Source: Eledone cirrhosa
Taxonomy: Eukaryota
Assembly: GCA_964016885.1 (NCBI GenBank)
Contig: OZ024757.1
Location: 5,270,001-5,334,000, forward strand
DNA length: 64,000 nt
Direction: 5' to 3'
This document shows positions 1-64,000 of this stretch, in pieces. The translations under genes and the position numbers were made by a program. The notes under the pieces were generated by a model, which saw nothing but the letters and a program-made list of their open reading frames with translations, was not told where the DNA came from and made no database searches. Within the stretch, counting starts at the first letter, position 1. Each line of letters opens with the position of its first letter.

Positions 1-249
1 CAGCAATAATAATAGTTGTGGTAGCAGTAGTAATAGAAGTAACAGTAGCAGCAGTAGTTATAGTAGAAATAGTAGTAGTATCAGCAACAGTCGTTATAGT
101 AGTAGTATGTGTTTTACCAAGGGAAAAAACAGAGATCATACTGAGAAAAGTTTGAATTCCTCAGGGAAAGATCATCAGCCCAGAAGTTTAAATTCACTCA
201 TAGAAAGCAAGAAAAAAATACAAGAAATAAAATAAAATAATAATAATAA

Positions 250-735
250 TAGTTTCTTATATAGGCACAAGGCTAACAATGTCGGGGTGAAGGGAAAGTT
301 GATTAAATCGACCCCAGTACAGGAACTTTATTTTATCAACTCCTCAACAGGATTTGAACTCAGAATGTGAAGGGACATAACTATATGCCACAAAACATGC
401 TGTCCAATGTTCTACTCATACTGCCAATCCACTGCCCTAAATAATAATAGTGGTTTTTGATTTAGGCACAAGGCCAACATTTTAGGGGGAGGGGAAAGTC
501 AATTAAATCACCTCAGTGCATTACTGGTACTTTATTTTATCGAGCCCATACAGATGAAAGAATAATAATAATAATAATTGTTTCTACTGTTGGTACAAGG
601 CCAGGAATTATCTCAGTACATTACTGGTACTTTATTTTATCGACCCCGTAAGGATGAAAGTTAAAATTAACCTCAGCGGGATTTGAACTCAAACCATAAA
701 GAGGCGCAACTGTGCTGATTCTGCCAATCCAATAA
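250..735 (-). mobile_element. Cluster of three degraded tRNA-derived SINE copies (family A)
   Basis: Repeated 'ggcacaaggcc...ctggtactttattttatcgaccccg...ggatttgaactc...ctgccaatcc', the reverse complement of the SINE at 26336-26519. Confidence 0.7.
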
Positions 736-2119
736 TAACATACTCTCACTAAAAAAGTGTGAAGTGAAAAATATTTGTAACAACTTTATAGAAATATATT
801 ATCTCCATCAGTTGGTAATATATTGATCGATCAAATAAATCCCAGACCTCACTCATTTAGCAAGTGGGGTGGAAGTTGTCAAATCAGACCAAGGAAACAA
901 TGTTTCCATTGCTAATATTATCTATTGGTTGCAAATCTTGGCAGAAAGAGCAACATGAAATAAAGTGTCGTGCAAGGACATAACACATCACCTGGTTTGA
1001 GAATTGAATTTGCAACCTCACAATTGTGAATTGCCTTCACAGATAATATATACTAACAACAATGTTATTTCTGTATGTATCCAGTGTAGAATAGGTATGC
1101 CATATCCCTGTGTCATTAGACAGTGACTAAGTAAGTTGGCACTATGAAGGGCATCCAACCAAGAAATAATGTCATCTTCAAGTGGACCACATGATGAGTA
1201 TGAAGCTGGTGAGGGATCTCAGATGGTTATTCCTTGGGTTTACTCAACAAACGAACTCAAAGTGCCCATGTGTGTGTGGGGGAGGGGGTCAGTCCAATTT
1301 AGAGTAGTTACATCAAATCCTTGAATGTCATAGGAAGCAACTATAAGGGGTTGATATCAGACAGACAGAACTCCGTGGTGAATATGAAGAGAATATCATG
1401 GGACTCATAAGGCTAACCAACTGGCCTTAGAAGGGGAAAGGCCTTAAAATGCTTGGTTGTCGTTGTACAATAAAAGTTTTATCACTGTCACATTATTTTA
1501 TATATACTATTATATTTTCATGGTAAAGGCTTTACCTCACATAATATTGAATCTATGAGATTTTGAAAGTATTTATTTTGAGAACAATACCTTAACATCA
1601 GTTTGAGCGACCAGTTACAGCCAGTTTCAACAGAAAGAGGTAGAGAATTCTGGCTGGTTTTGGCCGGTTTGAACATTAAAGGGTTAAAGTATTATCACTG
1701 TCACAAATATTTTTGATTATTAATCTCACCATAATTCTCATCCTAACAATACTAAGAATATCTTGAAATGCTTCTTTCAGCAATTATGTTTAACAATATC
1801 CTCAACATTGCATTGTTTTGAGTGTTTGTGTGTTTGTGTGTGTGTGTTAAGTATTTCCATAGAAAAAGTAGAGGAAAGAAGAGTGATCTATGTATTGTAC
1901 ACACAAACACATACACTTGTATGTAAGTCACAGCCTGCTTACCATATTTTGGTTTCACTGTTTAATAATCTACATTCAGAGAAAGATTCCGTAACTGAAG
2001 TTGTGTATAGATTTGTTTGCACCCTATCAAAATTATCTAGTAGAAAAAAAAAGAAAAAATGCAATTGTCTACAAGTATATATATATATATATATATACAT
2101 ACACACACACACATGCACG

Positions 2120-2215
2120 CACGGTGTCCCCCAAAAATGTATACACACTGATCACTTATACAGGCATTATTCATTAGAACGCTGTTGAAGTGTATACATT
2201 TTTATGGACACCCTG
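2120..2215. mobile_element. Tc1/mariner-type mini MITE
   Basis: Inverted ends cacggtgtcccccaaaaatgtatacac / gtgtatacatttttatggacaccctg; a related copy lies at 30382-30459. Confidence 0.6.
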
Positions 2216-2314
2216 TATGTGTGTGTATACATATATACACACAATATATATACACACACACACAGTGTATTATATATATATTGGAAAATGTGTGAGATCC
2301 TTGGTACAGTTAGG

Positions 2315-2443
2315 TATATTTGAAAAAAAGGAAAAAATGACTTCACTTGTAGTGTTAAAATTTTTTTGATAATATAATATAAAATTAAATAAAAAATTTT
2401 TTAAACACTACAAGTGAAGTCATTTTCCTTTTTTTCAAATATA
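2315..2443. repeat. Palindromic (hairpin) element
   Basis: tatatttgaaaaaaaggaaaaaatgacttcacttgtagtgtt is inverted as aacactacaagtgaagtcattttcctttttttcaaatata. Confidence 0.7.
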
Positions 2444-3215
2444 TATATATATATATACACACATACATACATACGTATGTATGTATGTGAGTATAATCTC
2501 TCTAAAATTAGCAAATATTACAGGAGTTTTTCTTTAACTTTAAACGTAAATATGCTACAATACAGAATTCCAATACTGATTAGCCCAGAATGTTTTACAT
2601 TGGTCAGAACAGTGACCTTTAAGAACTGCTATAAGTTGGCTACCAATAGGTGATAAGTAAAAGTGAGGACAAGCAAGGCACACCTGGCAAAGAATATTTA
2701 AGGGGCCAATCTGAAGGACATAGGAATTAACTAAGATGATATCAAACAGGAAACAGTTTCCTTTATATATGTATATATGGAGTATGGTATTATCCATATG
2801 TGTGTGTGTGTATATATATGTAAAGGAAACAGTGTTGCAGCACAATACACATATAGGTGTAGTGTAACTTCTGTATCTGATATACAATATACACAGGTAA
2901 ACAAGCAAAAAAAATAATGCTGCTCTAAAGTAGACATCATCATCATCATCATCATCATTTTACATCTACTTTCCATCTTGGCATGGATTGGACGGGTTGT
3001 CAGAGTCTGAGATCAGATGGGTCAGACCTACTTCATCTTGCTCATATCTTCCATTCAGGATAGGATTAAATATTAAGCAAAATATCAAAATAAGCACATA
3101 CTTTATGGCATCAAGGAAAGAGGGGGGGGGGTGCAAACACCATTTTATTCAAACTGAATGTATTGGTCTTTTCCCCCCAAAAAATTATAGACACATACGT
3201 ATGCGTGTGTGTGTT

Positions 3216-3257
<42 letters not shown>

Positions 3258-3371
3258 TGCGTGTGTGTGTATATATATATGTAGGAGGTGAGTTTTATTG
3301 TAGCACAATAAAGCAATGCAAATATCGGATAAGTAGCACTCTACAGTTTGTAGGACTGGAGTATAAATAAT

Positions 3372-3557
3372 TGTTTCTACATTTGGCACAAGGCCAGCAA
3401 TTACCCAGTGTATTACTGGTACTTTATTTTATCGACCCCGAAAGGATGAAAGGCAAAGTTAACCTCGGCGCGATTTGAACTCAGAATGGCAAGGACCGTA
3501 ACTCTATGCGTCAAAGCATGGCGTCCAACCCTCTACCGATACTGCCAATCCTCCGCC
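3372..3557 (-). mobile_element. Full-length SINE family A with TSD
   Basis: A box (TGGCAGTATCGG) and B box (GAGTTCAAATC) on the minus strand; direct repeat ctggagtataaataat at 3356-3371 and 3558-3573. Confidence 0.85.
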
Positions 3558-3650
3558 CTGGAGTATAAATAATATAAGATCAAAAGATCTTATGTTGATT
3601 TAAAACTTCACTATTCACAAGTGTTTTTTAAGCTTCATATCATGTATCCC

Positions 3651-3716
3651 TATTTTATCTGATGAGAACGCAGATATCATCCTATGATGATATTAGTTTT
3701 TGAAATGTGCATAATA
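3651..3716 (+). ncRNA. Degenerate type I hammerhead ribozyme-like motif
   Basis: CTGATGA (3659-3665), stem II atatcatc/gatgatat, GAAA (3702-3705), minimal stem III (tgtgca), AUA site; stem I is only about 3 bp. Confidence 0.4.
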
Positions 3717-3746
3717 CTCGGAACTCTTTTAACCATCTTTTGATCT

Positions 3747-3778
<32 letters not shown>

Positions 3779-5506
3779 TTACATGAGTGTGTGTGTCTAT
3801 ATATATATATTATATATATATATATATGGTTCCAATATATATCAATACTACATTTCCTTAACTTTACAATAAGTTAGGCATCATGTGTTTTGTGGCGTTT
3901 TTATTTTTATTTTTTTTTTTTTTGCCTTATGGGCATATTATACCTTTTTAGCTAATAGTGTAATACATCCCAAATATTTTAGTGTCTGAATAGAGAGAAT
4001 TACTTGCTTATGTAATAATTTCTAATCTGTTATGGCTTGACTAATAATAAAGATTTAATGTGAGTTAGTAACATTTCAAATTGCTGAGCATGGTGATAGC
4101 ACATTTGGAGGATGACTAGAGATATAAGGAAACAAGAGTTAAAACCTTTTTAATTGTAATTTATTTTTGATTATTTCAAAAAAGAATTTGTTGGGATTTT
4201 ATTTATTTTATTCTTTATTTAAAAAAAGTTTCCAATATATATATTTTTATTTCTTTTAAAAAAAATATTTAAAAAAAATATTTAAAAAAAATTTTAATAT
4301 GCAAAGCACATTAGCAATGATTATCATAAGAAAGGGGGGAGGGGAACACAGAAAGGAAGTTACAAAACAACTACAATTAGACTGAGCAATTGGGGGGCTA
4401 TGCATGTGTGTGTGTGTGTGTATATATGGTATTAGCTGTATAAAAGGTTTCTTTTATTAAATATAATCAGGAGTTGATGTCTAGTCTACTAACAGACAGA
4501 CTGTATTATTTTAACAATTGATATAAAAATGTTTCCATGATTTTCCAGTAAAACAATATTATGTGTTAGTAAGAGATTTTTTTTTCTTTTTTCAAAATAC
4601 TGTAAACTACAAAATCAATATTTTGTATGATATAATTTGTTTTATTTTATTTTTATATGTAGGTGGGGGGATTAATATAAAGAAAACATAATGCCATGCT
4701 TAATATGAATGATTTAAACCAAAAACAAAAAAAAAAGTTTATCTAATTAAACTATCTATTTAGTTTACATAAATTAAAAATATTTGCAAGACATTTCTAC
4801 TTTCTGTTTGTGTAACATGAACTTTCATCTTTTAAGACTTTCGGGCTTTGGTTTGGAATAATATCTCACAAAATGAATTTTCACATTAACATATGCAATT
4901 GTAAATAAAATAAAAAATAAATAAAAAAAGAAAAAGAAAAAACTACTATACAATTAACATATTTACAAGTGTGAAAGATGCTGTTTTTTTTCTTAAAATG
5001 AGTCTTGAAAATTTACCATGCATCCGAGAAGACGAAGGTTGCATTTTTCTAAATCAATTTTAACCAATGGGGAATGTTCCCCTATAGAAAGGAATTTAAT
5101 AATAAAGTAGAAGAGAAGATAGTATAATAAAATATATGATCCTGACCACAGGTTTGTACATGAAAAGTTCCACTCCAAGGTGCAAGCCAGGTCATGGTGT
5201 TTTTGTAGAAGACAAGAAGTCACCCATGCATGCTAATCTTCTCTACACATCACTGATGTTATCTAAGAGAAAGGCAAAGATTGATTCAGCTTGGCACCAG
5301 TGTCATCATAACTCATCTTTACCACCCATGTGGACTGGAGTAACATGAAATAAAGTGTCTTGCTCAAGGACAACACACTTCTCATCACAATCTTACGATA
5401 GTGATGAGCCCAACACACTAACCATTAATCCATGACTTTAAAGGAAATGAATGTTTCTCTTTGTTGAATATAAGTCACCAATTTAGCGGAGAAGTATTTA
5501 GAGAGT

Positions 5507-5938
5507 TGTAATGTCGCCACGAGGAACCAGGTTAGGTAGAAAGATATGATAGGAAATATCGACAACGACTTTAGCTTGGTTTTACATTATTTATTAACAA
5601 CGGTTAAGAAGTGAATTAAGCTGGCATGCCAAGAGAAATGAAATAATTCAATTAAGATTACAAGAGAAAATACGGGCGACTGGCTGAAGGGGTTTTTGAC
5701 CAGTCTCGTAGGTAATGTTTTGTCGTTACATATTGTTTGTGCTTTCACGGCGCAAGAAAAATGGTTGTTTACCTTAGCACGGTCGAAGCTGCGAGTGATA
5801 GCGTCCTCAAATCTTTGCGGGCTATTTCTCCCTCAGAAAGCGTAGGGATACATCCTCTTCTACTGGCGCTGATTGGCTGAGCTGAGCCACATCACGCACA
5901 GAGAATGTATGTGAGCCCGCGGAATGTAGGCCACTACA
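5507..5938 (-). mobile_element. Probable solo LTR
   Basis: CpG-rich 432-bp island with TGTA...TACA ends, plus CCAAT and AATAAA on the minus strand; no TSD found. Confidence 0.4.
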
Positions 5939-6159
5939 ACTTCATACTATATTTTAATGATAATTTTTCTTCATTTATTTTAAATAAATTATCAAAACGT
6001 ATTAAAAAATTTATAAAACAAGAAAAAAAAAATACCTCATTACAAAACCTCATTCCTTTATTGGGAGATAACTCAAACTAAAGGTAATTTATAAAAATAT
6101 TAATTTTAACAGCGTTATCAAGTAACAAAGGAAGAGGTAAAAGTAAAAGTACAAAAGCA

Positions 6160-6420
6160 GACTATAAGGTACCAACAGGTTCTATAAGTCACTAACTATA
6201 AGGTACCAACAGTAACTATATATCACTAAATCACTAACCAATAGGTACCAACAGTAACTATATATCACTAAATCACTAACCAATAGGTACCAACAGTAAC
6301 TATATATCACTAAATCTCTAAGTATAAGGTACCAACAGTAACTATATATCACTAAATCACTAACTATAAGGGATCAACAATAATATATTACTAAGTCACT
6401 AACTAGAACAGAAACTATAA
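6160..6420. repeat. Minisatellite, about 43-bp unit
   Basis: Recurrent aggtaccaacagtaactatatatcactaaatcactaa. Confidence 0.8.
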
Positions 6421-6430
6421 ATCAAAGTCA

Positions 6431-6822
6431 TTATCTATATGTGGATTGGCAGTATCGGTAGAGAGTCGGACGCCATGCTTTCCAGCATAGTTACGTCCCT
6501 TTACGATCTGAGTTCAAATCCCGCCGAGGTTGATTTGCCTTTCATCCTTACGGGGTCGATAAAATAAAGTACCAGTAATTCACTGGGTAATTGCTGGCCT
6601 TGTGCCTAAAGTAGAAACAATTATCTATATGTGGATTGGCAGTATCGGTAGAGGGTCGGACGCCATGCTTTCCAGCATAGTTACGTCCCTTTACGATCTG
6701 AGTTCAAATCCCGCCGAGGTTGATTTGCCTTTCATCCTTACGGGGTCGATAAAATAAAGTACCAGTAATGCACTGGGTAATTGTTGGCCTTGTGCCTAAA
6801 GTAGAAACAATTATCTATATGT
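6431..6822 (+). mobile_element. Head-to-tail dimer of SINE family A
   Basis: Two near-identical 190-bp units; ttatctatatgt occurs at 6431, 6621 and 6811. Confidence 0.9.
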
Positions 6823-6965
6823 ATTTGTAAAATCTATGAAAATGCTGAGACCTTATGTGGTGGTTGGGGGGGGGGGTGTTAAGTCAAAATTGGGATGCGT
6901 CTTCGAGCTTGTAGAATCTTGAAAGTCAGAGCATCTTCAATACCAGGAAATATGGTAAGTAGCAG

Positions 6966-6967
6966 TA

Positions 6968-7058
<91 letters not shown>
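6966..7058. repeat. Compound microsatellite (GTA)n(ATA)n
   Basis: Direct reading of the sequence. Confidence 0.95.
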
Positions 7059-7059
<1 letters not shown>

Positions 7060-7347
7060 TTAACAGTAACAATAATATGTTTGAGATTATAAAATAAAAC
7101 AAAATGAAAAAAAATTAATGGAATCACAAATGAGAAATGTTGAAGAAATACATGTTGCACAATCTCTTGGTACCATTTTAATCCCCAATATTGGTCCCTT
7201 TTCTCAGTTACGTAAGGAAAATGAATGTGTTATGCAGTTAATATTAATGACATTCAAATAATTTTTTTAAAAAACGTTTAACTTAACATTATTAAGTGTA
7301 TGGATGTAATATTGCTTTGCTAATGCCTGTGTGATTTACAACTAACA

Positions 7348-7406
<59 letters not shown>

Positions 7407-7446
7407 GATATTAAACAAATGGAAACTATATTTATAAAACCATATT

Positions 7447-7512
7447 TATTTCATTATACATATTTCAGGGATACCATATTAAAAATATGGCATGTCTTCG
7501 TCAGATAAAATA
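7447..7512 (-). ncRNA. Type I hammerhead ribozyme (inverted copy, one extra stem II mismatch)
   Basis: Reverse complement reads tattttat-CTGACGA-agacatgccatatt-ttt-aatatggtatccct-GAAA-tatgt-ATA-atgaaata. Confidence 0.65.
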
Positions 7513-9039
7513 CAATATATAAACAGTTTTATAAATAATTTTGACGTACCATATTATAAGCGACCATTATATTAGGAAGCTGTCTGGATAATGAATTGTT
7601 TATAATTATTTAGTTATAGTGTTAAGCACAGTTAGAAGAAAGACGGAGAGAAAGAAACGGAGAGAAAGAAAAGGAGAGAGAGAAAAAATATATAAATAGA
7701 TAGGAGAAAGAAATAAGAGAGGCAAACGAAAGCAACAGATAAATAATTCCCCATACATATCGAGAAACTCAAGAGAGAGGGAGTCCTATATAGAGAGAGA
7801 AGGATAATAATTATTTAGTTATAGTGTTAAGCACAGATAGAAAAAAGACGGAGAGAAAGAAAAAACGTAGATAAAGAAAAAAGAAAAAACGGAGAGAGAG
7901 AGGGGAGAGGAGAAAAAAACAGAGAGAGAGAGAATATAAATAGATAAGAGGAAGTGAAAAAGAAACAAGAGAGAAATAAGAGAGGCAAACGAAAACGACA
8001 GATACATAATAATTCATCATACATAAAGATAAACTCAAGAGAGAGGAGAAAGTGCTATATATAGAGAGAAGGATACAGTTACATCTTTACGTCATGTCAT
8101 ATCAATTTGAATTATCAATTCATATGAAAAGGATAATAAAAATGCAAATATCAATATTCATGAATGAGACATAGATATATATAATATGAGAAAATAACAT
8201 TGTTCAATAATGACCATATGTTTAGTTTAAAACTCTGAGGTTAATATACCAAAAACTGAGATAAAACCTTCAAAAAATTACCCTATTTATAAAAATACGG
8301 AAATATATATGTATATATATATACACGTATATGTACTTCCTGAAAAAAGAAAAAAGAGAAAATTATGTCTAACTCTAGTCAATAATATAGACATACATAT
8401 GACTTCACTTGATCAACTCTATAATTTCTTGTGTCATAAAAAAATGTCTTGTGTTATAAAAATTTCACTGTATATATACATAAAATATACGATTAATATT
8501 CATGTCCTCACATATATGATTACCGTTCATGTATTTAATATTATGCATATCTGTAACATATACAGAACCATACCTAAATATATATATATATATGTATATA
8601 TAAAATATCTGCGTGAGTTTTCCAGCATCTTTACGCACATATACAGACACATGAACACATAAAATAAACTCTATAAACTTTCTATATGCATGTTAATACA
8701 CATATGGCCTTTGTATAGAGATAATCAAATATCAATATATCAGCACAGAAACATCAAAACATTAAAATACTTTCAACACACTATAGAGTATCTCAGGCCA
8801 AAAACAATATGCTTCATATATTTACTACAGAAATCTATCCTTCCTATATTTCAAACAATATATTGCAAAGTTAGTTAGAAGCTATTAGAGTAAAAAACAA
8901 ATAAAAAACAAAAATTATTTAACAAAAATTATTAAAAAGATTTAGAAGACCCAGTGATTCTACGGATGCCCTTATATTTAGTATAGAAATTTATCTTGCG
9001 TAAAATGTATTTAATACATTGGGAGCATATACATTTTAG

Positions 9040-9307
9040 AGTAGTTTATTACAAAAAATCCTCAACTTCGCTATCAAGCCTACTCTGGCAACTTAAACGA
9101 GATAATGTTAAGTATTCGATGTTTTGGAATATTGTCTCAAAAGGGATTCCTTTTAATTCCTCATCAGAGACATGTGATCTCTGTGTGGAGGAGGTATTCT
9201 TTATATTAAAGTCCAAAAATTTCCTTAATTTAAGGAGCAATTTATTCAGTTGCTGCAGACATAGATTGAACTCAACGTTTAAATATAAATATAAATTTAA
9301 AATGTAG
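9040..9307 (+). pseudogene. C-terminal part of a Penelope-like GIY-YIG endonuclease
   Basis: STSLSSLLWQLK...WNIVSKGIPFNSSSETCDLCVEE...LNLRSNLFSCCRH resembles the PLE endonuclease tail pattern (S.LS..IW.LK...C.LC..E...LN.R.E...CRH), recognised from memory. Confidence 0.7.
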
Positions 9308-9826
9308 TATAATTAATTAAGAAATTTAGTTAATATATGAAACCTGACGATAAATCATTTGATTCCTTCACCTTTTTCTTTTTAAACCTTCTTCCTAAAT
9401 ATAAACAAAGATGTAATAAACTACTCTAAATTTTACGCAAGATAAATTTCTATACTAAATATAAGGGCATCCGTAGAATCACTGGGTCTTCTAAATCTTT
9501 TAAATAATTTTTATCTTTTAAATAATTATTATCCTTCTCTCTATATATAGGACTCCCTCTCTCTTGAGTTTCTCTATATGTATGGGGAATTATTATTTAT
9601 CTGTTGCTTTCGTTTGCCACTCTTATTTCTTTCTCCTATCTATTTATATATTTTTACTCTCTCTCCTTTTCTTTCTCTCCGTTTCTTTCTCTCCGTCTTT
9701 CTTCTAACTGTACTTAACACTATAACTAAATAATTATAAACAATTCATTATCCAGACAGCTTCCTAATATAATGGTCGCTTATAACATGGTACGTCAAAA
9801 TTATTTATAAAACTGTTTATATATTG

Positions 9827-9892
9827 TATTTTATCTGACGAAGGCATGCCATATTTTTAATATGGTATCCCTGAAATATGTATAATGAAATA
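9827..9892 (+). ncRNA. Type I hammerhead ribozyme with minimal stem III
   Basis: Stem I tattttat(9827-34)/atgaaata(9885-92); CTGACGA 9835-41; 14-bp stem II 9842-72 with one mismatch; GAAA 9873-76; self-complementary atatgtat; predicted cleavage after A9884. Confidence 0.75.
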
Positions 9893-10020
9893 AATATGGT
9901 TTTATAAATATAGTTTCCATTTGTTTAATATCGTATATCTACTCCAAAAACTTGTCGAGTGCTTTATATCAGTTATAAAATATTTACTTGTTGTAACCCA
10001 ACAATTTTAAATAAAACTTT

Positions 10021-10055
<35 letters not shown>

Positions 10056-10261
10056 GAAAAACAAAAACATTTGAGTCACATTTGAAAAAGGCAAGTTGTA
10101 AATGCATCAATCAACAATGCTTCGAGATTTGCCAAAATTCATCCCTGCTTGAGATGCACCTTTGTTAGAGCCCATTTGGAGACTAATGATGTTGCTGCCA
10201 GCCAGTAACTGTTCTTCAGTGAAAAATTGTGCATTTTTTTCTGCTTCTTTAGGTCCTAAGC

Positions 10262-10320
10262 ATGGCCCAGGTTACCCCTTCATACGTGCCTAGTAGTAGA
10301 AAAATATTAGCATTTCAAAT
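10262..10320 (+). CDS. Candidate first coding exon of the RING/death-domain gene (MAQVTPSYVPSSRKILAFQ)
   Basis: Polypyrimidine-TAG acceptor at 10252, agcATGG start context, GTAAGA donor at 10321; phase 2 matches the RING exon. No homology support. Confidence 0.3.
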
Positions 10321-10791
10321 GTAAGATATAAAGAAGATACATGACATTTTTTTAAGTTCATCATATTGAGATTTTTTTAAGCTTAACCCTTTTCTTACAA
10401 TATTTCTAATGAAGTTCACTGACTACGATTGATTTTCAAATAATTTTTAGAAATAATCAAGAATTTGGAGCGACTTGAAAATAACTAACTTCCTCATTAT
10501 TAAATTGATGTTCATAACATAAGTTAAAAAGTTCTTTCATAGAATTATGATGAAAGGTTTCATGATCATCATCGTCGTTTAACATCCATCTTCCACGCTA
10601 GCATTTGGTTTATAGATAAATATAAATTTTCTAAAATAGTTTAACAGAACCAGAACATGTTTTGAGCAGTTTGATATAAAAAAAGGTGAATTCATAAATA
10701 GTAATCAGTAATGTGTCACAAAATTTATCTAAAATAAACATTATTTATTGAAAACATTGAATTAAAATTAACTCTGTATCATCATGATGTG

Positions 10792-10905
10792 AAGGCACAT
10801 GGCTTAGTGGTTGGATTTGCAATCATGAGGTTGTGAGTTCAATTCTCAGACCGGGTGATCTGTTGTGTCCTTGAACAAGACATTATTTCACGTTGCTCCT
10901 TCTGC
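10792..10905 (+). mobile_element. tRNA-derived SINE family B (CORE-like)
   Basis: TGGCTTAGTGG A box, GAGTTCAATTC B box, ccttgaacaagaca core-like segment. Other copies near 950(-), 5340(-), 17305, 43376, 46652 and 55630(-). Confidence 0.7.
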
Positions 10906-12189
10906 CAGGAGTTGCAACCAGTATCAACAATGGAAAAATGTAAAAACCAATGGAAACATTGTTTCCTTGGTCCCATTTGATGAGGTCCACCGCACTTGGC
11001 AAGCGAATGAGGTCTGGGATCTTGATCGATCGGAGTGAGAGCGATCATCATTATTGCTCAACTACAGTAAGAGACAGTCACAATCGTCCTCCACCAACTG
11101 CAGCTTTTTATAATCCCTTGTGGTCCTGTAGTCAAATTCTTGATTATTTTCAAAATAACTTGAAAACCATGGGCAATGTCTTTCATTAGAAATATACTAA
11201 CTGAAGGGTTAAACCAGGTAACAGATTAAGTCTATCACCTGATTTGAGGGAAATTTGTCTTTAATTTTTAGCATGTAGAGTGACCACATAGAGCCTCCTG
11301 TGTTAGCAGTCTCATTAGAAACATGGAAACTAAAGGTTTAGATCTCTCCAAATTCTTGTTTTTTTTTTTTTTTTCAAAATTATTTGAAATCAAAGGCACA
11401 GTACTTCATTGAAAATATGATTAACAAAAAAAGTTAAAAAACCAAATTTTAAAAAAAAATGGGACGATGAAGGGGGAGGGTTAGAAATAACGGAAAATAA
11501 TAAAATATTAATTAAACATATTTACATTTCTCCCTAAAGCATGTAGGGTATTAACAACCTGTAACATATTTACTTTGTCATAAAGGTCAACAGTCTGGAA
11601 GAGGGCATTCTTCATCACACCATAGTCTTCAGTGGCTTTTAGAAAGTTTGCGATATTCTCCATCATATAAAAGGCAGATTTCTTATCATTTATTTTTGGG
11701 CTAATTAGTTCATTAATCTGTTAAGAAAATTAAATTAATTAATAATAAATGAATAAATTCAACAAGTTAAGGTTAGTGGGAGAATTGAAGGAAGATATCT
11801 CTGGACCTCTTTGATACCAAACTGCCTGAAACCACCCCTGGTTCGATAATAAAAAGCTGTGTTATTTTAAAGTACTAGGATTTTTTTCAACATGCTGACG
11901 TGTATGTGTATATGTGTGTGTGTGTGTACGTGCATATGCATACATTTATATGTATGAGTATATAAATATAAACACAAGAATACACTCACAGGCATACATT
12001 CACACAAACATACACAAACACTCACACACAGCATATCAAATGGAACACCAGTGACCGTTTTGCTATAGTTTTTCACCATCCTTCTTTCCTTTTACACACA
12101 CATGTGTGTGTATGTGTGTGAGACAGAAGTCGCTGAAATTTATATATAGAATGACATTTATCTAAAAGGAAAAATCAAACATTCCATTC

Positions 12190-15100
12190 ATCATCATCAT
12201 CATCATCATCGTTTAACGTCCATTTTCCACGCTAGCATGGGTTAGACGGGAGTTGTCCCATTTGAGGCAAGGCTGGTCGGGTAACCGTCTCCTCATATAG
12301 GACTATCTGGAAGGTTTTCTACGGCTGGATGCCCTTCCTAACACCAACCACATTTACTGCGTGGAACTGGGAACTTTTTACCGTGTTACCTACACGGCCA
12401 CATTACAGTGTGGACTGTGTGTATTTTTGTCGTGACACCTACACGATATCGAGCTCATTTTCTAGTGCTGTTGGTGGGAGTGGGAGGATAGGGTAGGGGT
12501 AGTGGACTGGGGTGTATATTTGGTCAAGAGGTGCCTACTGACTGTAGGTTTCACTTTGTACATAGGCAAGGCGGGTCTTCTGTATTTCATCCCAGGTTTT
12601 TCTGCGTCTACCTACTCCGTAACTACCTTCAATTTTGATCGCCCTACTGTTTTTTATGCAGCTGTCGTCTTTCATGCGCATCACGTGACCATACCAACGT
12701 AGTCTTCTCTCAAGTAAACAGCATCTGATCCCTCTTATTCCTAATTTGTCACTTAGTTCATTTATGCTTTGCTGTTCACGTATATTACTATTACACATCC
12801 AACGGAGCATGCATGCTTCATTCCTTTCCAGTCTACGCAGGTCCTCTGCACGTAATGCCCATGTCTCACTGCCATGTAGCATTGCTGTTCATATACAAGT
12901 ACATACAATATGCCTTTCATTTTTAGAGAGCAACCTTTTGTGGCCAACAGCGGTATAAGCTCTCTGAACTTTTTCCATCTCGTTCTGACTGGCTACTGTA
13001 CTTTCAGAACACCCTCCACCACTGCTGATTTCGTCACCCAGGTAACGGAAAGTGTCTAGTATTTCTACAGAACCATCTGGGCAATAGAAGGAGCTAGTAT
13101 CCTTTGGACACTTGCTACCTATTGCACCTGAGCATCAGCCACATATAAAGTCTACGTTCTTAGATAGTTTACCTGTGATGCCCACTACATCTTTTATGTA
13201 CCCATACTTTGCATTTGGGACATAAAATGGAATTTCTACCTACTCCTTTCCTACACACTGAGCATGGCCATTTCCCTGAGGGCACCTGTGCCCTATTTTC
13301 CTTTCTACAAACTAGAACTTTCGTCTTAGACAAGTTAACTTTAAGGCCTTTTGATTCTAGGCCATGCTTCCATGTTTGGAATTTCTTCTCTAGTTCAGCC
13401 ATTAATTTAGCTATGAGTGTTAGATCATCAGCGTATAGGAGTTCCCATGGGCAGCCGGACTTAAACTCCTCTGTTATAGCCTGAAGGGCAATAATAAATA
13501 AGAGGGGGCTAAGGACAGAGCCTTGATGAATGCCAACTTTTACATTAAATTCTTAACAATATTCATTGTTAATTCTAACCTTACTGACTGTTTCATTATA
13601 CATAGGTTGTATAGGTCTCACAAGCCATTCATCTACACCTAGTTTTCTGAGAGCCCACCAGATAATTGAGCGGGGGACTCTGTCAAAAGCTTTCTCCAGA
13701 TCTACAAAAGCTAAGTAGAGAGGTTTACTTTTAGCTAGGTACTTCTCTTGTAGTTGTCATACAAAGAAAAGAGCGTCTGTGGTACTTTTACCTGGCACAA
13801 ACCCAAACTGCATTTCATCTAGATCAATTCGCTCTCTGATTAGTTACGCTATAACTCTTTCTGTGACCTTCATGACCTGGTCAACTAACTTAATGCCTCT
13901 ATAGTTTCCCCTATCTTGTAGCAGTTTATAATGATGCTGCTACGCCAGTCTTTTGGTATTACCCCATTCTGTATTACTTGGTTAAGTATACGGGTGATCA
14001 TAGTGTGTCGCACCATACCAGATGCCTTCAACATCTCAGCAACTATCTCCGAAAACCCAGCTGCCTTGCCTGTCTTCATATCTTTGATTGCCTTACTTAT
14101 TATACTACCTTTAACTTGCACCGCTGGTCCTTCTATTGGATCGATTTGGGGCAGACTTTCTTTTTCCCATTTATTCTCCTCATTTAATAGTCTCTCGTAG
14201 GTGACACTTCCTGGCTATCTTCTTATTAGTATCAGTGAGCGCAAGTACACCATTATCATTACAGACACACTTATCTCCGACAATATCTCAGTTTTCATTG
14301 ACACATTGTCGAGCAATCCTGAACACCTCACGTTCTTGGTCCTCACGTTGTAGAACATGCTTGAACTTTCTATCCTCTGCTACCCTTTTTGCAAGGTACA
14401 CTTGTCTCCTAGCTTCTCTCCTGGCCACTTGATAGTGCTCTCTACTTCCCCCATCTTGCCATACTTTCCAAGCCTGCTTTTTGGCCTTGATTGTCTCTTC
14501 CACTTACTGTTCCACCACCAAGTTACTCTTCTCCTGCCAATAGGTCTGCTCCAGCGACAGATTTCATCCGTTGCTTTCAGCAGGTTCACTTTCAGGAATT
14601 CCCACTGTTCCTCTATATCGCACGTCTCTAATTGCTCTTCCTTATTGTCAAAGGCATCAAGTAATAAACTTTTAAATTTATCACTAGCTGTGGGGTCCTT
14701 TAACTTTCATATTTTTCTCCTTAGGGTAGTCCTCCTCTGTCGTCGAGTACGTCTATTCCTGACTATGAGGTCACTAAGTACTAGGCTATGTTGGGAGGTG
14801 CATTCTTCACGGGGGAGGGATTTTGTGTTTACAACAGACACTTTGTCCTGTCTTCTAGTAAGGATATAATCTATCTGGCTGGCGTGTTCCCCTGATGTAC
14901 AGGTGATGAAGTGGTTTGCTCGTTTTTGAAGTTTGTGTTACAGATAGTTAGGTTATTAGCATCACAAAATTCCATGATTCTGAAGCCTTCCTCATTTCTA
15001 GTACCAAACCCATAGCCTCCATTGATTCCATCATAGCCATCACTATGTTGTCCAATGTGACCATTTAGGTCACCAGCAATAATTATGCAGTCACTGTCTG

Positions 15101-15200
15101 TTATTTGGGAGGTAGTGTGCATTGGCGACTCATAGAACCTGTCTTTTATCACATCAGTAGACCAGATTGGGGTGCATAAGCGGATATTATTGTCACAGTA
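12190..15200 (-). mobile_element. 5'-truncated, frameshifted RTE LINE of the same family as the intact copy
   Basis: Colinear ORF pieces (AGDLNGH, KGLKVNLSKTK, LRWYGHVMR), the same 3'UTR and a (GAT)n tail. Confidence 0.92.
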
Positions 15201-15302
15201 GTGTGTGTGTGTATTTCTACATATATATAATTGAATTAAGACTAGTTCTATTTAGAACTAGTCTTAATTCAATTATATATATGTAGAAATACACACACAC
15301 AC
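15201..15302. repeat. Perfect palindrome with 50-bp arms and a 2-nt loop
   Basis: 15201-15250 is the exact reverse complement of 15253-15302. Confidence 0.9.
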
Positions 15303-15394
15303 ACACACATATATATATATGTAGATACACACACACATACACATATATATATGTAGATACACACACACATACACACATATATATATATGTAGAT

Positions 15395-15427
<33 letters not shown>

Positions 15428-15597
15428 GCTACACACACACATATATACACACACACAGATATATTTATATATACATACACACATCTATATACATACACAC
15501 ATACACAGATAGATATATATACACATACACACATATCTATATATATACATACATACATATATACATACACACACACATATATATACATACACACATA

Positions 15598-15661
<64 letters not shown>

Positions 15662-15690
15662 CACACACACATATATATACATACACATAG
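15303..15690. repeat. Complex (CA)/(TA)/(CT) microsatellite
   Basis: Direct reading of the sequence. Confidence 0.9.
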
Positions 15691-16009
15691 AACGTGCAAG
15701 GAAATCCTGTTTCGTGTGTGAGAAACTATAGTAACTATCGTACCTACATTATAAACACTGGACATAGACTTCATTTCTAGCCTATATACATCTCTTAATT
15801 ATATATACATGTGTAGATCTTTTTATATACACACCCATAGAATAGGAAAACAGAAAGAAAATATATTTTATTGATCTCCTTAACAAGTGTGTTATACTTA
15901 GACATATCTATTTGTTTATCTATTGTTGTATTGTATGGATGGACAGACAGAACATAATTGCTATGGTGACATCCATAGATGAGGTGTGTGTAATAAAATT
16001 GTTCACTGT

Positions 16010-16110
16010 CCCAAAATAGAAGATTGCCAGGAAAATCACGTCTGTCATCTATGTACCGAACCCAAGAACTATTTCCAAAATAGATAGATTCAATGTGGTA
16101 AATGTCATGT
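16010..16110 (-). mobile_element. Possible Penelope-type RT fragment
   Basis: Translation contains HIES...WVRYIDD, resembling the PLE catalytic motif W.RY(V/I)DD. Confidence 0.35.
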
Positions 16111-16419
16111 TTCTCTCTGTCTTCAATGTGCCATAAACTTTCCAAAGATCCCAGGTCAAAAAAAATGAGACACCATATTTCTATGATGGATGGACTCTGG
16201 GTAAAGGTGCTGCTACCAAATTGGTCCTTTCAGTCCCTGGTCTGTGTGTCTTCCTATACCATTGCTGTTGAACAACACAAACCAACTACCATGTCTTCCC
16301 CTCCCATTCCTGTTGAAGAACATCAACAACAACAACAACAAAAATAGACCCTCAATACAGAAGTTGTGGAAGTTTGACAACTGATTTCTACTTTAAGCCA
16401 AGAAATAGCAGGAAAACAG

Positions 16420-16715
16420 TACAGACCCCATGACTTTCAGAAACATCTTTTCATGCTCAGAGTTACTGAAGCATGGAACCAACTACCTGCATCAGTTGTT
16501 AGCTGTCAGGACACTGCATCCTTTAACACCTCCATCCTTCCTGAAATTCTCCAACACTACACCTGATATCCTCACCTCCATACATGCACGCATGTGTGTG
16601 TATATCATGACTCAATCACTGTTCACTTTCCTGATATTTCTACATTACTCTATGTACAATACATGCACCTTTGATGAGTTGTAGTGCACCTGAGCATGAT
16701 TTTCATTATTATTAT
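16420..16715 (+). mobile_element. CR1/L2-type LINE 3' end
   Basis: FQKHLFMLRVTEAWNQLPASVVSCQDTASF matches the CR1 ORF2 C-terminal pattern (FF..RV...WN.LP..VV....SFK); ends in (ATT)n. Confidence 0.7.
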
Positions 16716-17123
16716 TGATTATGGATTGGCAGTATCAGTAGAGTGTCACACACCATGCTTTGCAGCATAGAGTTATGTCCCTGAACGTTCTGAGTTCAAA
16801 TCCCACCTTTTATTATAAATCAGCATCATCATCATCATGAAAGGCACTGCTGATTTAATCATGGCACCAGCACTAGGGATGTTGTCATGTCTTTGAAACC
16901 ACTACAGAATCCTCTCTATCCTTTGTTTGGAAAGTTTTGTATGACAGGAAGCCCTTCCTATTACCAACCACATTACAGAGTGTACTGGTTGTATTTTATC
17001 ATGTCACCAATACTAGAGAGGTTGTTGTAGCCTTCACACATAATCTCTGTAAACTTGTATACAATGTAATATTTGGTGTAAATTAATGTTGTTGGTGGGT
17101 TGTATCTTTATTTTCTTTTACAG

Positions 17124-17266
17124 AGCTGTATGTCCCCCATGTAAGGTTAATAAAGCCACCAATACATCCAACCCATGTCAACATAAAGTTGATTGTGGAA
17201 AATGTTGTTCCACAATTGAACATTGTCCACAGTGTGGAATGACTGTATGTATGGTGGATGAATTTA
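17124..17266 (+). CDS. Exon encoding a RING-HC (C3HC4, IAP/Mind bomb-like spacing) finger
   Basis: CPPC-x11-CQH-x3-CGKC-x6-CPQC; acceptor ttttcttttacag ends at 17123; donor GTAAGT at 17267. Confidence 0.8.
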
Positions 17267-19404
17267 GTAAGTAATTCTTTGATAGTCTGTCTGTATATTT
17301 CCATTCATGACTTAGTGGTTAGTGTGTTTGTCTCATGATCATAAGGTTCTGAGTTCAATTCCCAGGAACATATTGTACCTTTGAACAAGACACTTTATTT
17401 CATGTTACTTCAGTCTACTTAGATGGGAAAATGAGTTGTATTTGTAATTCAAAAGGCCAGCTTTGTTTCATACTTTGTTATGCTGAATCTCCCTGAGAAT
17501 TATAATAATGGTGACCGTTATTGTTACTGTAATTCAATGGTCCAGCTATATCACATACAACATATCACTGAATCTCCCTTAGAATCATGTTAAGAGAACA
17601 TATGTCTGTGGAATACTCAGCCACTCTCACTATAATACAAGATGGACTGTACCTGTAATTAAAAGGATCAGCTTGTCACACACTGTGCCATACTGGATCT
17701 CCCTGAGAATTACGCTATGTGTGTACATGTCTGTGGAATACTCAGCCATTTGCACCTTAATTACATGAGTAAACTGTTCTGTTATTCAAACAATTGGAAC
17801 ACTCATTGTTAGAACTGACAGATGTCTAAAAGACAGGTGTAACTTCTACTTCCTCAAATTTTCAGGTAGTTGGCTTCTCCCGCTACTGATGTCCACTGTA
17901 TTGATGGAGAGGGTGAGCAAAGATTTGAGAAACTATGATCTATTTATATAAGGGGTCTGTAGGAGCTAATTTATAATGTTGGGGTCATTTCATGGATCCC
18001 TTTCAGATATTTTCACTGCATTAATGTAGAGATGACTTGTTGAAGGTAGCTAATGAGGATTTGTGTAAGTGTACAGTGTTTTAGGACACCTGTTATCACT
18101 TTCCTTCTCACCTGTATAGAATAATCAGTGCTCACCGATAAGATCCTGTATCATTATGGAGGACACGTGACATGTAAATATTTGTAAATATTGCATGAAT
18201 GAAATGACATTCTGGTGAACACAGATGTATCTACTCCTATTTCATGTAGGCTATCATGAATTTCTGGCTAGGTCTTTGATAACCAGCTTGGCTGATATTA
18301 GAATTAAGAAGAAAATAAACAGAATATTTATTAGTAAAATACAGAGATGAGAGGACAGTGATGCTATATTGTAGATTTGGCATAAGTGAAAGACAAAGCT
18401 AGGAGAAAAACGTATAATCAGCTGATAGTGGAATGAGATAATTACAGCATTGTTAGAATATATAAGATGTTTTTATAGATAGAAAATATTTATAAAGTTT
18501 AACATATTTTGTTGTGAGCCTAAATACTCAGATATAACCTGATATAACAAGAAGAGAAAATATTGACTAAAGCCATTGTGATCACTAGTTGACTTCTGAT
18601 GATAGGAATGTCTGAAAATATCAAATATAGATTATAAACAGGAATAGAAAATCTTTACAGTAAAATGAAAAAAACCGGGAAATATTTTTTCAGGGTCTCA
18701 AAAGCCGAATGAGAAAGTCCTGTGGAAGGTAGGAGAACTGTTAGTGGGAAAATGGTTTGAAGTTGGTGAGTATAAGATTACAGTATCTTGTTGATTTCTA
18801 TAAAGTTTACTTTTAACTGAATTGGTAAAAATGTATAAATTAGAAGACACAATATAACTAATATTGTCTTCTAAAACAGGGAATAAAAATCTGTTGGTGT
18901 ATTGGGGTAAACATGTGAGTTAATGGGAATGTTTTTGTTTGTTTTTATAGGTTTTATAGGTTGTTTTTATAGGTTTTATAGGTTGTTATAGTTATTTAGT
19001 CTCGGGTCTGCCATTATCTGCAGATTTATAATGGAGGGTGTTCCAGGTGTGACCACCCTACATTATTCCTAGAGATTGTTACTCCTTCATTCTTCAGTCA
19101 TCTTGGTATTATGAGATGGTGTAGTCTTATTGTTATGGTTATGGTCTTCCTTTGTCCACACTCTCTATCAAAGCCTTCCTTCTCTGGAAAAAGATTTAAT
19201 ATTCACAACCATCTGTCTATTTGTTTTCTGATGAGAATAAAGTTAATCTAGCTTGTATGTCTACCTGATCAAATGACTGGCTGATATCTTGAAGTCATTT
19301 ACATCACAGAACTGTAGGAGTCTTTATCCCTCAAGCCATTCCTCTAGCCATCATGTACTCCAAAAGAGTCATCTTCGTGCTACTCAACATGTCCATTAAA
19401 TTTA

Positions 19405-20735
19405 GCAGCAAGGATGCCCTCTTCTTAGTGAGACAACTACAAGAGATGTTCTTAGAGAAGAATAAGCTACTTTACTTAGCTTTTGTTGACCTAGAGAAGG
19501 CCTTTGATAGAGAACCCCGATCTGTCATCTGGTGGTCCCTAAGGAAACTAGGTGTAGTGGAATGGCTTGTGAGGACAGTGCAAGCTACGTACAGGGGTGC
19601 TGTCAGTAAAGTGAGGGTAGGAAAGGAGTTTAGTGAGGAATTCCAGATATATGTAGGTGTACATCAGGGTTCTGTCCTCAGTCCGCTCTTGTTCATTATA
19701 GTCCTCCAAGTCATAACAGAGGAGTTTAAGACTGGCTGTCCATGGGAACTTCTCTATGCTGACGATCTGGTTCTTATAGCAGAATCAGTAGAGGAGCTAG
19801 AGAATAAATTCTGGCTATTGAAACAGCAGTTGGAAGCAAGAGGACTGAGAGTGAACCTAGCTAATACAAAAGTGTTGATGAGTAGAAAAGAGGACAAAAC
19901 TCTGATTCCGTCAGGGAAATGACCATGTTCGATATGCAGAAAAGGAACTGGCATAAATTCTATAAAATGCACACAATGCAGATCTTGGGTACACAAGGGA
20001 TGTAGCGGGATAGCAGGCAAACCAACAGGTAGGAAGAAATACGTATGCAGTTGATGTACAGGGAAATTTGACAGAGATTGCAGTGATAGACACATTTTTC
20101 AAATGCAGGTAGGATCTATAGAGGTAGTTGATAGCTTCTGATACCTAGGTGATCAGATTAGTAAAGGAGGAGGGTGCTCCGAGGCCATAGTATCTAGAAT
20201 AAGGATGGGTTGGAAGAAGTTTAGGGAGCTGCTTCCTCTGCTGTTGAAGAAGGGTTTCTACCTACGAACGCAAGGCTGGTTATATGATGGCCGTGTGAGA
20301 TGTGTGATGTTGCATGGTAGTGAGAAATGGGCAGCAACTGCAGAAGAAATGTGACGGCCGGAGAGAAATGAAGCAAGCATGCTCCGTTGGATGTGCAATG
20401 TCAATGTGTGTGAATGACCCAGCATAGACCAGTTGAGAGAGAAACTGTATAAGAAGGATAAGATGTAGTGTGCAGGAGAGAAGACTGTGTTGGTATGGAT
20501 GTGTGATATGCATGGCGGGTGACCGCTGAGTAATGAAGTGCCAAGATATCCTAGTGGAAGGAAGACACAGTAGAGGAAGACCACAAAAAACATGGGGAGA
20601 GGTGGTGAGAGCAGACCTCAGATCGCTGAAGCTCACAGAGTAGATGACAAAGGACCGTGTCAAATGGAGAGATGATGAATAGGACCCATCCCACCCTTGC
20701 AAGCAGGGAAAAGAGGATGTAAAATGATGATGATG
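19405..20735 (+). mobile_element. RTE LINE 3' half (RT to tail), degraded
   Basis: FVDLEKAFD, GVHQGSVLSPLLF and LYADD in ORF 19353-19922; stop codons downstream; (GAT)n tail. Confidence 0.9.
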
Positions 20736-21205
20736 AGGAAATGTTTGTCACTTGTCATTGATGTCTTGGTAGATTTTAGGCAGAAAGATGACTATTTCAG
20801 ACACTGATCTTGTGATGTTCTTGAGGGGTCTTCAATCCCATCCTTTAAACCTTTCCTATGGATGACATGTTGTGAATGTTGGTTATCAATGTTGGATATT
20901 TAAATTCTGAACAAGTTCTGACAATACAAACACTTCTGCCATTTCTTTGCCATAATTTTCTCAAGTCTATTTTCTTTAATCTTCTTCTTCTTTCTTCTCC
21001 TCACTTCAACTTCTTTATTTTTGTCGGTATCCTTGGAAACATACAACAATATTTTAGAATTTTTATGTTAATTATTTCTATTACTCTACAGCTAGTTACT
21101 TTGTTATTTACAACAACCTGTCGTATACATATTTTATATAACTAATCTATTTAATGTTGTTGTTGTTGTTGTAGTATTGGTTTCTTATTGTTTTATATTT
21201 TACAG

Positions 21206-21375
21206 GTATTCAATTAGAAGTTCCATCTATTGAACTTGACACAATAGAGCATGACAATCCTAAGAGTGTTGTGAAACAGGCTTTTCTAATGTTACGCAGA
21301 TGGTGTGAAAAATGTAAACCAGAAAAATGCACCATAGCCACTCTGAAAGAAGCTCTAAAAGTAAAAATGTTTTGA
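21206..21375 (+). CDS. Exon encoding the central/C-terminal part of a death domain
   Basis: Acceptor ttttacag ends at 21205; IQLEVPSIELDTIEHDNPKSVVKQAFLMLRRWCEKCKPEKCTIATLKEALK fits the DD pattern (ID.I..D.P....Q...ML..W......T...L..AL). Ends at a possible donor at 21361 or at TGA 21373-75. Confidence 0.7.
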
Positions 21376-21595
21376 GGCTCTTCATTGTCTAGATTCAGAG
21401 GAAAACTAGTCTCTATCATCATCATCATCTTATATCTGTGTTCCATTCTAGCATTAGCTGGATGGGTTGTGTTGTCATGGAACGAGACCAGACATTGCTG
21501 GATGGTGTTTTCAATGACAACCACTTTACAGAGTGAACAGGGTGTATTTTACTGTGGCAGCAACTCTATCACGCTACACCACCACTTTATACCCT

Positions 21596-21642
<47 letters not shown>

Positions 21643-21799
21643 ATGGGGGAAACGGAGGGAAAGAAAGAAAGTGTGAAAAAGAGAATTACATTTACTAAAA
21701 ATATTGTTTATCACCAAATTATCAATAAATAAAATATTCTATTTTGGTAGATTCAGTCGTTTGTTAAATTTATTTAATTTATTTTGATATGTTGTATAT

Positions 21800-23278
<1,479 letters not shown>

Positions 23279-23544
23279 TCACCAATAAAATAATTATTGC
23301 ATATCAACAAAGCAGTCTCTTACCTTGTTACTCGATGTGCTAGAAATAGCAGCAAACTCACTTTTAAACATTTTAAATTAAGAGAATTAGACATGTGGCT
23401 GTGTGTAGACATGAAGGGAAGTTAGTGGTTGTTATGAAAGAGGATGATAAACAAGACAAATGCCAATAATTCTGGTTAGATATAAGTTACTTCACTTCAG
23501 CAAAAAGGTAAAAAAATCTGATTACTTCAAATCATAAATATAAT

Positions 23545-23732
23545 TGTTTCTACTTTAGGCACAAGGCCAGCAATTACCCAGTACATTACGGGTATTTATT
23601 TTATCGACCCCGTAAGGATGAAAAGCAAAGTTAATCTCGGCGGGATTTGAACTCAGACTCTAAAGGGATATAACTATGCTAGAAAGCATGGCGTCCAACC
23701 CTCTATCGATACTGCCAATTCACCACCCTCAT
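23545..23732 (-). mobile_element. Full-length SINE family A with 14-bp TSD
   Basis: atcataaatataat at 23531-23544 and 23733-23746. Confidence 0.85.
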
Positions 23733-24689
23733 ATCATAAATATAATGTTTGATTGTAGTATTTACAAATGAATATAGTGTTGTATAATAAGGCTCCTGTA
23801 TTGTGCTGGAGAATCTTTGTTTAATATGCTATGTTTGATTAAACATTGACAAGTTGTAGTCAGACAGTATGTACCAGTAGAGGTAGTAGTAAGCAGTGGC
23901 AAGGGAGCTGTGTTGTTTATATGAAGAGGCAGATGACTGAGTTAGGACCACAGGACAGCCTATTTATAATGACAGCTAGTTATTTTTGATAAATAACAGA
24001 TGGCCCCAGAATATGTTCTCCTTTGTAGGAATGTGCTGTAAACCTAGCCCCCAGAAAATATATCTGTTGTCTTCTCTACGAGGTCACAGGTCACTTCGTG
24101 GTGGCCATGTCCATAAGAGAACACTGTGGGAAAACATTTCTTTCACTACACACACATATACATATATTATCATCATCATCGTCGTGTAAGGGATAGTTGA
24201 GTATAGACAGACTAAGTCAGTACTGATGCACGGCTGCTGACCTTCCAGGATGGTTAGGAGTCTGTTATCTCTCTTATGTATGATCTCACATACTATCAAG
24301 TGCACAGGAGAGGTTGTCATGTCTTTAACTCAAGTGAAGGGTCCTCCCAGCACTTTGTATGGCAAGATTTCTATGGCTGGATACCCTTCCTAGCACCAAC
24401 TTTATAGCATGTAGTGGGTGTATTTATCTTGTAGATCACCAACACTAGGAACATTGTCCTGTCTTTGACACCACTGAAGGGTCCTCTTCACCTGTCTCCT
24501 GTCTTTTTCCATGAAGATGAGAACACTAAAGTGGTGGGGGTGGCATTCACCAATGTCAGAAACGGGGAGGTGTAGTGATGGAGAGAATAGCAGAGTGATA
24601 GGGAAGGGGGCATGGTAGCTACTAAGGTGTGATAGTGAAGGGTTCTAAGGGTTTATAGTGAGGGAGACAGAAGCTAAGGGATAAATACT

Positions 24690-25175
24690 AGATGGAGGTG
24701 GCATGGAAGGATTGGGGGTATTTAGTGGAGATGAGGAGAGCTGCTAGGAAGTACTAGTGGAAGGGGGCATGGATGGAGTGGGGGTAATTAGTGGAGATGA
24801 GAGCTGCTAGGGAGTACTACTGGAGGGGGGGGGGGGCATGGATGGAGTGAGGGTATATATTGGTGATGAGGAGAGCTGCTAGGGAGTACTAGTGGAGGGG
24901 GGCATGGATGGAGTGGGGGTAATTAGTGGAGATGAGGAGAGCTGCTAGGGAGTACTAGTCGAGGGGGCATGGATGGAGTGGGGGTATTTAGTGGAGATGA
25001 GGAGGGCTGCTAGGGAGTACTAGTCGAGGGGGCATGGATGGAGTGGGGGTATTTAGTGGAGATGAGGAGAGCTGCTAGGGAGTACTAGTCGAGGGGGCAT
25101 GGATGGAGTGGGGGTATTTAGTGGAGATGAGGAGAGCTGCTAGGGAGTACTAGTGGAGGGGGGCATGGATGGAGT
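24690..25175. repeat. G-rich minisatellite, 65-bp unit, about 7 copies
   Basis: gagggggcatggatggagtgggggtatttagtggagatgaggagagctgctagggagtactagtc at 24961, 25026 and 25091. Confidence 0.9.
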
Positions 25176-25319
25176 ACATAACAGTGAGGGGAGTGTCTAC
25201 TAGATTGTGAACTGTGAGGGATTCTAGAGGTTTTGAAGGGGGCAACAGATAAGGAGTGGGGGTGGTGTAGTGAAAAATACCTGTTAGGGAGTGCTAGGGA
25301 GAGGGAAGATAAGGGGATA

Positions 25320-26180
25320 GGTCAGGCCACAGTGTATGCTGTTGACCAGGTCTTCACTATCATAACATAGTGCCAGCCCTTGTGGTCCTTTGTCATTTCT
25401 GTTGTGATGTCTTTTAAGGTCTTCACACACTCATCCCATGTCTTCCTGGGTCTGCCTCTTCCAATGGTCCTAACCACATCAGTTTTTCTCCATTTCTTTA
25501 TGCAGCTGCTATCTTTCATACACATCACATGTCCATACCAACGTAGTCTTCTCTCTAGCACACTACATCTACTTTCTCTTATACCAACTTATTCCCTCAG
25601 TTTCCTAATGCTGCACATCCATCAGAGCATACATACATATAACACCAACACCTCCTCTATCTTCTGAGTCTCTATATCTTCTTCTTTACTGTGAAAAGTG
25701 TCAAACAAAATATCTCTAAATGTGTTCCTGGCTGAGGGCTCCTTTATCTTCCATATTCTTCTTCTCCAAGTTGCCCTCTGTCTCTGAGTTCCTCTAGTCA
25801 TAACTATAAAGTCACTAACTACTAGGTTACACATTCATGTCTCAGGTATCTTTTTACCTTCCTCTATACCCACTCTACTTCTTCACATCAATAGAGTACT
25901 CCCTTGATTTGTGGTCTCAGCACCGTAGACTTTCATCATTGTTTAACGTCCATTTTTCCATGCTAGCATGGGTTAGATGAGTTGTCCTATTGTGAGACAA
26001 TTCAGATCAGATGACCGTGTCTTGGTTTCCATGACTGGATGCCCTTCATAACGCCAACTACTTAACAGTGTGTACTGGGTGCTTTCTGCAGTATCACCAA
26101 AATGACAACTTTACAGTGTGGACTGGGTACTTTCAGGGCACCAAAATGACAACTTTACAGTGTGGACTGAGCACTTTTTG
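25320..26180 (-). mobile_element. Internally deleted RTE fragments
   Basis: LRWYGHVM...GRGRPRKTW adjoining RRRIWKIKEP; tail motif near 25940-26100. Confidence 0.7.
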
Positions 26181-26335
26181 TTCTCCTTCTTGCACTTGCA
26201 GTAAAAGCAGGCACGAAATATCGCAGCAGATACAGTAAAAGCGTCCAAATATAAGGACGTATGACACCGGTAAGAGAGGTGAAACATTGTCAACAACACC
26301 GAGTACCTGCTGTCTTCATTATAACTTTAATTAAT

Positions 26336-26519
26336 GGCGGTGGATTGGCAGTATCGGTAGAGGGTCGGACGCCATGCTTTCCAGCATAGTTACGTCCCTT
26401 TATGATTTGAGTTCAAATCCCGCCGAGGTTGACTTTGCCTTTCATCCTTACGGGGTCGATAAAATAAAGTACCAGTAATGCACTGGGTAATTGCTGGCCT
26501 TGTGCCTAAAGTAGAAACA
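26336..26519 (+). mobile_element. Young full-length SINE family A with 18-bp TSD
   Basis: TSD attataactttaattaat at 26318-35 and 26520-37; A and B boxes intact; the central gcctttcatccttacggggtcgataaaataaagtaccag resembles a Meta-type SINE domain. Confidence 0.9.
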
Positions 26520-26579
26520 ATTATAACTTTAATTAATATAATTATATCTTGTGTAACAATTATATATATATATATATAT

Positions 26580-26985
26580 ACACAATTTACTCTCCCCGAC
26601 ATCAGTCTTACACTGTCATATCTATTCTTACTTTACAATTGTGTCTACTAAGAGTTCCATTACAATCTGTAGTAGCAAAACTACTATTTCACCAGAACAT
26701 CTGCTATCAGTCATTTATAGACAATATATATATTTTAGACCACATATCAACCTAATATATAGATATTTCCTATCAAATCTGTAGCTAAAGACATAAAGTC
26801 AGCCTCACTACTTCATTCTGACAAGATATCAATTTATGACTAAAGATGAAGAAGATACACCAACGTTAATGTCGTGAAATAAAGCTGATAACATTGAAAC
26901 TTCTAATTTGATAACAAAGAGATTATTTCTTTGGTTAGTAAAACCTAACAACACAACACATTGATTATATGTGAAGGAGGTAAGT
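26580..26985 (+). other. Repeated upstream-exon module, copy 1 (donor GT at 26980)
   Basis: Near-identical to the copies at 32490, 44630 and 62625; ends GAG|GTAAGT. Confidence 0.6.
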
Positions 26986-27029
26986 TGACAAAGATTTACT
27001 TAAAGTCTATATTAATGATAGCCACAAAT

Positions 27030-27780
27030 ACTAACTGCTATACTGTACATTAGATAATGTAGTCCTAGATACACTATATCTGATAGCTACTATACTGTAC
27101 ATTATATAATGTAGTCCTAGATACACTATGTCTGATAGCCACTATTCTGTACATTATATAATGTAGTCCTAGGTACACTATGTCTGATAGACACTATACT
27201 GTACATTAGATAATGTAGTCCTAGGTACACTATGTCTGATAGCTATTATACTGTACATTAGATAATGTAGTCCTAGGTGCACTATGTCTGATAGCCACTA
27301 TACTGTACATTAGATAATGTAGTCCTAGGTACACTATGTCTGATAGACACTATACTGTACATTAGATAATATAGTCCTAGGTACACTATGTCTGATAGCC
27401 ACTATACTGTACATTAGATAATGTAGTCCTAGATACACTATGTCTGATAGCTACTATACTGTACATTAGGTAATGTAGTCCTAGGTACACTATGTCTGAT
27501 AGCCACTATACTGTACATTAGATAATGTAGTCCTAGGTACACTATGTCTGATAGACACTATACTATACATTATATAACGTAGTCCTAGATACACTATGTC
27601 TGATAGCCACTATACTGTACATTATATAATGTAGTCCTAGGTACACTATGTCGGATAACTACTATACTGTACATTAGATAATGTAGTCCTAGGTACACTA
27701 TGTCTTATAGCCAGTAATACTAACTACTGTACTGTAGATTAGATAATGTAGTACTAGATACAATATGTCTGATAGTCACT
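27030..27780. repeat. 52-bp minisatellite, about 14 copies
   Basis: tactgtacattagataatgtagtcctaggtacactatgtctgatagccacta. Confidence 0.95.
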
Positions 27781-28644
27781 AGTAAATACGTAGTTCTAAG
27801 GGAGATTCAGCGAGATGTATGACATGGCTTCCCTTTGAAATACATGTAGAACCCATCTTATATTATAATGTGTGAGTATTTCATTGACACGTATACCGTT
27901 GACATTGTTCTCAGGAAGATTCAGTGTGACAATTCTATGTAACAACGTTTCCACTATAATTACTGGTACAACTTATTATTTTTTCCAGCTGGGTGAAGTC
28001 AAACAATGAGAAATAATGTGTCTTGTTCAAGGCCTCAACGTACAGACCACCCGTCTGGGATTCGAACTCACGAACCATAGGTTCGGGGATTATGCGTGCT
28101 ATCCACGTGTAAACCCGGTTTCCTCCACACAAAATACACCGGAATAATTTAATCCGGATTAATTCACGAACAAGAATTACAATAAGTCGCTGAGAGTGAT
28201 CTCCCTTGGCTGACTTTAACATCTTTTCTTCCATTAGAAATTAATTTCTTTCATGTCCGACTGAAAGACTCTGGAGTTTTTACCTGTCTTGGGTTTAATT
28301 AATGAGGAATTTTGAGGTATTTATAACAACTATTAATTAGTTCATTACTGAGATATCATTGGAAGGATTTACTAAAGTTTTTAATTATTAATTATTTTAT
28401 TAGTAACTTAACATGTGGTTCTTGTATAAAATTATGTTGGAAGGTTTTAGGAAGAAGCTATGTAGCCGGTCCAGGTAAAATAGACTCCCATGCTATGTAG
28501 CTGGTAAGAGTGTCAGACTCCATGTGTTGCGGCCCTTTATGGTTTGAGTTAAGACAATTTAAAATCTTTTCAACCATCAATTGTTAAAAAACAAGTTAAA
28601 ATCATTTAGTCGTCCATTCGTAACGTACGTTACACTTTACTTAC

Positions 28645-29225
28645 ATACACATCTACTGTGTTATATACACACACATCTACTGTGTTACATAGACATCTAC
28701 TGTGTTACATACACACACAACTACTGTGTTATATATACACACACACTTCTACTGTGTTACACACACATATCTACTGAGTTATATACACATCTCCTATGTG
28801 ACATACACACATCTACTGTGTTACATACACACACATCTACTGTGTTACATAGACATCTACTGCGTTATATATACACATCTACTGTGTTACATACGCACAT
28901 CTACTGTGTTACATACACACACATCTACTGAGTTACATACACACACATCTACTGTGTTACACACACACACATCTACTGTGTTACACACACACATCTACTG
29001 TGTTACATTCACACACATCTACTGTGTTACATACACATATCTACTGAGTTACGCACACACATCTACTGTGTTACATACACACATCTACTGTGTAACTCAG
29101 ATCTGTGTATATGTAATACACACATCTACTGAGTTACATACACACACATGTACTGGGTTACATACACGCACATCTACTAAGTTACATACACACACATCTA
29201 CTGAGTTACATACAAACACATCTAT
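28645..29225. repeat. 20-24-bp minisatellite (acacacatctactgtgttacat)
   Basis: Direct reading; explains ORFs 28581-28931 and 28702-29229. Confidence 0.95.
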
Positions 29226-29596
29226 GTAATGATTGAGAAAGGAAAGGGGCTGGTGAAACGCTATAGCGATGTGTGTGTTGCGTACCTTTCAGGTTTACCG
29301 GCTTCGTAGCCTATTCGAAGATTTTATTATAATTATGAACCTCGTATTTCAATCAATTATGAATAATTTTGAGCTATCTCTCACAATTGTTAGTTAATTA
29401 ATAACATAGTAACTTAACATATGGTTGTTATATAGAATTTCGTTGGAAGACTTTAATTTAGATAGGAACCATTTCCATAGAACGAGAACCAATTCTGGTT
29501 GGGTTTCTACCAAAAGGGTAAATGAAGAATTTTAAACAATTTACTAAAATTATTAATTATTTCATTACTAAGATAATGTGTGAATACACAATTATA

Positions 29597-29659
<63 letters not shown>

Positions 29660-30298
29660 AGTATATATACAGTATATATATAGTACACAAAAGATGTAGT
29701 GGGATAATGAGTAATCTTAAGACAAGTCTGTCCAGATAGCTGCGCTGTAACTTACACTTATTGGGATAGTGTGTTGGCTAGCAGGCCTGTATTTTGGGAT
29801 CTAGCTGGTCCATTATGAGGGAGGTCTGGTTAGTTGGCAACACCATGCCTTACTTGTGGTATATGTATGTATAGAAATAAGTTATTGTATATGTATAACT
29901 GTCCATCTATATGTATAGATGTATATTTAGGTATGTGTTTACGTACATATATACATTTTCAGACGTATACACGTAAGAGAATATATATCTTTATATATAT
30001 ATATGTATATTTATAAATATATAAACATACATATGAGTGTATATAAATATATATGAAGAGGTCACAGAATGTCTGACGAAAGAACATTGACAATATATAA
30101 ACAGTCATCTGGTTGTGGAACCAACCAACCAACCGGAAATTTATAAATTCCTAAATTTATAAATTTATTATAATAAATTGAAGTGAAACAACTGGTGCGT
30201 GTGTTTCTTATTGGCAACATGGCCCTCCCAAAGTATAACAATATCCGTTTCAACACACGTTTTCAGATAAAGAATCCTGCTAAACAAATTCAGAAACG

Positions 30299-30345
<47 letters not shown>

Positions 30346-30381
30346 TCACATTAATATATATATGTATATATAAAATATATA

Positions 30382-30459
30382 CAGGGTCTCCCTCAAAAAT
30401 GTATACACACTCCAACTACAGTCTATGTAAATGTGTATACATATTTTAGGGACACCCTG
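30382..30459. mobile_element. Tc1/mariner-type mini MITE
   Basis: ta-CAGGGTCTCCC...GGGACACCCTG-ta, i.e. TIRs with TA flanks. Confidence 0.7.
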
Positions 30460-32489
30460 TATATATACATATCATGTAACGTGACTCCTACTATTATTGG
30501 TTGTACAGATCGTCACAGATGAAAATCTTTATTTCGACCAAGATTGAATATTTAATGGAATTAAGTGGAATTAGGAAATAAGACAATAAAACAGTGAAAT
30601 GGAGACATAAGAGGTAGAGAGTAAAAGAAGAGAGGGGAGAGAGAATTAACACAGTTTTGTTTTTCTATCTCTCTCACTTCTCCTTCTTACATATATTATT
30701 GTCTCTTACTACTCCTCATAAAAGCAGGTCTGACCCTTAGTCTGAATTATATCTACTTATGTAGGTTTAACTTTACCAAGATTACCGAATCACTGCTCGA
30801 ACTTGGGGCTTCTGAAACTAACTTATTGTGTGAGCAGATGTTGGATGAGAATCTTCAATAAAAATATGGAGATGCAAAGCGATAGATCTTTCTTTTTGTT
30901 TGTATTTGAATTAATTTTTCCGTGTTTTCTTTTCTTTTGCTTGTAAATACAACCCACGTGTTGTAAGAGTGGTTGAGTTACTGCAGTGTTAATGCTTCAG
31001 TGTGTGGAAGCCAGGTGAACAGAGCAGAAATCTTGTTGAGAGATGTACCGGTACCAACCACATAATTATGGAGATAACGTTCAGATGAGTAATAAATTGT
31101 GGAATGTCCTAGCTTTCGTCCTGGTAAGGCTAAGTAGGCTTTTTGCTGTGTTACCTTAGGTTTGTAAGGACTATTTAAGTCAATATTTCAGTGATTGATT
31201 TCTTGTTTTTGGTGGGTAGTCGCACGTGGTTGTATGTGTTGCTTATGTTGACTTAAGGGGAGCCCTGCAAAACCCGTCCAGTAGCGACGGCTGCCTAGAC
31301 AGAATTTTGAGATGTATCAAAAACAGTGGAGGAGAAATAAATATAATACATTCACGAAACACGTGTTGCACGTGATTACGAATAAAATGTCAAAATGAAA
31401 CTTGGATACTCAATCTTGATATATATTTCATTTGGGAACTAACCCTCGTTTAGTACCCTATTGTCTTTAAACTGCGGCTTAAAGCAGCCCACTAAACAAT
31501 CCCTTTCTAATTCAAGAAGGTATGTGACCTGAAAGAAATTTGGCTGCTATTTCCAACAGGTCAAGTAACCACATAGAGGTTTTCACTCCTTCTCTCGAAA
31601 CAAACATATTTGTTATTGTTAGTGGTTTTAGTCAAAAAGTTGTTGTTGAAATCAGTAATTTTTTACAGGAAAGTTAGGATTAACTAATGAACTTGATACA
31701 ATTGAGTGAGGGAAGATTTTAGCTGGCCAACATAGAAAACACTTTATAAATGAGACAGAACACTTTGTGGAATAATTATTTCAATGATTCTTTTCTACCT
31801 TTTCCTTTCAACATTCTCTTTCATTTCACTTGTTTTTCCTTCTTTTCTTTAACCTTCTTATTAGATTATATGTTGTCTTATATTTTCACTTGGACTCTAT
31901 ACTTCTCTGTGTTATATATATAAGGTTCCATGTGAAACACCATAACTAGAATACAATTGAACAACAAACAAACGATTTGATTCGGTTATAAAGAATTTGG
32001 GTTACAACGAATTATCTTTATACTCCGTGAATTTCTTTATAACGGAATTTCCCTGTATATATGGTGTGTGTGCATGTATATATATATATATATATAAATA
32101 TATATATATAGCAAGAAGGAGAATGATATTCTGGCGGTTTTCGAGCTTATTCTGAAGTCTGTACAAAAGACTTGCTGTGTTGATTGTTCAACTAAACGTA
32201 AGAGTTTAAAGAAGAATCTGTAATGGATAATTTCACTGCTATTTCTAGCAGGGTACGAGACTACGTAGATATATAATTGATATTTTACTGAGTGATACTT
32301 TCTGATTTACCATCAATTAAATATGATCGGAACTGTCTGAATGTATTAAATTATATCAGGGAATTTTAACTAATGACACCGGTAAGGGAGTTAAATCATT
32401 TCCAATGACACCGAGTATTTGCTGTCTTCAATATAACTTTAATTAATCTAATATATATACACAATATATATATATTAATCTAATATATA

Positions 32490-32900
32490 TACACAATTTT
32501 CTCTCCCCGACATCAGTCTTACACTGTCATATCTATTCTTACTTTACAATTGTGTCTACTAAGAGTTCCATTACAATCTGTAGTAGTAAAACTACTATTT
32601 CACCAGAACATCTGCTATCAGTCATTTATAGACAATATATATATTTTAGACCACATATCAACCTAATATATATATATTTCCTATCTAATCTGTAGCTAAA
32701 GACATAAAGTCAGCCTCACTACTTCATTCTGACAAGATATCAATTTATGACTAAAGATGAAGAAGATACACCAACGTTAATGTCGTGAAATAAAGCTGAT
32801 AACATTGAAACTTCTAATTTGATAACAAAGAGATTATTTCTTTGGTTGTTTAGTAACAACTAACAACTCAACACATTGATTATATCTGAAGGAGGTAAGT
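32490..32900 (+). other. Repeated upstream-exon module, copy 2 (donor GT at 32895)
   Basis: Near-identical to copies 1, 3 and 4; homology with copy 4 extends upstream to about 32235. Confidence 0.6.
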
Positions 32901-33302
32901 TGACAAAGATTTACTTAATGTCTATATTAATGTGTGTAAATAATATAATTATGTGAAGCCTACAACGATACGGTAATTAACCAGATTCCACTGTTACATG
33001 TGATATAAAATATATTGTTATCATGACTGTCATTATTATTTAAATTACCTCCGTCTATTTAATTATGTGGTTCACTACCTTACATTATAAAATATAGTTT
33101 ATAGTCAACTGTACCTTGTCATTGCTTTAAGTAAGTTAAAGATATATTTATTATTTAAATTACCTCCGTCTATTTAATTATGTGGTTCACTACCTTACAT
33201 TATAAAATATAGTTTATATTTAGCTGTACCTTGTTGTTGTTTCAGGGAAGTTTTGTTCGTTTTAGTCTAAATCTATCTTGATTTAATTTACTTCATCTAC
33301 AC

Positions 33303-33708
33303 CACAGGTTCTCAACCCATTTAGGACAAACGCCCCCTTTTGTCCCTCGAATTCGTGAAACGCCCCCCCCCCCCCCTCCCCCCTATTTTTTCAATTTTTC
33401 AATATACTACTGATTTTTATATCAGTAGTTTACTAAAAAATTGATTAACAATATTCCAAACACGTGTGTATTATCTGATTATGTGCTGTATGTGGTCCTA
33501 GACGTGTGTATTATCTGATTATGTGTTGTATGTGGTCCTAGATGTGTGTATTATCTGATTATGTGTTGTATGTGGTCCTAGATGTGTGTATTATCTGATT
33601 ATGTGTTGTATGTGGTCCTAGATGTGTGTATTATCTGATTATGTGTTGTATGTAGTCCTAGATGTGTGTTCTACTCGCTGTGCATATGCCCCCCATTGAG
33701 AACCTTTG
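33303..33708. mobile_element. hAT (Charlie-like) MITE with an internal 40-bp tandem repeat
   Basis: TIRs cacaggttctcaa / ttgagaacctttg; perfect 8-bp TSD atctacac (33295-302, 33709-16); five 40-bp units at 33462-33670. Confidence 0.85.
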
Positions 33709-33716
33709 ATCTACAC

Positions 33717-35090
33717 CATCATCATCGTTTTACGTCCGTTTTTCAATCCTGGCATAGGTTGGTGGGTCCTTTTAAGCACATCTCCCCACTCGCTTGTTCC
33801 TTCGTCTTCTGTGAGTCTCAGCAATTTGAGATCAGCTCTCACCACATCTACCCTCGGCTCCCTCTAGTATGGCTTCCCTTCTCTGGTTTTCCGTGGCACT
33901 TCTTTAACCAGTGATTACCAATTACTTCCTCATTTTATCCAAGCTCTGCCTTCCTCTCACATTTACGTTGCACACCCAACAAAGCATGGTTGCTCTATTT
34001 CTCTCCAGCTTATGCACGTCTTCTGCAGTTACTGCCCATTTTCACTTCCATGCAATATTGCACTTTACACACAAGCATTGTACAGCCAACATCTTTGTAC
34101 GTAGGGAGAAACTTTATTTGCCAACAGTGTAAGTAGCTCTCTAAACTTCAATCCTATCCTCTCTTACGAGGCACCCTCCTCTGCTGCGAATTAGGTTACC
34201 TAGATAGCGGAAGCTATAATTGTGTACAGTTTATTCCTACTTCTTTCCTACATATGCAGTAGGGTCGCTTATTCTCTAGTTCTTTTATGGATTCAGCTAT
34301 AAGGACCAGATCATTCACATAGACTGTTTCCCGTGAACAGCCAGTCTTAAACCCATTGGTTATGGCCTGGAGAACTATGATGAACAGCAGTGGGTTGTGA
34401 ACTGAACCATGATGAACACCTACTTGTACATTGAATTCTTCACTAAACTCCCTTCCTACTCTCGCTTTACTGACAGCTCCTCTGTACATGGCTTGCACTG
34501 CTCTCAAAAGCCATTCTCCACCTAATTTTCTGAAGGACCACCAGATAATAAAGTAAGGTACTCTGTCAAAGGCCTTTTCTAGATCTATGAAAGCTAAATA
34601 TTGCAGCTTAATCTTGGCTAGGAACCTCTCTTGTAGTTGTCACTAACAAGTTTCATCAGTAATTCCAAAGAGAATGTCAATTATATGTGTATGTGTGTTG
34701 AACAATGAACAGAAAACAAAAGTCTAAGATTGCTTCTTAATTTATTCTCTACATTCATCAATCTCTCATAGTAACATTTCTAGGCCTCTTTCTTTTGAGC
34801 ATCAGTGGTGCTAAGTGTACCAATGTCATTTCTAACACACCTTTCCCTGTCTTGCAATGTGGAACACTTCACACCTCTCATTCTCATGTCTCAACACATT
34901 GGCAAACTTTCTTTTTTCAGCCTCTATCTGTGTTATGTATACCTGTCTTCTAGCTTCTCTCTTAGCTACCTGGTCCTGGTCTGACGCCCCTATTTTTCCA
35001 GTCTTTCCATGCCTGTCACTTGTCTTTAACCCTTTATCATTTAAACTGGCCATATCCAGCCAGAATTCTCTCACTTCTTTCTGTTCAAAC
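33717..35090 (-). mobile_element. Old, deleted RTE LINE copy
   Basis: GVHHGSVHNPLLF (34214-34507) and AKREARRQVY (34832-35074). Confidence 0.8.
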
Positions 35091-35109
35091 CGGCTGTAAC
35101 TCGCTGCTC

Positions 35110-38100
35110 ATCATCATCATCATCATCATCAGGTTTAGCGTCCGTGTTCCACGCTTGCATGGGTTTGGACGGGGGTTTTCCCACTTGAGGCAAGAGTGGT
35201 TGTCTTGCTCGCATAGGACTGTCTGGCGGGTTTTCTACAGTTGGATGCCCTTCCTAACACCAACCACATTTACAGTGTGGGGCTGGGAGGTTTTTACCGT
35301 GTTGCCTACACGGCCACATTACAGCGTGGACTGTCTGGCTGGTTTTCTACAGCTGGATGCCCTTCCTAACACCAACCACATTTACAGTGTGGGGCTGGGA
35401 GGTTTTTACCGTGTTGCCTACACGGCCACATTTACAGCGTGGACTGTGTGTTTTTTGTCGTGACACCTACACGATCTCATTTGTTTCGGCCTGGATGTTG
35501 TGGGACCAACATAACTTTGCATTGAAAGGGGCGGTGTGGGTGGGGTGGAGGTGGTGGGACGGGGGTGTGTTTTGATAGAGGTGCCTACTGACTGTAGTAG
35601 GTTTTTACTTTGTATTTAGGTAAGGCGGGTCTTCTCTATTACTGAGTACCGCCAAAGGTCTCGGTCCAGTGACATTGTCTTGGAGAGGTGTAAGCGTGTG
35701 AGGTCGGAATTTATCAGCTCGTCCCATGTTTTTCTGGGTCTGCCTACTCCGTGGCTACCGTCTATCTTTATTGCCCTGCACTTTGTTATACAGCTGTCGT
35801 CTTTCATGCGCATCACGTGACCGTACCAACGTAGCCTTCTCTCGAGTAAACAACATCTGATCCCTCTTATTTCTAATTTTTTCCTTAGTTCGTTTATGCT
35901 TTGCCGTTCACGTATATTACTATTGCACATCCAGCGGAGCATGCAAGCTTCGTTCCTCTCTAGTCTGCGTATATCCTCTGCACACAATGCCCAGGTCTCA
36001 CTGCCATGCAGCATTGCTGTTCGTATGCAGGCATCGTATAACCTGCCTTTCATTTTTAGGGAGAACCCTCTAGCGGCTAATAGTGGTATAAGCTCTCTGA
36101 ACTTTTTCCATCCAGTTCTGACTCTAGCTACTGTACTTTCAGAGCACCCTCCCCCACTGCTGATTTTGTCACCCAGATAACGGAAGCTGTCCACTATTTC
36201 TATAGAACCCTCTGCGCAGTTGAAGGAGCTAGTATTTTGTGGGCACTTGCTGCTACTTATTGCACCAGAGCACCGGCCACATGTAAAATCTATGTTCTTA
36301 GTTAGCTTACCTGTGATCCCACTACATCTTTTATGCACCCATACTTTGCATTTGGGACATAAAATGGAGTTTCTACCTACGCCTTTCCTACACACTGAGC
36401 ATGGCCATTTCCCCGATGGGACCGCCGCCTTATTTTCTTTCCTACAAACTAGAACTTTAGTCTTAGCCAGGTTAATTTTAAGGCCTTTTGATTCTAGGCC
36501 GTGCTTCCACGTTTGGAATTTCTTCTCTAGTTCGGTCATTGATTCAGCTATGAGCGTTAGATCATCTGCGTATAGGAGTTCCCATGGGCAGCCGGTCTTG
36601 AACTCCTCTGTTATAGCCTGAAGGGCAATAATAAATAGTAGGGGGCTAAGTACAGAGCCCTGATGGACACCAACTTTTACGCTAAACTCTTCACTATATT
36701 CGTTGTTAATTCTAACCTTACTGACTGTTTCTTTATACATGGCTTGTATAGCTCTCACAAGCCATTCGTCAACACCTAGTTTTCTAAGAGACCACCAGAT
36801 AATGGAACGGGGGACTCTGTCGAAGGCTTTCTCCAAGTCGACAAAAGCTAAGTATAGGGGTTTACTTTTAGCTAGGTACTTCTCCTGTAGTTGTCGTACA
36901 ATGAAAAGAGCGTCTGTGGTACTTTTGCCTGACACAAACCCGAACTGCATTTCATCTAGATCAATTCTCTCTCTGATTAGTTGCGCTATTACTTTTTCCG
37001 TGACCTTCATGACCTGGTCGATTAATTTAATGCCTCTATAGTTACTCCTATCTAGGGCATCTCCTTTTCCCTTATAGCAGTTAACGATGATGCTGCTACG
37101 CCATTCCTTCGGAACAACCCCATTCTGTACGACTTGGTTAACTATCCGGGTGACCATGGTGTGTCCCACCGAACCAGATGCCTTCAGCATCTCAGCAACT
37201 ATTTCCGAAGGCCCAGCCGCCTTACCCGTCTTCATATCTTTGATTGCCTTACTTATTATACTACCTTCAACTAACACTGCTGGTCCCTCTATTGGATCGA
37301 TCTGGGGGAGACTGTCTTTCTCCCATTTGTTCTCCTCATTTAGAAGCCTTTCGTAGTGACACTTCCAAGCTACCTTCTTATCAGCGTCGGTGATGGCAAG
37401 TATGCCATCATCGTTAAGTACACACTTCTCCCCGACAATATCACGGTTTTCCTTGACACATTGCCTGGCAATCCTGAACACCTCACGTTTTTGGTCCTCA
37501 CGTTGTAGAACATGCTTGAACTTTCTTTCCTCTGCTTCCCTTCTTGCGAAGTACACTTGTCTCCTAGCTTCCCTCCTGGCCACTTGATAGTCTTCTCTAC
37601 TTCCCCCATCCCGCCATACTTTCCAAGCCTGCTTTTTGGCCTTAATTGACTCCTCCACCTTACTGTTCCACCACCATGTTACTCTCCTCCTACCTACAGG
37701 CCTGCTCCAGCCACAGACTTCGTCTGCCGCCGTCAGCAGGTTTGCTCTCAGGAATTCCCACTGTTCCTCTATATTATACGACTCTAATTGCTCTTCCTTA
37801 CTGTCGAAAGCGTCAAGTAATTTGCTTTGAAATTTATTTCTGGCTATGGGGTCCTTTAGCTTCCATATTTTTCTCCTGAGGATAGTCCTCTTTCGCTGTC
37901 TAGTACGTCTCGTCCTGACTATGAGGTCGCTAATTATCAGTCTATGTTGGGAGGTGAATTCTTCATGGGGGTGGGATTTAGTGTTAACAACAGACACTCT
38001 GTCACGTCTTCTGGTAAGGATATAATCTACCTGGCTTGTGTGTTCCCCCGATCTATAGGTGATCAAGTGATTGTCTCGTTTTTTGAAGTTAGTGTTACAG

Positions 38101-38940
38101 ATAGTTAAGTTATTTGCGTCGCAGAATTCCAGGATTCTGGAGCCTTCCTCATTTCTAGTACCGAACCCATAGCCTCCATGGATTCCGTCATAGCCGTCAC
38201 AATGTTGTCCAACGTGACCATTTAGGTCGCCTGCAATAACTATATAGTCACTGTCGGTTATTTGGGAGGTAGCGAGCATCAGTGTCTCGTAGAATCTGTC
38301 TTTTATAGCGCGGGGCTGTCCGGATTGGGGTGCGTACGCAGATATTACTGTCACCGTAGTTTTATTGAGGACAAGTCTTATTTTAATTATTCTGTCGTTC
38401 ACTCTATTTACGTCTATTATCTTATCTGCCCACTTTTCTGCTACCATGATTCCTACCCCACCCAACCCATTGTCATTTCCCACCCAGAAAAGCTTATAGC
38501 ATCGCTCTTTACCCACGATGAATCTAGCCGACCCTCCCCTCCACCTGGTCTCTTGAATACAACAAACATCGACCTCCTTACGTTCAAGCATTTCTACAAC
38601 CTCGTTAGAGCGACCCTTTAAGGTGCCTACATTCATGGTACCAACTCTGAAGTTTTGGATTGCGTTTGGAGGGTGGGCGCGGGGGGGGGATGGGGTTATG
38701 TTAGCCATCCTGGGCCGAAACAAGGAGGAGTGCTTGCATTCTCGTCCACGAGGTGAATTTGGCTTTATCTTTGGCATTGTCGCTGAGCGTCCACATTTTT
38801 CTCTCTTCAACTCTCCAGGATTCCGTAGTCCATCCATCATATCGAAAAGCAACCAGTTAAGCGATAGTATGGGCCTCTGACTTATGATTGGTCCACGTAA
38901 TAATGGTGGTACGTGGGGGCGGGAGGGAGGGCTGATGGGT
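35110..38940 (-). mobile_element. Apparently full-length RTE-clade LINE (5' boundary uncertain, may extend to about 41020)
   Basis: Single long ORF, about 500-bp 3'UTR with an internal duplication, and a (GAT)n tail at 35110-35130. Confidence 0.92.
35616..38840 (-). CDS. RTE LINE protein: AP endonuclease, reverse transcriptase and inserted Cys/His finger
   Basis: APE motifs GTMNVGTL, CIQETRW, SAYAPQ, AGDLNGH, VDYIL, SQHR; RT motifs QFGF, FVDLEKAFDRV, GVHQGSVLSPLLF, LYADD, FRYLG; C-terminal LRWYGHVMR/GRPRKTW. First ATG at 38840 (the track starts at a TTG at 38852). Confidence 0.95.
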   Translation of the reverse strand: MMDGLRNPGELKREKCGRSATMPKIKPNSPRGRECKHSSLFRPRMANITPSPPRAHPPNAIQNFRVGTMNVGTLKGRSNEVVEMLERKEVDVCCIQETRWRGGSARFIVGKERCYKLFWVGNDNGLGGVGIMVAEKWADKIIDVNRVNDRIIKIRLVLNKTTVTVISAYAPQSGQPRAIKDRFYETLMLATSQITDSDYIVIAGDLNGHVGQHCDGYDGIHGGYGFGTRNEEGSRILEFCDANNLTICNTNFKKRDNHLITYRSGEHTSQVDYILTRRRDRVSVVNTKSHPHEEFTSQHRLIISDLIVRTRRTRQRKRTILRRKIWKLKDPIARNKFQSKLLDAFDSKEEQLESYNIEEQWEFLRANLLTAADEVCGWSRPVGRRRVTWWWNSKVEESIKAKKQAWKVWRDGGSREDYQVARREARRQVYFARREAEERKFKHVLQREDQKREVFRIARQCVKENRDIVGEKCVLNDDGILAITDADKKVAWKCHYERLLNEENKWEKDSLPQIDPIEGPAVLVEGSIISKAIKDMKTGKAAGPSEIVAEMLKASGSVGHTMVTRIVNQVVQNGVVPKEWRSSIIVNCYKGKGDALDRSNYRGIKLIDQVMKVTEKVIAQLIRERIDLDEMQFGFVSGKSTTDALFIVRQLQEKYLAKSKPLYLAFVDLEKAFDRVPRSIIWWSLRKLGVDEWLVRAIQAMYKETVSKVRINNEYSEEFSVKVGVHQGSVLSPLLFIIALQAITEEFKTGCPWELLYADDLTLIAESMTELEKKFQTWKHGLESKGLKINLAKTKVLVCRKENKAAVPSGKWPCSVCRKGVGRNSILCPKCKVWVHKRCSGITGKLTKNIDFTCGRCSGAISSSKCPQNTSSFNCAEGSIEIVDSFRYLGDKISSGGGCSESTVARVRTGWKKFRELIPLLAARGFSLKMKGRLYDACIRTAMLHGSETWALCAEDIRRLERNEACMLRWMCNSNIRERQSINELRKKLEIRGIRCCLLERRLRWYGHVMRMKDDSCITKCRAIKIDGSHGVGRPRKTWDELINSDLTRLHLSKTMSLDRDLWRYSVIEKTRLT

Positions 38941-38944
38941 TGTT

Positions 38945-39540
38945 AGCGAGAATGTAAGGTTTAAGATAAGATCGCCGTATTTTGGGCATGATTTAACAAT
39001 AAACGAAATACAAGATTTGTTTTGTTTAAGAAATTACGATAGAGAAAATGCGGTGATAGGGAAAGCGAGAATGTAAGGTTTAAGATAAGATCGCCGTATT
39101 TTGGGCATGATTTAACAATAAACGAAATACAAGATTTGTTTTGTTTAAGAAATTACGATAGAGAAAATGCGGTGATAGGGAAAGCGAGAATGTAAGGTTT
39201 AAGATAAGATCGCCGTATTTTGGGCATGATTTAACAATAAACGAAATACAAGATTTGTTTTGTTTAAGAAATTACGATAGAGAAAATGCGGTGATAGGGA
39301 AAGCGAGAATGTAAGGTTTAAGATAAGATCGCCGTATTTTGGGCATGATTTAACAATAAACGAAATACAAGATTTGTTTTGTTTAAGAAATTACGATAGA
39401 GAAAATGCGGTGATAGGGAAAGCGAGAATGTAAGGTTTAAGATAAGATCGCCGTATTTTGGGCATGATTTAACAATAAACGAAATACAAGATTTGTTTTG
39501 TTTAAGAAATTACGATAGAGAAAATGCGGTGATAGGGAAA
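38945..39540. repeat. 119-bp tandem repeat, 5 copies
   Basis: agcgagaatgtaagg begins at 38945, 39064, 39183, 39302 and 39421. Confidence 0.95.
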
Positions 39541-40675
39541 ATATGATTTTTAGAGAAAAGATATGATATATAATGGTGAAAATATGATATAGTGTGAAAT
39601 TAGGACATAGAAGTGATTGAATGAATGGGTTCGGATGGAGAGAAGAATCGAGAAAAAAAAATTGGGCATAATTTAACAATAAACGAAAATACAAGATTTG
39701 TTTTGTTTAAGAAATTACGATAGAGAAAATGCGGTGATAGGGGAAGTATGATTTTTAGAGAAAAGATATGATATATAATGGTGAAAATATGATATAGTGT
39801 GAAATTAGGACATAGAAGTGATTGAATGAATGGGTTCGGATGGAGAGAAGAATCGAGAAAGAAATTGGGCATAATTTAACAATAAACGAAAATACAAGAT
39901 TAGTTTTGTTTAAGAAATTACGATAGAGAAAATGCGGTGATAGGGAAAATATGATTTTTAGAGAAAAGATATGATATATAATGGTGAAAATATGATATAG
40001 TGTGAAATTAGGACATAGAAGTGATTGAATGAATGGGTTCGGATGGAGAGAAGAATCGAGAAAAAAATTGGGCATAATTTAACAATAAACGAAAATACAA
40101 GATTTGTTTTGTTTAAGAAATTACGATAGAGAAAATGCGGTGATAGGGGAAGTATGATTTTTAGAGAAAAGATATGATATATAATGGTGAAAATATGATA
40201 TAGTGTGAAATTAGGACATAGAAGTGATTGAATGAATGGGTTCGGATGGAGAGAAGAATCGAGAAAAAAATTGGGCATAATTTAACAATAAACGAAAATA
40301 CAAGATTTGTTTTGTTTAAGAAATTACGATAGAGAAAATGCGGTGATAGGGGAAGTATGATTTTTAGAGAAAAGATATGATATATAATGGTGAAAATATG
40401 ATATAGTGTGAAATTAGGACATAGAAGTGATTGAATGAATGGGTTCGGATGGAGAGAAGAATCGAGAAAGAAATTGGGCATAATTTAACAATAAACGAAA
40501 ATACAAGATTTGTTTTGTTTAGGAAATTACGATAGAGAAAATGCGGTGATAGGGGAAGTATGATTTTTAGAGAAAAGATATGATATATAATGGTGAAAAT
40601 ATGATATAGTGTGAAATTAGGACATAGAAGTGATTGAATGAATGGGTTCGGATGGAGAGAAGAATCGAGAAAAAT
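39541..40675. repeat. 203-bp tandem repeat, about 5.6 copies, sharing a core with the 119-bp unit
   Basis: Near-identical ORFs offset by 203 bp; shared segment tgggcat(g/a)atttaacaataaacg...gcggtgatagg. Confidence 0.95.
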
Positions 40676-41246
40676 TTGAACGTTACTTTATACCGAAGGG
40701 AACAGCCATCCCAGAAATAGCGAGTTGGCGATTTTGATTAATTTTGGTAGGGTTTTATCTTATATGTATAGAGAGGGAGGGGGGGGCAGGAACCAGCATG
40801 ATGAATGGGTAGGGGGTAGAATATGGGATGGAGCAGAGGTTAAAAGTTTAAATAGGTACTCGAAGATTTGCGTAAAACTTAGCAAGTTTAACAAATTATA
40901 TTTAAAGGAATATATAATAGTGATAGCGAGATTGTAACGTTTAAGATAAGATCGCCGTATTTTGGGCATGATTTAACAATAAACGAAAATACAAGATTTG
41001 TTTTGTTTAAGAAATTACGATGTTAATGTATTGTCCTCAAAATAAGTAATATCAAAGTCTCATAGATTCAATATTATGTGAGATAAAGACTTTACCATGA
41101 AAATATAATAGTAAATATAGAGTAATGTAAATGCTACAGGGTTAATAGCTCTATCTACTGTGCTGTTTCACTACTAGGTCACCCCCTGTCTGGCTGATAC
41201 TTTGTTCCAGCCCCAAATCTCATCAATTATTCCAAAGAAATTGTCA

Positions 41247-41555
41247 ATTATATATGTGTGTTTGTGGGTATTGAACATTGAAAATAAAACAAAAGTCTGA
41301 GATATGGTTCATTGTTTTACAATAGTTTCAGAGGGTTGATTGATCATGGTAAATCAATATATTGATACGGTGTGATTGATCAGGGATTTTGAGACTAGAA
41401 ATAGTTAGTGACATAACAACTACCTGTTTGTCAATATATCAATCTACCATGATCAATCAAACCTCTGAAATGATCGTAAAACAATGAACTAATCAAGAAC
41501 ATATCTTTGTCTCTAGTTTTACTTTCATTGTTCAAAACACACACATATATATAAA
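41247..41555. mobile_element. Degenerate palindromic MITE-like element
   Basis: gttcattgttttac...tttcagagggttgattgatcatggta is inverted as taccatgatcaatcaaacctctgaaa...gtaaaacaatgaac; one arm recurs near 34665-34730. Confidence 0.6.
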
Positions 41556-41744
41556 TGACTCTGTAACTCTAGAGGAATCTTTGAAGGAACCTTATGTGAT
41601 GAGATCCTACTACAAAAACTATAACTTTCACCACCCAATCTTGTGGAAACCATCTCTTCAAGGCTGCAATGAGTTCTAACAATGTTATCGGTCTCTCCCT
41701 AAACATTTGAATACTAGTATATATAGTATATATAATATATATAT

Positions 41745-43350
41745 CATCATCATCATTTTACGGCCGCATTTCCCTGCTTGCAAGGATGGGATAAGTCCTA
41801 TTCAGCATCTCTCCACTTTATGTGACAGTAGTCACATAAATTGCTACAAAGGTAAAGGGGATACTCTGGAGAGGAGCAATTATAGGGGTATATAACTGAC
41901 GGATCAGCTTGCAAGGGTGGGACGGGTCTTACTCAACACAGTATCTCTCCACTTGTCACGGTCCTCCGTCATCTCCTCGGTGAGTTTCAGTGATCTGAGG
42001 TCTGCCCTCACCACCTCCGCCCATGTTTGTCGTGGTCTTCCTCTACTGTGTCTACCTTCAACTGGTATTTCTTGGCACTTCTTTACCCAGCGGTAATCCT
42101 CCATGCACATCACATGTCCATACCATCTCAGTCTTCTCTCCTGCACACCACAACTTAACCCTCTTATACCTAGTTTCCTTCTCAACTCGTCTATGCTTGG
42201 TCGTTCGCATATGTTGACATTGCACATCCAATGGAGCAAGCTTGCTTCATTTCTCTCCAACTGTCGCATATCCTTAGCAGTTGCTGCCCATGTCTTACTA
42301 CCATGCAGCATCGCGCATCTCAAACAGGCATCTTATAACCGTCCTTTCGTATGCAGGGAGAAACCCTTCTTTGTCAACAGAGAAAGCAGCTCCCTAAACT
42401 TCTTCCAACCCATCCTTATTCTGGATACTATGGCCTTGGACCCCCCCCCCCCTCCCATGCTAATCTGATCACCTAGGTACCGGAAGCTATCAACCACTTC
42501 TATAGAACCCACCTGCATTGAAAAATGTGTCTATCACTGAGATTACTACTGCCAACTTTCCCTGTACATCTACTGCATACTTAGTTTGCCTGCTATCCCA
42601 CTATATCTCTTGTTTACCCAAGATCTGCATTGCGTACATTTTATGGAATTTATGCCAGTTCCTTTCCCATATATCGAACATGGCCATTTCCCTGATGGAA
42701 TCAAAGTATTGTCCTCTTTTCTACTCATCAACACTTTTGTTTAAACTATGTTCACTCTCAGGCCTCTTGATTCCAACTGCTGTTTCCATAGCCAGAATTT
42801 ATTCTCTAGCTCCTCTACTGATTCTGCTATATGGACCAGATCATCAGCATAGAGAAGTTCCCATGGGCATCCAGTCTTAAACTCTTCTGTTATGGCTTGG
42901 AGTACTATAATAAACAAGAGAGGGCTGAGGACCTAACCTTGATGTACACCTGCTTGTATCTGGAATTCCTCACTAAACTCCATTCCTATTCTCACTTTAC
43001 TGACAGCACCCCTGTACATAGCTTGCACTGTCCTCACAAGCTATTCATCTACACCTAGTTTCCATAGGGACCATCAGATGACAGATTGGGGTACCCTATC
43101 AAAGGCCTTCCCTAGGTCAACAAAAGCTAAGTATAGTGGCTTATTCTTCTCTAAGAACCTCTCTTATAGTTGCCTCACTAAGAAGAGGGCATCTGTTGTA
43201 CTCTTCCGAGGCACGAAACCAAACTGCACCTCATCTGGTCTGACCCTTTCTCTAATCAGCTGCGCTAATATTCTCTCTGCCACTTTCATAACCTGATCCA
43301 TCAGCTTTATGCCCCTATAATTGCTCCTTTCCAGAGCATCCCCTTTACCT
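41745..43350 (-). mobile_element. RTE LINE 3' half, second subfamily (like 19405-20735)
   Basis: LRWYGHVMC, DSFRYLGDQIS and RT motifs, broken by frameshifts. Confidence 0.9.
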
Positions 43351-43375
43351 CATATATGTATATATATATATATGT

Positions 43376-43520
43376 GGAGGCACATGGCTTAGTGGTTAGA
43401 GCATTGGCCTTGCAATCGAAAGGTTGTGAGTTCAATTCTCAGACCGGGTGATGTGTTGTTTCCTTGAGCAAGACCCTTTATTTCACATTGCTCCAGTTTA
43501 CTCAGCTGTAGAAATGAGAT
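43376..43520 (+). mobile_element. SINE family B
   Basis: TGGCTTAGTGG...GAGTTCAATTC...ccttgagcaagac. Confidence 0.8.
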
Positions 43521-43644
43521 GATAGGGACTCGGGTCCATATCATTCCACTGCAGAGTGGTCATGGAGGTGCCACGGCAAAAAAGCACCCAGCACTCACTG
43601 TAAATGAGGTTGGTGTTAGGAAGGGCATCCAGCTGTAGAAATCT

Positions 43645-44600
43645 TTTTAATCTACATAAGTCTTCCACCTTCAGTGCCCAGGTCTCGCTACCATGTAACA
43701 TTGCTGTTCGGATACACGCAACATACAGTCTGCCTTTCATTTTGAGGTTCCTAATCAACTGTGATATAACTCTTTCTGTTACTTTCATGACCTGGTCCAT
43801 CAGCTTTATACCTCTATAGTTTCCTCTATCTAGTGCATCACCTTTACCTTTGTAGCAGTTGACAATGATGCTACTGCACCAATCTTTTGGTATGACACCT
43901 TCTAGTATTACCTGGTTAACAATACGTGTGGTTATAGTGTGACCTACAGACCCAGATGCCTTCAGCATCTCAGCAGCTATACTCGATGGACCGGTTGCCT
44001 TCCCCATCTTCATATCTTTGATTGCCTTACTTACTACGCTGCTGCTAACTTGTATTGCTGGCCCCTCTATAGGGTCTACTTGGGGTAGGGTCTCTTCTTT
44101 CCATGCATTCTCCTCATTTAATAATCTATCATAATGGCTCTTCCATGCATCTTTCTTCTCAGCACTTGTGAGGGCAAGCTCTGCTTTATCAATCCAGATA
44201 CACTTCTCTCCAATGACATCACAATTATCTCTGACACACTGCCTCGCAATCTTGAACACCTCCTGTTTCTGGTCCCCACATTGCAAAACATGCTTGAATT
44301 TTCCTATCCTCTGCTTCCCTGCTAGCTAAGTATACTTGTCGCCTAGCTTCCCTCCTGGTCTCTATGTAATGTACCCTGCTTCCCCCGTTTGTCCATTCTT
44401 TCCATGCCTGTCTCTTGGCCTTAACTGTCTCATCTACCTTATTGTTCCACCACCAAGTCACTCTCCTCCTGCTTGTGGTCTTACTCCAGCCACAGATCTC
44501 ATCCGTCGCCTCTAGTAAGTTATTTTTTAGGAACTCCCAGTGCTCTTCTACATTGAATGTCTGTATCTGTTCTTCTTTACTGTCGTAGGCTTTGAGTAAA
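43645..44600 (-). mobile_element. RTE fragment with the RT core deleted in frame
   Basis: ORF 43498-44286 joins VISQLIR directly to NLKMKGRLY. Confidence 0.85.
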
Positions 44601-44629
44601 ATATCTTTAAATTATATATATATATATAT

Positions 44630-45036
44630 ACACAATTTTCTTTCCCCGACATCAGTCTTACACTGTCATATCTATTCTTACTTTACAATTGTGTCTACTA
44701 AGAGTTCCATTACAATCTGTAGTAGTAAAATTACTATTTCACCAGAACATCTGCTATCAGTCATTTATAGACAATATATATATTTTAGACCACATATCAA
44801 CCTAATATATATATATTTCCTATCAAATCTGTAGCTAAAGACATAAAGTCAGTCTCACTACTTCATGCTGACAAGATATCAATTTATGACTAAAGATGAA
44901 GATACACCAACGTTAATGTCGTGAAATAAAGCTGATAACATTGAAACTTCTAATTTGATAACAAAGAGATTATTTCTTTGGTTGTTTAGTAACAACTAAC
45001 AACACAACACATTGATTATATATGAAGGAGGTAAGT
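44630..45036 (+). other. Repeated upstream-exon module, copy 3 (donor GT at 45031); probable upstream exon of the ZNF gene
   Basis: Ends ATG AAG GAG|GTAAGT; it is the nearest module upstream of the acceptor at 51853. Confidence 0.6.
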
Positions 45037-45391
45037 TGACAAACATTTACTTAATGTCTATATTAATGTATATCTTTAAATAATATAATTATGTGAACCC
45101 TACAACGACCCAGTATTAATATATACAAGTGAAAATATATATAACAACATTAGAAAAATATATTTCTTCCTCCACTTTTATATATAGAAAAAACACTTCC
45201 AAACTGAAATGTTGATGTGATATTTTTCAATCATCAGATTCCACTGTTACATGTGATATAAAATATATTGTTATCATGACTGTCTTTATTATTTAATTAC
45301 CTCCGTCTATATTTCAACCACTGGAACAACCTCAAACAAGAAACAGTTGTCACCCACAGTCTACATTTTAATGTAAGATATCGAAATAAAG

Positions 45392-46011
45392 GGCACTGTC
45401 GTGGTATTAGCTGTCAGAAAGAAGGTGACATCAGTCGTCAACCTTCTCAATCCTTTATTTCCGTATCACTGTTCCGTTTATTTACGTTTATGATTTTATT
45501 TATGGGGACCAAATAACCCCGTAATTTTCGAGAGAAACGATAATATACAATCTTATTTAACATGTGTATTAAAAACTACACTAGCTGTTACAATTGTAAT
45601 TAACGTGTAAGAACTTAAATGAAAATATAGGTGGCCCTTAAAAGGGCCGGTGTTGAAACAAGTCATGGTTATCAAATTAAGAAAACAAATTTAAGTTCAA
45701 CATCGACCCTTTTAAGGGCCACCTATATTTTCATTTAAGTTCTTACACATTAATTACAATTGTAACAGCTAGTGTAGTTTTTAATGCACATGTTAAATAA
45801 GATTGTATATTATCGTTTCTCTCGAAAATTACGGGGTTATTTGGTCCCCATATATTTTTTAATAAGTGTATCTCATCGTAAACGTATCTCTTAGAAAATC
45901 CTAAACATAAATAAAGGGAATAGTGATACGGAAATAAAGGATTGAGAAGGTTGACGAATGACGTCACCTTCTTCTACTTTCACTTCTGACAGCTAATACC
46001 ATGACACTGCC
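45392..46011. mobile_element. Fold-back MULE-like element with long TIRs
   Basis: Arms 45392-45658 and 45696-46011 are inverted; GG...CC termini; imperfect 9-bp TSD gaaataaag / gaaatatat. Confidence 0.75.
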
Positions 46012-46065
46012 GAAATATATGTTATGAGTGTATATAGATAGATGTATGTTGTGTGTGTATATATA

Positions 46066-46650
46066 CAGTAATCCCCCGCTATATCGCGGTTCACTTTTCG
46101 CGGTCCCGTTACATCGCGGATATGTCTTTGGAACGTATCTAATTTCCTATCGCGGTAATCCTCGCCAAGTCGCGGATTATTCGTTAGAACATGTCTAGTT
46201 TCTTATCGCGGTACGTCTGAATAAAAAGTGTTTAAAATTTAAACTTATTAAATAAGTTTCAATGTTATTAAAGTGTATATCGTAAGGAAGGGACATCTTA
46301 AGGCTTTAATTATAAACAAATGTTTTTATTTTTCATTCCATTACTGTTTTACTGATTGTGTTTTGCTCTAATCTACTACAAACCCTTCATAGATTGACGG
46401 GAGATGTGCAGTGTATTACCAAGTGGCTACCGTAGCTGGCAATAGTCCTCATTGGTAACTAGTGGTATGATGGTTGGTGGTAGTTTCTATACGATCGTTA
46501 CTGGCTATTTTTGGTGTTTAAATACAAAAGTGTGTTTTAATGAGTTTATATGTACTTAAAGCATGTATGAGAGGTATTTTAAGGCTTAAACTATGGAAAC
46601 AACGGTTGTCTTTATGGTCTCTCTATATCACGGTTGGTTCTGGAACGTAT
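46066..46650 (+). mobile_element. Tigger/pogo-like non-autonomous DNA transposon, right end truncated by a SINE
   Basis: ta-CAGTAATCCCCCGCTATATCGCGGTTCAC start; atcgcgg subrepeats; ctggaacgta near the end. Confidence 0.6.
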
Positions 46651-46651
46651 C

Positions 46652-46840
46652 CTGGCTTAGTGGTTAGAGCATTGGGCTTACAATTAAAAGGTGGTGAGTT
46701 CGTTTCTCGGACAGGGTGTTGTGTTGTGTCCTTGAGCAAGACACTTTATTTCACGTTGCTCCAGTTTACTCAGCTGTAGAAATGAGTTGTGATGTCACTA
46801 GTGCCAAGCTGTATCGGCCTTAACCTTTCTCTTGGACATA
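46652..46840 (+). mobile_element. SINE family B with its 3' tail
   Basis: A and B boxes, core segment, and tail gttgtgatgtcactagtgccaagctgtatcggcc. Confidence 0.8.
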
Positions 46841-47228
46841 TATATAGTGTATATATACTCTATAATATATATAGTGTATATATATACTGTATAATATATA
46901 TAGTGTATATATACTGTATAATATATATATAGTGTATATATACAGTATAATATATATAGTGTATATATACTGTATAATATATATATAGTGTATATATACT
47001 GTATAATATATATAGTGTATATATACTGTATAATATATATAGTGTATATATACTGTATAATATATATAGTGTATATATACTGTATAATATATATAGTGTA
47101 TATATACTGTATAATATATATAGTGTATATATACTGTATAATATATATAGTGTATATATTCTGTATAATATATATACTGTATAATATATATAGTGTATAT
47201 ATACTGTATAATATATATAGTATATATA
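46841..47228. repeat. AT-rich minisatellite, about 27-bp unit
   Basis: tagtgtatatatactgtataatatata. Confidence 0.9.
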
Positions 47229-47334
47229 TGTTGTGATGTTACTAGTCCCAAGCTGTATCGGCCATAGCCTTTCTCTTGGACATATATATCTTGTATAGAT
47301 ACTGTATAATATATATAGTGTATATATATGTATA

Positions 47335-49060
47335 TCATCATCACTGTTTTACGTCCCTTCTTCCACGGTAGTATGGGTTAGACAGGTTGTCCTGTTGTGG
47401 GCAGTGCCAGGTGGGGTGACCTTGTCTTGCTTAGATGGGAACCGATTTTGGCTTGATTTCTACAGCTGAATGCCCTTCCTAACACCAACCTCACAGTGAG
47501 TGATGGGTGCTTTTTTGTTGTGACACCTCCACGACCACTTTACAGTGGGAGGGGTTGGGGGCATATTGTCGATGTGCTTCGGCTTGTACCCAGGGGCTAC
47601 AACACAACCTCCTCTGCTGCACACAGCATTTGATTCCTCTTATGCTCAGTCTCTCTCTCAATTTGTTAATGCTTTGCCGTTCACGTATATTACTATTACA
47701 CATCCATCGGAGCATGCAAGCTTCGTTTCTTTCTAATCTACGCAAGTCTTCTACAAACAGCGCCCAGGTCTCACTACCATGTAACATTGCTGTTCATATG
47801 CACGCATGATACAGTCTGCCTTTCATTTTGAGGGAAAAGCCTTTTGCAGCTAGCAGTGGCAGTAGCTCCCTGAACTTCTTCAATCCCGTTGTTACCCTGG
47901 TTACTGTACTTTCAGAACACCCATCTCCGTTGCTTATTCGGTCACCTAGGTAGCAAAAGCTGTCTATTGTTTCTACAGAGCTCTCCCAGAGTTTGGTGGT
48001 GCTTGTTTCTTTAGTTCTGCCATAGATTCAGCTATAAGTGTAAGATCATCCACATATAGGAATTCCTATGGGCATCAGGTCTTAAACTCCTCTGTTATAG
48101 CCTGCAATACTATTATAAACAGGAGAAGGCTAAGAACAGAGCCCTGGTAGACACCGACTTGTATGTTAAATTCCTCGCTATAGTAATTGTTAAGCCTAAC
48201 TTTACTAACATGTCCCTATACATGGCTTGTACAGCTTTCACAAGCCACTAATCTACTGCTAGTTTTCTAAGAGCCCACCAGATTATAGCACAGAGCACTC
48301 TGTTGAAGACTTTTTCCATATCGACAAGAGCCAGGTAGAGCGGCTTGCTTTTAGCTAGGTACTTTACCTGTAACTGCCTCACAAGGAAGATAGCATCAGT
48401 GGTGTTTTTTCCTGGCCCAAGCCCAAACTGCATCTCACTTAGTTTTACCCAGTCCCTGATCAACTGTGCTATGACATTTTCCATTACTTTCATGACCTGG
48501 TCCATCAGCTTTATACATCTATAGTTTATTCTATCTAGTGCATCTCCTTTACCCTTGTAGCAGTTGACGATGATGCTGCTGCACCAATCCTTTGGTATGA
48601 CACCCTATAGTATTACCTGGTTAACAATATGTGTGGTTATTACTTTATCTACCCATTTGTCAGCTAATAGTATATCTACACCACCCATCCCATTGTCATT
48701 TCCCACCCAGAAAAATTTATAGCACTAACTTTTGCCTACAAGGACTCTAGCGAACTCTCCTCTCTACCTAGTCTCTTGCACACAGCATACGTCAATATCC
48801 TTTCACTCTAGCATGTCTATAATTTCTCCTTCCCTTCCTTTCATTGTGCTTATGTTGATGCTGCCAACTCAGAGTTTTGGACATTTGCCATCATTTGTGG
48901 GAGAGGGTGAATTTTTGCAGGGGAGTGTGTATGCTTCCTGTCTCTGAATTAAAGCTTTGCATGGGAGCTTGGTAACTCGCGGATTCATATTCATTTATTT
49001 ATTCGGGGTTGTTCCATTTATCCTTCGCTCCTTCATACGTAACAGTAATCAAGAATTCTT
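47335..49060 (-). mobile_element. Multiply deleted RTE copy retaining the APE N-terminus
   Basis: LHGSETWAL and MDQVMKV...QFGL fragments; the FWVGNDNG-like region near 48690. Confidence 0.85.
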
Positions 49061-49069
49061 TGGTGCAGG

Positions 49070-50240
49070 GCTAGAAGGACAGTAGTAGTAGTGGCAGAGT
49101 TTGTTGGGGCTGGTAAGGTCTAGAAGGCCAGTAGTAGTAATGGCAGAGTTTGTTGGGGCTGGTAAGGTCTAGAAGGACAGTAGTAGTAATAGCAGAGTTT
49201 GTTGGGCTGGTAAGGGTTAGAAGGACAGTAGTAGTAATGGCAGAGTTTGTTTGGGCTGGTAAGGTCTAGGAGGCCAGTAGTAGTAATGGCAGCATTTGTT
49301 GGGGTTGGTAAAGGCTAGAAGGACAGTAGTAATAATGGCAGAGTTTGTTGGGGCTGGTAAGGTCTAGAAGGCCAGTAGTAGTAATGGCAGAGTTTGTTGG
49401 GGCTGGTAAGGTCTAGAAGGCCAGTAGTAGTAATGGCAGAGTTTGTTGGGGCTGGTAAGGGTTAGAAGGACAGTAGTAGTAATGGCAGAGTTTGTTGGGG
49501 CTGGTAAGGGTTAGAAGGACAGTAGTAGTAATGGCAGAGTTTGTTGGGGCTGGTAAGGTCTAGAAGGACAGTAGTAGTAATGGCAGAGTTTGTTGGGGCT
49601 GGTAAGGGCTAGAAGGACAGTAGTAGTAATGGCAGTGTTTGTTAGGGCTGGTAAGGGCTAGAAGGACAGTAGTAGTAATGGCAGAGTTTCTTGGGGCTGG
49701 TAAGGCCTAGAAGGACAGTAGTAGTAATGGCAGAGTTTGTTGGGGCTGGTAAGGGCTAGAAGGACAGTAGTAGTAATGGGAGAGTTTGTTTGGGCTGGTA
49801 AGGGCTAGAAGGACAATAGTAGTAATGACAGTTTCTTGGGGCTGGTAAGGCCTAGAAGGACAGTAGTAGTAATGGCAGAGTTTGTTGGGGCTAGTAAGGG
49901 CTAGAAGGTCAGTAGTAGTAATGGCAGAGTTTGTTGGGGCTAGTAAGGGCTAGAAGGACAGTCGTAGTAATGACAGAGTTTGTTGGGGCTGGTAAGGGCT
50001 AGAAGGACAGTAGTAGTAATGGCAGAGTTTGTTGGGGCTGGTAAGGTCTAGAAGGACAGTAGTAGTAATGGCAGAGTTTGTTTGGGCTGGTAAGGTCTAG
50101 AAGGACAGTAGTAGTAATGGCAGAGTTTGTTGGGGTTGGTAAGGGCTAGAAGGACAGTAGTAGTAATGGCAGAGTTTGTTGGGGCTGGTAAGGGCTAGAA
50201 GGACAGTAGTAGTAATGGCAGAGTTTGTTGGGGTTGGTAA
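49070..50240. repeat. 49-bp minisatellite, about 24 copies
   Basis: agaaggacagtagtagtaatggcagagtttgttggggctggtaagggct. Confidence 0.95.
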
Positions 50241-50673
50241 TGGGTAAGGACATGTTGCTGAGGTTTGATTGGTCAAATAGCCAGTGGTGGGGAGTGGGAA
50301 ATTGTGAGATAGGTAGCCATCATGACATATATCATCACAGGAGATTCGAGGGAAATAAGCAGATATAAGTAGACATATTACACAAGGCAAATATGCAAGA
50401 ATTTCGAAGATGGACACTTAGCTTTGGAAACACCGAAATGAATGAGTGAGAGAAAGGGGAGGTAATGGCGGGGGTTCGGGATAAGTTTGTAGAGAAAGAC
50501 ACAATGTCCAACATGGTTTATATCAAAAACAAGGTCGAAGTATATACATTGTGGAAACAAGTGAATGATAATAATAAGAACGTAAATAGAACATTTTGAA
50601 ACTGGGGAAGAGAGATAGCTGTAGAATAGAAATAATCTATGGATGTCTGGGATATAAGTATACATAAATATAT

Positions 50674-50858
50674 GTTGTGATGTCACTGGTGCCAAGCTGT
50701 GTCAGCCATTGCCTTTCCCTTGGACAACATATATGGTGTATATATATATATATATAGTGTATATATATGTTGTGATGTCACTGGTGCCAAGCTGTGTCAG
50801 CCATTGCCTTTCCCTTGGACAACATATATGGTGTATGATAGATATTGTACACAGTGTA

Positions 50859-50897
<39 letters not shown>

Positions 50898-50996
50898 TAT
50901 ATATATGTTGTGATGTCACTGGTGCCAAGCTGTATCAGCCATTACATTTCCCTTGGACAACATATATAGTGTATGATAGATATTGTACACAGTGTA

Positions 50997-51028
<32 letters not shown>

Positions 51029-51240
51029 GTGTATATATATGTTGTGATGTCACTGGTGCCAAGCTGTGTCAGGCATTGCCTTTCCCTTGGACATATATAT
51101 AGTGTATATATACTGTATAATATATATAGTGTATATATATGTTGTGATGTCACAAGTGCCAAGCTGTATCGGCCATAGCCTTTCTCTTGGACAACATACA
51201 ACATATATAGGGTATTATATATACTGTACACAATGTATAT
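50674..51240 (+). repeat. Tandem array derived from the SINE-B tail plus (TA)n
   Basis: gttgtgatgtcactggtgccaagctg at 50674, 50769, 50907, 51041 and 51141. Confidence 0.85.
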
Positions 51241-51244
51241 ATAC

Positions 51245-51750
51245 ATCATCATCGTTTAACGTCCATCTTCCACGCTAGCATGGGTTTGGACGGGAGTTTT
51301 GCCACTTGAGGCAAGAATGGTTGTCTTGCTCGCATAGGACTGTCTGGTGGGTTTTCTACGGCTGGATGCCCTTCCTAACACCAACCACATTTACAGTGTG
51401 GACTGGGAGGTTTTTACCGTGTTACCTACACGACCACATTACAGCGTGGACTGTGTGTTTTTTTTTTTGTCGTGACACCTACACGACCTAATTTGTTACA
51501 GACTGGATGTTGTGGTACCAACATAATTTCACATTTAAGGGGGTGGTGTGGATGGGGTGGGGGTGTATTTTGTTAGAGGTGCCTACTGACTGTTGCTTTC
51601 AGCAGGTTCACTTTCAAGGATTGCCACTGTTCCTCTATATTGCATGTCTCTAATTGATCTTCCTTATTGTCAAAGGCATCAAGTAATAGGCTTTTAAATT
51701 TTTCACTGGCTATGGGGTCCTTTAACTTCCATAATCTTCTACTCAAGGTA
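51245..51750 (-). mobile_element. RTE 3'UTR fused to an internal ORF fragment
   Basis: Matches about 35120-35595 (without its internal duplication), then jumps to sequence like 14570-14730. Confidence 0.8.
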
Positions 51751-51853
51751 GTCTACAATTTACCAATATAGAAATATAACATTTCCACTGTTAAATCTAT
51801 CTCTGCTTCTAAAGTATTCTGTATTATCTCATACTGTTTCTTTCTTATTTCAG

Positions 51854-53882
<2,029 letters not shown>

Positions 53883-54570
53883 TGCATTGAAATCAGTGAC
53901 AAATCCTCGCAAAATTGTGAATTAATGAGAATACAAATATATATCGGTGTAATATCTATGGTAAATCATTCTCTTTCAATGTTACATTAACTTCACACAA
54001 ACATATACAGGTGGGAAGCCATATCACTTTGATATGTTTGCAAAATATATCTTTTAATGCAGCAATTTAACTAAATATATGCATAGATGAGGGAAACCAT
54101 ATCATCATCATCATTTTACGTCCGCTTTTCCCTGCATGCAAGGGTGGGATGGGTCCTATTCAGCAAAGCATCTCTCTACTTGTCACGGTCCTTTGTCATC
54201 TACACCGTGAGCTTCAGAGGTCTGCCCTTACCATCTCAGCCCATGTAAATCATTTTCTAATTTTGGTTTCACTAGACACTAACATACAGAAGAGGAACCA
54301 TATCACTGTGATGTCTGAATAAATCCTTCTCTGAAATGTTGTGGCTTGACTAGACACTAACATATACAGGAGAGAAACCATATCACTGTGATGTCTGTGG
54401 TAAATAATTCTGTATATGTTTTGGCTTCCCTACACACCAACATATACAGGAGAGGAACCATATCACTGTGATAAATCCTTCTCTAACTGTTGTGGCTTCA
54501 CTACACACTAACACATACAAGAGAGGAACCATATCACTGTGGTGTCTGTGGTAAATAATTCTCTTGTAAA
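53883..54570 (+). pseudogene. Decayed zinc fingers downstream of the stop codon
   Basis: Repeated accatatcactgtgatgtctgtggtaaat with stops; RTE tail inserted at about 54105-54245. Confidence 0.75.
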
Positions 54571-54879
54571 GGTTACTTGATGCAACACAAACACAATCAG
54601 ACAAGATAAAAACCATGTCACTCACCTAAAATTGTGTCACCAATGTTGTTAATATTTTGAATAAAATTGTTTTACTAAGAAATTCTTCCTTCATTTTATT
54701 TGTAGAAGTTGTAACCAAGACTTGTGCTGACAAAACTGTATTGTTTAGAAATGACATACGCTACATATATGTGAATGTATGTGTGTAGAAATTTGTGTCC
54801 ATGTATATGTTTGTATCTGTATGTGCATATCTGTATTTGATTTATTTATTATGTATGTGTGTATATGTACGTCATCTTC

Positions 54880-55350
54880 ATCAACATCATCACTGTTTTT
54901 ATGTCTGTTTTTCTATGGCATCTTTCAACTTGTCGTGTTCCTTTGTCATCTCCTCTGTGAGAGTCAGTCATTTGAAGTCAGTTCACACAGCCTCTGTCCA
55001 GGTCTTTCTTGGTCTACCTCTACTATGGCTTCCTTCTACTGGGATGTCCTGGCACTTCTTCACCCAGCTGACATTATCCATGTGTATCACATGTCCGTAC
55101 CAATGCAGTCTTCTCTCTTAAGATCCCTCTTAAACCCAGCTTCTCCCTCAACTTGTCCAAGCTCTGCCTTTCTCTCTCACTTAAATGCCACATCCAATGA
55201 AGCATGGTTGCTTCATTCCTCTCCAGTCTACACTTTTTTTCTACTGTCACAGCCATTGTTTCACTACCATGCAGCATCATATTTTATTGGCAGGTGTTAT
55301 ACAGTCATCCTCCACTGCTAATTAAATCACAGAAGCTATCAACCACTTCT
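54880..55350 (-). mobile_element. RTE 3' fragment (paralogue at 57420-58050)
   Basis: MLHGSETMAV...RLERNEA. Confidence 0.75.
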
Positions 55351-55763
55351 ATGTGTGTATAATTACTTGTGTATCTTTATGTGTTTGTGTATATATGTGT
55401 ATACATCTGCATAGATTTGCAGTATATGATACAGCCGGGAAAACATCTCATATTATCTGGGTCCTTCTAGCAGATCCAGCAAGTGGCACATATATATATA
55501 TGTATAATATATATATATATACATATATATATCGTCAGTCGATCGACTTTCGTCAAATTGGACCAAAGAAACAATGTTTCCATTGGTCTTTCCAATTGCT
55601 AATACTATCTATTGGTCACAACTCCAGGTAGAAGGAGCAACATGAAATAAAGTGTCTTGCTCAAGGACATAACACATCACCCAGTCCGAGAATTGAACTC
55701 ACAACCTTTCAATTACAAGCCCAGTGCTCTAACCACTAAGCCATATGTATTATATATATATTC

Positions 55764-55940
55764 CTAGCAGAATGGCCCAGAGATCGCTAAATTGCCTCAT
55801 GCTGTCTCTAGGGCATTGAAAATTTGAAATTTTTCTCCTCAAAACACTCACAGGACTATAAGTATTACATGCGTGAAGTTTGAAAACAATCGGTTGGGTG
55901 GTTCTTGAGTTTTAGGCATTCTCTATTTTAGATATATAGA
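55764..55940 (-). mobile_element. Short non-autonomous Helitron-like element
   Basis: Minus strand starts TCTATATATCTAAAAT and ends gggccattctgCTAG. Confidence 0.5.
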
Positions 55941-56319
55941 TATATATATTATATTATATATATATATATAAGTTATATATATATATCACATATATATATA
56001 TTAAATATATTATATATATATCAACCCACACTATAAAGTGGACATGTAGGCACCATGGAAGAAATGTACCCAGCACTCATTGTAAATGAGGTTGGTGTTA
56101 GGAAGGGCATCCAGCTGTAGAAATCAAGCCAGAATCAGTTCCCGTATGAGCATGACAAGGTCAGCCAACTGGACATTGCCCACAACAGGACAACCCGTCT
56201 AACCCATGCTAGCATAGAAGAACGGACGTAAAACAGTGTTGATGATGATATATATATATATATATATCATCATCATCATTCTACGTCTGTTATTCCCTGC
56301 TTGCAAGGGTGGGACGGGT

Positions 56320-57110
56320 CATTCAATAAAAGTAGTACCTTAAGTAGACACAAACATATACATACAGGAGACAAACCATATCACTGGTATATCAATCTCT
56401 CTCAGTGGTACCTTAACTAGCCATAAACGTACCCATACAGGAGACAGGCCGTATCACTGATATCTGTAGTATATCATTCTCTGGGAAAAGTAGCCTAGCT
56501 ACTTACAAACTTATACATGCAGAAGAGAAATCATAATGCATTGACATCAGTGATAAATCATTCCCTCAAATTCGTGAATTAATGAGAATACAAATACATA
56601 TCAATGTGACATCTGAGAGAAACCATTCTCTTTGAATGTTACACACAAACATATACATAAAGCTGGGAAGCCATATCACATTGATATATTTGGTAAATCT
56701 TTCTCTAAATGCTGTGACTTCACTAACATCTACAGGAGAGGAACCATATCTCTATGATGTCTGTGGTAAATCATTCTCTAAATTCTGTGACTTCATTAGA
56801 CACTAACATCTACAGGAGAGGAACCATATCACTGTGATGTCTGTGGTAAATGCTTCTCTAAATTCTGTGACTTCACTAGACACTAACATCTACAGGAGAG
56901 GAACCATATCACTGTGATGTCTGTGGTAAATGCTTCTCTAAATTCTGTGACTTCATTAGACACTAACATCTCCAGGAGAGGAACCATATCACTGTGATGT
57001 CTGTGGTAAATGCTTCTCTAAATTCTGTGACTTCATTAGACACTAACATCTCCAGGAGAGGAACCATATCACTGTGATGTCTGTGGTAAATCGTTCTCTT
57101 GTAAGATTAC
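56320..57110 (+). pseudogene. Duplicated, frameshifted tail of the ZNF gene
   Basis: Paralogous to about 53660-54590 (SGKSSLATYKLIHAEEKS*); one dead finger is amplified as a 78-bp tandem repeat at about 56730-57090. Confidence 0.8.
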
Positions 57111-58061
57111 TTAATGCAACACGATTAGACAAGATGAAAACTGTGTCACTCACCCAAAATAGTTCCACCAATGTTGTTAATATTTTGAATAAAACTGTTT
57201 TACTAAGAAATTCTTCTCCTTTCATTTTATTTGTAGAAGTTGTAACCAAGAGTTTTGCTGACAAAACTGTATTGTTCAGAATTTACACACGTTATATATA
57301 TGTGAATGTATGTGTGTAGAAATTTGTGTCCATGTATATGTTGTATCTATGTTTGTATATACGTATGTGCATATCTGTGTTTGATTTATTTGTGTATGTA
57401 TGTGTGTATTTGTACGTCATCTTCATCAACATCACACTGTTTTTATGTCGGTTTTTCCATGCTTGCTTGGTTGGACAGGTCCTTCTCAACATGGCATCTT
57501 TCCACTTGATGTGTTCCTTTGTCATCTCCTCTGTGAGAGTCAGTTCTTTGCAGTCAGTTCACACAGCCTCTGTCCAGGTCTTTCTTGGTCTACCTCTACT
57601 ATGGTTTCCTTCTACTGGGATTTCCTGGCACTTCATCACCCAGTGGTCATTATCCATGTTCATCACATGTCTGTATAAACACAGTCTTCTCTCTCCTACA
57701 CCACTTCAGATTACTCTTAAACCCAGCTTCTTCTTGTACTCGTCCAAGCTCTGCCTTTCTCTCACACTTACATAACATATCCTACAAATCATGGTTGTTG
57801 CATTTCTCCCCAGTCTACATATCCGCTGCAGTCACAGCCCTTGTTTAGTTACCATGCATCATTGCACATCACCCACATGTGTCATACAGTTGTCCTTTTG
57901 TACAGAGAGAGAAACCTTTTGTGGTCAACTGTTGCAGTAGCTCTCTAAACTTTTTCCATACTATCCTAATTCTAGCTATTCATCTTTCAGAGCAGCCCCC
58001 TCCACTGATAATTAAGTCAACTAGATTGTAAAAGCAATCAACCACTTCTATGTGTGTATAA

Positions 58062-59523
58062 TCTACTATATAAATGGCAATTTCTGTCTGTCTGTGTATC
58101 TGTGTATAACCAGTTGGTACCTACACCAGTGATCAGATCCTGATGAAACTTTACACACATGTTAAGCTAATATTCAGAAACAGGAGTGGCTAATTATATT
58201 TCAATAAATGGAACCCCTGTGGACATCTTTACAATGGAGGAGGAAAGAGATGTTTCAGTGAGAGAGGGGGAAGAGGATATACTACTACTGTATGTTAAAC
58301 CCTCTCTCCCACTACTCCCCTTCCTCCTCCCACAACTCAGTCCTCCAAAACGAGGCAACAACTTACTAGAAATATACATATAGAAATTTCAACCAAAGTA
58401 GACGACAATGTGCGTTGTTGATTGTTCTCCATTCTGTAGAGAAAGAGAGAGAGGGTTGAGAGAGAAAGAGAGTGTAGGGGATTGAGGAGGGGAGAAAATG
58501 ATAGCGTTCGACAACTTTTACTTTTATTTATTATTTACACACTGTTTAACTCTCCCCCTTCTTCAACCTTACGTCTCTTTCTCTCTCTTTCACACAAGAC
58601 GTACTGTGACTGTGTCTGTTGTGTTGTGTGTCTGGGCAAGTTACAATGTCCACATACACACACACAAACATGCATCTCTATATATATACATATAAAACTG
58701 AGGATGTGTGTGTATGTCCGTACCTACGTTACTTCTACAGTTTGCATGCGATTTTCTTCAAATTTGGAACAAACATGGGTTATGTTCCCCGAAGTGTTGT
58801 GGACTCATAAAATTTTCCATTTTTTGTCTAATGTAGCCCCTAGGTGGACGAAGGCTGCACTGGATCACCGTGACTATCATGTCACATGTGCAAAACTTAA
58901 ATAATTGTTGGTTAATATTTTACTCATCTTAGTGTGTTACGTCCTCTTTCCTTAGATAAGGCCTCAAAAGAAGAGATCCACCATTGGTCGAAAAACAGCG
59001 AAAGCTGAGAGAGGGAAAAGAAGAAAAGCAAAGGAATCATCAGTGGAGGCTACAATTAGACGATCGCAAGATGCTGAATGTAAAGCTACTGCAAGAGTGT
59101 TAGAAAATTACAAGAAGTGTTGTATTTAAGACATAGGTTACTTATGTATTTCGGATGGTCATGGGCACTTTCATTTTTCCAGATATTGATTATAGGGCTC
59201 CCCAGGGGCAGATAACCCCCTTTAACCACTTCCTTGGTGTCGACTGGAGCACTGCAGTGCATTGCAACAATACGTCATAACTTCTGTAGTTCGCAACCGA
59301 TTTTTACCAAACTTGACACATGGGCTACGTGCGTTCTCCAGATGAATTGCGTTCTCCAGATGAATTGCAACATATTGAGTAGGGGATTCCTGGGGCAGGA
59401 ACCCCCTTTTGGAAAAAGACGATTGTGTACAAGTACAGTTTTCGAAGCAGCACTGAAGTATTGACATGATTGCTATACATGACAGCTATTTAATGCCCGA
59501 GATACGCCAGTTACCTCTGCTAG
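58062..59523 (+). mobile_element. Composite non-autonomous Helitron
   Basis: a|TCTACTATATAAA start and ...gcccgagatacgccagttacctctgCTAG|t end; internal KKRSTIGRKTAKA...RRSQDAE joined to an ITRSVVFK* motif; second start-like sequence near 58675. Confidence 0.65.
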
Positions 59524-59904
59524 TCACATCTATAATTAAAACTGACAATTCCACCAATAAAGATTTACCTCCCTTTTTGACAATATGAAACTCTCCTCTG
59601 TTTGAGGTAAAAATTGTTGGAGGAAAGAACTACCTTTTAATATATTTGTCGGCATGCCCAACAACGTGTCTGTTTGGAAGTGCCTCCCCCCAATAAACAG
59701 TGGTGGCCATAAGTAGACTCGGAAACCAATGGTCACACATGTTATGTGTATGAAACATTATTTACCCTAAATAGACTATGGGTACACCAGAGATTTAGTG
59801 AGATACAAGGTAAGTTAACTAAGAACGTAGGTTTTACATGGGGTCATTGCACTGGAGCAGTAAGAAACAATCGCTTTTAGGAAACAAGCTCTATCAAATA
59901 TTAA

Positions 59905-61165
59905 AAGGGTTCCATAGAAGCTGTTGACCGTTTCTCTTACCTGGGGGACCAAATTAGCAGTGGAGGTAGGTGTTCTGAAAGTACAGAAACCAGAGTAAGA
60001 ACAAAATGGCAGAGGTTTATGGTGCTACTACTACTGGTGCTAGCTACAAAAGGTTGTTTCACCAATTTGATGTGTGTATATGGACAGCAATGCTGCATTG
60101 CAGTGATGACCTCAAGATTGGATAGAAATGAAGCTTGAATCTCCGATGGATGTGTAATACATGAAGAACAAATAAACTGAGAGAAAACCTGGGCATGAAA
60201 GGGATAAGATACAGTATGCAGGAGAAGAGATTGCTGTGGTATGGGCATGTGATGTGTATGAAGGTAGAGATGCTGTATAAAAGGTTGACTACTTGAAATT
60301 GATGGAAGAAGAAGACCTAGGAAAGCTTGTGATGAGGAGGTAAAAACTGACCTGACACCATTGTACCTCTCAAAGGTGATTACACAGGATTGAAATCTCT
60401 GGCATTATACAGTACTGCAGGAGACCTGCATTCCCATGTCCTCGGGTTGACACAACATTTAGTGGTTTGAAGTATGGTCCAATTTTCCTCCTCTCTACAT
60501 CTTAACACTCCACCCCCTTACCAGCTAAGTACTCCACCCTGACCTACCTCTCCAATCTCCACCCTACATACACACAGCCCCACTCCCACTTTCACATCTG
60601 ATACACCTTTCTTGACCAACCCATGTATACAAGTATGGAAAGCTTAACATGCTCTCCCCAATGCTGCTTAAATGGCTAAAAGCCCTCAAACAACCCTGTA
60701 AGGTGGTCATGCAAGTGTCATGACAAAAGAACACAGAGTCCTCTCTGTTAGGTAATATGACAAAGAGCACGCAACCCTCCCTGCAAGGTAGTCATGCTGG
60801 TGACATGACAAATAAGCACCCAGTGATGTAGACATGACAGGCGGCCTCTAGCCCACCTTGTAAAGTGGTCATGCTAGTGGCAAGACTGAAGGGACCCGAA
60901 CCACCCTTCAAATTGGTGACATGACAAAGAGCAGCAAAAAGCACCCAGTCCACCCTGTAGGTTGGTCATGTTAGCAACACAACAATAAATACCAAGTCCA
61001 CCCTGTAAATGTGGTTGGAGTTAGAAAGGGCATCCAGCCGTACAATCCAACCAGAAATGGTTCTTGCATGAGCAAGGCAGGGTTATTTGATCTAAGTTTA
61101 CACACAATAGGACAACTCGTCTGACCCATGCTAGCATGTAAATTGAAGTTTAAATTGTGATGAAG
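59905..61165 (+). mobile_element. Old RTE 3' fragment with tail
   Basis: YLGDQISSGG-like and caggagaagaga...tggtatgggcatgtg segments; gaaagggcatccagc tail. Confidence 0.7.
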
Positions 61166-61502
61166 ATAAATACAATAGAGGAATATACACGTATGTATTA
61201 TATTCTTTTACTCTTTTACGTGTTCCAGCTATCTGGCTGAGGCCATGCTGGGGCACTGCCCTTCAGATATATGTATATATATCATAGAATCATGACATAT
61301 CTGAGGGCCTTGAGATTTTCAGGTTCGATCATCACATCGATTGTACCCAGAGTTGGTCCCCAGAGAAACGATTGTAATATGTCCACTAAATTCCACTCAT
61401 TGCAACACTGATTCTCTCTTTTTCTGTGATATACTCTGCTCTATGAGAGCATCGAGTGCTCAAACGGCCTACTGCATATGGACGCTTTAAGCATCCAAAA
61501 CC

Positions 61503-61575
<73 letters not shown>

Positions 61576-62624
61576 TAACAGATTAAACTTTAAGCAAAGA
61601 ATCGCTGCTTTCCCCCTTAACGGGATCTTCTGAAACTAAAAAAAAAATCAATCCATGACCGAAAAAGTAAATATTTCGAAAAACTTTGCAACCGAAGGAA
61701 AACAGGAAGACGATACTTTGGTTCGTGAAGACGTTTCCTGGCAATGAACGGAAAAAAGCGAAGATAATACGTCGTTATGTGGAGCGGGAACAACAATTTC
61801 ACGTAAAGACAAAACCACGTTTATGGTATAAATGGTAGACTAATATACTATTTAGGAAACTGAATGATTCTCGGCTTCGGAGTTCAGAATAATGTAAATA
61901 AATTAGTTGAACGAAAATGACAGAGGTTATTAAAATCATAAAAGTAATAATAATTAAATATATACATATACACATTTATACACGTGTATATACGAAAACA
62001 CACGGCATGCATGCATATACATGCACGTACACATAAACACGCACACACAGACGTAAATCGGCGCGACACATATACCCGCACACATACGAACGTATACACC
62101 AAATACACATATAAATATATGTTTGTGTGTATACATATAATTATATATACATATATAAATATACACGCATAAAAGCGTATAGAACGCACGCTCACACGTA
62201 CCTACAGGTAAATACACATATGTTCACCCAACGTACATATACCAAAACCCTATGTACACATATACACACTCATTCATACCCATTATACACATATACATAC
62301 ATACGTACATATATGTGGATATATATATATAGAGAGAGAGCAGTTGTATTGTATAATATCGCTGCTATTTCTAGCAGTCAGTGAGACTACGTAGAGGCTT
62401 TCTTAGTGATATATAATTGATATTTTATTGAGTGATACTTTCTGATTTACCATCAATTAAATACGATTGGAACTGTGTCTGAAGGTATTAAATTATATCA
62501 GGGACTTTTAACGTATGACACCGGAAGAAGAGTTGAAACATTACCAACGACACCGGGTACCTGCTGTCTTCATTATAACTTTAATTAATCTAATTATATC
62601 TTGTGTAACAATTATATATATATA

Positions 62625-63037
62625 TACACAATTTTAATTCCCCGACATCAGTCTTACACTGTCATATCTATTCTTACTTTACAATTGTGTCTACTAAGAG
62701 TTCCATTACAATCTGTAGTAGTAAAACTACTATTTCACCAGAACATCTGCTATCAGTCATTTATAGACAATATATATATTTTAGACCACATATCAACCTA
62801 ATATATATATATATTTCCTATCAAATCTGTAGCTAAAGACATAAAGTCAGCCTCACTACTTCATTCTGACAAGATATCAATTTATGACTAAAGATGAAGA
62901 AGATACACCAACGTTAATGTCGTGAAATAAAGCTGATAACATTGAAACTTCTAATTTGATAACAAAGAGATTATTTCTTTGGTTGTTTAGTAACAACTAA
63001 CAACACAACACATTGATTATATGTGAAGGAGGTAAGT
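62625..63037 (+). other. Repeated upstream-exon module, copy 4 (donor GT at 63032)
   Basis: Near-identical to copies 1-3; lies within the duplication of about 26260-28340. Confidence 0.6.
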
Positions 63038-63068
63038 TGACAAAGATTTACTTGAAGTCTATAATAAT

Positions 63069-63180
63069 TGTTTCTACTTTAGGCACAAGGCCAGCAATTA
63101 CCCAGTACATTACTGGTACTTTATTTTGTCGACCCCGTAAGGATGAAAGGCAAAGTTAACCTCGGCGGGATTGGAACTCA
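63069..63180 (-). mobile_element. 5'-truncated SINE family A with TSD
   Basis: gtctataataat at 63057-68 and 63181-92; the site is empty in the paralogue near 27005. Confidence 0.85.
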
Positions 63181-64000
63181 GTCTATAATAATGATAGCCC
63201 CAAATACTAACTGCTTTACTATACATTAGATAATGTAGTCCTAGGTAAACTATGTCTGATAGCCACTATACTGTACATTAGATAATGTAGACCTAGATAC
63301 ACTATGTCTGATAGCCATTAATACTAATTTCTTTACTGTACATTAGATAATGTAGTCCTAGATATACTATGTCTGATAGCCACTAATACTAACTACTGTA
63401 CTCTATATTAGATAATGTAGTACTAAATACACTATGTCTGATAGTCACTAGTATATACGTAGTTCTCAGGGAGATTCAGCGAGACGTATGACATGGCTTC
63501 CCTTTGAAATACATGTAGAACCCATCTTATATTATAATGTGTCTGAGTATTTCATTGACACGTACACCGTTGACATTGTTCTCAGGGAGATTCAGTGTTT
63601 CAATTCTATGTAACAACGTTTCCACTATAATTATGGTACAACTTATTATTTTTCCGGTTGGGTGAAATAAAACAATGAGAAATAATGTGTCTTGTTCAAG
63701 GCCTCAACGTACAGACCACCCGTCTGGGATTCGAACTCACGAACCATACGTTCATGTAATGCGTGCTATCACCGCCTAAAACCGGTTTCCTCCACATAAA
63801 TTACACAGGAATTACAATCCGGATTAATTCACGAACAAGAATTACAATAAGTCGCTGAGAGTGATCTCCCTTGGCTGACTTTAACATCTTTTCTTCCATT
63901 AGAAATTAATTTCTTTCATGTCCGACTGAAAGACTCTGGAGTTTTTACCTGTCTTGGGTTTAATTAATGAGGAATTTTGAGGTATTTATAACAATTATTA

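Follow-up and report, generated by a model that had tools for sequence, protein, structure and literature searches.

A probable fossil Penelope-like element with inverted, hammerhead-bearing arms beside a transgelin/calponin-like pseudogene of Eledone cirrhosa

The window, a stretch of 64,000 nucleotides from chromosome 18 (C18) of Eledone cirrhosa, holds a remnant of a Penelope-like element (PLE) whose two arms face each other head to head between (TA)n tracts, next to two exons of a transgelin/calponin-like pseudogene on the minus strand. The features of this locus, in window positions, are as follows.

7351..7405, no strand: (TA)n target microsatellite on the left side, read from the sequence
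7403..9053, minus: left arm, nearly all of the family 3' UTR in antisense, with a tail-less pLTR end
7447..7512, minus: type I hammerhead, left copy (core start 7504; predicted cleavage after 7455, AUA)
7602..8075, minus: two diverged sub-repeats of the family 3' UTR (7602-7806 and 7807-8075; 70% identity)
9051..9053, no strand: central head-to-head junction with a 3-bp microhomology, from junction mapping
9053..9307, plus: last 84 codons and stop of a Hydra-type GIY-YIG endonuclease, by its motifs (CxxC..E..N..CxH)
9308..9937, plus: right 3' UTR and pLTR, with a 29-bp deletion near 9430 and a deletion of about 1.1 kb near 9512-9519
9827..9892, plus: right-hand type I hammerhead, with the sequence most frequent in the family (core start 9835; predicted cleavage after 9884, AUA)
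9938..10023, plus: PLE tail of about 85 nt, by comparison with full-length copies
10024..10054, no strand: (TA)n target microsatellite on the right side, read from the sequence
10107..10289, minus: last exon of the transgelin/calponin-like pseudogene, a calponin repeat (PF00402, E=1.6e-13)
11526..11717, minus: CH-domain exon of the same pseudogene (PF00307 match)

A preliminary description of the window had seen nested pairs of inverted repeats here, and the individual repeats are real: the pair of about 415 bp (7398-7817 and 9519-9941; 423 columns, 97.4%), the inner pair of 82 bp (8924-9009 and 9427-9512; 98%) and the diverged duplicate at 7815-8075 (7807-8075 against 7602-7806; 70%). Instead of being nested, however, they belong to one long inverted arm (7403-9053) facing a right arm that lacks 29 bp and about 1.1 kb, and the nested appearance is a consequence of the right-arm deletion. 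What had been taken for about 1.1 kb of extra sequence in the left arm is normal 3' UTR that the right arm has lost between AT-rich microhomologies. The left arm matches positions 1-1607 of the 3' UTR of full-length copies at about 92%, and of 11 family loci inspected, 10 have the marker motif of the sub-repeats in two copies per 3' UTR and one lacks it. At the central junction, 3,262 bp are missing relative to a paralog at 9.81 Mb on C18. Contigs from four public runs of a kind not known do not bridge this junction, which speaks neither for nor against it.

The C-terminal endonuclease fragment recognised earlier is genuine, but the 106-aa frame containing it (8987-9307) is chimeric, as its first 22 codons are antisense 3' UTR. 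The fragment proper (9053-9304, 84 aa) carries CDLC..E..N..CRH, that is, CxxC and CxH flanking a conserved E and N, and lacks the GIY, YIG and R (arginine) motifs. A 143-aa frame at 8231-8662 was ruled out as a gene, being antisense UTR, and Pfam gave nothing significant for this frame or for the 106-aa fragment. The right boundary of the element had been set at 9937; it lies at 10023, as the element continues through a tail that recurs in full-length family copies, where it follows the 5' pLTR and precedes the ORF. Contig ends from the public runs (kind not known) cluster near 9938. The element thus has one tailed and one tail-less end. Beyond its left end lie a 42-bp minisatellite (6161-6408) and a 190-bp tandem duplicate (6430-6809, 98%).

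The endonuclease part of the 106-aa frame matches the C-terminus of PLE ORFs across the genome, with 150 scored matches at 90-100% identity that were the best among 49,702 first-look candidates. Frames of 750, 749, 706 and 664 aa with a common C-terminus were found at fetched family loci, and full-length copies map onto the window, which bears out the initial reading of an RT-less PLE remnant with inverted pLTR hammerheads. A genome search for an autonomous partner sharing the pLTR had also been proposed, and such partners were recovered in the 750-aa (L081) and 749-aa (L082) frames. These two full-length ORFs contain YRDD and NIIY..YVG motifs and encode an RT followed by a C-terminal GIY-YIG endonuclease, with the RT motifs RIRWRA (RWR) and SDKTNN (DKT), no CCHH and a single C between GIY and YIG. 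The CxCX5C linker reads CNCRDRSKC in L082, while its first C is mutated in L081. Pfam returned no significant match for either of the two ORFs. In three natural full copies, 4,140-4,231 bp long, the pLTR is followed by the tail, the ORF and a 3' UTR that measures about 1.7 kb and includes two sub-repeats.

According to Craig et al. 2021 (PMC8557442), the Hydra clade of EN+ PLEs is defined by RWK-like and DKT motifs, CxCX5C, the lack of CCHH and a C-terminal CxxC and CxH. The family described here has the same set, with RWR in place of RWK, and likewise a single ORF in which the RT precedes the GIY-YIG endonuclease. It also has in common with the clade the type I hammerhead near the 3' end and (TA)n targets, as both flanks of the window element are (TA)n and nearly all ends of 31 inverted pairs and nine single insertions meet TA-rich repeats. 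By these motifs, together with database homologues that are 31-42% identical to the full-length protein (Argonauta among them), the family is assigned to the Hydra clade. The clade is described in the same source as "generally <3 kb", whereas the unit here reaches about 4.1-4.2 kb because of its long 3' UTR with sub-repeats. Hydra-1_Obim of Octopus bimaculoides, one octopus Hydra family listed there, is 2,507 bp long and has another hammerhead, the sequence of which is unlike that of the window family with its stem II of 13-14 bp. Judged by length and hammerhead, the family is therefore distinct from Hydra-1_Obim within an already known clade. Our literature searches found no publication on it, and the accessible portion of an O. 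vulgaris repeat paper (PMC13282606) makes no mention of Hydra. A PLE of the Naiad or Chlamys type, with an N-terminal endonuclease and no canonical hammerhead, was ruled out by the C-terminal endonuclease and the presence of the hammerhead.

A complete, outward-facing type I hammerhead had been claimed for each outer arm. Both motifs are real, face outward and have intact catalytic cores, and a type I structure can be drawn for each of them (stem I of 8 bp, long stem II, palindromic stem III of 2-3 bp with a self-complementary loop), but in the left copy stem II is weakened by a G-to-A change that costs it a base pair close to its foot. An Rfam scan of 5000-13000 at E<=1 gave 17 matches, all microsatellite-like and none a hammerhead, so that the call rests on motif, fold and covariation. 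The MFE folds of the isolated hammerheads (z -1.05 to -2.54) are not the active fold, and a fold of hammerhead shape is 4 kcal/mol less stable than the MFE. In the whole genome, a tight pattern of the hammerhead core has 2,837 exact matches (1,397 and 1,440) against none for the reversed control. A looser type I pattern, with a long family-specific stem II and a palindromic stem III, has 60,789 exact matches against five in the control, a number that is unsorted as to Hydra-clade membership and in which several families have the same stem I and core context. Among the first 100 of these looser matches, inspected by eye, the stem III positions that the pattern leaves free are able to pair: 15.2/16.2 was T..A in all 100 and 15.3/16.3 was A-U or G-C, in about equal numbers, in about 95.

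The type I topology and short palindromic stem III are the same as in minimal PLE hammerheads and metazoan retrozymes (PMC4209133; 10.64898/2026.07.22.740005). The element has no tandem array of sense hammerheads and is therefore not a retrozyme by the two-tandem-ribozyme criterion. A non-LTR retrozyme, in which every tandem unit has its own sense type I hammerhead, was accordingly rejected, the element having one hammerhead per strand in inverted orientation. Elsewhere in the window, a further PLE-type hammerhead with a long stem II, from a different family, lies at 3659-3720 (plus), and a loose regular expression gave more CTGANGA...GAAA matches at 18596 and 30073 (both plus). Four paralogs of the element (L031, L032, L035 and L038) retain an internal hammerhead upstream of the ORF, and in all four GAAA has become AAAA, the outer cores being intact.

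The sequence to the right of the element had been presented as a candidate host exon with the element about 300 bp upstream. It is indeed a calponin-repeat exon, but a pseudo-exon, and since it lies on the minus strand the element is located 84 bp downstream of its stop codon. The last exon has an in-frame TAA at 10274-10272, ahead of the normal stop at 10109-10107, and in-frame stops in all seven duplicates rule out a functional host exon. The CH-domain exon has an in-frame TAA in 7 of 7 copies, to which the window copy adds a 13-bp frameshift. An upstream coding exon present in four paralogs is absent from 74 kb around the window and was not found in 55 kb of sequence at 8.18 Mb or 39 kb at 9.55 Mb. 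With an in-frame TAA in each exon of all seven copies, a frameshift and a missing upstream exon, the transgelin/calponin-like gene is a pseudogene. Its intact parent gene was not found, the best other match being 74% identical and located on C9, and a PDB search with the last exon gave no match. Outside the element, the next ATTAAA occurs at 7177-7182, and the element therefore probably sits in the old 3' UTR of the pseudogene. Upstream of the CH exon, a degraded RT-like stretch of LINE type was noticed by eye at about 12600-13500 (minus).

A functional interpretation of this arrangement, as proposed at the outset, is that the locus is a special non-autonomous derivative with transcripts from either strand that both self-cleave and fold into long, ADAR-edited dsRNA, a possible extension being regulation of the host gene. 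This is very improbable, although both catalytic cores are intact and arms of 415 bp at 97.4% would give a very stable duplex if read through (the arm-arm duplex in read-through RNA is predicted at -657 kcal/mol). On the minus strand, neither AATAAA nor ATTAAA separates the host stop from the element, and a host transcript would thus run on into the PLE, but a minus-strand ATTAAA at 9929-9924 could end it before the far arm, and the host is a pseudogene whose upstream exon is missing at the window. In the predicted read-through folds of the two strands, the far arm is the pairing partner of 80/80 and 79/80 bases of the hammerhead region, and transcription reaches the complementary arm before the sense hammerhead. 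Such burial would make self-cleavage and long dsRNA mutually exclusive in read-through RNA, which leaves a derivative capable of both unsupported. In addition, each strand carries a single sense hammerhead with a minimal stem III, while PLE hammerheads of this kind are reported to need a second tandem copy and to be poor at cleavage, without monomer activity in the case tested (PMC4209133), and cleavage was not needed for insertion in vitro (PMC11167929).

In the DNA, editing left no trace of the expected kind. Polarised A-to-G change is absent in the window copy, in which the counts of A>G/G>A/T>C/C>T in three segments are 8/12/8/14, 3/0/0/1 and 1/1/7/7. A search for an ADAR signature in 528 aligned family segments, a sample with overlaps between loci and biased to near-identical copies so that hyper-edited ones could escape, flagged 13 segments, all 13 of them microsatellites, and none of the other 515. 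The window element is most likely an ordinary fossil rather than an RNA control device, and its hammerheads are most likely passive parts of the pLTRs that do nothing at this locus.

The history of this fossil can be read from its duplicates. The host exon was found exactly seven times, always on C18 (5.28, about 7.12-7.13, 7.63, 8.18, 8.97, 9.55 and 9.81 Mb; 99-100% identity), within duplicated blocks between 5.26 and 9.83 Mb that are 96-99% identical well beyond the element and occur in both orientations. All seven loci contain the PLE with the identical short-arm deletion of about 1.1 kb, and five keep most or all of the ORF, but their interiors differ. The copy at about 7.12 Mb consists of a plain inverted UTR, pLTR, tail, full ORF and short UTR; the 8.97- and 7.63-Mb copies have two full ORFs, carried by an inverted duplication which also takes in about 105 bp of host flank; those at 9.55 and 9.81 Mb have an ORF palindrome; and the window and 8.18-Mb copies have lost the centre of that palindrome. 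Removing 3,262 bp from the 9.81-Mb copy reproduces the junction of the window, and in a tree of the right flank the 9.81-Mb copy is the neighbour of the pair formed by the window and 8.18 Mb (UFBoot 98-99). In the left-flank tree, however, the 9.81-Mb copy does not group with the window, being an outlier on a long branch at a distance of 1.9%. The stem II change in the left arm is common to the window and 8.97-Mb copies and absent at 9.81 Mb. These conflicts suggest that conversion or recombination among the duplicates has blurred the succession of events. With differences of only 0.08-0.4%, the window and 8.18-Mb copies could be two haplotypes of one locus.

Could the window structure instead be the direct product of one 5'-truncated retrotransposition, cut inside the endonuclease and carrying a long inverted 3' UTR, with the ORFs of the paralogs gained later? 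Truncated inverted insertions made directly are common in this family (spans of 70-4,575 bp), and integration also creates microhomology junctions. Nevertheless, five of the seven duplicates, all alike in flanks and short-arm deletion, contain RT sequence that runs on unbroken into the short arm; the window and 8.18 Mb form a recent pair; and several independent ORF gains would be required. Together these points make this origin highly unlikely. A fold-back DNA transposon or MITE moved as a 2.6-kb unit by its terminal inverted repeats is least likely of all and largely refuted, since despite long terminal inverted repeats and several near-identical copies within 5 Mb of one chromosome, the close copies all share many kb of host flank and so moved inside duplicated blocks, the ends are asymmetric with a tail on one side only, and the interior is PLE ORF and UTR. 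Among the 150 best peptide matches and the fetched loci, the window's junction was seen only at 8.18 Mb on C18, with the same flanks, and a mobile non-autonomous PLE or MITE is not indicated by these loci.

The shared flanks and short-arm deletion, with the RT kept in five of seven duplicates, make post-insertion DNA deletion the most likely cause of RT loss. We therefore consider the locus, with high confidence, a dead, internally deleted copy of a Hydra-clade PLE in (TA)n. In the sequence of events that would account for it, the PLE endonuclease may have nicked both strands of a (TA)n tract, and the RT would have made two cDNAs from a pLTR-bearing RNA, one starting at the tail end and the other at the pLTR end, which were joined head to head. 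The right 3' UTR would then have lost 1.1 kb, after which a block of at least 15-28 kb was presumably duplicated repeatedly and recombination between the long inverted arms could have given every duplicate an interior of its own. The window and 8.18-Mb copies would share a lineage in which the RT was lost through a deletion of 3.26 kb at a microhomology of 3 bp. A derivative with internal microhomology deletions, as in the window, is known from Pen2_Av on scaffold 304 (Arkhipova et al. 2013, PMC3846280), while here the seven duplicates record successive rearrangements of one insertion.

The mirror-image layout is not peculiar to the window. In a sample made up of the first 100 of the 2,837 core matches, on C1 (first 116 Mb) and clustered with a 6-kb cut-off, 31 of 66 clusters had outward-facing outer hammerheads and none had inward-facing ones, so the layout is the family norm in about half of insertions. 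All 31 outward pairs were fetched, and a script scored 30 as one tailed with one tail-less end and one as two-tailed. One pair (L121) was cut within the hammerhead and was dropped, and another (L131), inspected by eye, is tail-less on one side with a diverged tail on the other, which gives exactly one tailed end in 30/30 informative pairs (29 by script and L131 by eye). The arms differ by at least 30 nt in 20 of the 29 clean pairs, and the longer arm carries the tail in 10 of these 20. Nine of the 31 pairs (L128, L129, L131, L133, L135-L138 and L140; C1) span 161-187 bp with differing palindromic centres, which points to truncation occurring preferentially in a zone some 70-80 nt upstream of the hammerhead and not to a single amplified mini-element.

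Head-to-head arms with a tail at one end are likewise described for inverted-pLTR insertions of EN+ PLEs (PMC3846280; PMC8557442, including its Fig. 2 legend), and Penelope-13_HM is listed with an inverted 5'-truncated copy (PMC8557442). The one-tail pattern was thus known qualitatively, and the count of 30/30 is what is added here. Published EN+ PLE tails measure 30-40 nt (PMC3846280), in contrast to about 85 nt in this family. Two RT start sites delimiting a tail have been demonstrated in vitro with the Poseidon element PAc of Anolis, the copies of which likewise terminate at two fixed positions with the tail lying between them (Frangieh et al. 2024, PMC11167929). In that system the tail is ORF and the start site showed no difference between strands, whereas here the tail is 5' leader and the two ends of one insertion always differ.

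Perhaps each inverted insertion is one coupled event, in which the two nicked strands prime at different RNA start sites, separated by about 85 nt, and the longer arm may come from either of the cDNAs; this explanation is tentative, with a chance of being right that falls just short of even. Independent choice of start sites would yield one-tailed pairs in at most half of cases. If coupled priming is true, the 30/30 rule and the 10/20 split of the longer arm would eliminate two alternatives, independent priming and the plain folding back of a tailed first strand, and the seven duplicates would also document palindrome collapse as a natural time series. The family numbers thousands of copies in Eledone cirrhosa, unlike the Hydra elements described in PMC8557442, and Hydra-type PLEs, so far described from few families, seem to be very abundant in this genome (2,837 cores; 49,702 candidates). 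Such a large, young and countable set of insertions offers material for testing the still unresolved models of PLE integration.

Follow-up and report, generated by a model that had tools for sequence, protein, structure and literature searches.

A Merlin fold-back element with the 3′ end of a histone H4 gene in its arms, and an H4-derived cassette, probably a passenger, behind the transposase gene of its relatives

Introduction

The stretch of the Eledone cirrhosa genome analysed here, 64,000 nt of contig OZ024757.1 (positions 5,270,001 to 5,334,000) and referred to as the window, includes a fold-back element with a sequence resembling the 3′ stem-loop of histone mRNAs in each of its arms. Replication-dependent histone mRNAs are, according to PMC4604434, the only cellular mRNAs that lack a poly(A) tail, and finding their 3′ end in a mobile element raises the questions of where the histone DNA came from and whether the cell uses it. 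If the hairpin is used, a non-histone message would be finished like a histone message. With an entire histone 3′ signal placed behind a transposase gene, nature provides a test case for the use of this signal outside histone genes, and for the possibility that a cut-and-paste element times itself to replication via RNA processing. Even if the histone DNA is a passenger, its capture history is well resolved: the locus that donated the DNA, sisters without it, intermediate forms and an empty site are all present in one genome.

Structure of the fold-back element

The features of the element are listed in Table 1. A first-pass annotation of the window had described a 620-bp near-palindrome and this was borne out, the element aligning over its full length as two arms with two indels. 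The arms at 45472–45657 and 45696–45881 are 91 % complementary, a second complementary pair is formed by 45419–45497 and 45895–45973, and the spacer between the two arms is 42 bp. The imperfect 9-bp target duplication that had been proposed can be drawn with two mismatches; however, the empty site found in L190 (L numbers denote other loci in this genome) fits an 8-bp duplication with one mismatch and an extra G equally well.

Table 1. Features of the fold-back element and the unit in which it lies (positions in the window)
Feature	Position	Strand	Evidence
Non-autonomous Merlin fold-back element (MITE-like), without an ORF	45392..46011	.	ends 93–96 % identical to those of transposase-bearing L137, L184
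Target duplication, left 8-bp copy, extra G at 45391	45383..45390	+	empty site in L190
Target duplication, right copy, one mismatch	46012..46019	+	empty site in L190
Left Merlin terminal repeat and subterminal blocks, GG start	45392..45469	+	blastn to L184, L137, L118; pattern search
Left arm, H4-derived part: stem-loop and deleted, collinear H4 3′ flank blocks	45502..45655	-	comparison with H4 locus L036
First downstream box AAGT, left arm, +17 to +20	45613..45616	-	sequence, box statistics
Histone stem-loop, intact, native ACACC 5′ flank	45633..45648	-	Rfam Histone3, 40.5 bits, E 5e-10
Central spacer, native Merlin subterminal repeat	45656..45697	.	identity 41/42 with L184, 33/34 with histone-free L118
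Right arm, H4-derived part	45698..45897	+	comparison with H4 locus L036
Histone stem-loop, second G-C pair broken	45705..45720	+	Rfam Histone3, 29.7 bits, below cut-off
First downstream box AAGT, right arm	45737..45740	+	sequence, box statistics
Right Merlin terminal repeat and subterminal blocks	45923..46011	-	blastn
Larger duplicated unit carrying the element and, in part of the copies, also a C2H2 zinc-finger exon (52512–53882)	44610..53882	+

Family assignment

The first-pass annotation had placed the element in a MULE-like family. The features of its relatives identify it instead as a member of the Merlin (IS1595-type) family. The ends of the terminal inverted repeats begin with 5′-GG. 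Target duplications of Merlin elements are 8 or 9 bp; of 37 end pairs, 15 have a perfect 8-bp duplication and 22 have one with no more than a single mismatch. Most of the misses are accounted for by nested ends, recombinants and repeats of one insertion, all of which are among the 37. The transposase of related copies matches PF12762 (DDE_Tnp_IS1595; E 2-7e-19) on two intact ORFs of 300–302 aa (L129 and L132), and this was the only Pfam domain found in either protein, neither of which includes a MULE transposase domain. The closest protein relatives of the transposase are from Octopus bimaculoides and O. sinensis, sharing 63–85 % identity for the six best, and a metagenome scan returned no relatives of the element.

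Members of the Mutator/MULE family generate a 9-bp target duplication. The long arms and the 9-bp duplication that is possible at the window site would be in keeping with a MULE, yet none of the 37 end pairs has a 9-bp duplication within one mismatch, so that this is not a trait of the family, and the transposase domain is PF12762. The long arms could likewise be taken to mean that the hairpin is a chance by-product of the palindrome, but 43 of the 44 nt around it are identical to a real H4 gene, and there are further collinear blocks beyond these. The chance that either reading is correct appears negligible, and both are refuted by these comparisons.

Histone 3′ flanks and the signal in the window copy

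The sequences behind the stem-loop were surveyed in 28 non-redundant histone 3′ flanks from this genome, representing all four core classes. Of these, 22 contain an (A/T)AGT box between +12 and +24 (mean 2.3, maximum 8 in 1000 shuffles) and 24 a GAT(A/T)TGC-like box between +30 and +52 (shuffles: mean 1.3, maximum 6), the latter count being 20 when a single, looser pattern was used (shuffles: mean 5.2, maximum 15), though these counts are optimistic because both patterns were written after viewing the same flanks. Boxes near +17 and near +35 to +42 are seen in the histone loci L031, L036, L111–L116 and L230–L241. The second box lies farther out than the usual downstream element and we found no description of it in the literature; its conservation in octopus-type histone 3′ flanks is a further outcome of this case. 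A search of the genome for U7 snRNA returned no match over the cut-off. The best candidate, at 29.7 bits (L186:1490–1570), is U7-like, with an Sm-like word and a 3′ hairpin, and is without clear complementarity to the histone boxes. In one H4 gene in the genome the hairpin is 114 nt from the stop codon.

Both 16-nt hairpins of the window element were found where the first-pass annotation had located them, each facing outward. Only part of the expectation that they would be recognised by the Rfam Histone3 model (RF00032, gathering cut-off 34 bits) held, as the minus-arm hairpin passes and the plus-arm hairpin fails. The defect in the plus arm is a G-to-A change at stem position 2, found in that arm only in the window copy and L013 among the 30 best loci, while the hairpins are perfect in both arms of L002 and most of the other best loci. 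Hence, the low score is due to a mutation private to the window copy and does not represent the state of the family. The second G-C pair and U3 of the loop are intact in the minus arm and in the coding copies described below; in the plus arm the second G-C pair is broken. Rfam scans also returned miRNA matches, all far below their cut-offs, that reflect the fold-back.

No HDE had been visible in the first pass. This is correct for the second box, which is deleted in the window copy, but the AAGT box is present in both arms. When RNA reading through the element was folded, the pair probability of the hairpin was 0.0 on either strand. Because the arms would pair with each other and so mask the hairpin, the second box is deleted and the hairpin on the strand of the zinc-finger exon lacks the second G-C pair, the window copy is unlikely to be a working processing signal as had been envisaged.

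Origin of the histone DNA

The Rfam Histone3 hits in the genome include true H4 genes, and one of these, L036, matches the arms outward from the hairpin in collinear blocks. This block-by-block match, which covers the stem-loop and its flank, identifies the inner arms as DNA captured from the 3′ end of an H4 gene and upholds the suggestion that a DNA transposon had captured a histone 3′ end. The same flank is seen in a second, fused form of Merlin, in which the first third of the transposase is joined to L036-type H4 flank just behind the hairpin; the consensus of this form aligns with the L036 flank over approximately 570 bp, with 27 differences in 512 columns. The idea of a whole histone cargo fared less well, as the only histone coding sequence is the last eight H4 codons in one relative, the long-armed L034, which keeps RTLYGFGG, the stop codon and a 3′ UTR that, among the nine H4 genes compared, most resembles that of L036.

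The direction of transfer, from H4 to Merlin, is indicated by the fact that other H4 genes have the same first approximately 50 nt behind the hairpin, that neither a Merlin end nor a transposase was found near L036 and that H4-free, full-length Merlin copies exist. The repeat that receives the cassette elsewhere is uninterrupted in L118. Thus, the H4 fragment lies inside the ends of the element, is absent from sister elements and is present at the host locus, as a captured host fragment should be.

We infer that a histone-free Merlin inserted at or near the 3′ end of an H4 gene and took up approximately 700 bp through gap repair or an aberrant excision. A template switch from one end to the other would then have placed the H4 piece in both arms. 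Three offspring could have arisen by later deletions: the long-armed non-coding form seen in the window; a second form, in which the start of the transposase is joined directly to the H4 flank and the hairpin is missing; and a third, coding form whose H4 piece was trimmed to approximately 62 bp. Merlin pieces lie in several histone loci, and two of these illustrate how an insertion behind a histone gene, once rearranged, can bring Merlin and histone DNA together. One Merlin lies 17 nt behind the stop codon of a broken H2A gene, and next to it a fragment of transposase has become fused to the hairpin of that gene; another Merlin piece lies approximately 60 nt behind an H3 hairpin.

In this broken H2A gene (L256:1564–2700), the Merlin, which lies in the 3′ UTR, brings a sense H4 cassette, making a second, independent junction of Merlin and histone DNA. 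Specific targeting of histone genes was considered but is not borne out by the counts. Merlin pieces were found in 4 of the first 16 histone windows; among held-out histone-fold windows they were found in 2 of 20, and among tubulin or actin windows of 10 kb in 1 of 20, the copy on the tubulin side being already known when the controls were chosen. There were none in 107 kb around other Merlin families. With so few cases, we claim no preference for histone loci relative to other clustered genes. In L294, two Merlin pieces lie within 10 kb of a broken tubulin gene.

Copy number and the duplicated zinc-finger unit

In the 3.0-Gb genome, a 35-nt word made up of hairpin and 3′ flank has 511 exact matches (reversed control, 0), compared with some 60 histone-fold matches, and copies of this kind will be mis-annotated as histone signals. 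Contigs of two of the four runs (X1 and X4) contain the elements. Among the 30 best loci, which include the window, the left flank of the window is shared by 26 and both flanks by 25, and the other four represent a second insertion. In five of ten flank-sharing siblings (10 kb each), a C2H2 array on the same strand lies 5.9–8.3 kb downstream, collinear with the window. The shared flanks and this collinearity make most of the near-identical copies duplications of a zinc-finger unit rather than new jumps. After its insertion, the window copy would therefore have multiplied mainly via duplication of the surrounding unit, of which L190 retains the empty site. Of the ZNF gene in whose intron the first pass had presumed the element to lie, the window holds a same-strand C2H2 exon 6.5 kb downstream of the element, and no 5′ exon was located.

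Several other features of this region were noted. In L009 and L183 each flank is from a different insertion, as ectopic recombination in zinc-finger clusters would give. A 49-bp tandem array (49067–50252) and a TA-rich array of 27–29-bp repeats (46780–47330) both lie within the duplicated unit, in which the C2H2 finger array (52512–53882, plus strand) is a single exon. A repeat at 46066–46260 starts after TA, includes several TCGCGG words and may be a pogo/Tigger-type end. On the minus strand at 35616–38942 there is an open frame of 1108 aa, with what we take to be the endonuclease and reverse-transcriptase features of an RTE-type LINE.

Transposase-bearing relatives and their H4 cassette

A midpoint-rooted tree was built using 54 ORFs with more than 700 aligned nt (shorter ones were dropped) from 70 loci, nearly all of them picked by a transposase match. 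Forty-four of the 54 have the hairpin at one or other end and all of these fall on one side of a branch with 100/100 support, while the remaining ten, which include the most divergent copy, have it at neither end. A sense-strand hairpin is found within 700 nt of the end of the ORF in 38 of the 44, usually 137 nt after the stop codon, and those of the six exceptions that were examined are truncated, interrupted or inverted in the 3′ region. The prediction that transposase-coding relatives would have the hairpin on the sense strand behind the ORF was therefore confirmed. The hairpin is also found, antisense, in the 5′ arm of 36 of the 44.

The H4 piece in these copies is a cassette of approximately 62 bp that opens with the first stem base and closes shortly after a GATATGC word. 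As its boundaries enclose the stem-loop and both downstream boxes, it comprises the whole conserved histone 3′ signal and little else. Thirty-six of the 44 copies have the whole cassette on the sense side, but only five have it on the antisense side, where 36 have just the hairpin, though such retention states represent few independent events because they were inherited from few master elements. It has also survived several rebuilds of the 3′ region (L137, L229, L212, L211, L133 and L138 types). Relative to H4, the hairpin of the coding copies includes a single change, at position 4 of the loop, where H2B and some H4 genes have the same letter. The A/C-rich 5′ flank seen in the window element has been replaced by AATTT, an extra U-A pair is predicted at the base of the stem (P 0.75–0.79), and in L132 the 3′ hairpin scores 34.0 bits, at the Histone3 cut-off, and the 5′ hairpin 37.0 bits. 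In the two cassette-bearing copies checked, AATAAA lies 66 nt upstream of the hairpin, where two histone-free copies have AACATA.

The transposase has been under purifying selection (dN/dS between lineage consensuses 0.22 and 0.24), which indicates that the cassette rode in active lineages. Single copies decay almost neutrally (terminal pN/pS 0.81–0.95 in the cassette clade); only two of the 54 ORFs are intact and the youngest copies differ from their consensus by approximately 1.1 %. No substitution is visible in the cassette between sub-lineages in which synonymous sites have moved by 0.149, but neighbouring non-coding DNA is about equally conserved (7 differences in 245), and within copies the hairpin and the rest of the cassette decay alike (1.3 % and 1.4 %). 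Hence, in both the sub-lineage comparison and per-copy decay, substitution rates give no sign of selection on the cassette above the non-coding control, and the stem-loop is not conserved beyond the neighbouring DNA.

Between successive sub-lineages (L132, L137, L118 and relatives) the synonymous difference is 0.15–0.17, whereas copy ages differ by approximately 1 % and alignable non-coding DNA by approximately 3 %, a discrepancy for which strong non-coding constraint, mosaic ORFs or re-invasion are options. At the left end of the youngest coding subfamily (L132:940–1090), two pieces of terminal repeat meet head to head and are joined to further shared DNA, and the right end is a hybrid. In one cassette-bearing element with a perfect 8-bp duplication (L184:1130–3484), long inverted repeats enclose part of a second Merlin that is more distant.

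Is the cassette used?

The reading we favour, though with some reserve, is that the window element is a Merlin fold-back with an H4 3′ end and that the cassette behind the transposase of its relatives is probably a passenger, which the transposase mRNA may bypass through ordinary polyadenylation. The AATAAA gained upstream, the AATTT 5′ flank with the extra U-A pair, the 137 nt to the stop codon, the absence of excess conservation and the antisense hairpin in the 5′ arm all point this way, the weight of the 5′ flank resting on background rules of SLBP binding and the Rfam score of 34.0. On the other side are the exact boundaries of the cassette, the asymmetry between its sense and antisense sides and its survival through the 3′ rebuilds. 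According to bioRxiv 10.64898/2026.10.14.759114, regulated decay depends critically on a hairpin placed 25–60 nt behind the stop codon. The longer distance here would bear on regulated decay more than on cleavage.

It is possible, though rather doubtful, that the coding clade uses the cassette, with transcription from a promoter in the left arm and, for at least some of the transcripts, cleavage behind the hairpin directed by SLBP and U7. The supply of transposase would then be coupled to S phase or to oocytes, which are rich in SLBP, and these are times at which cut-and-paste elements increase in number. The exact retention of the stem-loop and both boxes on the sense strand behind the ORF would be explained, and CCAAT-, E-box- and TATA-like words 50–110 nt before the ATG in the left arm may be promoter signals. 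RNA that starts inside the left arm is predicted to form the hairpin with a probability of about 1.0, an SLBP gene is present in the genome, and the H4 gene with 114 nt between stop codon and hairpin has a similarly long distance. The second G-C pair and loop U3, which are diagnostic of the histone stem-loop in the same bioRxiv text, are intact. The cassette clade also outnumbers its sisters by 44 to 10 among the recovered ORFs, but it is the youngest clade (median 1.1 % from consensus compared with 2.8 %) and its youth alone would lead to larger recovery. In the fullest version, Merlin would have taken over the histone mRNA pathway, the H4 stem-loop ending a transposase message that is cut via SLBP and U7 rather than polyadenylated and is made in S phase or stored in the oocyte, with hundreds of copies scattering histone-type 3′ ends; from the sequences at hand this seems unlikely.

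Alternatively, the cassette may have been kept for a role in DNA or double-stranded RNA and not for processing, either as part of the subterminal repeats used by the transposase or in repair, with the palindrome fixing the breakpoints of rearrangements, or because read-through fold-back RNA feeds silencing or editing. The outward-facing hairpins at both ends, the many partial copies that break inside the stem or loop, a loop change that lengthens the palindrome and the long duplex predicted for read-through RNA (about -412 kcal/mol) are consistent with this. However, histone-free sisters and the fused form transposed without the cassette, leaving perfect 8-bp duplications (L118, L146, L096 and L098), and a role of this kind appears quite improbable.

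Comparison with known systems

Pack-MULEs and long-armed fold-back MITEs are non-autonomous elements with arms that have grown by uptake of host DNA. The element described here differs from them in being a Merlin rather than a Mutator element, and the captured piece also persists in a coding lineage. Capture of host DNA by cut-and-paste elements is already known. A literature search, which did not extend to Repbase, Dfam or the supplements of PMC8101967 (where octopus Merlin families may be listed), found no report of a transposon bearing a histone stem-loop.

The GG ends, 8-bp duplications, DDE_Tnp_IS1595 transposase of approximately 300 aa and subterminal tandem repeats agree with the Merlin elements described in the main text of PMC8101967, and the arms fall within the 24–462 bp range known for that family. 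Unlike those elements, the ones examined here have histone-gene host DNA in both ends, and the word "histone" is absent from that main text. In PMC11417402, U7 snRNA is described as repressing LTR12 through HDE-like motifs, and this too is a mobile element with a histone-processing motif that can be read by the histone machinery. However, LTR12 elements are retroviral LTRs without a stem-loop, and it is transcription that is repressed there, not 3′ end formation.

A parallel for the captured DNA is in Dothideomycete fungi, where hAT elements captured histone H3 sequence that was inactivated by RIP, as set out in PMC6710886. There, as here, a cut-and-paste transposon took histone-gene DNA and amplified it to hundreds of copies, though the fungal elements took coding sequence, whereas the piece found here behind a transposase ORF is a 3′ processing signal and comes from a replication-dependent H4 gene of an animal. 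With the histone mRNA 3′ end itself (RF00032, and as described in bioRxiv 10.64898/2026.10.14.759114 and PMC4604434), the cassette shares, by descent from H4, the 16-nt hairpin, the second G-C pair, U3 of the loop, and the 3′ flank with its boxes; it differs in belonging to a non-histone unit and, in the coding copies, in the replaced 5′ flank, the distance to the stop codon and the poly(A) signal upstream.
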